Below, in pieces: positions 1-64,000 of a stretch of 64,000 nucleotides of DNA. The notes under the pieces were generated by a model, which searched no databases, was not told where the DNA came from, and worked only from the letters and a program-made list of their open reading frames with translations. The DNA lies in the NCBI RefSeq assembly GCF_963921235.1, contig NC_086107.1, positions 98,148,001 through 98,212,000 on the forward strand, in the 5' to 3' direction. The position numbers and the translations under genes were made by a program. Source of the stretch: Mobula hypostoma (Eukaryota). How positions within the stretch are numbered: the first letter of the stretch is position 1; the number at the start of each line of letters is the position of its first letter.

Positions 1-535
1 AGGCTGCATCACCGTCTGGTATGGAGGGGGGAGGGAGGGGGTGCTACTGTACAGGACCAAAAGAAGCTGCAAAGGGTTGTAATTTAGTTGGCTCCATCTT
101 GGGTACTAGCCTACAAAGTATCCAGGACATCTTCAAAGAGCAGTGTCTCAGAAAGGCAGTGTCCATTATTAAGGATCTCCAGCACCCAGGACATGCCCTT
201 TTCTCATTGTTACCATCAGGTAGGAGGTACAGAAGCCTGAAGGCACACACTCAACGATTCAGGAACAGCTTCTTCCCCTCTGCCATCCAATTCCTAAATA
301 AACATTGATCCCGTGAATACTACCTTACTTTTTTAAATACATATTACTTCTGTTTTGGCACAATTTTTAATCTATTCATTATACATATACTGTAATTTAT
401 CTATTTATTTATTTATTTATTTATTTATTATTATTGTTTTCTTCTTCTTCTATATTATGTATTGTATTGAACTGCTGTTGCTAAGTTAACAAATTTCACG
501 ACACATGCCGGTGATAAGATACCTGATTCTGATGA
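1..535 (+). mobile_element. Rex1/Babar-type LINE 3' end (RT C-terminus, 3' UTR, (ATTCTG)n-like tail)
   Basis: ORF 21..308 contains IIKDLQHPGHALFSLLPSGRRYRSLKAHTQRFRNSFFPSAI, a typical Rex1/Babar C-terminus. It is followed by an AT-rich UTR ending CCTGATTCTGAT. Confidence 0.75.
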
Positions 536-780
536 CTAGATTCAAGAGGGTGGGTGACTGGATTAAGGAGGGTGAGTGACTATATTCAAGAGAGTGGGTG
601 ATTGGATTCAAGAGGGTGGCTGATTAGATTCAGGAGGGTGGGCGGCTGATTGGATTCAAGAGGGCAGGTGATTGGATTCAATTGGCCAGTATTTGGATTC
701 AAAAGGGTGGTTGATTAGATTCAAGAGGGTGGCTGATTGGATTCAAGAGGGTGGCTGATTGGATTCAAGAGGGTGGGTGG
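536..780. repeat. ~22-bp minisatellite (GGATTCAAGAGGGTGGCTGATT)
   Basis: About 11 imperfect tandem units are visible. Confidence 0.9.
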
Positions 781-889
781 ATGGAAATTGTTCTTACTAG
801 CAGATGGGTCACAGACCAGGATCCACAAATCTAAGATTCGGGGCAGACACTGCAAAGGGAGTGTGAGGAAAAAAATAATTTCTCAGAGG

Positions 890-1365
890 ATCAGAATCAG
901 AATCAGGTTTAATATCACCAGCGTATGTCATGAAATTTGTTGTTATGTGGCAGCAGTACATTACAATACATAATAATAAAACTGTAGATTACGTGTAAAA
1001 GTATATATATTTTTAAAAGTTTAATTAAATAACTAATGCAAAAAGAGAAAACAAAGTAGTGCAGCAGTGTTCATGGGTTTAATATCCATTCAGGAATCAG
1101 ATGGCAGAGGGGAAGAAGCTGTTCCTGAATCATTGAGTGTGTGTCTTCAGGTCTCTGTATCTCCTTCCCAATGGTAACAATGAGAAAAGGGCAGGTCTTG
1201 GGTGGTGGGTGTCCTTAATGATGGACATCACCTTTCTGAGGTATCGCTCCTTGAAGGTGAACTGGATGCTGGGGAGGCTACTGCCCGTTATGGAGCTGAC
1301 TGAGTTTACAACTCTCTGCAGCTTATTTCAATCCTGTGCAGTGCTCCCTCTCCCCATACCAGAAT
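890..1365 (-). mobile_element. Rex1/Babar-type LINE 3' end
   Basis: Reverse complement of the 1-535 family. It begins with the (CAGAAT)n tail and contains GATGGCAGAGGGGAAGAAGCTGTTCCTGAATC. Confidence 0.75.
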
Positions 1366-2709
1366 GGGTATGACCTGGAATTAGGAAATGTTGCATGAAA
1401 CTACATGGGAATGTCATAAGGATGATGCAAGAAGGCATAGCATAATTAGAGTTTACAAGGCACACGAATTTAATGTAAGGAGTCTAACTAGTCAGGCAGA
1501 GGAGGACATTAATCAGCATATGCAAATACGATACTGTTGATTTTACGGAGACATGATTGAAAGAAGGGCAGGACTATCCATGGTATAGGATTTATAGGGA
1601 TTATAGGGTGGAATATAACAGGAGAGGCCATGACTTTCTTGATCAAAGACTCCATCCAGTGATAATAAGGAAGGATATAACAAAGGCTCTTCAAGTTAAG
1701 CCATTTAGGAACAAAAAAAGCCAACCACTTTGCTTTAAGTCACTGTACTTTAAATTTTCAGTTTGTTGTGGAGAACGACAAGGGTCTTCTGAAAATTAAG
1801 ATCCTGAGTTGAGGAAAGGCCAACTACAGGTGACCTGTAAGAATGTACCGGGTGAAACTACCTGCAGGTCCAGGGTGACTAGTGGGATGGAGTTCAGGGC
1901 CAACAAGTTCCCATTAAGGGTGAAGGGTAAGGATGGCATGTTCAAGGTGAATGGTCCCCTAGTATGGCAAAATAGACTGTTGACCTCACAATATACCTCG
2001 TTATGGCCTTGCACCTTATTGTCTCCCTTCATTCACTCTATATCTGTAACTCCTTATTTGGATTCTGTTATTATTTTGCCTCACCGCACGGATGAAATGA
2101 AAGGATCCGTGTGGATGGCATACAAAACAACGTTCTGAACTTTACCTCGGTACAAGATCACAAGTTCAAAGTTCAAAAGTAAATTTATTATCGAAGTACA
2201 TATACAGTAAGTCGCCGTATACAACCCTGAGATTCATTTCTTGTGGGCATACTCAATAAATCTGATAACTATAATAGAATCTATCATTGATTTTGTTACG
2301 GTTATTGGATCTATTAAGTATGGCCACAATAAATGAATCTCGGGGTTGCACCAACAGGGTGGACGGTCAGTGTGCAAAAACAAGCCAGCTTTGGGAGCTC
2401 TGCTGCTGTTACATAGACCAGCAAACAGGTGTGCAGGTCATTAGTAGCCATTAGTGGTTCAAGCCAGGAACCAGATGGCAGAGGGAAGTGGGAATGGTAA
2501 AGACAGAGGCTGATAGGTGATAGATGGAACCAGATAAGGGGGGGAGGGCACGCATGCAGATGTGGACCCACGTGCACGGCAAATCTAGTTCCACCTATCA
2601 CCCCCCCCCCCACTCTATGTACCAGCTTCCCTCTACACTCTCAGCTGTGATGGAGGGTCTTGACCTGCAAGGTTGAACCATTCCTTTGCTTCCACAGATG
2701 CCGCTCAAC

Positions 2710-3100
2710 CTGAAAATTGGTGGTGGTGTTGATGGTGAGGAAGGTAGTCCTGTACCACGGGTAAATATTGATCAGCTTCTAAGATAAGTGGAGCAATGGC
2801 AGATGGTGATGCTCATTGGGAGGACTAGAGTAGGATTGTAGTTGGACTCTGGAGAGTACCAAGGCAGAGAGGGATCTGGGTGTACAAGTCGATAGATCCC
2901 TGGAGCTGGCAGAAGCACAGGAGATAAGGTGGTGAAGAAGGCACATCGGTTCTTGCTTTCATTAGTGCCTGCATAGGATGTAAGAACAGGGATGTTAGGC
3001 CATAACAGTGTGCAGTTCTGGTCACCACACAATGGGAAGGACATGAATGCACTGTGGAGGATGCAGAGGGGATTCACATTTCTCTTATGAGGAGACACTA
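2710..3100 (+). mobile_element. Old degenerate CR1 RT fragment
   Basis: Contains AAAATTGGTGGTGGTGTTGAT (KIGGVVD-like) and GTGCAGTTCTGGTCACC (VQFWSP). Confidence 0.6.
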
Positions 3101-3104
3101 GATA

Positions 3105-3710
3105 AGCTTCTTCCCCCCTTCCTCTCCAGGCCTGAAGAAGGGTCTCAGCTCAAAACATTTGACGCTTTATTCTTTTCCACAGATGCTGCCTGACCTGCTG
3201 AGTTCCTCCAGCGTTTTGCTCTGGATTTCCAGCATCTGCAGGATACCTTGTGCTTATAATTTGCTGCTCAGCTGTGAAGCTTCTTCAAGGGACGCCTACC
3301 CTGACAAAGGTTAAATCTTCTCTTTGATGGGAGTTCACTGAGACTCTCCCTCACTGCTCCCCCTCTGTGATCTCTGCTACTCTCCAACTCTTCGAATATG
3401 CGCTCATCCAAACGCACTACCAGAGCAACGTGCATCCCCTCCCTCTGGTATCCTTCCTCTCTCTCCAATAGTCCACTCTCCTCTCCAATCAGATTCTTCC
3501 TTTTTTGGCCTTTTACCTCTTCCACCAATCACCTTCCAGCTTGTACTGCTTCCCCTCCCCCCACCTTCTTATTCCCACTTCGTTCCCCTTCCTTTCCAGG
3601 CCAGATGAAGGGTCTCAGCCCAAACCATCAACTCTTTGTTCCTGTCCACAAATGCCGCCTGACCTGCCCAGTTCCTCTGACATTTTGCGTGGGTTACTCT
3701 GGGTTTCCAT
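3105..3710 (+). mobile_element. Penelope-like element 3' ends with degenerate hammerhead motifs
   Basis: Two copies of C(T/A)GA(A/T)GAAGGGTCTCAGC..CAAA, each followed by the GATGCTGCCTGACCTGCTGAGTTCCTCCAGC-type terminal module also attached to GIY-YIG sequence at 58950-59720. Confidence 0.65.
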
Positions 3711-5552
3711 AGGACGGATGAGACTGAGGGGTACCTGACGGACATGCGCAAAATTCTGAGCAGGTAATGGGATGGATAGTGAGGAAAGTTTTCACCTAGA
3801 AGAGGCCTCTAAGGTGACTTCAGAGGATGGATTTAAGTATAAGAACTTTTTTTTTCACCCTGAGCTTGTTTAGAATCCAGGCCGCACTTCCTGAGGGAGT
3901 GGTGGCAGCCAGTACTCAACCAGCATTGAAGAACTCTTCAGCTGAAACTTGAAGGCCCATGGCACAGAAGGCTACACGCCAACGCTGTTAATTGGGATTA
4001 GTGTAGATAGGAAGTTGAAATCTGGCACAGACTTGATGGGCCAAAAGGCCTGTTTTTGTGTTGTGTTAAACTCTAAATTTAAAAGGATGTGATGAAGAAA
4101 GAGCAAAGGAGGGCGTTTTTGGCAGAACAGAGTGTTGGATGATCTGAGGTTATGCACCAGCAAAAAAAAAAGCAGAAGTGTCGAGTATTTTGAAATGGTG
4201 GGAGATTGAGAAACATTGACATTCAAATGTCCCTCTGAGAGCTAACTTGCAGGTGAGGTAAGCAATAAATGTGACCCCCGAGCTTCTGGTTGTCACTTTA
4301 AACCCCCGTCTCGCTCCCACGCTCGTCTCTGTAACTTTGGCCTCCACCGCCATTCTAATGAAGCTCAGCCGAAGCTTGAAGAACCAAGCCCCATCTTCCT
4401 TCGAGGCACACTGCAGCCTTCAGGACTCGAGGCTGAGTTCAACCATTTCAGATAACCAGCCTCTCCTGTTTGTGCCAGAGCCAGCCAGGTCATTCTCCTT
4501 ACCTCAGACGCTGCCTCATCGGCAAGTAGTCTACTGTCTTTCAGATTTCCGGTAGCTGTTGTGTTCTGCCTCTCACGGTTCCAGAAAGCTCTTGTGTTTT
4601 ATTTTTAATTCCCTTTCTCTCTTACTTCCATCTTTCATCTGTGACACTGGCAGTCGGGGTGCCTGTGACGGGGGGCGGTGGGGGGCATGTCAGGATGTTG
4701 GAGGGAAGTGCAGGAGATGTGCGTTACAAGGGTTGACCCGGAGGGGCTGAGGACTTGTTTTGGGGGGGCTTTGGGGCGCATGTTGCATGTGTTCCCAGAT
4801 TCCGATTTATGCTGATTTGGAGTGGCTTGATTCGATGTGGTCCTCAGCGAAGAACGGTTTGCCCTGTGGTCTAGGCGGTGCGGCGCTGAGCCGAACACCT
4901 CTGGACTCCTGGTTTGCTGTTTGACGTTCTACATGTTGCCTGTTTGCCTTTTGCTGCTTGCACAATCGCTTCTTTCTCTCATGCTTTGGGTGGTTGATGT
5001 TTTCTTGATTGGGCTCCACGCTGTTCCCGTGTGTGGTGGCTGCCTGAGGGCAGATGAATCTCAGAGTTGTGTTCTGAATGCATACCTCAATAATAAACAC
5101 ACTTTTAATCCTGTATCCTCCCCTCTCGTCGGCTTGCTTCTGTCATTTCGCCCACGTCCTTTTTCGCCCCCAGCACCCTGTGTGAGCCCAGCAGTCGGAG
5201 CAGATGAACTGTTGCTCCTGGAGAAGACCACTCTGGCCATCTGTACCTTCTAACACCGCCCCCCCCCCCCAACTCCAGGTAACCGAATGTGCTTAGCCAA
5301 CTGCACTGCTCTCTCTACACTCATGACGGTGTGGCCATCAGCCACATTTGCAAAGGGTGGTACCATCAACAAAGACCCTCACCATCCCCTTTTTATGTTA
5401 GCACAGTCATGAACTTTGTGACTTAACTGACTGCCCATTACGTCACTGGCATTTAGGGCAGCAATGAATGTCCTCCATCTCTGCCCGTCCTTGGCCACCC
5501 ACAGGTGTAGGAAGGTGCTTCATTGCTGTTTCCATAACAGTTTTGTCTGACC

Positions 5553-5960
5553 AGAATCAGGTTTAATATCACTGGAATATGCCGTGAAATTTGTTAACTT
5601 TGCCGCAGCAGTACAATGCAATACATAGTAATGGAGGGGAAAAACCTGTGAATTACAGTAAAATTATATATATTAAATAGTTAAATAAGTAGTGCAAAAA
5701 TAGAAATATAAAAAGTAGTGAGGTAGTGTTCATGGGTTCAATGTCCATTCAGAAATCGGATGGCAGAGGGGAAGAAGCTGTTCCCGAATCACTGAGTGTG
5801 TGCCTTCAGGCTTCTGTACCTCCTTCCTGATGGTAACAGTGAGAAGAGGACACGTCCTGGGTGATGGGGGTCATTAATGATGGACTCCGCCTTTTTGAGG
5901 CATCGCTCCTTGAAGATGTCCTGGGTACTACGGAGGCAAGTGTACCTGAATCACTGAGTG
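5553..5960 (-). mobile_element. Rex1/Babar-type LINE 3' end
   Basis: Highly similar to 890-1365. Confidence 0.75.
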
Positions 5961-6069
5961 CTGTCAGTCGTGCAAGTCCCGGGTGGAGACTCGGGAATAC
6001 CGCAGCACCCAGATGTAGAAGGATTCTTCATTCTTGTTTCCGAAACAATTTTGGTTCACCAGTCAGGGT

Positions 6070-6260
6070 TGTTTAGCCCTGAGCTGAACACTCGAACCTG
6101 GAGGATCGGTGGACCACTCTCCGTCCGACCTCTGCCCTTCCTCTCCCCTTCTCCTTGACCTGTTTGGCATGGGTCACCCTACCGAGAGTCAAAGCACAAG
6201 GCCCTGACTCCAGCCGGCATAGCTCTCCGGGTCTTTGAGGCGCACAAGCCATGACAAGGT
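6070..6260 (-). mobile_element. Probable RTE-clade LINE 5' region fragment
   Basis: Minus strand reads CCTTGTCATGGCTTGTGCGCCTCAAAGACCCGGAGAGCTATGCC...GGTAGGGTGACCCATGCC, which resembles RTE 5' leaders (from recall). Confidence 0.45.
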
Positions 6261-6436
6261 TGAGGTCCTCTTGGAGGGGCTCCGTGAACACTGCTTTGTT
6301 CTTTGCCTTTTGCACCTGTTCACTTAATTTGTAAATTTTAGTAATTCTTACCTGGCAGTGCACTGCTCGTGCAAAACAACAAACTTCATGACTGTTGACA
6401 GCAATAATAAACCCGATTCTAATACATGAAATTTTG

Positions 6437-6610
6437 GCCATGGTAGTGTGGTAGTTAGCACGGAACAACACTGTACAGTACAGGTGGTGGCCCAGGTTCA
6501 AATCCCGCACTATAAGTAAGGTGTTTGTTCGTTCTCCCATGAACCGCGCTAGTTTCCTCCGGGAGCTCCGGTTTCCTCCCACAGTCCAAAGTCGCACCAG
6601 TCAGTAGGTT
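6437..6610 (+). mobile_element. tRNA-derived V-SINE (HE1-like)
   Basis: B-box-like GGTTCAAATCC and V-domain TTTCCTCCGGGAGCTCCGGTTTCCTCCCACAGTCCAAAG. Confidence 0.75.
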
Positions 6611-6639
6611 ACTTAATTATTCCTCTCTGCATAGGATGA

Positions 6640-6800
6640 CAACCTTGTCGCTCCTTTTCCATTTTGTCTGTTTTTTTTACGAGGCCGAGTTGCTAGCTTG
6701 ACCCGGCATGGATGGAAAGCGTGTAAGGAGCCTGCCGGATTCGAACCCGTGACCGCCCACCTCCAAATCTAGTGCTCATGCCACAGCACCACCGGCCGGG
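6640..6800 (-). mobile_element. tRNA-derived SINE head
   Basis: Minus strand has B box GGTTCGAATCC, an A-box-like upstream segment and an A-rich downstream segment. A probable 3' part of the same family lies at ~5430-5550. Confidence 0.6.
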
Positions 6801-7239
6801 CTAATAATTTAATTGGCCAGTGAAAATTGTCCCGAGATAAGGCTCAGATTAAATCGGGGGGTGGGGGGGGGGAGTTCTGGGCAGGAAAGGGCCTACTCCA
6901 ATTGTTTGGAAATTCCAGACTGGTTCCAGCACTCCGCCATCCCTCCACCCCCCTCTCCCGCCCAGACAAAGGTGGAGCCCTTGTGTTCACCCACAGCTTC
7001 TGGGTCGCGGAGCCTCATCAACACATTGAGCACCTCGGTGGGGGAGAGTCCTCGCGTGAATAGACATTCACCTAAGTACTGTGGGCAGGTAAAATTAGAA
7101 GGAGGCTCATTACTTAAATGGAGAGGGATTGCGGAGCTCGGAGACGAAGAGGGATGCGTATGATTGACAGACGGCTAAAACATAGGTCTAGAAAATAATT
7201 AACCACCTAACGGGACATTATTCCTGGCCGGGGGGGGGG

Positions 7240-7650
7240 GGGTTGTTGAACACAAAAATGAGGAGGTTATGCTTCAGAGTTTAGGGCATTAACGAGGCCA
7301 CATCTGAAGGACTGGGTAGAGTACAGATCTCCTTATTTAAGGAGGGATGTCAGAGGAGGTTTATTAGCTGAACACCTGGAATGGGCAGGTTCTCTCATGA
7401 GAAGACTGGCTGGGCTTGTATCCACTGGATTCTCTAAGAGCCTGTAAGAACCTGAAAAAGTTTAACGAGGTGGATGATGAGAGAATGTTTTCGCTTGTGG
7501 GAGAATCTAGGACTTCAGGTCTCTGCTTCAGGATAAGCTTCCCCATTTAAGGTGGAGATGAGGTGAACACCCTTTCCCTCAGAGTCCTTGGAACACCAAA
7601 AGGCGGTGGAAGCGGAGTCATTGAAGATTTTTAAGGCAGAGAGAAAAGGA
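7240..7650 (+). mobile_element. Old degenerate CR1 3' fragment
   Basis: GAGGCCACATCTG (RPHL) and GAGAATGTTTTCGCTTGTGGGAGAATCTAGGAC (RMFPLVGESRT-like). Confidence 0.6.
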
Positions 7651-7680
7651 TTTATGATTCGCCAGCTGTGCACGATCCTG

Positions 7681-8320
7681 GTGATACATACTGTCCCCGC
7701 TGGACACAGTCCCGGTATTACAGACTGTCCTCGCTGGACACAGTCCCGGTCTTACAGACTGTCCCCGCTGGACACAGTCCCGGTATTATAGACTGTCCCC
7801 GCTGGACACAGTCCCGGTCTCACAGACTGTCCCCGCTGGACACAGTCCCGGCGATATACACTGTCCCCACTGCGTGCGGTCCTAGTCATACACACTGTCC
7901 CCACTGCACACATTCCCGGGGTGCTGGTGATACACACTGTCCCCATTGCGCACGGTCCTAGTCATACACACTGTCCACTCTGCGTACGGTCCCGGGGTCC
8001 CGGTGACACACACTGTCCCTATTGCGCACGGTCCCGGGGTCCCGGCGATACACACTGTCCCCATTGCGCACGGTCCCGGGGTCCCGGTGATACACACTGT
8101 CCCCATTGCGCGCGGTCCCGGGGTCCCGGTGATACACACTGTCCCCATTGCGCACGGTCCCGGGGTCCCGGTGATAAACACTGTCCCCATTGCGCACGGT
8201 CCCGGGGTCCCGGTGATACACACTGTCCCCATTGCGCGCGGTCCCGGGGTCCCGGTGATACACGCTGTCCCCATTGCGGACGGTCCCGGGGTCCCGGTGA
8301 TACACACTGTCCCTGCTGTG
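7681..8320. repeat. CpG-rich minisatellite, 34-bp units grading into 42-bp units
   Basis: CTGTCCCCGCTGGACACAGTCCCGGTATTACAGA (34 bp), then CACTGTCCCCATTGCGCACGGTCCCGGGGTCCCGGTGATACA (42 bp, giving a 14-aa period in the ORF track). Confidence 0.95.
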
Positions 8321-8394
8321 CAGATTTCAAGTGCACAATTCCGGCGGTGCCCCCAATCCTGGTTGTGCAAGGACCTAGTGTTACTCTCTGGCCT

Positions 8395-8455
8395 TCCCTT
8401 CCTCCCTCCCTCCCCTCTCTCTCACTCTCTCTCTCTCTCTTTCTCTCTCTCTCAT
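8395..8455. repeat. (CCCT)n/(CT)n microsatellite
   Basis: Direct reading. Confidence 0.9.
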
Positions 8456-8479
8456 TCCCTGTTTTTACACCATGAATTG

Positions 8480-8870
8480 TGGTTTATATCGGGACAATCT
8501 GACGTTATCTAGTTCCTGTATTTCGTTGTTAGTGTGTTTCTGGGTCTGGGTTATTAAATTGTATCAGGTCAGTGATATATTAATAGCCATTTGATTGCCA
8601 CAGCCACTATTTTTAACAGAGGAAAAGGGTAAATGTAGCCAAAGGCCGCCAGGCCATTCTCCTGTTAGGGGAAATGGTTCTCATTATTGGCTGACAGATG
8701 TGTGGGAGTGTATACACAGGCGAGAATGGGGTATTGTTCAGTAGGAGACATGATTCCAACAATCTCACTCCAACAATGTGGAGCATCGCTGACAGGTGTA
8801 GCCATGACTAATAGTGACTCACACTTCACCAAACAGCACAGGGTGACTCAAAGTAAACCTGACGTTTCTG
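8480..8870. promoter_or_regulatory. Candidate enhancer (MEF2, MEIS+E-box, AP-1 motif cluster)
   Basis: Non-repetitive segment with CTATTTTTAA 8607-8616, TGACAGATG 8692-8700, TGACAGGTG 8790-8798 and TGACTCA at 8815 and 8844. Confidence 0.3.
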
Positions 8871-9694
8871 TATGTACAGTACCCAAAATCCATCCCAGAC
8901 AGTCCCGCGGCCGCCTCTTCCACTACACCGTCTGGCCACAACGTGGCAGCATTGCGGACCTGTGAGTGATGCGCGGTCACAGCGGGATCAGACCTCCCCA
9001 TCAAGTACATACACCCACTCTCTGCGGCGATCCGTTGTCCCTGGCTTACAGTCGTAGGTTACATACCTCGGATCGGTTTCAGTTCGTTGACTTGCAATGT
9101 TTGCTTCGTGAGAGGTCAGTGTGGCAAAATTCCAGCCAGCGTCAGGAGCAGCTACCTGCGGTCAGAAGGTAGCCGGCAAATCCCTCCCACCGGTCCTTGC
9201 CCACACGTACATGTCAGGCGTTTTCCTAAACTGTAATACAGTCACAGGCAGCTGAAGCGTGTAGTGGGTGTGGCCCACCTACCTCTCTACGCGTACCGGG
9301 CTTTCCTCCGTTTGGAGGGAGCTGAGGACTGTACAGAATTGCCTGGGACGCACTGCCCCACAGGGAGGTGAAGGCAGAATCGTCGAAAAGCCCTCGCTGC
9401 CAGAAAATGAGTTCAGAATGACCCTAAGAGCAACATCTCACTCCTTCTTGAATATATTTAATAATTCAGCCTCAAGCGTGTTCCATTGCGGAGAATTCCA
9501 CAGCTCCAGCTTACTGATGTCCAAATTTCCCCTCTGGCCCCTTATCCTCATCCTGTGATCCCCGGTCAGGAATGCCCACCCGGAACTCTTCCTGCATTAA
9601 TGCTGTTCAGTCCCACCAAGATTTTATAAAGGTTCAAAAGGTTCCCTCTCCTTCTTCCAGTGAGTGTAAGCCTTACCATCCCCAGTCTCTTATA

Positions 9695-10040
9695 CGACCA
9701 TGAGATAGAGCAGCAAAATGAGGCCATTCGGTCCATCGAGTCTGCTCCTCCATTCAATCATGGCTGATTTATTATCCCTCTCAGTAGCAGTTTCCTGCCC
9801 TTCCCCATAAGATTGTCGTCCACTAACCTCTGCTTTAACCATACCCTCTCCACAACCATCTATAGCAATGAATTCCACAGATTCACCACCCTCTGGCAAA
9901 AGATATTCCACCTCATCTCCGTTCTAAAGGGACGGGCTTCTATTCTGAAGCTGTGCCCTCTGGTCCTAGACTCTCCCACAACTGGAAACATCCTCTCCAC
10001 ATCTTCTCTATCCAGGCCTTTCCATATTCGATAGGTTCAA
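9695..10040 (-). mobile_element. CR1 3' end
   Basis: Antisense of QRVVNLWNSL and the CR1 3' UTR (GGCCATTCGG...CATGGCTGAT). Confidence 0.75.
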
Positions 10041-10242
10041 TGAGATCGGAATCAGGTTTAATTTCACTGGAATATGTCATGAAATTTGTTGGTTTTTTTG
10101 TCAGCAATACATTGCAATACATGATAATAAAAAAACCTTTAAACTACAATAAGTATATATATATATAAATAAATAAAATTAAGTAATGCAAAAAGAGAGG
10201 AAAACATACTGAGTTAGTCTTCATGGGTTTTTTTGTCTGTTC

Positions 10243-10725
10243 AGAGGTTACCTCAGTAAATATATTTAAGACAAGGTTAGATAGATTTCTGCATAGTAGG
10301 GGATTAAGAGTTATGGGGAAAAGGCAGGTAGATGGAGATAGACAATAGACAATAGGTGCAGGAGTAGGCCATTCGGCCCTTTGAGCCAGCACCGCCATTC
10401 ACTGTGATCATGGCTGATCATCCACAATCAGTATCCAGTTCCTGCCTTCTCCCCATAAACTTTGATTCCGCTATCTTTAAGAGCTCTATCCATCTCTTTC
10501 TTGAAAGCATCCAGAGACTTGGCCTCCACAGCCTTCTGGGGCAGAGCATTCCATATATCCACCACTCTCTGGGTGAAAAAGTTTTTCCTCAACTCCGTTC
10601 TAAATGGCCTACCCCTAATTCTTAAACTGTGGCCAGATCAGCCATGATCTTATTGAATGGCAGAGCAGGCTTGACGGGCTAGTTAGTGCACTCCCGCTCC
10701 TATTTTTTACTTTCTTCTGTTCTTA
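10243..10725 (+). mobile_element. CR1 3' end interrupted by an antisense CR1 3' end (~10330-10630), all inside a Rex-type tail
   Basis: The host reads GATGGAG...GGCCAGATCAGCCATG, matching the uninterrupted copy at ~49640 (-). The inner element has a (CTATTGT)n tail. Confidence 0.7.
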
Positions 10726-12834
10726 TGTAAATCTGATGTTAGATGGGAAGAAGCTGTCCCTGAAACGTTGTGTGTGTGTCTTCAGGCTCTTGTACCTCCT
10801 CCTCATTCTTCAAACTTCAGCAAGTACAGGCCCAAACAAACCTCAAACATTAATCTTTTGTATCTGCATTCACTCTCATAAAGCACCTCTGGACCATCTC
10901 CAATGCCAGCACATCCAGACTTGGGTATTGGGCCCAAAACTACACACAATACTCAAGGTATAGTTATTCCAAAGCTCTGTACAATTTGCAAAAAAGATGC
11001 ATTTTTCACCTCCTAGTCTACCTCGTTTGTTTTTGCTTTTTATTGTCTACCTGCTCTGCACTTTCTCTGTGGCTGTTGCACCTCATTCTTTGATCATTGT
11101 TTTTACCTCAATGCCCTGTGTAATCTTCTGCTCTGTATGAAGAGTACACAAGACAAGCTTTTCACTGTATCTCAGTATGTGACACGAATAAACCAATAAT
11201 GTCCTCAAATCCTATCAGTATAAAGGCCAACATACCATTTGCCTTCTGAACCTTCTGTGTGCTCACTTTCAGTGACTGATCTACAAAGACACCCTGGCAC
11301 CTCGCCCTGTTCCTACTGTTCTCTTGTTCAGATATTCATCTTCCTGCGTTTGCCACCAGAGTGAATAACCTCAATTTTGTCCGCATTAAACTCCACCTGC
11401 CACGCATCTTCCGTTTGAAGCATGGAAGGATCACCCCTGCCTCCAGTCCACAGCTCGCCCACCCACCCAGCTTTATGCCGTCAGCACCTTGGAGAATTGG
11501 TCGCTTAATTCTCTGGTCATGATCATTAATACCCTGCAGTAGCACGCTGGATGCAGCCTGACACTTGGAAAATAACCCATTTATTCTTACCCTTTTGTCT
11601 CCTGCTGGCCAGCCAATCCTCTGTTCATGTCACCGTTGCTACAGAAAGGCAACATCCACCACCCGAGATGCCATCTTCTTACAGCTACCATTGGACAGGA
11701 GGTAGAGAAGCCTGAAGGGGTAGCAACTTCCCTTCAGCCATTCAGTCCTTGTGGACAAAGAGCAATATAACATGGAAAAGGCCCTTCAGCCCAACTGGCC
11801 CATGCTGACCACAGCATCGTCCCTGCTAGTCCCATTTGCCCGCGTTCGACTCATAAACCTCCAAGCCCCTCCTCTTCATGTACCTGTCCAAATGCCCCTT
11901 CAATGTTGCAATTGTACCCGCCTCAGCCACTTCCTCTGGCAGCTCATCCCAGGTACTCACTAGCCTCTGTGTAAAGAAGTTACCTTTCAGGTCACTTTAA
12001 ATTTCTCCCCTCTTGTATCTGTACCACACAGTTTTGGACTCCCCAACCAACCCTGGTGAAAAGACTATCTTATCCATACCCCTCATGATTCTGTCACCTC
12101 CCGTGAGGTCACCCCTCAATCCTACACTCCAGGGAATACAGATCCAGTGTGTCCTACCTCTCTCTAGAACCCAGGCCCTCTAGTCCAGGCAACATGCTTG
12201 TAAACCTGTTCTGAAGCCTCTCCAGCTCGACAATGTTTTGCCCATAACTTTGCACAATACTTCTTGTGGTTGTTAGAGTGGTTTTGGGGTTTCGGACATA
12301 TACTCTTAGCAATTGAATTTGGCTACCAGTTTTCACATCCGAAAATGTATTGCGGATTTAATTTGGAGAGCAGCTCTGAACAATGGGTTCTTAAAAGCCA
12401 TGAATCCCAGATCAGACAAATGCTGATCAAAATTAATTTGGACGCCTATGATGTGGGTGCGAATGGGGAGATGTGAAGTTTGTGTGTGGTTTCAAAGAAA
12501 GCATCGTCCATACATTGTGAATATGGAATTGTCCTTCCGATGTTTAGCCCCTTGTTGGACCTAATAGACCTTTCGACTGAAAGCATCTCCCTATGATGCC
12601 TGCTGTGCCTTGTGTTGTCGAATGCAGAAGCTGCTTTGTATCTACCAGAATATTTCTCTGGTGGCTTCATTCACGCAACAGTGGTCTCACCAATGATTCA
12701 CACAACTCGATGCCCTGACTGATGAAGGCCGGCGTGCTAAATGTCTTCTTCACCATCCTGTCTACTCGTGAGGCTATTCCCAGTGACACGTGCGCTTGTG
12801 CTCTCAGGTCCCTCGGTTCCACAACACTCAGATT

Positions 12835-13690
12835 TAGGTTCTTATAATATCAGAGAATGTTGACAGTACACAACCTGAAATTTGTACTCTTCACAGACGT
12901 CCACGAAACAAAAGACTCCATGGAATGAATGATAGGACACTGAAGCCCCAAAACCTCCCTTTGCCCCACCCTTCGCAGAAGCATGAGCAAAAGCACCACC
13001 CCCCCACCCCATGACTTGTGCCAGCAAAAGCACCGACACCCCCCCACCACCATGCAAGCAACAGCAAAATGACCTTGATCTAGTCCATCAAAACTGCAGT
13101 CCATAACCCAGCACTTTGGTATCTCAGCCAGGCTCTCTCTCACCAGCGAGGGAGAATGAAGTCGCCTCCTGCAGCAGTGAGAGTGGAGACCAGCAGCTCG
13201 CCGTTCGGATGTTACGACCTTCCGTGATATTTCTCCAAGCCCCCCTCCCGGATCGAGGACCTACTCACTCACCATCAAAAGAGAGAGAGAGGGATCTATC
13301 GAGGACAGGGACCTTCTTCCGATAGCAGCCAGCCATTAGCAAACACACCGCCTGCTGTCTCCGTTTCAGTACCCCATGATGCTTCAGTTGGCAAAAACCA
13401 GCGAGGAGCCAAGGTTATCCATCGGGCTGCACCCAGAAGGCACATGTCTTCCAGGCCGTTCCTGGAGATAGCGAAGTGCCAGGCCACACAGCCGGTCCAA
13501 GAACCCACCGCTTGCGAAGAACCGTAGTTTGAACTGTAGATCACGGACTCCGACAAAACACCAACCACCTTGAAAGGAAAGGAAAGGCATAAGAGAAGAA
13601 GAATAAGCTGTTTCGTGGATGAGCTGGAATAAGTCACCTGGATCTACAAAAACCGCTGGTACCGTCTTTCCGTACTCCTCCGCCCTTTTT
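12835..13690 (-). mobile_element. Non-autonomous LINE-derived element (CpG-rich body, Rex-like 3' UTR)
   Basis: 3' end GGTTGTGTACTGTCAACATTCTCTGATATTA resembles other Rex-like tails. It interrupts an old CR1. Confidence 0.45.
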
Positions 13691-14008
13691 TATCAGTGCC
13701 CTGCCCTGTATAAGTCCTACCCTTTGGTTTGACCATACAAAGTGCTTCACCTCACACTTATCCAAGTGGAAGCCCATTTGCTATTTTTAATCTCCCCGAA
13801 TGATCAAGTTCTCTTTGTAATTCGTTGTAACCTTCTTTAGACCCACAAATTTAGTATCATCAGAAAACTCGCTAATCATGTCTCGAACATTCATATACAG
13901 ATTATTTACATAAAAAATGAACAACAGAGGTCCCAAAACTGACCACTGGGACTCCCCACTAGCCACAGGCTTCCAGTTAGAGAATCAGCCTCCAGCCGTC
14001 ACTTTCTG

Positions 14009-14320
14009 CGGCATGTTAGCGTAGCGGTCAGTGCACGTCCCAGTGACTGGAAGATTCCTACTGCTGTCTGTAAGGAGTTTGTACGTTCTCCCCGTGACCG
14101 CGTAGGTTTCCTCCAGGTGCTCCGGTTTCCTTCCACAGTCCAAAGACGTACGGGTTAGGGGTAGCAAGTTGTGGGCACACTGTGTCAGTGCTAGAGGCAC
14201 GGCAACGCATGCGGCTGCCCCCAGCACATCTCAGACTGTTGACTGTTGACGCAGAAGATGCATTTACTGTAGATTCCAATGTTTTGATGTACATCTGACA
14301 AGTAAAAAGTTAATCTGTCA
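14009..14320 (+). mobile_element. V-SINE (HE1-like)
   Basis: GGTTTCCTCCAGGTGCTCCGGTTTCCTTCCACAGTCCAAAGACGTAC V-domain. Confidence 0.75.
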
Positions 14321-14478
14321 TTGAGCCAACTCCGAGCCACCACCTTGCCAACTCCCCGTGAATCCCGTGTGAACTAACAAGATCAATATGCCATTTAGGA
14401 CCTTGTCAAATCATCACTATCCAGTCAGAGAATCAGCCTTCAACCATCACTTTCTGCGGCATGTTAGCGTAGCGTGCC

Positions 14479-15117
14479 ATGGGCGATCATGGTGACCATG
14501 ATTTGAGTACTGTTGGGGGGGACAGCTTACCCGGGGGAAGCGACAGTGGTCATGCCTCCGGCACAGAGTCCGGCCCTGTAGCTCAGAAGGGTAGGGCAAG
14601 GAAGAGGAGGGCAGTTGTGATAGGGGACTCAATAGTAAGGGGGTCAGATAGGCGATTCTGTGGACGCAGTCCAGAGACCCGGATGGTAGTTTGCCTCCCT
14701 GGTGCCAGGGTCCGGGATATTTCTGATCGTGTCCAAGATATCCTGAAGTGGGAGGGTGAGGAGCCAGAGGTCGTGGTACATATAGGTACCAATGACATAG
14801 GTAGGAAAAGGGATGAGGTCCTGAAAGGAGAATATAGGGAGCTAGGAAGGGAGTTGAGAAAAAGGACCGCAAAGGTAGCAATCTCGGGATTACTGCCTGT
14901 GCCACGCGACAGTGAGAGTAGGAATACGATGAGGTGGAGGATAAATGCGTGGCTGAGGGATTGGAGCAGGGGGCAGGGATTCAAGTTTTTGGATCATTGG
15001 GACCTCTTTTGGCGCAGGCGTGACCTGTACAAAAAGGACGGGTTACACTTGAATCCTAGGGGGACCAATATCCTGGCAGGGAGATTAGCAGGGGCTACTG
15101 AGGTGACTTTAAACTAG
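14479..15117 (+). CDS. CR1 ORF1 SGNH/GDSL esterase domain (N-terminus supplied by flanking sequence)
   Basis: VVIGDSIVRG (block I), HIGTNDIG (block III) and DGLHLN (block V). Uninterrupted. Confidence 0.85.
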   Translation: MGDHGDHDLSTVGGDSLPGGSDSGHASGTESGPVAQKGRARKRRAVVIGDSIVRGSDRRFCGRSPETRMVVCLPGARVRDISDRVQDILKWEGEEPEVVVHIGTNDIGRKRDEVLKGEYRELGRELRKRTAKVAISGLLPVPRDSESRNTMRWRINAWLRDWSRGQGFKFLDHWDLFWRRRDLYKKDGLHLNPRGTNILAGRLAGATEVTLN

Positions 15118-18100
15118 AATGGTTGGGGGGGTGGGAATCAAATTAAGGAGGCTAGGCGTGAGGAGGTTAGTTCACAACAGGGGGATGGGAACCAGTGCCG
15201 AGAGACAGAGGGGTGTAAAGTGAGGGTAGAAGCAAAAAGTACTAAGGAGAAAAGTAAAAGTGGCAGGCCGACAAATCCAGGGCAAGCATTAAAAAGGGCC
15301 ACTTTTCAACATAATCGTCTAAGGGCTAAGAGAGTTGTAAAAGAGCGCCTGAAGGCTTTGTGTGTCAATGCAAGGAGCATTCGTAATAAGGTGGATGAAT
15401 TGAAAGTGCAGATTGTTATTAATGATTATGATATAGTTGGGATCACAGAGACATGGCTCCAGGGTGACCAGGGATGGGAGCTCAACGTTCAGGGATATTC
15501 AATATTCAGGAGGGATAGACATGAAGGAAGGGGAGGTGGGGTGGCGTTGCTGGTTAAAGAAGAGATTAACGCAATAGAAAGGAAGGACATAAGCCGGGAA
15601 GATGTGGAATCGATATGGGTAGAGCTGCGTAACATTAAGGGGCAGAAGACGCTGGTGGGAGTTGTGTACAGGCCACCTAACAGTAGTAGTGAGGTCGGAG
15701 ATGGTATTAAACAGGAAATTAGAAATGAGTGCAATAAAGGAACAGCAGTTATAATGGGTGACTTCAATCTACATGTAGATTGGGTGAACCAAATTGGTAA
15801 AGGTGCTGAGGAAGAGGATTTCTTGGAATGTATGCGGGATGGTTTTTTGAACCAACATGTCAAGGAACCGACTAGAGAGCAGGCTATTCTGGACTGGGTT
15901 TTGAGCAATGAGGAAGGGTTAATTAGCGATCTTGTCGTGAGAGGCCCTTTGGGTAAGAGTGACCATAATATGGTGGAATTCTTCATTAAGATGGAGAGTG
16001 ACATAGTTAATTCAGAAACAAAGGTTCTGAACTTAAAGAGGGGTAACTTTGAAGGTATGAGACGTGAATTAGCTAAGATAGACTGGCAAATGACACTTAA
16101 AGGATTGACGGTGGATATGCAATGGCAAGCATTTAAAGGTTGCATGGATGAGCTACAACAAATGTTTATCCCAGTTTGGCAAAAGAATAAATCAAGGAAG
16201 GTAGTGCACCCGTGGCTGACAAGAGAAATTAGGGATAGTATCAATTCCAAAGAAGAAGCATACAAATTAGCCAGAGAAAGTAGCTCACCTGAGGACTGGG
16301 TGAAATTCAGAGTTCAGCAGAGGAGGACAAAGGGCTTAATTAGGAAGGGGAAAAAAGATTATGAGAGAAAACTGGCAGGGAACATAAAAACGGACTGTAA
16401 AAGCTTTTATAGATATGTAAAAAGGAAAAGACTGGTAAAGACAAATGTAGGTCCCCTGCAGACAGAAACAGGTGAATTGATTATGGGGAGCAAGGACATG
16501 GCAGACCAATTGAATAATTACTTTGGTTCTGTCTTCACTAAGGAGGACATAAATAATCTTCCAGAAATAGTAGGGGACAGAGGGTCCAGTGAGATGGAGG
16601 AACTGAGCGAAATACATGTTAGTAGGGAAGTGATGTTAGGTAAATTGAAGGGATTGAAGGCAGATAAATCCCCAGGACCAGATGGTCTGCATCCTAGAGT
16701 GCTTAAGGAAGTAGCCCAAGAAATAGTGGATGCATTAGTGATAATTTTTCAAAACTCGTTAGATTCTGGACTAGTTCCTGAGGATTGGAGGGTGGCTAAT
16801 GTAACTCCACTTTTTAAAAAAGGAAGGAGAGAGAAACCGGGGAATTATAGACTGGTTAGCCTAACGTCGGTGGTGGGGAAACTGCTGGAGTCAGTTATCA
16901 AGGATGTGATAACAGCACATTTGGAAAGCGGTGAAATGATCGGACAAAGTCAGCATGGATTTGTGAAAGGAAAATCATGTCTGACGAATCTCATAGAATT
17001 TTTTGAGGATGTAACGAGTAGAGTGGATAGGGGAGAACCAGTGGATGTGGTATATTTGGATTTTCAAAAGGCTTTTGACAAGGTCCCACACAGGAGATTA
17101 GTGTGCAAACTTAAAGCACACAGTATTGGGGGTAAGGTATTGGTGTGGGTGGAGAATTGGTTAGCAGACAGGAAGCAAAGAGTGGGAATAAACGGGACCT
17201 TTTCAGAATGGCAGGCAGTGACTAGTGGGGTACCGCAAGGCTCAGTGCTGGGACCCCAGTTGTTTACAATATATATTAATGACTTGGATGGGGGAATTAA
17301 ATGCAGCATCTCCAAGTCTGCGGATGACATGAAGCTGGGTGGCAGTGTTAGCTGTGAGGAGGATGCTAAGAGGATGCAGGGTGACTTGGATAGGTTGGGT
17401 GAGTGGGAAAATTCATGGCAGATGCAATTTAATGTGGATAAATGTGAAGTTATCCACTTTGGTGGCAAAAATAGGAAAACAGATTATTATCTGAATGGTG
17501 GCCGATTAGGAAAATGGGAGGTGCAACGAGACCTGGGTGTCATTATACACCAGTCATTGAAAGTGGGCATGCAGTTACAGCAGACGGTGAAAAAGGCGAA
17601 TGGTATGCTGGCATTTATAGCGAGAGGATTCGAGTACAGGAGCAGGGAGGTACTACTGCAGTTGTACAAGGCCTTGGTGAGACCACATCTGGAGTATTGT
17701 GTGCAGTTTTGGTCCCCTAATCTGAGGAAAGACATCCTTGCCATAGAGGGAGTACAAAGAAGGTTCACCAGATTGATTCCTGGGATGGCAGGACTTTCAT
17801 TTGAAGAAAGACTGGATGAACTGGGCTTGTACTCGTTGGAATTTAGAAGATTGAGGGGGGATCTGATTGAAACGTATAAGATCCTAAAGGGATTGGACAG
17901 GCTAGATGCAGGAAGATTGTTCCCAATGTTGGGGAAGTCCAGAACGAGGGGCCACAGTTTGAGGATAGAGGGGAAGCCTTTTAGGACCGAGATTAGGAAA
18001 AACTTCTTCACACAGAGAGTGGTGAATCTGTGGAATTCTCTGCCACAGGAAACAGTTGAGGCCAGTTCATTGGCTATATTTAAGAGGGAGTTAGATATGG

Positions 18101-18252
18101 CCCTTGTGGCTACAGGGGTCAGGGGGTATGGAGGGAAGGCTGGGGCGGGGTTCTGAGTTGGATGATCAGCCATGATCATAATAAATGGCAGTGCAGGCTC
18201 GAAGGGCCGAATGACCTACTCCTGCACCTATTTTCTATGTTTCTATGTTTCT
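14504..18252 (+). mobile_element. Young CR1 LINE, 5'-truncated within ORF1, TSD ATGATT
   Basis: ORF1 esterase and ORF2, CR1 3' UTR and (TTCTATGT)n tail. ATGATT occurs at 14498-14503 and 18253-18258. Removing the element restores an antisense RTE-tailed SINE (GACCATGATTGTTCTTGGCAAA). Confidence 0.95.
15220..18156 (+). CDS. CR1 ORF2: APE endonuclease + reverse transcriptase (978 codons, no stops)
   Basis: NARSI, GITETWL, MGDFN and SDHN (APE). [24 protein letters not shown] and SADD (RT). The track start is a GTG; the true start is uncertain. Confidence 0.92.
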   Translation: MRVEAKSTKEKSKSGRPTNPGQALKRATFQHNRLRAKRVVKERLKALCVNARSIRNKVDELKVQIVINDYDIVGITETWLQGDQGWELNVQGYSIFRRDRHEGRGGGVALLVKEEINAIERKDISREDVESIWVELRNIKGQKTLVGVVYRPPNSSSEVGDGIKQEIRNECNKGTAVIMGDFNLHVDWVNQIGKGAEEEDFLECMRDGFLNQHVKEPTREQAILDWVLSNEEGLISDLVVRGPLGKSDHNMVEFFIKMESDIVNSETKVLNLKRGNFEGMRRELAKIDWQMTLKGLTVDMQWQAFKGCMDELQQMFIPVWQKNKSRKVVHPWLTREIRDSINSKEEAYKLARESSSPEDWVKFRVQQRRTKGLIRKGKKDYERKLAGNIKTDCKSFYRYVKRKRLVKTNVGPLQTETGELIMGSKDMADQLNNYFGSVFTKEDINNLPEIVGDRGSSEMEELSEIHVSREVMLGKLKGLKADKSPGPDGLHPRVLKEVAQEIVDALVIIFQNSLDSGLVPEDWRVANVTPLFKKGRREKPGNYRLVSLTSVVGKLLESVIKDVITAHLESGEMIGQSQHGFVKGKSCLTNLIEFFEDVTSRVDRGEPVDVVYLDFQKAFDKVPHRRLVCKLKAHSIGGKVLVWVENWLADRKQRVGINGTFSEWQAVTSGVPQGSVLGPQLFTIYINDLDGGIKCSISKSADDMKLGGSVSCEEDAKRMQGDLDRLGEWENSWQMQFNVDKCEVIHFGGKNRKTDYYLNGGRLGKWEVQRDLGVIIHQSLKVGMQLQQTVKKANGMLAFIARGFEYRSREVLLQLYKALVRPHLEYCVQFWSPNLRKDILAIEGVQRRFTRLIPGMAGLSFEERLDELGLYSLEFRRLRGDLIETYKILKGLDRLDAGRLFPMLGKSRTRGHSLRIEGKPFRTEIRKNFFTQRVVNLWNSLPQETVEASSLAIFKRELDMALVATGVRGYGGKAGAGF

Positions 18253-18579
18253 ATGATTGTTCTTGGCAAATTTTCCTGCAGTAGTGCTTTGCCATTTTCC
18301 TTCCTCTGGGCAGTGTCTTTACAAGACAAGTGACCCCAGCCATTATCAATACCCTTCAGAGATTGTCTGCCAGGTGTCAGTGGTCGCATAACCAGGACTT
18401 GTGATGTGCAGCAGCTGCTCATACGACCATCCACCACCTGCTCCCATGACTTCACATGACCCTGATTGGGGGGCTAAGCAGGTGCTACACCATGACCAAG
18501 GGTGACCTGCAGGCTAGCGGAGGGAAGGAAAGCCTTGCATCTCCTTTGGTAGAGACATATCTCCACCCCACCTCCCAAT
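18253..18579 (-). mobile_element. RTE-tailed SINE-like element (split by CR1; 3' tip at 14475-14503)
   Basis: Antisense of the 19010-19385 and 40020-40350 family. Confidence 0.75.
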
Positions 18580-19009
18580 CTTGTCATAGGCCTTCATAAA
18601 AAATCCATATACACAACACCCACAGCTCTAACTTCAAATATCCCCTTAGTTAACATTAAAGAAAAGCTCCAAAATATTCATCCGAAATGACTTCCAATGC
18701 ACAAAACCATGCTAAGTATTCCCGATCAGGCCTTGACTATTAGAGTGATGGTAAATCTTGTCCCTCAGAGTTCCCTCCGGTAACTTCACTACGTTCACCA
18801 GTCTCTAGTTCCCTGACCTGCACTCGAAGTACTTCTTGAACAATTCATCATTAGCTACCCTCCAGTCTTCTAGAACTTCACCAATGGCTAACGACAACAC
18901 AAACATCTCTGCTAGGGCTTCCGGGACTTCTTCCCTGCCCTCCTGTAAGGTCCAGGGGTGCACTTGGTCAGGCCTTGGGGGATTTGTTCTCCTTAGTGTG
19001 CTTCACCGG

Positions 19010-19385
19010 GTGGCAGGGTGGAAATGCGTCTCGGGTGTAAGGTGCTCCTTTGCTCCACTAGCCCGCAGATCACCCTCGGGCAAAGTGTAGCACCCACTTA
19101 GCCCCCCGCTCAGGGTCACGTGAAGCCATGAGAGCAGGTGGTGGACCGTCGTATGAGCAATTGGTGCCTAACACAAGTCCCAGTTATGTGACCACTGATG
19201 TCAGGCAAACAATTGCTGAAGAGTATTGACACTGGCTGGGGTCACCCGTTTTGTAAAGACACAGGCCAAAGAAGGCGATGGCAAACCACTTCTGCAGAAA
19301 AATTTGCCACGAACAATCATGCTCATGGAAAGACCACGATCAGCCAGGTCATACAACACAGCACATAATGAAGCAACATGAATGA
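19010..19385 (+). mobile_element. RTE-tailed SINE-like element
   Basis: GAAGGCGATGGCAAACCACTTCTG...TTGCC resembles BovB/Sauria-type 3' ends. (ATGA)n tail. Confidence 0.65.
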
Positions 19386-20069
19386 ACTTCGAGACTGCTA
19401 ATGCAACCTCCGTCATCGTCTGAAGCCTCATTACTTAATACTTGAACCAACCAGCAAAACCCCAATCACTACAGATCAGCGACACGGTGTCCTCTTTGAC
19501 CTCTTTGCACTAAAATGGACTTAATTTTGTCTAATTGCATTTTCTTGCAAGAGTCATGTATAATTTGATTAGGTTGTGTTTTTTTTGTGAAAACTGCCTG
19601 CAAGCAGCATTTTTCTTTGCGCTTGTGCATAGCTGTACTAGTGCAGATGACAAACTTGACTTCATCTTCAATTTTGCACAATAATCTTTTTTGTGTGACC
19701 TTCTGAAAATTTAATTATATCGCATCACCTCACCCACTCTACCAGTTACATCCTCAAAAAAAATACCAGTAAATTTGTCAACCGTGATTTCCCTTTGCGT
19801 ATCTGTGATGACCGTGGCCAGTTCTGTCATCAGTTTCCAATTATTCTGCCGTTAGATCTCCAACAATGGGCTCCAGCAGTTTGTTCAGCTCCTGCATCAG
19901 GCAGACCATTCTGTCTCCCCTCTTCCTCCTTTAACAACTTAGACCATAAGAGCATAAAACGTAGGAGCAGAATTTGGCCACTCAGGCTATCGAGTCTGCT
20001 CCACCATTCTATCATGAACGATTAATTATCCCTCTCAACCGCATTCTTCTGCCTTCTCTCTGTCACCTT

Positions 20070-20371
20070 TATAGGCATCCGTTAGTCTCATGAGACCATG
20101 GATTTGCGCCTTGGAAGGTTTCCAGGGTGCAGACCTGGGAAAGGTTGTGTGGAAGACCGGCAGTTGCCCATGCTGCAAGTCTCCCCTCTCCACGACACCG
20201 ATGTTGTCCAAGGGAAGGGCATTAGGACCCATACAGCTTGGCACCGGTGTCGTCGCAGAGCACTGTGTGATTAAGTGCCTTGCTCAAGGACACACAGACT
20301 GCCTCAGTCAAGGCTCGAACTAGCGACCTTCAGATCTGTAAACGAACGCCTTAACCACTTGGCCACGCGCC
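20070..20371 (-). mobile_element. tRNA-derived SINE with central GTGTCCTTGAGCAAGGCACTTAA domain
   Basis: Head GGCGCGTGGCCAAGTGGTTAAGGCG...AGTTCGAGCC. Imperfect TSD CTGT(C/A)ACCTT at 20060 and 20371. Confidence 0.8.
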
Positions 20372-21515
20372 TGTAACCTTCAATGCCCTGTCTAACCAAG
20401 AACCTGCCAACCTTTGCTTTAAATATATGCCATGACTTGGCTTCCACAGCAACCTGTGGCAACAAATTCCACAGATATATCATCCTCTGGCTAAAGAAAT
20501 TACTCCTCATCTCTATTCCAAATGGATGACCCCCTATCCTGAGGCTATGCCCTCTGGTCCTCTACTCACCCACTATAGGAAACATCCTTTCCTTATCCAC
20601 TTTACCTAGGCCTTTCTGATAGGTTTCAATGAGATCCCCCCCTCATTCTTCTAAGTTCCAGCAAGTGCAGGCCGAGAGCCGTCACACACTCCTCTTACGT
20701 TAACCCCTTCATTCCCAGAATTATTCTCATGAACCTCTTCTAAACAAACTCCAATGCCAGCACATCTTTTCCTTAACAAAGAGCCCAAATCTGCTCACAA
20801 TACTCCAAATGCAGTTTGACCAATGCCTCATAAAGCCTCAGCATCACGTCCTTGTTCTTATATCCTAGTCCTCTCAAAATAAATGCTAACATTGCATTTG
20901 CCTTCCTCACCACTGACTCAACCTGAAAGTCAACCTGCACAAGAACTCTCAAGTCCCTTTGCACCTCCAATTTTTGAATTTTTTTTCCCCATTTAGAAAA
21001 AAAGTTTACATCTTCATTCCTTCTACCAAAGTGCATGACCATACACTTCCCTACACCATATTCCAACTGCCACTTCTTTGCCCATTCTCCCAATCTGTCC
21101 AAACCTGTTGGCAGACTCCCTACATCCTCAACACCAGATGCCCCTCCACCTACCTTGTATCATCTGCAAACTTGGCCACAAAGCCATCAATTCTGTTATC
21201 AAAATTATTGACATATTATGTGAAATGAAGTAGTTTCAAAACCAATCCCTATGGAGCACCAGTAGTCACCAGCGGCCAACCAGAATATGTCCCCTTTATT
21301 CCGACTCTTTGCCTCCTGCCAGCCAGCCAGTCTTCCACCCATGCTACTATCTTTCCTGTAATACCATGGCCTCTTATCTTGTTACACAGCCTCATGTGTG
21401 GCACCTTCTGAAAATCCAAACAAAGAATATCCACTCACTCTCCTCTGTCTATCCTGCCTGTGAATTCCTCAAAGAATTCCAATAGATTTGTTAGGCAATA
21501 TTTCCCCTTAAGGAA

Positions 21516-22114
21516 CACTCACAACACGCTGGAGGAACTCAGCAGGTCGGGCAGCATCTGTGGAAAAGATCGGTTGACGTTTCGGGCTGGAACCCTTCGT
21601 CAGGACTGTAGGGGGAAGGGGCAGAGGCCCTATAAAGAAGGTGGGGGGAGGGTGAGAAGGAGAAGGCTGGTAGGTTCCAGGTGAAGAACCAGCAAGGGGA
21701 AAGATAAAGGGGTGGGGGAAGGGAGGCAGGGAGGGAATAGGCAGGAAAGGTGAAGAAAGAATAGGGGAAAACACAATGGGCAGTAGAAGGAGGCGGAACC
21801 ATGAGGGAGGTGATAGGCATCTGGAGGAGGGGGCAGAATGAAATAGGGATAGAGGAAGGGAGGGGGAGGGAATTACCGGAAGTTGGAGAATTCTATGTTC
21901 ATACCAAGGGGCTGGAGACTACCTAGACGGTATATGAGGTGTTGCTCCTCCAACCTGAGTTTAGCCTCATCATGGCAGTAGAGGAGGCCATGTATGGACA
22001 TATCTGAATGGGAGTGGGAAGCAGAGTTGAAGTGGGTGGCTACTGGGAGATCCTGTCTGTTTTGGCAGACGGAGCGGCAGTGCTCGATGAAGTGGTCCTT
22101 ATTTTGTGTTTATG
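21516..22114 (-). mobile_element. Penelope-like 3' fragment with hammerhead motif
   Basis: GIY-YIG-associated C-terminus (PVATHFN, LEEQHLIYRLGSLQP). TSD TTCC(C/T)CTTAAGGAA at 21502-21515 and 22115-22128. Confidence 0.8.
21571..21608 (-). ncRNA. Minimal hammerhead ribozyme motif (core intact, stem I mismatched)
   Basis: Minus strand CAGTC-CTGACGA-A-GGGT-TCCA-GCCC-GAAA-CG-TC-AACCG. Confidence 0.6.
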
Positions 22115-24584
22115 TTCCTCTTAAGGAAACCACCTGACTTTGGTTTACTTTATCATATGCCTCCAAAACACCTGAAACCTCATCTTTAATATTAAACTCC
22201 AACATATTCCCAACCACTAAAGTCAATCTAATTTATAATTTCCTTTCTTCTACCTCCTGCCCTTCTTAAAGAGTGGAGTGACATTTGGAATTTTCCAGTC
22301 CTCTGGAACTATTCTAGAATTTAGTGATTCTTGAAAGATCATTATGAATGCTTCCACAATCTCTTCAGCTACCTCTTTCAAAACCCTGGGGTGTAGTCTA
22401 TGTGGTTCAAGTGACTTATCTACGTTAAGACCTTCCAGCTTTCAAAGCATCTTCTCCTTAGTAATAGCAATTACACTCTTGTTTGTCCCCTGACGCTCTC
22501 AAATTTCTGGCATACTGCCAGTATCTTCCACAGCGAAGGCTAATACAAAATACTTTCTTTGTTTATCCATCGTTTCCTTGTGTCCTATTACTACCTCTCC
22601 AACATTATGTTCCAGTTGTCTAATGTCCACTCTCGCATCTCTTTTACTCTTTATATATCTGAAAAAATTTCTGGTATCATCTTTGATATTATTGGCTGTC
22701 CTACCTTCATATTTCATCTTTTTTCTCCTTATAGTTGTTTAGATGCCTTCTGTTGGTTTTTAAAAGCTTCCCATTCCTGTAAGTTCCCACCAATTTTTGT
22801 AATATTATATGCCCTTTCTTTTGCTTTTGTGCGGTCTTTGATTTCCCTTGTCAGCCACGGTTGCCTCATCCTCCCTTTAGAATACTTCTTCATCTTTGGG
22901 ATGTATCTATCTTGCACCTTCTGAATTGCCCCTAGAAACTCCAGCCATTGCTGTTTTGCCATTATTCCTGCTAGTGTTCTCTTCCAATCAATTTTGCCCA
23001 GCTCCTCTTTCATGCCTCTGTAATTTACTTCACTCCACTGTAATACTGATACATCTGGCTTTATGTTCTCCCTCTCAAACTGCAGGGTGAATTATATTAT
23101 ATTATTATCATTGTCTCCTAATGGTTCCTTTACCTTAAGCTCCCTAATCAAATTTGGTTCATTACCCAACACCCAATTAAGAATTGCCTTTCCCCAAGTA
23201 GGCTCAAAGACAAGCTGCTCTAAAAAGTCATCTTGTAGACATTCTAGAAATTTCCTCTCTTGCGACCCAGCAGCAATCTGATTTTCCCAATCAGATATTG
23301 AATTCCTCCATGACTATTGTAACTTTATCCTAATTACATGCCTTTTCCATTCCCCATTGAAATTTATATCCCACATCCTGGCTACTGTTTGGAAGCTTGT
23401 ATATAACTCCCATCAGATTCTTTTTACCCTTGCAAATTCTTAATTCTACCCACAAAGGTTCTGCATCTTCAAATCCTATTTATGTCATCTCCCTCTAAGG
23501 ATTTGGTTTCATCTTTTACCAACAGAGCCACCACGCCCCCTCTGCCTACCCGCCTGTCCTTTCGATAAAAGGTTTACCCTTGGAGGTTGAACTCACAACT
23601 ATGATCTTCTTTCAGCCACAACTCAGTGATGCCCACAACATCATACCTGCCGATATCAAACTTGGGACTCATTATCTATTCTCCAATCCATAGCACCTGC
23701 TCTAGAACTGAAAGGTTGTTGGAAGATGACCAGGTATACATCCACTATTTCCCAGGCCATTTCCTTAGTCCATTATGACGTCCATTGTAGGCCCTGGAGA
23801 TTTATCAGCCTTTCAAATTCCCTCATACTGTTTCCCCCAGTAATAGCAAGTTCCTTCCTTTCCTTAAACCCTTGGTTTCCCAACATTTCTGGGAAGGCTA
23901 TTTTGTGTCCTTTGTGAATACAAACCCAATTATGTTAGTTTGGCATCCCTGTGCTCCACAGGTAGCCAAGGCTGCAGAGTGGTTGCTAGAGAAGGGGATC
24001 TGTATGGCCCTAAGAGCAAAATCTCACTCTCTAGAATATTTTTAATAATTTAGCCTCAACTTCTTTTCCATGGTAGAGAATTCCACAGCTTCACTTTCTC
24101 CTCTGACCACTTATTCTCCGACTGTGATTGCTGGTCGGGACATGCCCACCACGGGAAAACTTCCCTGCATTCAGTCTGTCCAGTCTTGTCAGGATTTTAG
24201 AAGGCTCAAAATATTCCTTCTCATTCTCAACTCAAGCGAACTTAAGTCTTATCGTCCCCAATCTCCTATACCAGACATGACTTCTCAGGAATCAGCCTGG
24301 TAAATGTTTGACATATTCCTGAAGCATGAAGCTCCCTCAGACAGGGAGACTAAAACTCGAGGCACAAAGATCTCAAAGTGTAGTCATCCCAAAGCTCTGT
24401 GCAATTGCAGACAAGACGGATGCTTCATCTCACAATCTGCCTCATTTAGACTCGTCTGCTTGACTGCACTTTCTCAGTGACTGTTGCACATTATTCTGCG
24501 TTGTTATTGTTGAATTTTGTTCTACCTCAATGCACTGTGTTGTGATTTGATCTGTTGGCGAGACAAGGTTTTCACTATATCTCA

Positions 24585-24920
24585 GTCAGGCCCGTCAGGC
24601 CCTCTGTAGGTTGGGATTGAGTATGGATTTTGCATCCCAGCTGTCTACATGATGCACAAGCCAGGACAGTACGACATGAAGAGCAAACAGCTGCCTATGC
24701 AGCACGTTCCCCCTCTTCACAGAGCTGATGAATCCAAAGGAACGGCAGAGACCGATACAGTTTGGCACCAGCAGCATCGCAGGAGTTGCCAGGCAGCATA
24801 GAACTCCTTTAGGGACTCCAGATCTGGATTTTTTCCTCGGGGTTTACTCCGAAGCCTTCCCCATGAGTAGGGATAGGCACAAGGCAAGGGAGGTTTGAAA
24901 ACATTTTTCCTTCTCCTATC
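24585..24920 (-). mobile_element. Non-autonomous RTE-like element, 3' part
   Basis: Homologous to 28368-28950 (GAAGGCTTCGGAGTAAACCCCGAGG). Confidence 0.65.
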
Positions 24921-25845
24921 ACAAACAAGAGAAAATCTGCAGATGCTGGAAATCTGAGCAACACACGCAAAATGCTGGAGGAACTCAGCAGGCCAGGCAG
25001 CGTCTATGGAAAAGAGTAAACCGTCAATGTTTCGGGCTGGGACCCTTCGTCAGGGCTCAGGGGAGATTTAAGCTTCTTCAGGGTAGGCCTCCCTGGAAGC
25101 GACTTCACAGAGTGGTAATTGAATCACAAACGAGAGTAAATCTTCAGATGCTGGAAATCTGAGCAACACACGCAAAATGCTGGAGGAACTCAGCAGGCTA
25201 GGCAGCGTCTGTGGTAAAGAGTACAGTTGCCCTTTCGGCCCGAGACCCTTCAGCAGGACTGGGACCCTTAGTCAGGATCGCTGGTTCTGTTGAAGGGTCT
25301 CGGCCCGAAACATTGACTGTACTCCTTCCTGTAGATGCTGCCTGGCCTGCTGAGGAGATAGGTAAAGTCAGGTGGGTTGGAAAGATAAAAGGCTGGAGAG
25401 GAAGGAATCTGATGGGAGAGGAGAGTGGAGCATAGGGGAAAGGGAAGGAGGAAGGGACCCAGGGGAGGTGATAGCAGGTGAGAAGAGGTCAGAGGCCAGA
25501 GTGGGGAATAGAAGGAGGGAAAGGGGAGGGAAGAAGTTTTTTTACTGGAAGGAGAAATCGACACTCATGCCACCAGGTTGGAGGCTACCCTGACTGAATA
25601 TGAGGTGTTGCTCCTCCACCCCGAGGGTGGCCTCATCGTGGCACGAGAGGAGGCCATGGACCGACATGTCAGGATGGGAATGGGAATCAGAATTAAAATG
25701 TTGGGCCATTAGGAAGTTCTGCTTGTGGCGGATGGAGTGGAGGTACTCGACGAAGCAGCCGCCCAGTTTACAATGGGTCCCACCAATGTAGAGGAGCCCT
25801 CATTGGGAGCACCAGATATAAGAGATGGCTCCTGCAGATTTCACG
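24920..25845 (-). mobile_element. Penelope-like ends (tandem and inverted terminal modules plus GIY-YIG tail)
   Basis: Repeated GCAGATGCTGGAAATCTGAGCAACACACGCAAAATGCTGGAGGAACTCAGC. Degenerate hammerheads at ~25020, ~25230 and ~25285. Antisense VEEQHLIF. Confidence 0.75.
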
Positions 25846-26719
25846 GGCCATGCATCTCTTGTCTGAAGCATGGAACCCAAGCTGCATTATGCCGTCAGCA
25901 CCTTGGGGAACTGGTCATTTAACTCTCTGGTCACAATCATTACTACAGATTGTGAGTAGCTGAGGTCCCAGCGTTATTCCTGCTGTCCCACACTGGACAC
26001 TGCCTGTCACTCGGAAGATAACCGGTTTATTCTTACTCCTTGTTTCCGGTTGGCCAACCAGTTCTCTGTTCATGTCACCGTTGGCTCAGGAGGGCAACAT
26101 CCATCATCGAAGGTCCCCACCACCCAGGCCATGCCATCTTCTCACCATTAGACAGGAGGTACAGAAGCTGACGTCCCACACACCACCAGTTTCAACTTCC
26201 CTTCACCATTCAGTTCTTATGGTCATAGAGTAATAGGGCATGGAAACAGGCCCTTCAGCCCATCTGGTCTGTTCTGACCAAGACACCCTCCCTGCTAGTC
26301 CCCGTTCCCCACGTTTGTTCCAGAGCCCTCCAAGGCCCTACCCTTAATACTCCTATCCAAATGTTGTAGTTGCTTCTCTCTATGCTCAGATTTTCCAACA
26401 CTTCAGGGAAGGCTATTTGTGTCCTTTGTGAAGACAGACCCACTGCTCCACATTACACATCTCCCTGTTTCTGATTTTAAAGTTTGCCTGGATCACTTTC
26501 CCCCCTTCATATGTATGTAGAAACTTTGACAGTCGGTTTTGCTGCTCCCTGCACGCTAACTCTCAATCTATTTTCCTCCTCTTAATCATCCTGTGCTGAG
26601 GTCTAACAATTGCTCCCATGACTTTTGTTGGAATGATTTAGTCTCCTTCTCGGATTGGAAACCATCCCTGATTTCCCCGGTGAGCCACTCCTGCCGTTTC
26701 CCTTCAGTGTCAGACCAAC

Positions 26720-28140
26720 ATGAATTGAATTGAATTGACTTTATTACTTCCATCTTTCACATTTTTCACATCTTTCACAAACGTGAGTAAAAATCTTTAC
26801 ATTATGTCTCTGTCTATATGCGCAATGTGCAATTTATAGTAATCTGTAATAAATAGTATGTACAACAGGACAGTCAATCTAGCATAGAAACACAATTGTA
26901 TCAGTGTGAGTTAATCAGTCTGATGGCCTGGTGGAAGAAGCTGTCCCGGAGCCTGTTGGTCCTGGCTTTTACGCTGCGGTACCGTTTCTTAGGTGGTAGC
27001 AGATGGAACAGTTTGTGGTTGGGGTGACTCGGGTCCCCAGTGATCCTTCAGGCCCTTGTTACACACCTGTCTTTGTAAATGTCCTGAATCATGGGAAGTT
27101 CACATTTACAGATGTGCTGGGCTGTCCGCACCACTCTCTGCAGAGTCCTGCGATTGAGGGAGTACAGTTCCCATACCAGGCAGTGATGCAGCCAGTCAGG
27201 ATGCTCTCAATTGTGTCCCTGTAGAAAGTCCTTAGGATTTTGGGGCCCATCCCAAACTTCTTCAACTATCTGAGGTGAAAGAGGTGCTGTTGTGCTTTTT
27301 TCACCGCACAGCCGGTACGTACAGACCACATGAGATCCTTGGTGATGTTTATGCCGAGGAACTTAAAGCTGTTCACCCTCTCATCCCCAGATCCATTGAT
27401 GTCAATAGGGGTTAGCCTGTCTCCATTCCTCCTGTAGTCCACAAGCAGCTCCTTTGTTTTTGCGACATTGAGAGGGAGGTTGTTTTCTTGACATCACTGT
27501 GTCAAGGTGATGACTTCCTCTCTGTAGGCTGCCTCATTATTATTTGATATTAGGCCAATCAATGTAGTATTGTCAGTGAATTTAATCAGCAGATTGGAGC
27601 TGTGGGTGACAGAGGTGAGGGAGCCCACTCTTACCACCTGCTGGCGATCTGACAGGAAGTCCAGGATCCAGCTACATAAGGCAGGGTCAAGGCCGAGGTC
27701 TCTGAGCTTCTTGTCAAGTCTGGAAGGAATTATGGTGTTGATTGCTGAACTGTAGCCCAAGACCGACATTCTCACATAAGCATCCTTCTTCTCCAGATGT
27801 GTAAGGACGGTGTGTAGAGCAGTGGCTATTGCGTCATCTGTCAATCGGTTGTGTTGGTAGGTGAATTGTAGGGGGTCCAGTGTGGGTGGTAGCAAGCTGC
27901 AGATGTAATCCTTGACCAGCCTCTCAAAGCATTTGCTTAAACTGAGGTGAGTGCGACAGGACACCAGTCGTTCAGACATGTTACCGTGCTCTTTTTAGGT
28001 ACAGGGACAAAAGCATGAAGGCACTCTACACTGGGAGAAGGAGAGATTAAAAATGTCTGTAAACACACCTGCCAGTTGTGCTGTGCACGTCCTGAGTACC
28101 CGCCCTGGGATGCCGTCCGGTCCCTCAGCCTTGTGACTGT
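26720..28140 (-). mobile_element. Rex1/Babar LINE RT fragment with (ATTCA)n tail
   Basis: Minus ORF KCFERLV...LDPLQF...DDAIATALH...[25 protein letters not shown]. Confidence 0.85.
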
Positions 28141-28367
28141 CCGTGAGTGATTTTGTAGTTCACCTGTGCACTCCTGAAATGTTTGCCTCACCAATCCACG
28201 GTCAACCCCCAAATAACATTATTCAATCTATCTTAGCCAAAACTCATGACAAAATTCTCCGTTTTGATCAGGGGCTCCCATTTGTATGCCATGGACCCCA
28301 ACCATTAACCGAGTGGCCCATGGACTCCAAGTTGAAAACCTCTGGTTTAAGTTAAGAATATCATCTC

Positions 28368-28950
28368 AGTTCCTTAAGGTTGTTATAGCTGGGGGTGGTA
28401 ATGGGGACAAGCTCCCACTACCCATTAAATGCTCCCAATGGCGTGTGCCTCAAATAGCCTCTGACAACCAAGTCCAGCTCCCGGCCTTCACGTGTGGCTT
28501 AGCTACTAAGCCCAGCAGAACCGTTTCTACTGATGGGAGAAGGTGCAAAGGCGCCTTAAACCCAGCTGCTCTGGGCAGATGGGGTTTCGTCAGCCGTGAT
28601 TGGCAGCTCATCTAGGAGAGGAAAAACTCTGATCTCAAACCTCCGCTGCCTTGCGGCTATCCCACTCATGGTGAAGGCTTTGGGAGTAAACCCCGAGGGA
28701 AAGATCCGGAGCTGGAATCCCTAAGGCAGTCCTACGTTGAGTTCAATGCTGACTGGCAACTCCTGCGATGCTGCTGGTACCAAACTGCATCGGTCTCTGC
28801 CATTCCTTTGGGTTCATCAGATGCGTAGAGAGGAGGAGCCTGCTACATGGGCAACAGCTTGCTCTCCATATCGTACTGCCCTGGCTTGTGTATCTAGACC
28901 GCTAGGATGCAATCTCTGTGGTCAACTCTGACCGACAGACACCTCATCTC
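28368..28950 (+). mobile_element. Non-autonomous RTE-like element (5' leader fused to 3' tail)
   Basis: CTAGGAGAGGAAAAACTCTGATCTCAAACC RTE-leader-like motif. Full antisense copy at 53655-54250. Confidence 0.6.
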
Positions 28951-29044
28951 AGGATCCACTACATCGCTCTCCGACATAATGAAGGGTTCCACAGATTTTC
29001 GATTTTTCTTCCCCATGAGGTCTTGTTCATCCTTTCTCATCACA

Positions 29045-29735
29045 GTATACCTATTCTGAAGAGTATACTGAACAATACTAAACTAGGCATAACAACCCGC
29101 CTCAGAGCACTGAAATGTTACGTTTATCCACTTATGTTATATGGCTCAGAATGTTGGACAATATCTAGTAACATGAGGAAATGAATTGAAGCAGCAGAGA
29201 TGTGGTTTTTGAGGAGGAAGCAAAGAATATCATGGACGAAACGAATATCTAACGAGGATGTCAATAAAGAGCAAACACAAAAAGAGAAATAATGTATGAG
29301 ATCATGAAAAGGCAACGTAACTTCATTGTGATTAGGAAAGAGGAGTTGGAATGCACGGTATTTATGGGAAAGATTGAAGGGAAGAAAGCAAGATGGGGGA
29401 GATGTCAACTCAGACCATGAGAGCCTACGTCGGGCATTTTCATGCCTTACAAGGCGCAGATTGGAAGTCTATGTGGGGCGCCACTCCTCGCACAGACGAG
29501 AGCAATGTGTGGTTAAGTGCCTTGCTCAAGGGCACAAACACGCTGCCACAGCTGAGGCTCGAACCAGCGACCTTGAGATAAAGCAAGAGGAAGACAAAGA
29601 CAAATGATGATGGAGACAGCAGCCAGAGAACTGGAAATGAATACCAATGAATTGATCCAATTGACCCGAAACAGGAGTGTGTGGGCCATGGCAGTCAAAG
29701 CTCAAACTGGGCACGGCACCTGATGATGATGATTC
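29045..29735 (+). mobile_element. RTE-clade LINE 3' end with SINE insertion
   Basis: RALKCYVYPLMLYGSECWT...EAAEMWFLRR, (TGA)n tail. A SINE fragment at 29394-29579 is flanked by TSD AAAGCAAGA (29385-29393, 29580-29588). Confidence 0.85.
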
Positions 29736-29864
29736 TGGGACAGCCAGCTCTCCAGGTGCTTCCCTGAAGCATTGGTCCAGCAAAGCATCTCATTTGCACT
29801 GCTGCACAGTAACGCACAAAGTCACCAAAGCAAAACAACTAGCTTCAGGATGCCATAACCACAG

Positions 29865-30060
29865 GAGATTCTGCAGACGCAGGCGATCCAGAGCAACAGA
29901 CACAGACACAGAATGCTGGAGGAACTCAACAAGCCAGGCAGAATAAACAGTCGGCGTTTCGGGTTGGGGCCCGATGAAGGGTCCTGGTCTGAAACGTCGA
30001 CTGTTGATTCCCCTCCATTGATGCTGCCTGGCCTACTGAGTTCCTCCAGCATTTTATGAG
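29865..30060. mobile_element. Inverted pair of Penelope-like terminal modules
   Basis: AATGCTGGAGGAACTCA...TGAGTTCCTCCAGCATT inverted arms with a degenerate hammerhead between them. Confidence 0.7.
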
Positions 30061-30394
30061 CGTTGCTACAGGAAGTGGCTGGGAGGGCAATTGGCTTACT
30101 GGCCTTAATTTCAAGAGTTAACCAGTGGCGAGATGTCCCGCTTGGAAGTGTAGCAACAGCCCGTCTCGTTGTCCTCCCAAAGTATGAGGCTGTAACTAAC
30201 ACAGGGCGGTTCCCAGCCATGGCGTACAGACAGCAGTACGGGTGGGGACTCTGCTGATTAACGGTGCATCTCAGCTCAGTGAGCTGGGCCGAGAAGTCAG
30301 CTACAGTGTGGTGAGGGAGGAGGTAAGGAGCGTCAGGGGTCAGAGTACATCGCCTGCTGAGAGCAAGCACACACGATAGGACTGAGTGCATGAT

Positions 30395-30750
30395 GGTGAG
30401 GCCTCTGACGATCAGGGTCAACCATGGATGTTGTGTCCTGGCTGTCTAGGTACACAAGCCAGGGCAGTACGATATGGAGAGCGAGCTGTTGCCCACGTAG
30501 CAGGCTCCCCCTCTCCACGCATCTGATGAACCCAAAAGAATGGCAGTTTGGTACCAGCAGCATCGCAGGGGTTGCCAGTCAGTGTTGAGCTCAACGTAGG
30601 ACTGCCTTCGGGACTCCAGCTCCGGAATCTTCCCTCGGGATTTCCTTCCCCGTGAGCGGGTACAGGCGCAAGGCAGCGGGGGTCTGAGATCAGAGTTTTC
30701 CTCCTCCTGGATGAGCTGCTAATCACGGCCGGTGAGCCGCGTGCGACAGA
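30395..30750 (-). mobile_element. Non-autonomous RTE-like element, 3' part
   Basis: Homologous to 28368-28950. Confidence 0.65.
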
Positions 30751-31788
30751 AGGAATAACGAGGGCTTGCCAGACAGGCGGAGTGGGTAAACTGCGCACAG
30801 ACTGGAAGGTGTCAGCTAGTGAGGGGAGAGTGATTTGGGGTCAGTTTCTTGGAACAGGGTGTCTGGGGAGGGGCAGCCAGGGAGCAGGAGTACAAGTGCA
30901 TTGGAGTGGGGTGCGGTCGTGAGCTCAGAGTGGGGGGGTGTCCCAGACGGCTGAACGAAATTTACATCCTCCGAAGACTGTGATGGGTCGGTCTAACTAC
31001 TGCACAGAGTCTTGTCATCTTCAGACGTTTTCTGATGACTCTGCCATAGTTGGATGCATCAGCAAGGGAGATGACGCTGAGTACAGGGCTACGGTAGGAA
31101 ACTTTGTCACATGGTGTGAGCAGAATTATCTGCAGCTTAATGTGAAAAAGACTAAGGAGCTGGTGGTAGACCTGAGGAGAGCTAAGGTACCGGTGACCCC
31201 TGTTTCCATCCAAGGGGTCAGTGTGGACATGGTAGAGGATTACAAATACCTGGGGATACGAATTGACAATAAACTGGACTGGTCAAAGAACACTGAGGCT
31301 GTCTACAAGAAGGGTCAGAGCCGCCTCTATTTCCTGAAGAGACTGAGGTCCTTTAACAACTGCCGGATGATGCTGTGGATGTTCTACGAGTCTGTGGTGG
31401 CCAGTGCTATCATGTTTGCTGTTGTGTGCTGGGGCAGCAGGCTGAGGGTAGCAGACACCAACAGAATCAACAAACTCATTCGTAAGGCCAGTGATGTTGT
31501 AGGGATGGAACTGGACTCTCTGACGGTGGTGTCTGAAAAGAGGATGCTGTCCAAGTTGCATGCCATCTTGGTCAATGTCTCCCATCCACTACATAATGTA
31601 CTGGTTGGACACAGGAGTATATTCAGCCAGAGACTCATTCCACCGAGATGCAACACTGAGCGTCATAGGAAGTGGAAAGTGGCCAGTGAGTGAGTGGGCC
31701 AGTGAAGGAGTGGAGCTTTGAGGCTTTGACTCAAGAGGCTTCGCCGAGAAGAGGCGGAGGACAAGCTAGCTCGCAGTTAGTTTTTACA

Positions 31789-32729
31789 ATGTCTCCTGAG
31801 ACGGTGATGTGCCTCTCATGTGAGAGGTGGCAGTCTTGGGGGAACGCCCCTCTCCCGCAGAGTCACATCTCCCAGAAGTGCATACGGCTGGGCGATCTGG
31901 AAGACCGTGTAAGGAATCTGGAGCAGCAGCTCGATGACCTTCAACTCATAAGGGAGAATGAGGCAGTCATAGATGCAAGCTACAGGGAGGTAGTCACACC
32001 TAGGCTATCGGAAGCAGGTCATTGGGTGACAGTCAGAGGGGGGAAAGCAAAGGTGAGCAGACAGGTAGTGCAGAGCACCCCAGTGGCCATTTCCCTGAAT
32101 AATAAGTTTACCATCCTGGATACTGTTGGCGGGGACGACCGACCAGGGGTGATCCACGATGGCAGGGCCTCCGGCACTGAGTCTGACCCTGTGGTGCAGA
32201 AGGGTGGGACGGAGAAGAGGAGAGCTGTCGTCATTGGAGACTCTATAGTCAGGGGAGCAGACAGGAGATTTTGTGGACGTGAGAAGAGACCCGCATGGTT
32301 TGTTGCCTCCCGGGTGCCAGGGTCCGGGATCTCTCTGACCAGGTGCACGACATCCTGGTACAAGAGGGAAAGTAACCAGAAGTCATGAAACATCTTGGTA
32401 CCAACGACATAGGCAGGAAGAGGGATGAGGTCCTGAAGAGTGAGTTTCAGGAACTAGGCAGAAGGCTGAAGAACAGGACCTCAAGGGTGGCGTTCTCAGG
32501 ATCGCTGCCAGTGCTACGTGACAGTGATGGTAAGAATTGGAGGAGATGGCAGTTGAATGTGTGGCTGAGCAGTTGGTGCAGGGAGCAGGGTTTTAGATTT
32601 TTAGATCATTGGGATCTCTTCTGGGGAAAGTGGGACCTGTACAGATTGGATGGGTTGCACCTGAACTCGAGGGGAAGCAATATCCCTGGAGGTAGGTTTG
32701 CTAGCATGGTTCGGGAGGGTTTAAACTAA
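31789..32729 (+). pseudogene. CR1 ORF1 (Cys motif, coiled coil, SGNH esterase), frameshifted
   Basis: CLSC...HISQKC, LEDRVRNLEQQLDDL, VVIGDSIVRG, HLGTNDIG and DGLHLN, split over frames. Confidence 0.85.
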
Positions 32730-35456
32730 TTTGCGAGGGGGATGGGACCCAGAGCGATAGAGCAGTGAAAGAAGTGCATGGGGTAAAGCCAGATCTAACA
32801 TATAGAGAGGCTTTGAGGAAAGAGAAGCAGAATAAACGGTGTAAAGACAGTAAGGTAGAAGGGCTGAAGTGTGTGTACCTCAATGCAAGAAGCATCAGGA
32901 ACAAAGGTGATGAACTGAGAGCTTGGATACATACGTGGAATTATGATGTAGTGGCCATTACAGAGACTTGGCTGGCACCAGGGCAGGAATGGATACTGGG
33001 GGTATTCTATAGGCCTCCTGGTAGCAGCAGAGATACAGAGGAGCAGATTGGGAGGCAGATTTTGGAAAGGTGCAAAAATAACAGGGTTGTTATCATGGGT
33101 GACTTTAACTTCCCTAGTATTGATTGACACCTGATTAGTTCCAAGGGTTTAGATGGGGCAGAGTTTAAGTGTGTCCAGGATGGATTCCTGTCACAGTATG
33201 TGGACAGGCCGACCAGAGGGAATGCCGTACTAGATCTAGTACTAGGTAATGAACCGGGTCAGGTCACAGATCTCTCAGTGGGTGAGCATCTGGGGGACAG
33301 TGACCACCGCTCCCTGGCCTTTAGCATTAACATGGAAAAGGATAGAATCAGAGAGGACAGGAAAATTTTTAATTGGGGAAGAGCAAATTATGAGGCTATA
33401 AGGCTAGAACTTGCGGGTGTGAATTGGGATGATGTTTTTGCAGGGAAATGTACTATGGACATGTGGTCGATGTTCAGAGATCTCTTGCAGGATGTTAGGG
33501 ATAAATTTGTTCCGTTGAGGAAGATAAAGAATGGTAGGGTGAAGGAACCATGGGTGACAAGTGAGGTGGAAAATCTAGTCAGGTGGAAGAAGGCAGCATA
33601 CATGAGGTTTAGGAAGCAAGGATCAGATGGATCTATTAAGGAATATAGGGAAGCAAGAAGGGAGCTTAAGAAGGGGCTGAGAAGAGCAAGAAGGGGGCAT
33701 GAGAAGGCCTTGGCGAGTAGGGTAAAGGAAAACCCCAAGGCATTCTTCAATTATGTGAAGAAAAAAAGGATGACAGGAGTGAAGGTAGGACCGATTAGAG
33801 ATAAAGGTGGGAAGATGTGCCTGGAGGCTGTGGAAGTGAGCGAGGTCCTCAATGAATACTTCTGTTCGGTATTCACCAATGAGAGGGAACTTGATGATGG
33901 TGAGGACAATATGAGTGAGGTTGATGTTCTGGAGCATGTTGATATTAAGGGAGAGGAGGTGTTGGAGTTGTTAAAATACATTAGGACGGATAAGTCCCCG
34001 GGGCATGACTGAATATTCCCCAGGCTGCTCCACGAGGCGAACAAAGAGATTGCTGAGCCTCTGGCTAGGATCTTTATGTCCTCGTTGTCCACGGGAATGG
34101 TACCGGAGGATTGGAGGGAGGCGAATGTTGTCCCCTTGTTCAAAAAAGGTAGTAGGGATAGTCCGGGTAATTATAGATCAGTGAGCCTTACGTCTGTGGT
34201 GGGAAAGCTGTTGGAGAAGATTCTTAGAGATAGGATCTCTGGGCATTTAGAGAATCATGGTCTGATCAGGGACAGTCAGCATGGCTTTGTAAAGGGCAGA
34301 TCGTGTCTAACAAGCTTGATAGAGTTCTTTGAGGAGGTGACCAGGCATATAGATAAGGGTAGTGCAGTGGATGTGATCCATATGGATTTTAGTAAGGCAT
34401 TTGACAAGGTTCCCCATGGTAGGCTTATTCAGAAAGTCAGAAGGCATGGGATCCAGGGAAGTTTGGCCAGTTGGATTCAGAATTGGCTTGCCTGCAGAAG
34501 GCAGAGGGTGGTGGTGGAGGGAGTACATTCAGACTGGAGGATTGTGACTAGTGGTGTCCCACAAGGATCTGTTCTGGGACCTCTACTTTTTGTGATTTTT
34601 ATTAACGACCTGGATGTGGGGGTAGAAGGGTGGGTTGGCAAGTTTGCAGACGACACAAAGGTTGGTGGTGTTGTAGATAGTGTAGAGGATTGTCAAAGAT
34701 TGCAGAGAGACATTGATAGGATGCAGAAGTGGGCTGAGAAGTGGCAGATGGAGTTCAGATGGTACACTTTGGAAGGACAAACTCCAAGGCAGAGTACAAA
34801 GTAAATGGCAGGATACTTGGTAGTGTGGAGGAGCAGAGGGATCTCGGGGTACATGTCCACAGATCCCAGAAAATTGCCTCACAGGTGGATAGGGTAGTTA
34901 AGAAAGCTTATTGGGAGTTAGCTTTCATAAGTCGAGGGATAGAGTTTAAGAGTCGCGATGTAATGATGCAGCTCTATAAAACTCTGGTTAGGCCACACTT
35001 GGAGTACTGTGTCCAGTTCTGGTCGCCTCACTATAGGGAGGATGTGGAAGCATTGGAAAGGGTACAGAGGAGATTTACCAGAATGCTGCCTGGTTTAGAG
35101 AGTATGCATTATGATCAGAGATTAAGGGAGCTAGGGCTTTACTCTTTGGAGAGAAGGAGGATGAGAGGAGACATGATAGAGGTGTACAAGATAATAAGAG
35201 GAATAGATAGGTGGATAGCCAGCGCCTCTTCCCCAGGGCACCACTGCTCAATACAAGAGGACATGGCTTTAAGGTAAGGGGTGGGAAGTTCAAGGGGGAT
35301 ATTAGAGGAAGGTTTTTTACTCAGAGAGTGGTTGGTGCGTGGAATGCACTGCCTGAGTCAGTGGTGGAGGCAGATACACTAGTGAAGTTTAAGAGACTAC
35401 TAGACAGGTATATGGAGGAATTTAAGGTGGGGGCTTATATGGGAGGCGGGGTTTGA
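32720..35456 (+). pseudogene. CR1 ORF2 (APE + RT), disrupted
   Basis: [33 protein letters not shown] and KFADD. Stops at ~33125 and ~34010, an internal deletion at ~32995 and several frameshifts. Confidence 0.9.
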
Positions 35457-36129
35457 GGGTCGGCACAATATTGTGGGCTGAAGGGCCTGTACTGTGCTGT
35501 ACTATTCTATGTTCTATGTTCTAAGTCATTCCTGCCTGTGGCCATCAAACTTTACAACTCCTCCCTTGGAGGGTCAGACACCCTGAGCCAATAGGCTGAT
35601 CCTGGACTTATTTCCTGGCGTAAGTTACATATTACTATTTAATTATTTATGGTGCAACTGTAATGAAAACCAATTTCCCTCGGGATCAATAAAGTATGAC
35701 CATGACTATGACTAAGGAACGGGGGTATGAACAAGGCCACAGAGAAAGTGGAAGGAAGACCAGGACAAGGGGGTTGAAGCATATCAGGTCCAGAGTGTGG
35801 ATGAGGAGAGGATGTCTCCTCTGTGGGAGAATGAGAACTAGGGCTTACTGCTTAAGGAAAAAGGACACCATTTTTCTCAGAGGGTTGGTAGTCTACTTTC
35901 CTTCAGAGGGCAAGGAAGGGTGAGTCACCGTCTAGTTCTACAGCAGATGTTGGTGGATGTTTGATAAACAAGAGGATGGAAAGATTATCTGGCTGAGTGG
36001 AGCTGATGTTGCAGTCAGAGATGTCCAATATGGAGATGAGCCCTTTGGCCCACTGGGTCTGTGCAAGCCATCAAGAACCCACTTGCTCTCATCCTGCACT
36101 TACCCTGTTCAATCACCACCCCCCCTTCA

Positions 36130-36320
36130 CCTACCTGTACTCAGAAGAATTAGTCCACCGACCAGTGTGTTCTTAGGGTGAGAGAGGGAACCAGAGTATT
36201 CAGAGGAAATCCGCGTGGTAACAGGGAGAACGGGAAAACTCCACACAGGCAGTACCAGAGTTCAGGATCGAACCGGGGTCTCTGGAGCTGTGGTGCAGCA
36301 GAGCTAACCACTGTTCTGCT
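36130..36320 (-). mobile_element. Degenerate V-SINE
   Basis: Antisense V-domain and CCCCGGTTCGATCCTGA B box. Confidence 0.6.
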
Positions 36321-36519
36321 GGACCACCCTGACCCAGGCTTTACTGAGGGGGGTGGGTGGGAGCAGTCTTCTGTCGGGAGCAAGTTCCTGGTGGGAAATT
36401 TGAGGACTGCAGGTCCCTGCTGGCTGAGAAGCTTCTCTCTCAGTGACATTCACAGCAAACCCAGCAGGCAGTGTGGCTGAGAATGAGTGACGTGCTGCCG
36501 CCTGTACTCAGAGCCGCTC

Positions 36520-37655
36520 CTGTATCCAGCACAGTGAGCAGGGCTGCTGGGACACAGAGTGGTTCCCAGCACAGTGAGCAGGGCTGCTGGGACACAGAGT
36601 GGTTCCCAGCCCAGTGAGAGGGGCTGCTGGGATACAGAGTGGTTCCCAGCACAGTGAGCAGGGCTGCTGGGATACAGAGCTGTTCCCAGCATAGTGAGCA
36701 GGGCTGCTGGGAAACAGAGCGGTTCCCAGCCCAGTGAGAGGGGCTGCTGGGATACAGAGCGGTTCCCAGCACAGAGCCATTTCCCAGCATAGTGAGCAGG
36801 GCTTCTGGGTTACAGAGCGGTTCCCAGCACAGTGAGGGGGGCTGCTGGGATACAGAGTGGTTCCCAGTCCAGTGAGAGGGGCTGCTGGGATACAGAGTGG
36901 TTCTCAGCACAGAGCTGTTCCCTACACAGTGAGCAGGGCTGCTGGGACACAGAGCAGTTCCCAGCTCAGCGAGAGAGTCTGCTGGGATACAGAATGGTTC
37001 CCAGCACAGTGAGCAGGGTTGCTGGGATATAGAGCAGTTCCCAGCTCAGTGAGAGAGGCTGCTGGGATACAGAGCTGTTCCCAGCTCAGTGAGGGGGGCT
37101 GCTGGGATACAGAGTTGTTCCCAGCACAGTGAGAGGGGCTGCTGGAATATAGAGTGATTCCCAGCACAGTGAGCAGGGCTGCTGGGATACAGAGCTGTTT
37201 CCAGTACAGTGAGCGGGGCTGCTGGGACACAGAGAAGTTCCCAACACGGTGAGCGGGGCTGCTGGGACACAGCGGTTCCCAGCACAGTGAGGGGGGCTGC
37301 TGGGATACAGAGCTGTTCCCAGCACAGTGAGGGGGGCTGCTGGGATACAGAGTTGTTCCCAGCACAGTGAGAGGGGCTGCTGGAATATAGAGTGATTCCC
37401 AGCACAGTGAGCAGGGCTGCTGGGATACAGAGCTGTTCCCAGCACAGTGAGGGGGGCTGCTGGGATACAGAGTTGTTCCCAGCACAGTGAGCAGGGCTGC
37501 TGGGATACAGAGCTGTTTCCAGTACAGTGAGCGGGGCTGCTGGAATATAGAGTGATTCCCAGTACAGTGAGCGGGGCTGCTGGGACACAGAGAAGTTCCC
37601 AACACGGTGAGCGGGGCTGCTGGGACACAGAGCGGTTCCCAGCGCAGTGAGCCGG
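36520..37655. repeat. 40-bp minisatellite with internal hairpin
   Basis: Unit CAGTGAGCAGGGCTGCTGGGATACAGAGCTGTTCCCAGCA, about 27 units. Confidence 0.95.
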
Positions 37656-37924
37656 GGAGGGGATGGGGGAGTTGTGGGGTGACAGGGAGTTCATGGCAGT
37701 GATGAGTCAGGGGTGAGGCCGCTGAGGAATGTTGTGTTTTCACGCTGCCTCTGCCTCTGCACCTGGACAGACAGCACTCAGACAAGATGACATCATGCAG
37801 CACTGATCTCACCAGCAGAGCTGAGACTGCCGGCCAATGATTAACTCGGGAGCACATTCCAATGCAGTAATCTCTCCTGTCCCCGCATCACCGACTGCAA
37901 ACAACCTCAGGAACACACTGAAAT

Positions 37925-38160
37925 GGAGAGAGACAGACAGAGGTGCAGAGAGAGAGAGACAGGGAGGGAGGGAGGGAGAAGCAAGTAACAGGGACAGACA
38001 TGGGCAGAAAGAGATTGAAAGGTATTGAGAGGCACAGGGTGAATGGAGGAACAGGCAGGGGAGGGGAGAGAAGTTAAAAGAGGGGCAGAGGGAGAATAGA
38101 GAGGCCAGAAACGGGGAGAGGAAGGAGGGCAGAGAGAAGCACAGATGGAGAAGGGGGGAC
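37925..38160 (+). repeat. GA-rich low-complexity tract
   Basis: Direct reading. Confidence 0.8.
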
Positions 38161-38694
38161 ATAGGTCCGCAGAGCGGGGTGCTGAAGCACAGCGGAATCT
38201 GAGCACGCAGACTTTGGCGACGATACGCGGATGGGGATTGCGAGCTGATTGGTGGACGGGAACCAGTGCAGCTAAGGGGCCCTTTCTCAGAATCGACGTC
38301 TGAATCAGAATCAGGTTTTCTACTTCCAAAGCGGGTGACCTCAAATCTTTCCGCACCAGCTGCTGTGTCATTGACCACACTTCTGTCTCCCCGCAAAGCT
38401 TTCACAATTCACATTGCATCATCAGTAAACTCGGGTATTGCCTTTCTCAGTCAAGTCGCTGACGGAGATTGTGGGCACCGGGCACCCTGCAGACCGTGCT
38501 GGGAGAGATGCAGTGGAGATTCACCGGGACGTTACCTGGGATGAAGTTTTTCTGTTGTGGGACTGTTCACACCCTAGAGGAAGAGGCTACCTTTACTGAG
38601 GGGGTATAGAGTGGGTAGCTTGCAGGAAACATTTCCTTGTATCAGAGATAGATAAGACAAGAGAGCATAGATTTAAGACGGGGGGGAAGAGATT

Positions 38695-38945
38695 GTATTT
38701 ATTTATTTATTTACTGAGATACAGAGCAGAATTGGCCTTTCCAGCCCCCGAGTCTCACTGTCCAGCAATCCCCGATATAACCCTGGTCTAATCATGAGAC
38801 AATTTACAATGACCAATCAACCTACCAATCGGTACGTCTTTGGACTGTGGGGAGAACGTACAAACTCCTTACAGACGGCGACGGGAATTGAACCCGGGTC
38901 GCTGGCACGGTAAGGCGCCGTGCTAACCGCTACGCTGCCGTGCCG
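38695..38945 (-). mobile_element. V-SINE with (AAAT)n tail
   Basis: Minus head GCGGCACGGCAGCGTAGCGGTTAGCACGG...CCCGGGTTCAATTCCCG, then CCACAGTCCAAAGACGTACC. Confidence 0.8.
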
Positions 38946-40019
38946 CCCCCCCCCCCAATCTGAGAACCGTCCGAGGGGGACCTTATTTCACCCAGGCAGT
39001 GGTGAGGAAAGGACCTGGAATAGACTACCTGAGGAGGTGCTGGAAGTGGCAGTGCTTAAGAGAAATTTATATCACTTGAAGCACTAAGGCAGAGACGGAG
39101 ATGGTCAAGGGCCTGAACATGGAACAGATGGTGGTCTCGAGTCAGCACAGACATTGTTGGCCGAGTGGCCTGTTTCCATGCTCTGCGACTCTATGATGCT
39201 CTGGATTACATAATTTGTTTTTCAAAGATAATGGCTTTCATGGACAACTGAACAGAAAATAAGATAACGGTAAGGCCAGTCAGTGAAGGCACAAACTCAC
39301 AGCCAACAACCGTGAAATGAGAGGAATACTGAACAATTATTCTGCTTTGTTATTTACCAAGGAGATGACATTAGAGGAGATAGAATCAAGAGAGATAATT
39401 GCTAATTAAGTCTAATTTAGAGAGGTTTTACTCTGTCATCTGAGTTAATCATCGCATATTAAAATGCAGAGGCTTTGATTAAAGAGATCACGAAGGAAGG
39501 AAACTGGGCAGAGGATGAAGATCAGTTGACAGTAAATGTTACCCCGATTTGTAAAAAAGCCAGGAAACTTTGGATCAGTTCCCTCAAGTCAGTGGTGGGA
39601 GCAACAATGGAGTTTTTACTCACAGATAAATATAGATCTTTTCTGGTGACAGGACAAGTTGATAACGTTGTTAAAATAGCACACTGAATTGTTGGCTTTA
39701 TTAATAAGGACTGGAATAGAAAGCCGAGGAAGTTATTTTTAGCCTTTGTGAGTCGCTGTTTGGCCCCTTAGTGAAAGCATTGTGTCGGATTTATTGTGTT
39801 GAAGGAAAGATTACAAAGATTTGGTGAGAGTGTAGACAACTGTCCCAGTTTATCTTTTTATCTCATTCAACTTGTTTTCTGATATTGTGTCATCACAGCA
39901 TCACCTTAACCAAAGCCAGATGCAACATACTCATTCAATAAACAGCCAAGATATTATTCCCCTTTACGGAAAAGGCCTACAAGGAATTTAACTTAAAGTA
40001 AGTAGGATAATGTTTCCAT

Positions 40020-40350
40020 TTGGGTGGCGGGATGGAGGTGCGTCTCTCCTTCCATCCGCTAGCCTGCAGGTCATCCTTGGGCAAGGTGTAGCATCCATTT
40101 ACATGAAAGGTAATGTGATGGGCAGCTGGTGCCCATCACAAGTCCTGGTTACCCGACCACCGATGCCAGGCAGGCAATCTCTGAAGAGTATTGATAATGG
40201 CTGGGGTCACCCATCCTGTGAAGACACTGCCCAGAAGAAGGCGATGGCAAACCACTTCTGTAGAAGAATTTGCCAAGAACAATCATGGTCATGGAAAGGC
40301 CATGATTGCCCACCGCGTACAACACTGCACATAACGAATGAATGAATGTT
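40020..40350 (+). mobile_element. RTE-tailed SINE-like element
   Basis: Same family as 19010-19385. (GAAT)n tail. Confidence 0.7.
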
Positions 40351-40424
40351 TCCATTGGTAAGTGTTGGTAACCCCAGGGTTCACAGGCCCAGAAGAATCA
40401 GGGGGAGAGAGACAGAAACCTGCT

Positions 40425-42900
40425 TGAGACACAGGAGATTCTGCAAATGCTGGAACACACACACAAAATGCTGAAGGAACTCAGGCCAGACAGTATCTTT
40501 GGAAGGAATTGGACAGTGGACATTTCGGGCCGAGATCCTTCATCAGGACGGGCAAGGAAGAGGGAAGAGGCCAGAATATGAAAGGGACAAGAGGGAAAGG
40601 AGTACAAGCTGGCAGGTGGTAGGTGAGGAGGGTGATGCGATAATAAATTTAACTTTGAACTTTGAAGCTGGGGGGTGATGGAGGGAAGAGGTAAAGGGCT
40701 GAAGAAGAAGGAGAGGAAAGTAGATCATGGAATAAAGGGAAGGAGGTGAGGAATCAAAGGGAGAGGATGGGCAGGTGGGGGAGAAGGGTGAGAGGGGAAG
40801 CAGAATGGGGAATGGAAAAAGAGAGAAGAAAGAGTGGGGTTTCAGGAAAAAGAGGTGAGTGGTTACTGGAAGTTGGAGAAATTCATGTTCACACCGTCAA
40901 GTTGGAGACTCTCCAGAGTGAATATTGTGCATGAGTTTGTCCTCCTCATGGCAGTAGAGGAGACCACGGACAGACAGGTTGGTGTACAAATGGGAAGCTG
41001 AATTGAAACTGGTGGCCACCGGAAGGTGCTGGCTGTTGCAGCGGACAGAGCGAAAGTGCTCGACAAAGCCACCCCATCAACTTGCGTCGAGTCTCACCGA
41101 CTGCAAGGAGGCCGCACCAGGAGCACCAGATATAATAAATAACCCCGACGGACTCGCTGGGGAAGTGTTGAGGGTCCTGAATGGTGGTGAGGAAATGAAG
41201 TGTAGGGGTGTTATAGCATTTGTCACAGCTGTGGGGGTAAGTGACAGACGGGAGATCAGTCACGTAGAAAGTGATCCCTTCACTCAACTTCATTAACCCC
41301 AACCTGAACTATTCTCACGACCTATGGACTCACTTTCTCTTCATCTCAGGTTCTCAATATTTATTTATTACGATTATTTTCTTTTCTTTTCCTTCGGTAT
41401 TTTCACAGTTTGTGGTCTTTTGCACATTGGTTGTTTGCCTATATCTTAGTGTGTGGTTTTTCATTGATTCTATTGCGCTTCTTTGCATTTACTGTGAATG
41501 CCCACAAGAAAATGAATCTCAGGGTTGTATACGGTGACAGATATGTACTTTGATATTACATTTATGTTGAACTTTAATCCTGAGGGAAATCACAGGTGGT
41601 CGGGTGGCGGGGGTGAGGGACAGGAAAGATTAGATTATGAGAACACTCAGTCCTCTTTTATTGTCATTTAGAAATGCATACATGCATTAAGAAATGACAC
41701 AATGTTTCTCCAGAGTGATATCACAGAAAACAGGACAAACCAAAGACTAACACTGACAGAACCACATAATTGTAACATATAGTTACAGCAGTGCAAAGCA
41801 ATACCATAATTTGATGAAGAGCAGACCATGGGCATGGTAATAAAAGTCTCAAAGTCCCGAGTCGATCGACTCCCGAGTCCCCGATAGCAGGCGGCAAAAG
41901 GGAGAAACTCCCTGCCATAAACCTCCAGGCACCATCAACTTGCCGATGCCTTGGAAGCAGCCGACCACAGCCGACACCCGAATCCATCCGTCCGAAAACT
42001 TCGAGCTTCTGACCAGCCTCTCCAATACAGCCTCCCGAGCGCCATCCTCTGCCGAGCGCCTTCGTCCTAGCCCCGGCTGCTGAAACAAGCAAAGCCAAGG
42101 ATTCGGGGCCTTCTGCTCCGGAGATTCCGGTTACCACACAGTAGCAGCGGCAGCAAAGCGGGCATGTCGGAAGTTTTCCAGATGTTCCTCCGTGCTCTCA
42201 CGCCCGTCTCCATCAAATCAGAGTTGTGCACGGTCCCCTACTTGACAGATTACAGATATCATTCACCGGAGAGGCCGCGCGTGCTGCCGTCGTCCCGCCA
42301 TCTTCTTCTCCTCTCCTTACGAGATGTGCATGCTGGTAAGATCCCACTGGAGATGGTGGAAGTTATGGAGAAGGATGTGCTGGATACGGGAGCCTGGGGG
42401 AGGCAGGTAAACTTACCCCATTCTATCGGGGGAATAGAGGAGATGTGGGTGAGGGTGGCATTGATCCTGTTGGAAGGAAATCCAGTTCTCTAAAAAAAAG
42501 AGGACACCTCAAACATTCTGGAACAGGAAGCCTCATCCTGATAACAGATGTGGCAGAGATGTAGCAACTGAGAGAGGGAGTGGTAATTTTAACAACTGAC
42601 AGGGTGACTAGAGGTACGGTCAAGATAACTGTGGGGGTCAGTGGGCTTGTAATCTGTCTCCGGAGATAGGGATAGAGGGATCAAGAAAGGGGAGAGAGGT
42701 ATCGGAGATGGATCAAGTAAATTTGAGGAAAGGGTGGATGCTGGAGGCAATGTTGATGGAATTGGTGAGCTCAGCACGGGTGCAGGAAGCAGCACCAATG
42801 CAGCTGTCAACGCAGCGCAGAGTTGGGGAGCGTTGAAAGAGAAATTGTTGAGAGGTACTAGTCTCGCCAGATGAAGGAGGGTGGTGAATCTGTTTGGGAT
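40425..42900 (-). mobile_element. Decayed Penelope-like element (RT + GIY-YIG), interrupted at ~41280-42317
   Basis: Minus frames GVIYYIWCSWCGLLAVGETRR (GIY-YIG), DYKPTDPHSYLD and LVPLNNFSFN (PLE RT). Degenerate hammerhead at 40514-40550. Confidence 0.75.
41627..42317 (-). mobile_element. Non-autonomous ~690-bp retroelement (5' AAGATGGCG, (AATCT)n tail)
   Basis: Second copy at 59839-60515. Confidence 0.75.
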
Positions 42901-43074
42901 CACTGAGAGCTGCAGACAAGGTATCGTTAAATATATTGATGCACATTGAGGTGGACAAATCCCCAAGGTCTAATAAAATCTAGAGCAGAGTGTTATAGGG
43001 AGGAAGGAAGGCGATTTCTGGGGCTCTGAAGGAAATTTTTGCATCATCTTTGTCTATACTGGAGGAAGCTAATA

Positions 43075-43530
43075 GGATTTAGGAATTAGGAAACAGGAAA
43101 TAGAAGCAGGAGTCGGCCATCTGGCCTGTCAAACCTGCTCTGCCATTCAATAAGATCATGGCTGATCTAGCCATGGACTCATCTCCACCCAACTGTCTTT
43201 TCCCGATTACCCTTATTTCCCCTACTATGCAAAAATCTATCCAACCTTGTCTTAAATATATTTACTGAGGTAGCCTCCACTGCTTCGTTGGGCAGAGAAT
43301 TCCACAGGTTCACCATTCTCTGGGAAAAACAGTTCCTCCTCATCTCTGTCCTAAATCCACTCCCCCGAATCTTGAGGCTACGTCCCCTAGTTCTAGTCTC
43401 ACCTACCAGTGGAAACTACTTTCCTGCCTCTGCCTTATCCATCCCTTTCATAATTTTATATGTCTCTAGATGATCTCCTCTCATTCTTCTGAGTTCCAGT
43501 GAGTACAATCCCAGGCAACTCAATCTCTCT
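43075..43530 (-). mobile_element. CR1 3' end
   Basis: Similar to 49555-50000. Confidence 0.8.
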
Positions 43531-43929
43531 AATTTGTTATCATATGGAACAGGAAGTAGGGATAACTCAGTAAACCGCAGGTTGCTGACCCTTGTGACTA
43601 GAGGGAGGAAACTACTGGAAAATATTCTTAAGGATGGGATTTACGTCCACTTGGAAAGACAGGGACTGATTAGGGAATTCATCTTGGTATTGTGACTCAC
43701 GCTGATTTGAGTGTATTTCTATGTTACATTGACTGTTCTATTTATTATAAATTACTATGATTGCACATTGCACATTTGGACAGAGACGCAATGTAAAGAG
43801 TTTTACTCCTCATGTATGTGAAGGATGTAAGAAATAAAATCAATTCAATTCAATTCGTAGGAAACCGTGCCCCTTGATTCTGACTTTTTTTAAGAGGAGG
43901 TTACTCAGAAAATTTTGAAGGCAATGTGG

Positions 43930-44635
43930 TAGGCAGGGTGTACAGTATATTTGTACAGATAGAGTGTACAGTATATTTGTATAGGCAGGGTGTACAGTAT
44001 ATTTGTATAGATAGAGTGTACAGTATATTTGTATAGGCAGGGTGTACAGTATATTTGTACAGATAGAGTGTACAGTATATTTGTATAGGCAGGGTGTACA
44101 GTATATTTGTACAGATAGAGTGTACAGTACATTTGTATAGGTGGGTGTACAGTATATTTGTATAGTTGGGTGGACAGTACATTTGTACAGGCAGGGTGTA
44201 CAGTATATTTGTACAGATAGAGTGTATAGTATATTTGTATAGGCAGGGTGTACAGTACATTTGTACAGGGAGGGAGTACAGTATATTTGTACAGGCAGGG
44301 TGTACAGTATATTTGTACAGATAGAGTGTACAGTATATTTGTATAGGCAGGGTGTACAGTATACTTGTATAGGTGGGTGGACAGTACAATTGTACAGGCA
44401 GGGTGTACAGTATATTTGTACAGGGAGGGTGTACCGTACATTTGTACAGGAGAGGGGGTACAGTACATTTGTATAGGGAGGGTGTACAGTATATTTGTAT
44501 AGATGGGTGTACAGTACATTTGTATGTGTAGGGTGTACAGTATATTTGTATAGGCAGGGTGTACAGTATATTTGTACAGGCAGGGTGTACAGTATATTTG
44601 TACAGAGTGGGTGTACAGTATATTTGTATAGATAG
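43930..44635. repeat. 26-bp minisatellite (GGGTGTACAGTATATTTGTATAGGCA)
   Basis: About 27 units with alternating AGGCAGG/AGATAGA variants in the left part. Confidence 0.95.
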
Positions 44636-45065
44636 GAAGCCTAGGTCTTCTGCACAGTACTGTAGTAATTTTATGTATTGCACTGTACTGCTGTCACAAA
44701 AAAAATTAAATTTTATGACACGTGAGTGATGGTAAACCTGATTCTGTTATGGGTCTCTGTCATGGACTGAGAGTGGGAAGGGGGCAGGGAGAGGGGAATT
44801 GTGATTGGAAAAAGGGGAGGAGAGAGGGGAGGGAGCAGGAAGCACCAGAGAGACATTCTGTAATGACCAATAAACCAGTTGCTTGGAATCAGATGACCTT
44901 GCCCGGGGTGTCTCAGGGCTGGGTTTGTCTTCACCCACACCACCCCCTACCACTGACACTCCTTCTCTGCCACCTGCCTCCTGTGGCATTCCACCCTCAC
45001 CATTTCCAACATCCTTTGCTCTCGCCAGATTTACAAACTCACTCTCCGCTCCACGTTGACAAATA

Positions 45066-45129
45066 CAGTTCTGTGCAAAAGTCTTAGGCGCCCTGGCTAT
45101 ATACGTGTGCCTAAGACTGTTGCATAGTG
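45066..45129. mobile_element. Tc1/mariner-type mini-MITE with TA TSD
   Basis: TA-CAGTTCTGTGCAAAAGTCTTAGGCGC...GTGCCTAAGACTGTTGCATAGTG-TA. An orphan related TIR lies at 44639-44662. Confidence 0.7.
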
Positions 45130-45763
45130 TATACGTTGATCTTAGCAAGGCCTTTGAGAAGGTCCCACAGTCGGCTGGTCCAGAAAGTCAAAGTCAAGTT
45201 TATGGTCACGTACACAGGCACATGTGTGCAGGTACAAGAAACTTACCTGCAACAGCACCACAGATAAATTGCATCAGACAAGCAGCTTTCACAAGGAAAA
45301 CATGCATTAAACATAAATTATACATAATTTCTACAAGAAAACACAATTAAAACAAAATAGCAGAAGTCCATTTTAATGCAGAGTTGTCATAGTATTACTA
45401 AGCTTTAATGATTAGGGTTTTTCCATTTGGTTTGACGGGAAGTAGCTGTTCTTGAACCTGGTGGTGTGGGACTTCAGGCTTCTGTACCTCTGCCTCAACT
45501 GTAAGTATTGTGAGTAGTTTTCAGAATCAGAATCAGGTTTATTATCACTGGCATATGTTGTGAAATTTGCTAACTTAGCAGCAGCAGTTCAACGCAATAC
45601 ATAATATAGAAGAAAAATAAATAAATACAGTATATGCATATTGAATGGATTAAAAATCATGCAAAAACAGAAATAATATATATTAAAAAAGTGAGGTGCA
45701 ATGTCCATTTAAGAATCGGATGGCAGAGGGGAAGAAGCTGTTCCTAAATCGTTGAGTGTGTTC

Positions 45764-48700
45764 TATGCTCCAGGGAATAAAGTCCTAACCTATTCAACCT
45801 TACTCTGTAACTCAATTTCTCAAGTCCCAGCAACATCCTTGCAAACCTTCTCTGCACTCTTTCAACCTTATTAATATCCTTCCTGTAATTTGGTGACCAA
45901 AACTGCACACAATACTCCAAATTTAGCCTCACCAATGCCTTATATAACCTCACCATAACATTCCAACTCTTATACTCAATACTTTGATTTATAAAGGCCA
46001 ATGTACCAAAAGCTCTCTTTATGACCCTATCTACCTGTGACGCCACTTTTAGGGAATTTTGTATCTGTATTCCCAGATCCCTCTGTTCCACTGCACTCCT
46101 CAGTGCCCTACCATTTACCTTGTATGTTCTACCTTGGTTTGTCCTTCCAAAGTACAATACCTCACACTTGTCTGTATTAAACTCCATCTGCCATCTTTCA
46201 GCCCATTTTTCCAGCTGGTCCAAATTCCTCTGCAAGCTTTGAAAACCTTCCTCACTGTCCACTACACCTCCAATCTTTGTATAATCAGCAAATTTGCTGA
46301 TCCAATTTACCACATTATCATCCAGATCATTGATACAGATGACAAATAGCAATGGACCCAGCACTGATCCCTGTGGCACATCAGTAGTCACAGGCCTTCC
46401 CTCTGAGAAGCAATCTTCTACTACCACTCTCTGGTTTCTTCCATTGAGCCAATGTCTAATCCAATTTATATAACCATATAACAATTACAGCATGGAAACA
46501 GGCCATCTCGGCCCTTCTAGACCGTGCCGAACTCCTACCCTATCCTATTCCCACTGACCTGCACTCAGCCCATAACCCTCCATTCCTTTCCTGTCCATAT
46601 ATCTATCCAATTTAACTTTAAACGATAACATAGAACCTGCCTCAACCACTTCTGCTGGAAGCTCGTTCCACACAGCCACCACTCTCTGAGTAAAGAAGTT
46701 CCCCCTTATGTTACCCCTAAACTTTTGTCCTCTAATTCTCAACCCATGCCCTCTTGGTTGAATCTTCCCCGCTGTCAATGGAAAAAGTCTATCCACGTCA
46801 ACTCTATCAATCCCCCTCATAATTTTAAACACCTCTATCAAGTCTCCCCTCAACCTTCTATACTCCAAAGAATAAAGACCTAACTTGTTCAACCTTACTC
46901 TGTAACTTAGGAGACGAAACCCAGGCAACGTTTTAGTAAACCTTCTCTGTACTCTCTCAATTTTATTGACATCCTTCCTATAATTCGGTGACCAGAACTA
47001 TACACAATACTCCAGATTTGGCCTTACGAATGCCTTATACAAATTCAACATTACATCCCAACTCCTATACTCAATGCTCAGATTAATAAAGGCCAGCAAA
47101 CCAAAAGCTTTCTTCACCACCCTATCCACATGAGATTCCATCTTCAGGGAACTATGCACCATTATTCCTAGATCCCTCTGTTCTAAAGCATTTTTTAATG
47201 CCCTACCATTTAACATGTATGTCCTATTTTGATTAGTTCTACCAAAATGTAGCACCTCACATTTTTCAGCATTAAACTCCATCTGCCATCTTTCAGCCCA
47301 CTCTTCTAACTGTCCTAAATCTCTCTGCAAGTTTTGAAAACCTACCTCATCATCCACAACACCACCTATCTTAGTATCATTTGGATACTTACTAATCCAA
47401 TTTACCACCCCATCATCTAGATCATTAATATATATTACAAACAACATTGGACCCAGTACAGATCCCTGAGGCACACTGCTACACACCGTCCTCCAATCTG
47501 ACACACAGTTATCCACCACTACTCTCTGGCGTCTCCCATCCAGTCACTGCTGAATCCATTTTACTACTTCCATATTAATGCCTAACGATTGAACCTTCCT
47601 AACTAACCTTCCGTGTGGAACCTTGTCAAAGGCCTTACTGAAGTCCATATAGGCAACATCCACTGTTTTACCCTCGTCAACTTTCTTAGTAACCTCATCA
47701 AAAAATTCAATAAGATTTGTCAAACATGACCTTCCACGCACAAATCCATGTTGACTGTTCCTAATCAGACCCTGTCTATCCAGAAAATTATATATACCAT
47801 CTCTAAGAATACTTTCCATCAATTTACCCACCACTGATGTCAAACTCACAGGCCGATAATTGCCAGGCTTACTCTTAAAACCCTTTTTAAACAATGGAAC
47901 CACATGAGCAATACGCCAATCCTCCGGCACCATTCCCATTTCTAATGACATTTGAAATATTTCTGTCAGAGCCCTTGTTATTTCCACACTAACTTCCCTC
48001 AAAGTCCTAGGGAATATCTTGTCCAGACCTGGAGACTTATCCACTTTTATATTCCTTAAAAGTGTCAGTACTTCCTCTCCTTATTACCTCTCCATGTATA
48101 CCTAGCGACTGAATCTTCCTAACTAACCTCCCACGTGGGACCTTGTCAAAGGCCTTACTAAGGTCCATGTAGACAACATCCACTGCCTTCGCTTCATCCA
48201 CTTTCCTGGTAACCTCCTCAAAAAACTCTAATAGATTGGTTAAATATGACCTACCACTCACAAAGCCATGTTGACTCTCCCTAATAAGTCCCTGTCTACC
48301 CAAATACTTGTAGATCCTATCTTTTAGTACTCCTTCCAATAAGTTACCTACTACCAACATCAAACTTACCGGCCTATAATTTCCCAGATTACTTTTAGAG
48401 CCTTTTTTAAATAACAGAACAACATGAGCTATCCTCCAATCCTTCGATTGCCCGTAGATACCAACATTTTAAATATATCTGCCAGGGCCCCTGCGATTTC
48501 AATATTAGTCTCCTTCAAGGTCCGAGGAAATACCCTGTCAAGTCCTGGGGAATTATCTACTCTGATTTGCCTCAAGATAACAAGAACCTCCTCCTCCTCA
48601 ATCTGTATAGGTTCCATGACCTCACCACTTGTTTGCCTTATTTCCATTGACTTCATGCCAGTTTCCTTAGTAAATACAGACGCAAAAAAAAACATTTAAG

Positions 48701-49220
48701 ATCTCCCCCATATCCTTTGGTTCCATACATAGCCGACCACTCTGACCTTCAAGAGGTTCAATTTTATCCCTTACTATCCTTTTGCTCTTAATATACCTGT
48801 AGAAGCTCTTTGGATTATCCTTCACCTTGACTGCCAAAGTAACCTCATGTCTTCTTTTAGCCCTCCTGATTCCTTTCTTAAGTTTTTTTTTTGCACTTTT
48901 TATACTCCTCAAGCACCTTATTTGCTTCCTATTTCCTATACATGTCATACATCTCTCTCTTCTTCTTTATCAGAGTTGCAATATCCCTTGAGAACCAAGG
49001 TTCCTTATTCCTATTCACTTTGCCTTTAATCCTGACAGGAACATACAAACTCCACACTCTCAAAATTTCTCCTTTGAAGGCCCCCCACATACCAATCACA
49101 TCCTGGCCAGAGGACAACCTGTCCCAATCCACGCTTTTTAGATCCTTTCTCATTTCTTCAAATTTGGCCTTTTTCCAGTTTAGAACCTCAACCCGAGGAC
49201 CAGATCGATCTTTATCCAAG
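45764..49220 (-). mobile_element. CR1 ORF2 fragment split by a second CR1
   Basis: Minus ORFs 48929, 48667, 48429, 48037 and 45744 are collinear. GIHGEV at ~48085 continues as NWIRHWL at ~46465. Confidence 0.85.
46468..48080 (-). mobile_element. 5'-truncated CR1 nested in CR1
   Basis: DKSPGLD through QRVVAVWNEL. 3' UTR with (GTTATATG)n tail. Confidence 0.85.
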
Positions 49221-50091
49221 ATCTATCTTTATTTAAGATAACTAATTTTTTTCATTTTTATCATCCTCACAGGGCTATAAGTGGCGAGTCCTTAACCCCC
49301 ACTTAGTAAGATAGATCTTCTTCCTCACATGGGTAAATTCTGTTCCTGTATCTTATGACCATAAGGTCTAATTAGCAGAGAGAAGATGGCATGGTCTGTG
49401 TGGTGGGGATCTTTGATTGGAATTGGAATTGGATTAGTACTATCATGTGAACCAAGGGACAAAGTAAAACTTGTCTGGCATACTGTTCATTCAGAATATT
49501 TCATTACAAGTGCATTGAGGTGGTACAAGTTAAAATAGTAACAGAATGCAGAATAAGAACATAAGAAAATAAGAAATAGGAGCAGGAGTCGGCCATCTGG
49601 CCTGTCGAGCCTGTTCCACCATTCAATAAGATCATGGCTGATCTGGCCATAGACTCCATCTCCACCTACCTGCCTTTTCGCCATAACCCTTAATCCCCCT
49701 ACTATGCAAAAATCTATCCAACCTTGTCTTAAGTATATTTACTGAGGTAGCCTCCACTGCTTTATTGGGCAGAGAATTCCACAGATTCACCACTCTCTGG
49801 GAAAAGCAGTTCCTCCTCATCTCCATCCTAACTCTACTCACCCAAATCTTGAGGCTACGTCCCTTCGTCCTAGTCTCACCTTCCAGGGGAAATAACTTTC
49901 CCGCCTCTATCTTATCTATGCCTTTCATTATTTTATATGTTTCTATAAGATCTCCTCTCATTCTTCTGAATTCCAGTGAGTACAGTCCCAGGCGACTCAA
50001 TTGCTCCTCATAGTCTAACCCCCTCATCTCTGGAATCAATCTGGTGAACCTCCTCTGCATCACCTCCAAAGCCAGTATTTCCTTCCTCAAG

Positions 50092-51042
50092 CAACACACA
50101 TAAAAGTTGCTGGTGAACGCAGCAGGCCAGGCAGCATCTCTAGGAAGAGCTGCAGTGATGTTTCAGGCCGAGACCCTTCGTCAGGACTAACTGAAGGAAG
50201 AGTGAGTAAGGGATTTGAAATGTGGAGGGGGAGGGGGAGATCCAAAATGATAGGAGAAGACAGGAGGGGGAGGGATGGAGCCAAGAGCTGGACAAGTGAT
50301 GGGCAAAAGGGATACGAGAGGATCATGGGACAGGAGGTCCGGGAAGAAAGACAAGGAGGTGGGGGGGGACCCAGAGGATGGGCAAGGGGTATATTCAGAG
50401 GGACAGAGGGAGAAGAAGGAGAGTGAGAGAAAGAATGTGTGTATAAAAATAAGTAACAGATGGGGTACGAGGGGGAGGTGGGGCATTAGCGGAAGTTAAA
50501 GAAGTCGATGTTCATGCCATCAGGTTGGAGACTACCCAGACGGAATATAAGGTGTTGTCCCTCCAACCTGAGTGTGGCTTCATCTTTACAGTAGAGGACA
50601 TGTCAGAATGGGAATGGGATGTGGAATTAAAATGTGTGGCCACTGGGAGATCCTGCTTTCTCTGGCGGACAGAGCGTAGGTGTTCAGCAAAGCAGTCTCC
50701 CAGTCTGCGTCGGGTCTTGCCAATATATAAAAGAGTCCCTCCCCCCCTGTCTTTCTTCCCAGACCTCCTGTCCCATGATCCTCTCGTATCCCTTTTGCCT
50801 ATCACCTGTCCAGCTCTTGGCTCCATCCCTTCCCCTCCTGTCTTCTCCTATCATTTCAGATCTCCCCCTCCCCCTCCAGCTTTCAAATCCCTTACTCACT
50901 CTTCCTTCAGTTAGTCCTGACGAAGGGTCTCGGCCTGAAACGTCGACTGCACCTCTTCCTATAGATGCTGCCTGGCCTGCTGCATTCACCAGCAACTTTT
51001 ATGTGTGTTGCTTGAATTTCCAGCATCTGCAGAATTCCTGTC
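50092..51042. mobile_element. Penelope-like insertion with long inverted terminal modules, 15-bp TSD
   Basis: ATTTCCTTCCTCAAG at 50077-50091 and 51043-51057. ~260-bp inverted arms. Internal LLYIGKTRRRLGDCFAEH (-). Confidence 0.9.
50912..50949 (+). ncRNA. Minimal hammerhead ribozyme (best-preserved copy)
   Basis: TAGTC-CTGACGA-A-GGGT-CTCG-GCCT-GAAA-CG-TC-GACTG. Stem I TAGTC/GACTG, core CUGANGA and GAAA, palindromic ACGT, GUC cleavage triplet. Confidence 0.7.
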
Positions 51043-51299
51043 ATTTCCTTCCTCAAGTAAGGAGACCAAAACTGCACGCAGCACTCCAGATACAGCCTCA
51101 CCAGTACCCTGTACAGTTGGAGCATAACCTCCCTGCTCTTAAATTCAATCCCTCTAGCAATGAAGGCCAACATTCCATTTGCCTTCTTGATAGCCTGCTG
51201 CACCTGCAAACTAACTTAAGGTGTAACAGCTACAGAGGGTAATTTGTCTCCTTGAGGTAGCATGACTTGTAGATATCTCAAGTCAGCGTAGGACACATG

Positions 51300-52110
51300 G
51301 GATTCAAAGTGTTTTGGCAAAGTGGAGGCAAAAGGATAGTGGTGGAGAGGTTGCTTTTCTGTAACCAGTGGTGTAGCGCAGGGATCAATGCTGGGAATGT
51401 TGTTGTTTGTCATGTATATAAATGTCTACGGCCTGATAAGGAAATTTGCTGGCAACATGAGTTGGAGATAATGGGGACGGTCACTTGAAGAGACAGAGGG
51501 ACGTAGATCAGCTGAAAAGTAGGGCAGTAGGGCTGATGGGTGGTCATCTAGACTAGAGAGAGGTGATGCATTTTGGGTTGTCTAATACTGGCTTGACATA
51601 TACAGTAAACAGCAGGGACTTCAAAGATGTTGATGCATAAAGGGACATTGGAGTGCAAGTTCACAGCTCCCTGAAAATGTCAATACAGGTGGATCGGCCA
51701 GAGAATAAGGCGTTTGAGTACAAGAGTTTTGACATCAAATTGCAAGGCATAGGTTAGACTACACTTGGAATATCTCGTGTTGTTCTGGTCACCACACTTT
51801 GTGGTTGAGCTGGAAGGAATACAGAAGAGATTCATTAAGATTTTGATTGGAGTTACAAGGAGAGATTCAATAGGCTGGGGCTGTTCTCACCTTATCGAGG
51901 TTAATAAAATTATTAGGGGCATTGATAGAGTCGATAGTCACAGTCTTTGTCCAAGGGTGGGGAAGTCTAAAACGAGAGGACGTAGGTTTATGATGTGAGG
52001 AGAAAGGGTAAGGTTTTTACACAGACAGTGATGGGGATATGGAACAAGGTGTCATAGGAGATGCAGGGGCAGATACAATCACAGTGTTAAAAAGCATTTG
52101 GTAGGATCAG
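51300..52110 (+). mobile_element. Old degenerate CR1 3' half
   Basis: HLEYLVLFWSPH and IIRGIDRVD. Confidence 0.65.
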
Positions 52111-52244
52111 AATGTCGGAGTAATATGGCTTGAAAACAGGCCATTCGGCCCAACTAGTCCATGTCAACTAACGATCCCCATCTAAACTAGACTCATTGGC
52201 CCAGATTTGGCACATATCCTTCTGATATATTTTTTGTAAATCTG

Positions 52245-53335
52245 ATATAGAGTCATAGAACACTACAGCACAAAACCTGGCCCTTTGGCCCATCTAGTCT
52301 GTGCCAAACTATTGATCTGCCTAGTCCCATTGACCAGTACTTGGACCATAGCCCTTCATACCCCTTCCATCATGTACACATCCACATTTTTCTTAAATGT
52401 TGAAATCAAATCCATATCCATCATTTAAGTTGGCAGTTCATTACACACTCCATGAGTGGAGTTCCCCTTAAAGAATTCACCCTTTACCCTTAACCTATGA
52501 CCTCTAGTTCTAGTCTCACCCAACCTCAGTGGAAAAAGACTGCTTGCATTCACCCTATCTATACCCCTCATAATTTTATATACCTCCATCAATTTTATAT
52601 ACCTCCTCTCATTCTTCTACACTCCAGTGAATAAAGTCCTAACCTGGTCAATCTTTCCCTACAACTCAGGTCCTCAAGTCCCAACAACAGCCTTGTAAAT
52701 TTTCTCTTCAATCTTATTGGTATCTTTTCTGTAGGCAGATGGCCAGAACTGCACACGATACTCCATATTAGGCCTCATCAACGTCTTATACAACTTCAAC
52801 ATAACATTTCAAAACCTGTACATGATACTTTGGTTTATGAAGACCAACGTGCCAAAAGCTCTCTTTATGACTCTTATCTACCTATGACACTACTTTCAAA
52901 GAATTATGTATTCCTCAGTGTCCTATTGCTCACTGTGTAAGTCCTACCCTGGTTTGCCCTCCCAAACTGCAACACCTCACTCATGTCTGCATTAAATTCC
53001 TTCTACCATTTTCAGCCCATTTTTCCAGCTGGTCCAGATCCATTGCAAGCTCTGTTAATCTTCCTTGCTGTCCACTACACCCCCTATCTTGGTATCAAGT
53101 ACAAATTTGCTGAATCAGTTTACCAGATTGTAGATGACAACAACAAAGGACCCAGCACCGATCCCTGGAGCACACAACTCGTCACAGGCTTCTGGTCAGA
53201 GAGGCAACCATCTACTACCACTCTCTGGCTTCTACCACAAAGCCAATGTCTAATCCAATTTACTGCCTCATCTTGATGCCAAGTGATTTAACCTTCTCGA
53301 GCAAATTTCCATGCAGGACCTTGTCAAAGGCCTGT
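52245..53335 (-). mobile_element. Old CR1 3' fragment
   Basis: Antisense QGSVLGP and VQFWPS, plus the CR1 3' UTR. Confidence 0.75.
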
Positions 53336-53654
53336 ATCTTTCTCCATATCTTTCTTCTAAAAATTATACATAACTTTTGAATGTTGTGTAAGTTATGCCT
53401 TTGATGTTGGTGCAAGTTATGTTTTCATTACACCTGTGCATACATCACTTAGTTCATATGACAATGACTTTGAGTTTGATTTGAAACCTTTCCTATCCAT
53501 GAGGGGAATAGAAAGATAGGGAACAAATGGAAGAAGATAGGATTAGGATTAGAATCGGAATCAGGTTTATTATCACTAACATATGTCGTGAAATCTGTTG
53601 ATTTGTGGCAGCAGTTCAGTGCAATACATAAGACAATTACGATCATCTTTTTTC

Positions 53655-54250
53655 TGAGGCCTCCGTTGCTCAGAGTTGACCATGGATATTCATTCTAGCT
53701 GTCTAGATACACAAGCCTGAGCAGTACGATATTGGAGGCAAGCTGTTGCCCATGTAGCAAGCTCTCCCTCTCCACGCACCTAATGAACCCAAAGAAACGG
53801 CAGAGACCGATACAGTTTGGTACCAGCGGCATCGCAGGAGTTGCCAGTCAGCGTTGAACTCAATGTTGGACTGCCTTAGGGACTCCAGCTCCAGATTTTT
53901 CCCTCGGGGTTTACTCCCGAAGCCTTCCCCATGAGTGGGTTTGGCCGCAAGGCAACGGAGGTTTGAGATCGGAGTTTTCCTTTTCCTAGATGAGCTGTCA
54001 ACCTCGGCTGACGAGCCCCATCTGCCCAAAGCGACTATTTTTAGGGCACCAGTAACCTGCCTTTGCCCCTTCTCCCATCAGTAGAAACAGTTCCGCTGGG
54101 CTTAGTAGCTAAGCCGCACGTGAAGGCCAGGAGCTGGACTTGGTTGTCAGAGGCTATTGGAGGTGCACACCACTGGGAACATTTAATAGTTAGTGGGAGC
54201 CTGTCCCCATTACCACCCCCCCCAGCTATAACAACCTTAAGGAACCACTG
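53655..54250 (-). mobile_element. Non-autonomous RTE-like element, full copy
   Basis: End-to-end homologue of 28368-28950. Confidence 0.7.
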
Positions 54251-55849
54251 TAATTTACAATACAGTATAGTACCATAAGTTATCTGACTCAGCATAGATG
54301 TGTTGGGCTGAAGGGTCTGTTTCTGTACTCCATGACTAATACTAAGAAAAAACAGAGCACAAGTAGGCCACTTGGTCCCTCAAACTTGCCCTGACTTTCA
54401 ACATGATCACAGCTGATCTGCCCTAGGCCCCAACTCCTCCTCTGCACCAGATCCCCTTCACCCTGAAACCTCCAAACTCCCAACACTGTACCCTCCTTCC
54501 ATTTAAATATTTCAGATGAAATAGCCCCCACACTCTGCAGTCTGGAGAACCTCAGAGACTGTGTGAAGAAATTTCTCCATACCTCTCTTTTTAGATGACT
54601 TTATCAATTCAATAGTCACTTCCCAAATGTGAATTGGTACTTAAAAGAAGGAAGGTGAAGTGAAAGCATGGGTGGAAAGAGCAGGAGTTTGGAGCTAATT
54701 TTTTGAACCAAGACTTCAGAAGAGATGTTATGCCAATGGAACCAAAAAAGGCGGTGAACAGATGCTCTGCTTTTTACCGATGAAGTACAGTTTAGCGAAT
54801 GCTTCCCGATCAGAGTATAGGCAGCAGGTTGAGTGGCAAGCTGGCTGAAACAGCAAAGGACAGATATAGAGGAAAGTGTGGTTCCTTAGGCGGACATGTT
54901 GGGAATTGAGACTCCCGGTTCTGAATCAGGTTCCTTAGGCAGACATGTTGTGAATTGAGACTGCCAGTTCTGAATCAGAACCAAGTTTGTTATCACTGAC
55001 ATAGAGCGTGTCGCGAAATTTGTTGTTTTGCGGCAGGACTACAGAGCAATGCATAAAAAAACGATAAATATATAACAAATCAGTAATTGATGCAAAAAAG
55101 AGCAAAATAATGTTCATAAACACCAGAAATTCTTCAGATGCCGGAAATCCAAAGCAAACACACACAAAATGCTGGAGGAACTCAGCAGTGGAACTGAATA
55201 AACAGTTGATGTTTCGGGCCGAGACCCTGCTTCAGGACCGGAAAGGAATGGAGAAGATGCCAGAATAAAAAGATAGTGCGGGGGTTGGGTGAAGGCGGAG
55301 AGCTAGAAGATGATCGGTGAAGCAACGTGGGTAGGAAAGGTAAAGAATTGTGTTCGTGGTTTCACGGTCCGTTCAGAGATCTGATGGCGGGGGAGAAAGC
55401 TTGTCCTAGAATGTTGAGTGTGTGTCTTCAGGCTCCTGTACCTCCTCCCTGATGATAGCGATGAGATGAGGACATGTCTGGATGGTGACGTTCCTTAATG
55501 AGGGACGCTGTCTTCTATTGAAGATGTTGGAGGGGTTCAGGAGGTTAGGCAGCATCTGTGGAAGGAAATAGACAGACAGCATTTTGGATCAAGGACTCTT
55601 GTGTGTGTTGGCCAAGACTTCCAGCATCTCCCTTAAGATCAATAAGATCTCCCCTCATTCTTACAAGCTCCAGAGAATACAGACCCAACCTGTCTAGCCT
55701 CTCTTGATGGGACAATCTGTTCATACCAGGTTACTTCTTTTGATATGTAAACACCTGTACCAGACTGGAATGCCAAAAGCCAACCTTTCCACTTTTCTGC
55801 AGCACAGCCTTGCCTTTAGCTCACGGCCAATGTGTAGTGAATGAGACAA

Positions 55850-56090
55850 GGTGGCTGGGAGAACGGCCACCTCACAGGTCCAATCCTGACCTCAGGTGTT
55901 GTCTGTGTGGAGTTTGCATGTTCCCTTTGTGACCACTTGGGTTTCCTCTGAGTGCTCCGGGCTTCCCTCCACTTCCCAAAGACGTAGGAATGTAGGGAAA
56001 GTAAAATGGGATGAGTGTAGGCTTGGTCGATGGTCAGTAGGGACCTATTGGGCTGAAGGGCCAGTTTCCCTGTTGTATCTCTGTGGTTTA
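55850..56090 (+). mobile_element. Degenerate V-SINE
   Basis: GTCTGTGTGGAGTTTGCATG...GGGTTTCCTCTGAGTGCTCCGG...CCCAAAGACG, with a CR1-like tail GGGCTGAAGGGCC. Confidence 0.65.
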
Positions 56091-56969
56091 AAGGTTAAAA
56101 CAGCATGGCATTCACCCTGAGGTGCTGCAGCCTGATGGCTGAGCCATGTGACAGTGAGACAGAGACTGAAACACGGGGTGAGACAGTCCGGCTTAAGAAA
56201 CAGCCCAACGCTGACACCTATATGGACTGTGATCAAGGCAACCGTCAGAGGCTGACAAACAGGAACTGAAAGAAGGTCAGAAACTTATCATGGAAACCGT
56301 TTAGAGTCACCCAGACAGAGGAAACAATTGTCACAAATATGAGAGGGTCTCCAAAATCTTGGGAAATTGTATGTTAAAGGCAAGACAACATACATATCCC
56401 CACTTCAATCACATGACAAGCAAATCTATAAGGGCGTAATTTTATTCAGAATGCAAATTTCATGCATCATAATCTGGGAACCAGAACAAACAGAAATCAT
56501 CTCTGTGCTTCTCTCGGCCTTTCACAATATACCATTGTCTCCAACAACAAGAAACGGCCCCATTATTCAAAGGTCGGACGTTCATCTCTGACTTTTTCGG
56601 CAGAACCAGCTGCTTGGATCGGAGCAGGGGCTGTTCGTTTGCTTCCTCTGTGTGTTGACAAGTGCCTGCCCACGGTCTGGGCCTGTCATCAATGAGCTGC
56701 TATTCTCCGCAGTTCCTATAGAATGTGCAGCAGCTTTAACCCCGCAGGGGCACAGCGGCAGCTTCATTCCCATGCCAACGCCAAGGAGCAGGCCGACGTC
56801 GCCACAGGAATGTGAGAAAGAGCAAAGTTACAGTGGCCGGTATCGGCAGGGGCAGTTTCATGTTCTGAGTCAATGATCACTGGGTCAGTTACTGGTTTGA
56901 CCATCACTTCACTCTTCATTCAGTTTGGGGAGACCCAACACCGGACACCTCTTGGAGTAATGATCGCGA

Positions 56970-58818
56970 TGTAAAAGCTTTTATAGATATGTAAAAAGGA
57001 AAAGACTGGTAAAGACAAATGTGGGTCCCTACAGACAGAAACAGGTGAATTGATTATGGGGAGCAAGGACATGGCAGACCAATTGAATAATTACTTTGGT
57101 TCTGTCTTCACTAAGGAGGACGTAAATAATCTTCCAGAAATAGTAGGGGACAGAGGGTCCAGTGGGATGGAGGAACTGAGCGAAATACATGTTAGTAGGG
57201 AAGTGGTGTTAGGTAAATTGAAGGGATTGAAGGCAGATAAATCCCCAGGGCCAGATGGTCTGCATCCTAGAGTGCTTAAGGAAGTAGCCCAAGAAATAGT
57301 GGATGCATTAGTGATAATTTTTCAAAACTCGTTAGATTCTGGACTAGTTCCTGAGGATTGGAGGGTGGCTAATGTAACTCCACTTTTTAAAAAAGGAGGG
57401 AGAGAGAAACCGGGGAATTATAGACCGGTTAGCCTAACGTCGGTGGTGGGGAAACTGCTGGAGTCAGTTATCAAGGATGTGATAACAGCACATTTGGAAA
57501 GCGGTGAAATGATCGGACAAAGTCAGCATGGATTTGTGAAAGGAAAATCATGTCTGACGAATCTCATAGAATTTTTTGAGGATGTAACTAGTAGAGTGGA
57601 TAGGGGAGAACCAGTGGATGTGGTATATTTGGATTTTCAAAAGGCTTTTGACAAGGTCCCACACAGGAGATTAGTGTGCAAACTTAAAGCACACGGTATT
57701 GGGGGTAAGGTATTGGTGTGGGTGGAGAATTGGTTAGCAGACAGGAAGCAAAGAGTGGGAATAAACGGGACCTTTTCAGAATGGCAGGCAGTGACTAGTG
57801 GGGTACCGCAAGGCTCAGTGCTGGGACCCCAGTTGTTTACAATATATATTAATGACTTGGATGGGGGAATTAAATGCAGCATCTCCAAGTCTGCGGATGA
57901 CACGAAGCTGGGCGGCAGTGTTAGCTGTGAGGAGGATGCTAAGAGGATGCAGGGTGACTTGGATAGGTTGGGTGAGTGGGCAAATTCATGGCAGATGCAA
58001 TTTAATGTGGATAAATGTGAAGTTATCCACTTTGGTGGCAAAAATAGGAAACAGATTATTATCCGAATGGTGGCCGATTAGGAGAAGGGAAGGTGCAACG
58101 AGACCTGGGTGTCATTATACACCAGTCATTGAAAGTGGGCATGCAGGTACAGCAGGCGGTGAAAAAGGCGAATGGTATGCTGGCATTTATAGCGAGAGGA
58201 TTCGAGTACAGGAGCAGGGAGGTACAACTGCAGTTGTACAAGGCCTTGGTGAGACCACACCTGGAGTATTGTGTGCAGATTTGGTCCCCTAATCTGAGGA
58301 AAGACATCCTTGCCATAGAGGGAGTACAAAGAAGGTTCACCAGATTGATTCCTGGGATGGCAGGACTTTCATATGAAGAAAGACTGGATGAACTGAGCTT
58401 GTACTCGTTGGAATTTAGAAGATTGAGGGGGGGTCTGATTGAAACGTATAAAATCCTAAAGGGATTGGACAGGCTAGATGCAGGAAGATTGTTCCCGATG
58501 TTGGGGAGGTCCAGAACGAGGGGTCACAGTTTGAGGATAAAGGGGAAGCCTTTTAGGACCGAGATTAGGAAAAACTTCTTCACACAGAGAGTGGTGAATC
58601 TGTGGAATTCTCTGCCGTAGGAAACAGTTGAGGCCAGTTCATTGGCTATATTTAAGAGGGAGTTAGATATGGCCCTTGTGGCTAAAGGGATCAGGGGGTA
58701 TGGAGGGAAGGCTGGTGCAGGGTTCTGAGTTGGATGATCAGCCATGATCGTAATAAATAGCGGTGCAGACTCGAAGGGCCGAATGGCCTACTCCTGCACC
58801 TATTTTCTATGTTTCTAT
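56970..58818 (+). mobile_element. 5'-truncated CR1, near-identical to 16396-18252
   Basis: Collinear with the first copy with few substitutions. 1-bp deletion at ~58050 and premature TAG at 58618. Confidence 0.95.
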
Positions 58819-58949
58819 TTACACAGACATTCACACTATGGACGGACACCACGGTTTAATTGTCACTGGTTAGATGCACAGTCAGTTGAATAGGTAGTCA
58901 GTATCACCAGTCAAGTGGATGATCAATTGCCATGTTAAATTAATGCCCC

Positions 58950-59720
58950 TTCACCTCCTCCCTCGCTACCATTCAGTCTCGTCCCTCCCCTCTGATCCCC
59001 CTCCTGGCACCTGTCCTAGACAGTGCCACACCTGCCCCTTCACCTCCTCCCTCAGTTGCCATTCGGGGCCACAGACAGTCCTTCCAGGTGCGGAGGCACC
59101 TCACCTGCGAGTCTGTTGAGGTCGTCTACTGTATCCGGCGCTCCCAGTGTGGCCTCCTGTGTATCGGTGAGGCCCAACGTCGACTGGGAGGCCGCTTCGC
59201 AAAGTTCCTACGCTCCGTCTGCCAGGAAACGTGGGATTTCCCAGTGGCCACCCATTTCAATTGTACCTCCCATTCCCATTCCGACGTGTCAGTCCACGGC
59301 CTCGTCTACTGCTGCGATGAGGCCACACTCAGGTTGGAGGAGCAACATCTTATATTCCGTATGGGTAGCCTCCAACCTGATGGCATGAACATCGATTTCT
59401 CAAACTTCTGGTAATGCCCCACCTCCCCCTTTACCATTCCCCATCCCCTTTTCCCTCTCTCACCTTATCTCCTTGCCTGCCCATCACCTCCCCCTGGTGC
59501 TCCTACCCCCTTTTCTTTCCTCCATGGCCTTCTGTCCTCTCCTATGAGATTCCCCCTTCTCCAGCCCTGTATCTCTCTCATCAATCAACTTCCCAGCTCT
59601 TTACCTCATCCCTCCCGGATGACTACATTTTTCCATAGATGCTGCCTGGCCTGCAGAATTCCTTCAGGGGTGTGTGTACGTGTGTGTCTTGGATATCCAG
59701 CATCTGCAGACTTCGTCTTG
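58950..59720 (+). mobile_element. Penelope-like 3' end (GIY-YIG endonuclease relic)
   Basis: TCESVEVVYCIRRSQCGLLCIGEAQRRL...PVATHFN...LEEQHLIFRMGSLQPDGMNIDF. Confidence 0.85.
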
Positions 59721-59838
59721 TTTATGTTCTGTTTCGTTGTGTTCCTTGTTGTTCTGCCAACAGTGGTGTGCATGCTATGTTGGCCGCTCCCAGCACACCC
59801 TTGGGTGTGTTGGTTGTTAATGCAAACAACGTATTTTT

Positions 59839-60515
59839 TTTTAGATTATGAGGACACTCAGTCCTCGTTTATTGTCATTTAGGAATGCATGCATTAAGAA
59901 ATGATACAATGTTCCCCCAGTATGATATCACAGAAACACAGGACAGACCAAGACTAAAACTGACAAAACCACATAATTATAACATATAATTACAACAGTG
60001 CAAAGCAATACCGTAATTTGATAAAGAGCAGACCATGGGCATGGTAAAAAAAGTCTCAAAGTACCGATAGCCCCATCATCTCATGCAGACGGCAGAAGGG
60101 AGAAACTCTCCCTGCCACGAACCTCCAAGCGCCGCAAACTTGCCGATGCAGCATCATTGGAAGCACCTGACCGCAGCGGACTCTGAGTCCCTCCGAAAAC
60201 TTCGAGCCTCCGACCAGCCCTCCGACACCGAGCACCGAGCACCATCCTCTGCCGAGCGCTTTGACCCCTGCCCCGGCTGCCGAGCAACAGGCAAAGCTGA
60301 GGATTCGAGGCCTTCCCCTCCGGAGATTCTGGATCACACAGTAGCAGCGGCAGCGAAACAGGCACTTCAGAAGTTTCACCAGATGTTCCTCCATGCTCTT
60401 GCGTCCGTCTCCATCAAATCAGGATTGTGCACGGCACCCCACTTGACAGATTACAGATATTCATCACCGGAGAGGCTGCTGCGTGCTGCATCGCGCCGCC
60501 ATCTTCTCCTCTCCT
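59839..60515 (-). mobile_element. Non-autonomous ~680-bp retroelement (second copy)
   Basis: Homologous to 41627-42317. It splits a SINE tail, with TATTT on both sides. Confidence 0.75.
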
Positions 60516-60974
60516 CAATTTATTTCACTGTATGTTTCAATGTACACGTGATAAATGAATCTGAATCTGTTGCTGAGATGGTTAATGTCCATTAGTGGCA
60601 TTGGGATTGATGGAAACTCACCGTTTGAGTGGGTAATTGGTTTACTGGTTGGATCGACACAACTTTGCTTATGGGGCAGTTTGAATAAAATCCCTCCTCT
60701 TGACCCTCCTCCTCTGGCACGGAATGCAGGCACTGGATTGTCTCAAACTTTGTGCTGACCCATGTTCCTAAATCATTACTCGACAGGAAAGGTATTGTGC
60801 CATGGCAGACTTTTCACTCGAGCTTTGCAGCCTGGTGGCGTCGTCCCCAGTGTAGGGCCTGTCAGGGACTTGTAGCCAAGCTCTGAGGAGGCCATACTGA
60901 GCGGGTACTAACCCTGCCGGGTTCGCCTGAGCGTGGCCAGTGGCACAGCCCTCCCGTCACATGGTAGTTCGCAA

Positions 60975-61240
60975 CATTAGAACATAAAACATAGGAGCAG
61001 AATTTGGCCATTCAGCCCATCAAGTCTGCTCCACCATTTCATCATGGACAATCCCGGATCCCATTCAACCCCATTCACCTGCCCTCTCACCATATCCCTT
61101 GATGCCCCGACTGATCAGGAATATATCACCTTCTGCTTTAGATATACCCACAGACCTGGCCTTCGCCATAGCCTGTGATAGCCACAGATTCACCAGGCTT
61201 TGGCTAGAAAAAAATCCCTCCTTACTTCTGCCCTAAAACT
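60975..61240 (-). mobile_element. CR1 3' end
   Basis: ACATAGGAGCAGAATTTGGCCATTCAGCCCATC (antisense CR1 3' UTR). Confidence 0.7.
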
Positions 61241-61374
61241 TTCTCACTTTAAAGTCGATAACATGCTGTCTCCTTGCTCGGTACTGCAGAGTAGAACGTC
61301 ACCGGGGGGGAGATGACACCGGCCAATGTGGGAACTGCAGGAGTTTGGTCAGTGTGTGTGGAGAGAGGAACAAT

Positions 61375-61590
61375 ACATTTTATTTAGACATAGAGCATAG
61401 TAAAAGGTTCTTCTCTCCCAACAAATCCATGCCGCCCAATTATACCCATGTAACCAATTAGCCTGGAATGTGGGAGTAACTACAGTACCTGGAGGAAACC
61501 CACACGGTCACGGAGTGAATGGACAAACTTCTTACAGACAGTGGCAGAATTAAACCTGGGCCATTGACGCTGCATAGCATTACAACACTA
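61375..61590 (-). mobile_element. V-SINE
   Basis: CCTGGAGGAAACCCACACGGTCACGG...CAAACTTCTTACAGACAG. Confidence 0.7.
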
Positions 61591-62467
61591 AGACAAAGAA
61601 CACCAGATAAGGTCATTCTTACCATCGGCCATTAGGCTCTATAATGGATCAACCTGTAGTCGGGGAAGTGATGGCCCCCTCCTGTTAGACTCTTGACGTA
61701 ACTTATTTTTTATTCTTTCTATTCGCTTCTAATATTTGTGTATTTGTAATGCTCCTGTGACACTGTAATTTCCTTTGGGATTAATATGGTATCTACCCAT
61801 CTATGTTAACTTCTCACCACCCCATATCAATCATCCCGCATCATAACTGGCTAGAAATCAACTAGAAACTGCTTTCGGAGCCTAACCAGGGTTATATTCG
61901 CAATTAGCATCGTCTCCCCGTTTCTTAGGGTGCACTGGGGTTGGGGTATTGTTGGCAAAGACGGCATTTATTTCTCGCGTCCCTATTGACCCTTTAAGTA
62001 AAAAGCGTTGGAAATGCCCGCAGGCCGGGCACAGCTCCAGAGATCTTCCAGTGGCGGTATTGCGGTGAAGCTGAGCGTGAGAGTGGGAATGTGGTCTGAG
62101 GTTTCCTTTAGGCATGCTGGAGCCCATGGGATTTAACATGAAGTTCAACAGTTTCGCAGATCTCTCCTTACCTGATTTAAGGTCACGTGCTTGTCGTATT
62201 AACTCTGCTTCTCTCTCCACAGATGCTGGCTGACCTGCAGGTTTCTGTTTACGTGTAATGCTTCCAGCATCTGCAGCGTTTTTAATCTCATAGTTTCTCG
62301 ATTTTTGTTTCTTTCTCCTCTCTCGTTCATCTTGATATAAGAAACCTCCATATGTTCCCTCAGCTGGAACCTCTAGTCAGTCAGTCTCTCCCTGACACAC
62401 AGATTCACTTTGTCCTCTCCACAACCCCCCGCCCCACCCCATCTCTACTGTACAAATATGTTCAGTT

Positions 62468-62700
62468 AGCAACACACCCGAAATGCTGGAGGAATTTATC
62501 AGCTCGGGCAGCATCTATGGAGGGGAATAAACAGTCAACACTTCAGACCGAAACCCTTCATTAGCACTGGAAAAGGGTTTCGGCCCATAATGCCAACTGT
62601 TTATTCACCTCCATAGATGCCGCCCGACCTGCTGGGTCCCTCCAGCATTTTGTGTGTGCTGCTCAAGTTCTAAAGCATTTGCAGAACCTCTAGTGTGTGT
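62468..62700. mobile_element. Inverted pair of Penelope-like terminal modules
   Basis: AAATGCTGGAGG...GCAGCATCTATGGAGG / CCTCCATAGATGCCGC...CCTCCAGCATTT arms with decayed hammerheads between them. Confidence 0.7.
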
Positions 62701-64000
62701 AAATCTGTTCAGTTGTTAACTTCTCCTGGTTCAAATGGAATGTCTTTGACCTGAGGTGTTTCCTTTGCAGGGGCTGCCTGACTTGCTGAGAACTCCCGGC
62801 ACCCTCTGTTTTTGTTGCAGGTTTTCAGCATCTGCGGCTTGGAAGCTGGAAACCGCCGTCCTGCGTCGCGAAAGGGCAATATGCTAACGAGCTGCTCTCC
62901 GGCCCAGACCTGACTGGATGTTCAGCCGATGATGTAATTGGCAGGGCAACAAGATGAGCAATACTGATGCAACACGTTGCTCTGTGCCATGGCCTCGGGG
63001 TTGGGAACACCGCTCCCTGCACAAGGGAAGAGTGTTGTCTGGGACGTGCTCACCGGGTCCACTCTGTGACTGTGAGAATTGTTCCACACAGGTCAGACAG
63101 TGACTCCTTCAGCCACTGTGTCACTGCAGACATTACACCACTCACTGTGACCGGGGCAAAGATATCACCACAGGTAACCCACTATGCAGGGTCAGAATCT
63201 GTGTCACCAGACCTCTTCCACCCACTCAGGTGTACCATGACATCCCAACTCTCATTCTAAGTGCCCCAACGCACGGACACAAACGTTCTTCACCGCCCTG
63301 TCAGGATACATCACCAGTTTCAGGGAACTGTATACACATCTCTGGGGCTGTCTGTCCTACAAACAGTCCCCCGGAGCCCTGCCAATTCCTGCCCTGATAT
63401 AACTTTGCAAAATGCGTCTTTTCACACGAATCGAATTGACTTTATTCCTTACATCCCTCACATACACGAGGAGTAAAAATCTTTATGTCACGTCTCCATC
63501 CAAAAGTGCCGTGTGCAATCATAGTAATTTATAATAAACAGCCTGAGCTTTTATGATAAATTATAATAAATAGCCTCACTGGCCTGAGTGAAGCATCACC
63601 TGCCATTCATTTGCTCACTTTCGGATGATCTAGATCTTGTTGTGACCTTAGACAGCTTTCTTCACTGTCCACCACACCACCAGTTCTAATGTCATCCACA
63701 AACATACTAATCATGCCTTAGCACCAGTCCCTGTGGCATACCACTGATCACAGGCCTATATTCTGGAAAATAACCACCACCCCACTTTGACCCTTCACCC
63801 AGCCAATTTTGTATCTAATTGGCCAGCTCACCTTGTTAATGAGAGAGGTCGGAGGAGAACGGCCAGACTGGTTCAAGGTGACAGTCATGCAAATAACCAC
63901 GCGATACAACAGTGGTGTGCAGAACAGCACCTCAGAGCACGTAACACATCCAAACCTGATGTGGATGGGCTACAGCAGAGGAAGCCCACGGACATGCAGA

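What the first reader, a model, noticed from the sequence alone, without database searches (positions are those of the whole stretch)
32720..32770. CR1 ORF1/ORF2 junction looks like a -1 programmed ribosomal frameshift site (U_UUA_AAC)
Seen: ORF1 ends GGT TTA AAC TAA, so the heptamer T_TTA_AAC (32720-32726) is in the X_XXY_YYZ register directly before the stop. The -1 frame from this site is open (F K L I C E G D G T Q S D R A V K E...) and runs directly into ORF2 (...GLKCVYLNARSI). In this copy ORF2 has no in-frame ATG until IMGDFN, deep inside the endonuclease. Established: U_UUA_AAC is the coronavirus -1 slippery sequence, and mammalian L1 ORF2 is made by termination/re-initiation rather than frameshifting. 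Inference: these CR1s may produce a gag-pol-like esterase-APE-RT fusion by -1 PRF. The same heptamer is kept in a divergent CR1 lineage in this window (15108). I cannot tell whether this has been reported, and I see no clear downstream pseudoknot, only a G-rich tract.
Basis: partly seen in the sequence, partly recalled or inferred. Interest (0 to 1): 0.8.

Follow-up and report, generated by a model that had tools for sequence, protein, structure and literature searches.

The report
Conserved slippery site joining CR1 genes
The two genes of CR1 jumping elements in this ray genome, and in bird-type CR1 copies, meet at the same seven-letter "slippery" site next to a stop codon, so the enzyme gene is probably made when ribosomes slip back one base.

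Summary
ORF1 (a GDSL-type esterase) ends GGT TTA AAC TAA at 32718-32729. T_TTA_AAC is in the X_XXY_YYZ register. ORF2 (endonuclease and reverse transcriptase) lies in the -1 frame, which opens only 5 codons before the heptamer.

- **Within this family:** all 30 genome copies examined keep the site, and 29 keep the -1 frame open into the endonuclease.
- **Across families in this genome:** 20 further ORF1 ends sampled from different families all have TTTAAAC followed directly by a stop (9 TAA, 10 TAG, 1 TGA). The preceding codon varies (GGT, ACT, GCT, GAT, TGT) but always ends in T.
- **Outside this genome:** five bird-type CR1 junctions from metagenome contigs have the same layout, although their ORF1 is only 30-35% identical. 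A further lineage has G_GGA_AAC plus TAG instead.
- **Second conserved element:** a G-rich block 10 nt after the heptamer. No conserved hairpin or pseudoknot was found.
the window's second copy (15108) has one extra G, so its own -1 frame closes. 23 of 30 sister copies lack that G.

Best reading: programmed -1 frameshifting gives an ORF1-ORF2 fusion (confidence 0.7). The main rival is AUG-independent restart after the stop.

No report of this for CR1 was found in ten literature searches, but the original CR1 papers could not be read.

The parts
31690..32729 (+). ORF1 remnant of the CR1 copy (family 1), in two frames (31690-32388 and 32376-32729). The C-terminal half is the esterase.
   Evidence: ORF list. 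Pfam PF13472 on 32376-32726, E 3.3e-10.
32702..32704 (+). TAG in the -1 frame. It is the upstream limit of the ORF1/ORF2 overlap, 5 codons before the heptamer.
   Evidence: the overlap is 5 codons in 29 of 30 copies.
32720..32726 (+). Slippery heptamer T_TTA_AAC in X_XXY_YYZ register.
   Evidence: Kept in 30/30 family copies, in 20/20 ORF1 ends of other families and in 5 bird-type junctions. No variant letter at a share of 10% or more in four public runs.
32727..32729 (+). ORF1 stop codon (TAA), directly 3' of the heptamer.
   Evidence: The position is invariant across families while the codon varies: 9 TAA, 10 TAG, 1 TGA.
32737..32747 (+). Conserved G-rich block GGGGGATGGGA, starting 10 nt after the heptamer. 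Candidate frameshift stimulator.
   Evidence: Ray-versus-bird nucleotide identity is 0.80 here, against 0.23-0.53 in the flanks. No variant at 10% or more in 32736-32754.
32705..35456 (+). ORF2 (endonuclease and reverse transcriptase) of this decayed copy. It starts in the -1 frame relative to ORF1 and continues in pieces: 32705-33127, 33128-34012, 34013-34804, 34738-35277, 35211-35456.
14473..15117 (+). Last 214 codons of ORF1 of a second, divergent CR1 family (family 2), ending ACT TTA AAC TAG.
   Evidence: 65% amino-acid identity to family 1 over the esterase half.
15108..15114 (+). Slippery heptamer T_TTA_AAC of family 2. The -1 frame opens only 2 codons upstream, behind a TGA.
15125..15131 (+). 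G7 run, one G longer than in 23 of 30 family copies. It puts this copy's ORF2 in frame 0 behind the TAG and closes its -1 frame at 15144-15146.
15118..18156 (+). Uninterrupted 1012-codon ORF2 of the family 2 copy.

Best explanation
The ORF1/ORF2 junction of these CR1 LINEs is a programmed -1 ribosomal frameshift site.

**Proposed mechanism (inferred).** Most ribosomes translate ORF1 (coiled-coil/esterase protein), read ...UUA AAC and stop at the adjacent stop codon. A minority slip back one base, with tRNA-Leu moving from UUA to UUU and tRNA-Asn from AAC to AAA. A slip of the P-site tRNA alone while the stop codon waits in the A site would have the same result. These ribosomes then read CUA/CUG and continue into the endonuclease/reverse-transcriptase frame. 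The product is an ORF1-ORF2 fusion at low, fixed stoichiometry, comparable to retroviral Gag-Pol.

**Shown here:** the anatomy, the register and deep conservation at synonymous positions.

**Inferred:** the slip itself, its efficiency, and whether the adjacent stop codon and the G-rich block 10 nt downstream act as stimulators.
For: 1. **Canonical heptamer in register inside a tiny overlap.** The -1 frame opens only 5 codons (family 1) or 2 codons (family 2) before the heptamer, and 2-8 codons in 19 of the 20 other ORF1 ends; in the twentieth (L086) it is still open at the 5' edge of the fetched stretch, 13 or more codons. The shift has almost nowhere else to occur.

2. **Conservation within and across families of this genome.**
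   - 30/30 copies of family 1 keep the heptamer, and 29/30 keep the -1 frame open into the endonuclease.
   - In family 2, 29/30 keep the heptamer and 21/30 have the endonuclease in the -1 frame.
   - I fetched 20 of the 257 rows. All 20 have TTTAAAC followed directly by a stop.

3. **Constraint at the nucleotide level, not the protein level.**
   - The codon before Leu varies (GGT, ACT, GCT, GAT, TGT) but always ends in T.
   - Leu is always TTA, which is only 13-14% of Leu codons in these elements. Asn is always AAC, which is 28% of Asn codons in the ray copies.
   - Among 185 ORF1 proteins ending in LN, the residue before LN lacks an NNU codon in only 2, against 17-19% expected.

4. **Deep conservation.**
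   - Five bird-type CR1 junctions (ORF1 30-35% identical) read (TCT/GCT) TTA AAC TAG. ORF2 is in the -1 frame and open into the endonuclease in the three with enough downstream sequence (L088, L091, L093); L097 has about 30 open codons and L089 almost none.
   - Ray-versus-bird nucleotide identity is 1.00 over the heptamer and 0.80 over the G block, against 0.23-0.53 in the flanks.
   - ORF1 proteins end in LN in 38 of 79 hits to the ray ORF1 query (the named ones are shark or ray proteins), in 98 of 120 bird hits and in 53 of 150 diverse representatives.

5. **The heptamer can be swapped for another slippery one.**
   - One lineage has CAG GGA AAC TAG (G_GGA_AAC), with ORF2 in the -1 frame.
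   - Its protein relatives end in GN (8) or KN (6), which fits GGA AAC and AAA AAC.

6. **Little sign of a conventional start.** There is no in-frame ATG before the endonuclease in the ray families: none before residue 82 in 30 copies of family 1, and an ATG in 1 of the 20 other ORF1 ends.

7. **Independent runs.** In four public runs there is no variant at 10% or more and no indel in 32714-32733. Contigs of diverged families align only across about 32709-32760.
Against: - There is no experimental evidence of a frameshift product.
- No conserved hairpin or pseudoknot follows the site. The consensus fold energy for nine ray junctions is about 0, 14 of 16 single-sequence z-scores lie between -0.3 and +1.4 (the window's own family 1 copy is the exception at z -3.16, with L076 at -1.43), and there is only a weak, non-covarying hairpin about 27 nt downstream in the bird type.
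- A G-quadruplex is predicted in only some families.
- No Rfam frameshift element matches.
- Three of six bird-type junctions carry an in-frame ATG 2 nt after the stop, which would suit restart after termination.
- Five of 30 family 2 copies, including the window's own with an intact 1012-codon ORF2, have ORF2 in frame 0.
- The families share ancestry, so the counts are not independent.
- The 20 sampled ORF1 ends were chosen because their alignment reached the query's C-terminus. That biases the sample toward an LN ending, though not toward the codon choice.
Confidence: 0.7

Rival explanations
1. ORF2 is made by termination-reinitiation. The ribosome that ends ORF1 at the stop restarts nearby, at an AUG where one exists or at a non-AUG codon, as described for human L1 and for silkworm SART1. 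Under this reading the conserved sequence around the stop serves restart, or it reflects a needed Leu-Asn end of the ORF1 protein.
For: - ORF1's stop sits right at the start of the ORF2 frame in all families.
- Three of six bird-type junctions have an in-frame ATG 2 nt after the stop.
- A review states that in bicistronic non-LTR RNAs ORF2 relies on unconventional initiation dependent on ORF1 translation (PMC2881922, passages read).
- The frame-0 (G7) copy in the window still has an intact ORF2.
Against: - Restart does not need a slippery heptamer in register.
- It does not need the T at the third position of the preceding codon, or TTA rather than other Leu codons.
- It does not need a fixed -1 frame relation in every family.
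- The swap to G_GGA_AAC changes the encoded residue but keeps slipperiness.
- The ray families lack an ATG.
Confidence: 0.17
2. ORF2 is translated independently of ORF1, by internal entry or non-AUG initiation on the full-length RNA or on a separate shorter RNA. The junction sequence would then be conserved for another RNA-level role.
For: The G-rich block is conserved at nucleotide level without any obvious fold, so some function other than frameshifting cannot be excluded.
Against: - The ORF2 frame is closed by a stop 2-8 codons before the heptamer in 19 of the 20 other ORF1 ends, so any start would have to fall in the same few codons.
- This reading gives no explanation for the heptamer's register.
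- No joints were seen in laid contigs.
Confidence: 0.06
3. The heptamer is phylogenetic inertia or chance, and the window copies are simply dead elements with no message in their junction.
For: - TTTAAAC is not enriched in the window (9 found, 7.8 expected).
- Both window copies are damaged or atypical.
Against: - The heptamer is 100% identical between ray and bird-type junctions whose flanks are 23-53% identical.
- Old decayed copies do lose it: L061, L063 and L044. Its presence in all family lineages therefore reflects selection on the active source copies.
Confidence: 0.03

Closest known systems
Retroviral and LTR-retrotransposon gag-pol (or pro-pol) -1 frameshifting, including domesticated PEG10 (G_GGA_AAC). 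Heptamer examples are recalled; the Atkins et al. 2016 review PMC5009743 was read in passages.
   Same: A canonical X_XXY_YYZ heptamer at the end of the upstream structural ORF. The polymerase ORF lies in the -1 frame without its own start. The expected product is a fusion at low ratio. The same heptamers occur (UUUAAAC, GGGAAAC).
   Different: The element is a non-LTR LINE. The upstream protein is an esterase-type ORF1p, not Gag. The zero-frame stop directly abuts the heptamer. No pseudoknot or hairpin is conserved; a G-rich linear block takes its place.
[quoted passage not shown]
   Same: An APE-type LINE with two ORFs and ORF2 in the -1 frame.
   Different: A different clade and host kingdom. 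Whether a slippery heptamer is conserved there was not examined here.
Coronavirus ORF1a/1b frameshift site (U_UUA_AAC plus pseudoknot; recalled).
   Same: An identical heptamer, with a polymerase downstream.
   Different: The coronavirus signal needs a three-stemmed pseudoknot 5-6 nt downstream, and nothing comparable is conserved here. No Rfam match.
Human L1 and silkworm SART1 ORF2 translation by unconventional termination/reinitiation (review PMC2881922, passages read).
   Same: A bicistronic LINE RNA in which ORF2 synthesis depends on ribosomes that translated ORF1, and ORF2 protein is expected to be scarce.
   Different: Those systems give a separate ORF2 protein and need no slippery site or fixed frame. 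Here the heptamer, its register and the -1 frame are conserved.
Plant luteovirus/dianthovirus 'shifty stop' sites (heptamer directly followed by the zero-frame stop), and protein-stimulated frameshifting in arteriviruses and cardioviruses with a linear motif about 10-14 nt downstream. Both are recalled and come from no call.
   Same: The stop codon abuts the heptamer. A conserved unstructured motif lies at about 10 nt spacing.
   Different: Those are RNA viruses with other motifs (C-rich or stem-loop) and known protein partners. No partner is known here.

Membership tests
Canonical -1 programmed ribosomal frameshift site | X_XXY_YYZ heptamer in the zero-frame register | tested here: met
   GGT|TTA|AAC at 32718-32726. 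The same register is seen in all sampled families.
Canonical -1 programmed ribosomal frameshift site | Downstream ORF in the -1 frame, open from the site, with homology-supported coding content | tested here: met
   The -1 frame runs into the Exo_endo_phos and RVT_1 domains. It is open in 29/30 and 20/30 family copies.
Canonical -1 programmed ribosomal frameshift site | Heptamer conserved at synonymous positions across diverged relatives | tested here: met
   Identity is 100% in ray-versus-bird comparisons, against 23-53% in the flanks. Codon background is, and the NNU signature is 2/185.
Canonical -1 programmed ribosomal frameshift site | Stable stimulatory RNA structure (pseudoknot or hairpin) 5-9 nt downstream | tested here: not met
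   No conserved structure in nine ray junctions. The bird type has only a weak hairpin about 27 nt downstream without covariation. A two-tetrad G-quadruplex is predicted in only some families. Pseudoknots were not searched with a dedicated program.
Canonical -1 programmed ribosomal frameshift site | Frameshift product demonstrated | not testable with these tools
   This needs reporter assays, in-vitro translation, ribosome profiling or mass spectrometry.
CR1-group LINE with esterase-type ORF1 | ORF1 with an SGNH/GDSL esterase domain | tested here: met
   PF13472, E 3.3e-10. Homologues carry PF13472 and PF00657.
CR1-group LINE with esterase-type ORF1 | ORF2 with apurinic-type endonuclease followed by reverse transcriptase | tested here: met
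   PF03372 and PF00078.
CR1-group LINE with esterase-type ORF1 | Reverse transcriptase groups with the CR1 clade in a phylogeny | not tested
   No tree was built. The CR1 label rests on the esterase ORF1, on the resemblance of ORF2's start to bird-type copies, and on the statement that esterase ORF1s are the only type in vertebrate CR1 and L2 (PMC13343379, passages read).
Termination-reinitiation junction (SART1/L1 type) | Start codon overlapping or close to the ORF1 stop, with no dependence on a slippery site or a fixed frame | tested here: inconclusive
   An in-frame ATG 2 nt after the stop occurs in 3 of 6 bird-type junctions and in 1 of the 20 sampled ray ORF1 ends. The frame is -1 in every family, which restart does not require.

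The most novel reading that the evidence does not exclude
CR1-group LINEs carry an ancient frameshift cassette shared by rays and birds: a slippery heptamer, an abutting stop codon and a linear G-tract 10 nt downstream. It would work without any RNA pseudoknot. The G-tract would act through a bound protein, either a host G-tract-binding factor or the element's own ORF1 protein, which would make the ORF1:ORF2 ratio self-regulating. Alternatively it would act through a small G-quadruplex. Lineages can exchange UUUAAAC for GGGAAAC or AAAAAAC while keeping the rest of the cassette.
Probability: 0.2. Interest if true: 0.85.

Novelty: new member of a known kind. Interest (0 to 1): 0.72.

Why it matters
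[quoted passage not shown] The reviews I could read describe LINE ORF2 translation only as unconventional restart, worked out for L1 and SART1.

- A conserved frameshift would mean that CR1 makes its enzyme as a Gag-Pol-like ORF1-ORF2 fusion. That would fix the ratio of the two proteins and tie the enzyme to the ORF1 particle on its own RNA.
- It would change how intact CR1 copies are recognised, because screens that demand an ATG-initiated ORF2 would misjudge them.
- It would give recoding research a natural eukaryotic site, conserved across vertebrates, whose only conserved downstream element is a G-tract rather than a pseudoknot.

Tried and rejected
- **Rfam scans** of the junction and of five related loci found no frameshift element.
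- **Single-sequence folding** of 90 nt downstream in 16 junctions gave no shared structure. The z-scores lay between -0.3 and +1.4 in 14; the window's own copy scored -3.16 and L076 -1.43.
- **G-quadruplex-aware folding** predicted two-tetrad quadruplexes in only 5 of 16.
- **Consensus folding** found nothing in the ray junctions and only a weak hairpin in the bird type.
- **Distant partner for the G block.** The best hits were -17.8 and -18.5 kcal/mol. One of them lies in the 3' untranslated region of family 2 at about 18213, but this is not beyond what about 1000 windows would give by chance.
- **Are the frame-0 (G7) copies of family 2 a subfamily?** Three G7 copies (L033, L034, L053) and the G8 copy (L040) are close to each other, but no set of shared diagnostic variants was found. 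The distances were inflated by flanking DNA, so this stays unresolved.
- **Transcriptional slippage** was rejected on the sequence. The heptamer has runs of only three letters, the G run lies after the stop, and no indels were seen in laid contigs.
- **Expression.** No RNA holder was listed, so nothing can be said about it.
- **Earlier notes of this scan.** Word and sequence look-ups gave nothing for this DNA.
Small stretches were fetched instead.
- **A look into the record behind L091** failed because the record is not held.
- **Literature.** Ten searches (one search was a syntax error) found no report of frameshifting in CR1. Kapitonov and Jurka 2003 was not held. Haas et al. 1997 and 2001 and Kajikawa et al. 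1997 were not read either. Any of these may describe the ORF overlap.
Full report
**What is at the site**

The window holds a decayed CR1-type LINE at about 31690-35456 (+).
- Its ORF1 ends ...GGT TTA AAC TAA, with TTTAAAC at 32720-32726 and the stop at 32727-32729.
- The last 117 codons of ORF1 match the GDSL-like esterase family PF13472.
- The frame one base back (32705-33127) matches the apurinic-type endonuclease family, and a reverse transcriptase domain follows.
- The zero-frame codons GGT|TTA|AAC put the heptamer in the X_XXY_YYZ register.
- The -1 frame is closed by TAG at 32702-32704, so the two frames overlap by only 25 nt, and the heptamer fills the last seven of them.
- TTTAAAC as such is not enriched in the window (9 found, 7.8 expected). 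What is unusual is its position.

**Copies of the two window families**

The window's assembly has 3.48 Gb in 200 contigs. A DNA search of it gave more than 2000 candidates for this junction, and 30 loci were fetched (96-100% identical).
- All 30 read GGTTTAAACTAA.
- In 29 the -1 frame stays open from the heptamer into the endonuclease. One has an extra C.
- None has a Met in that frame before residue 82. In most, the first Met is at residue 185, inside the endonuclease.

It belongs to a family whose ORF2 is 45-57% identical in protein to the first.
- The window copy is atypical. A run of seven G (15125-15131) puts its uninterrupted 1012-codon ORF2 in frame 0 behind the TAG, and its -1 frame closes after 12 codons.
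- Among 30 genome copies the run is G6 in 23, G7 in 5, G8 in 1 and interrupted in 1.
- The endonuclease is in the -1 frame in 21 of the 30, and 20 of these have no stop between heptamer and endonuclease.
- 29 of 30 keep the heptamer.
- The -1 frame opens only two codons before the heptamer.

**Other families of the same genome**

- A 5'-truncated copy elsewhere in the window led to an old family with copies about 80% alike. Its three sampled junctions read GGT ATA AAC TAA, GAT TTA AAC TAA and GGT CTA AAC TAA, which is decay around the same site.
- Another truncated copy led to a family with GGT TTA AAC TAG and an open -1 frame into ORF2. One of three fetched stretches held the junction.
- Two distant ORF1 proteins were then used as queries, and they listed 257 places.
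- I fetched 20 of these. They were chosen because the alignment reached the query's end and because they had different ORF1 lengths.
- All 20 have TTTAAAC directly followed by a stop: 9 TAA, 10 TAG, 1 TGA.
- The preceding codon is GGT, ACT, GCT, GAT or TGT. The amino acid varies, but the third base is always T.
- The -1 frame opens 2-8 codons upstream in 19 of the 20; in L086 it is still open at the 5' edge of the fetched stretch (13 or more codons).
- The -1 frame is open for all 74 fetched codons in 12. In the other 8 it is broken by scattered stops that are not shared between copies.
- The choice of rows favours an LN ending. It does not favour any particular codons.

**Beyond this genome**

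*Sharks and rays.* Proteins related to the ray ORF1 come from many sharks and rays. The best named hit is 96% identical and from a devil ray.
- 38 of the 79 listed end in Leu-Asn.
- That is 38 of the 48 whose C-terminus lies near the last esterase motif.
- The residues before Leu-Asn vary.

*Metagenome contigs.* A scan with an ORF1 alignment returned 29 loci only 23-53% identical to the query. Thirteen were examined.
- Five read (TCT or GCT) TTA AAC TAG.
- In three of them (L088, L091, L093) ORF2 is in the -1 frame and open into the endonuclease.
- Of the other two, L097 holds about 30 open codons after the site and L089 almost none.
- One decayed copy keeps the same string.
- One other lineage reads CAG GGA AAC TAG, the slippery heptamer G_GGA_AAC, again with ORF2 in the -1 frame.
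- The remaining loci ran off their contig, were too decayed, or (in one case) looked bacterial.

*Bird origin of the five.* They are of bird type. Their ORF1 is 81-98% identical to proteins labelled from galliform and other birds, and 98 of 120 such proteins end in Leu-Asn.

*Diverse representatives.* Among 150 representatives of the ORF1 esterase family, 53 end in LN and 8 in GN. Relatives of the GGGAAAC lineage end in GN (8) or KN (6), as GGA AAC and AAA AAC would give. DNA was seen for one of these only.

**Is the constraint on the nucleotides?**

- TTA is 13-14% of Leu codons in these elements. AAC is 28% of Asn codons in the ray copies and 57% in the bird-type copies. T is 23-26% of third positions. 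Yet the combination NNT-TTA-AAC is invariant.
- Among 185 distinct ORF1 proteins ending in LN, the preceding residue is one without an NNU codon (E, Q, K, M, W) in 2. The expectation is 17-19%. The binomial p is about 1e-13, which ignores relatedness.
- Anchored on the heptamer, ray-versus-bird nucleotide identity is 1.00 over the heptamer, 0.78 over the stop and 0.80 over positions +17 to +29. It is 0.23-0.53 elsewhere.
- That second island is a G-rich block (GGGGGATGGGA in rays, GGGGGAAGGGGA in birds). It starts 9-10 nt after the heptamer, and its Gly codons are GGG.
- Contigs of four public runs (coded organisms, 80% likeness or more) show variant letters at many flanking places. They show none at a share of 10% or more in 32714-32733 or in 32736-32754, and no indels.
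- Contigs of diverged families align only across about 32709-32760. The kind of these runs is not on record, so they say nothing about expression.

**Mechanism**

The best-supported reading is -1 programmed frameshifting at U_UUA_AAC. It would give an ORF1-ORF2 fusion from a minority of ribosomes, while most ribosomes stop at the abutting stop codon.
- *Shown:* the anatomy, the conservation and the exchange of one slippery heptamer for another.
- *Inferred:* the slip itself, its rate, and the roles of the stop codon and the G block.
- *Missing:* a classical stimulator. No hairpin or pseudoknot is conserved, G-quadruplexes are predicted in only some families, and Rfam has no match.
- The invariant position of the stop, with its variable identity, suggests that it is part of the signal. 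This is known for some plant viruses (recalled).
- The spacing of the G block recalls protein-stimulated sites of arteriviruses and cardioviruses (recalled).

**Rivals**

- *Restart after termination*, as in L1 and SART1 (review PMC2881922, passages), is the main rival. It is favoured by the in-frame ATG 2 nt after the stop in 3 of 6 bird-type junctions and by the intact frame-0 copy in the window. It does not explain the heptamer, its register, the synonymous constraints or the fixed -1 frame.
- *Independent initiation* and *chance* are weaker still.

**Known or new**

- The large 2016 review of frameshifting mentions non-LTR elements only for Drosophila telomeric elements and mammalian LINEs, and does not mention CR1 (PMC5009743, passages).
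- A 2026 survey of CR1-group elements has no occurrence of 'overlap', 'stop codon', 'start codon' or 'frameshift' (PMC13343379, term counts, passages).
- A -1 frameshift is stated to be required for ORF2 of Dictyostelium TRE5-A and TRE3-A (PMC5911963, figure legend).
- The kind is therefore known. I found no statement of it for CR1 in ten searches, but the original CR1 descriptions were not available to me.

Noticed in passing
window 14473-18156 (+): A family 2 CR1 copy whose 1012-codon ORF2 is uninterrupted and lies in the same frame as ORF1, separated from it by a single TAG. The cause is one extra G in a homopolymer. Five of 30 family copies share the G7 state. Whether this is a small lineage, recurrent slippage or assembly error is open.
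   Followed up: partly
window 36440-37900 (-): Long overlapping open frames in all three phases of the minus strand, with a repeated peptide-like unit (...PSSPAHCAGN.SVSQQP.SLCWE.LC.PAA.LTVLGT...). This looks like a tandem repeat with a period divisible by three.
   Followed up: no
window 30923-31693 (+): The 3' part of another CR1-type ORF2 (C-terminal RT region, 256 open codons) lies directly upstream of the family 1 copy, so two insertions abut here.
   Followed up: no
proteins P0018, P0012, P0042/P0043: Public protein records that are really CR1 ORF1. One is labelled as a Pseudomonas aeruginosa SGNH hydrolase (63% identical to the ray ORF1, ending REGLN), which probably reflects animal DNA in a bacterial assembly. 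Others are labelled ribosomal protein S24 isoform (sawfish) and transmembrane protein 204 isoforms (manta ray), which are probably gene models that absorbed a CR1 ORF1.
   Followed up: no
L088, L093, L087 (metagenome contigs): In three of six bird-type CR1 junctions an ATG in the ORF2 frame lies 2 nt after the ORF1 stop (TAG NN ATG). Three others lack it. Some bird subfamilies may therefore have two routes to ORF2.
   Followed up: partly
window 18213-18235 (+), versus 15124-15141: The best complement to the family 2 G block within the element lies in its 3' untranslated region (-18.5 kcal/mol, about 3.5 sd below the mean of 1074 windows). This is not significant after multiple testing, but it recalls long-range pairing at some plant-virus frameshift sites.
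   Followed up: partly
L087-L115: Many contigs of one metagenome data set (prefix Ga0181612) and of two ENA assemblies carry bird-type or other animal CR1 ORF1 sequences, which means host DNA is present in those metagenome assemblies.
   Followed up: no
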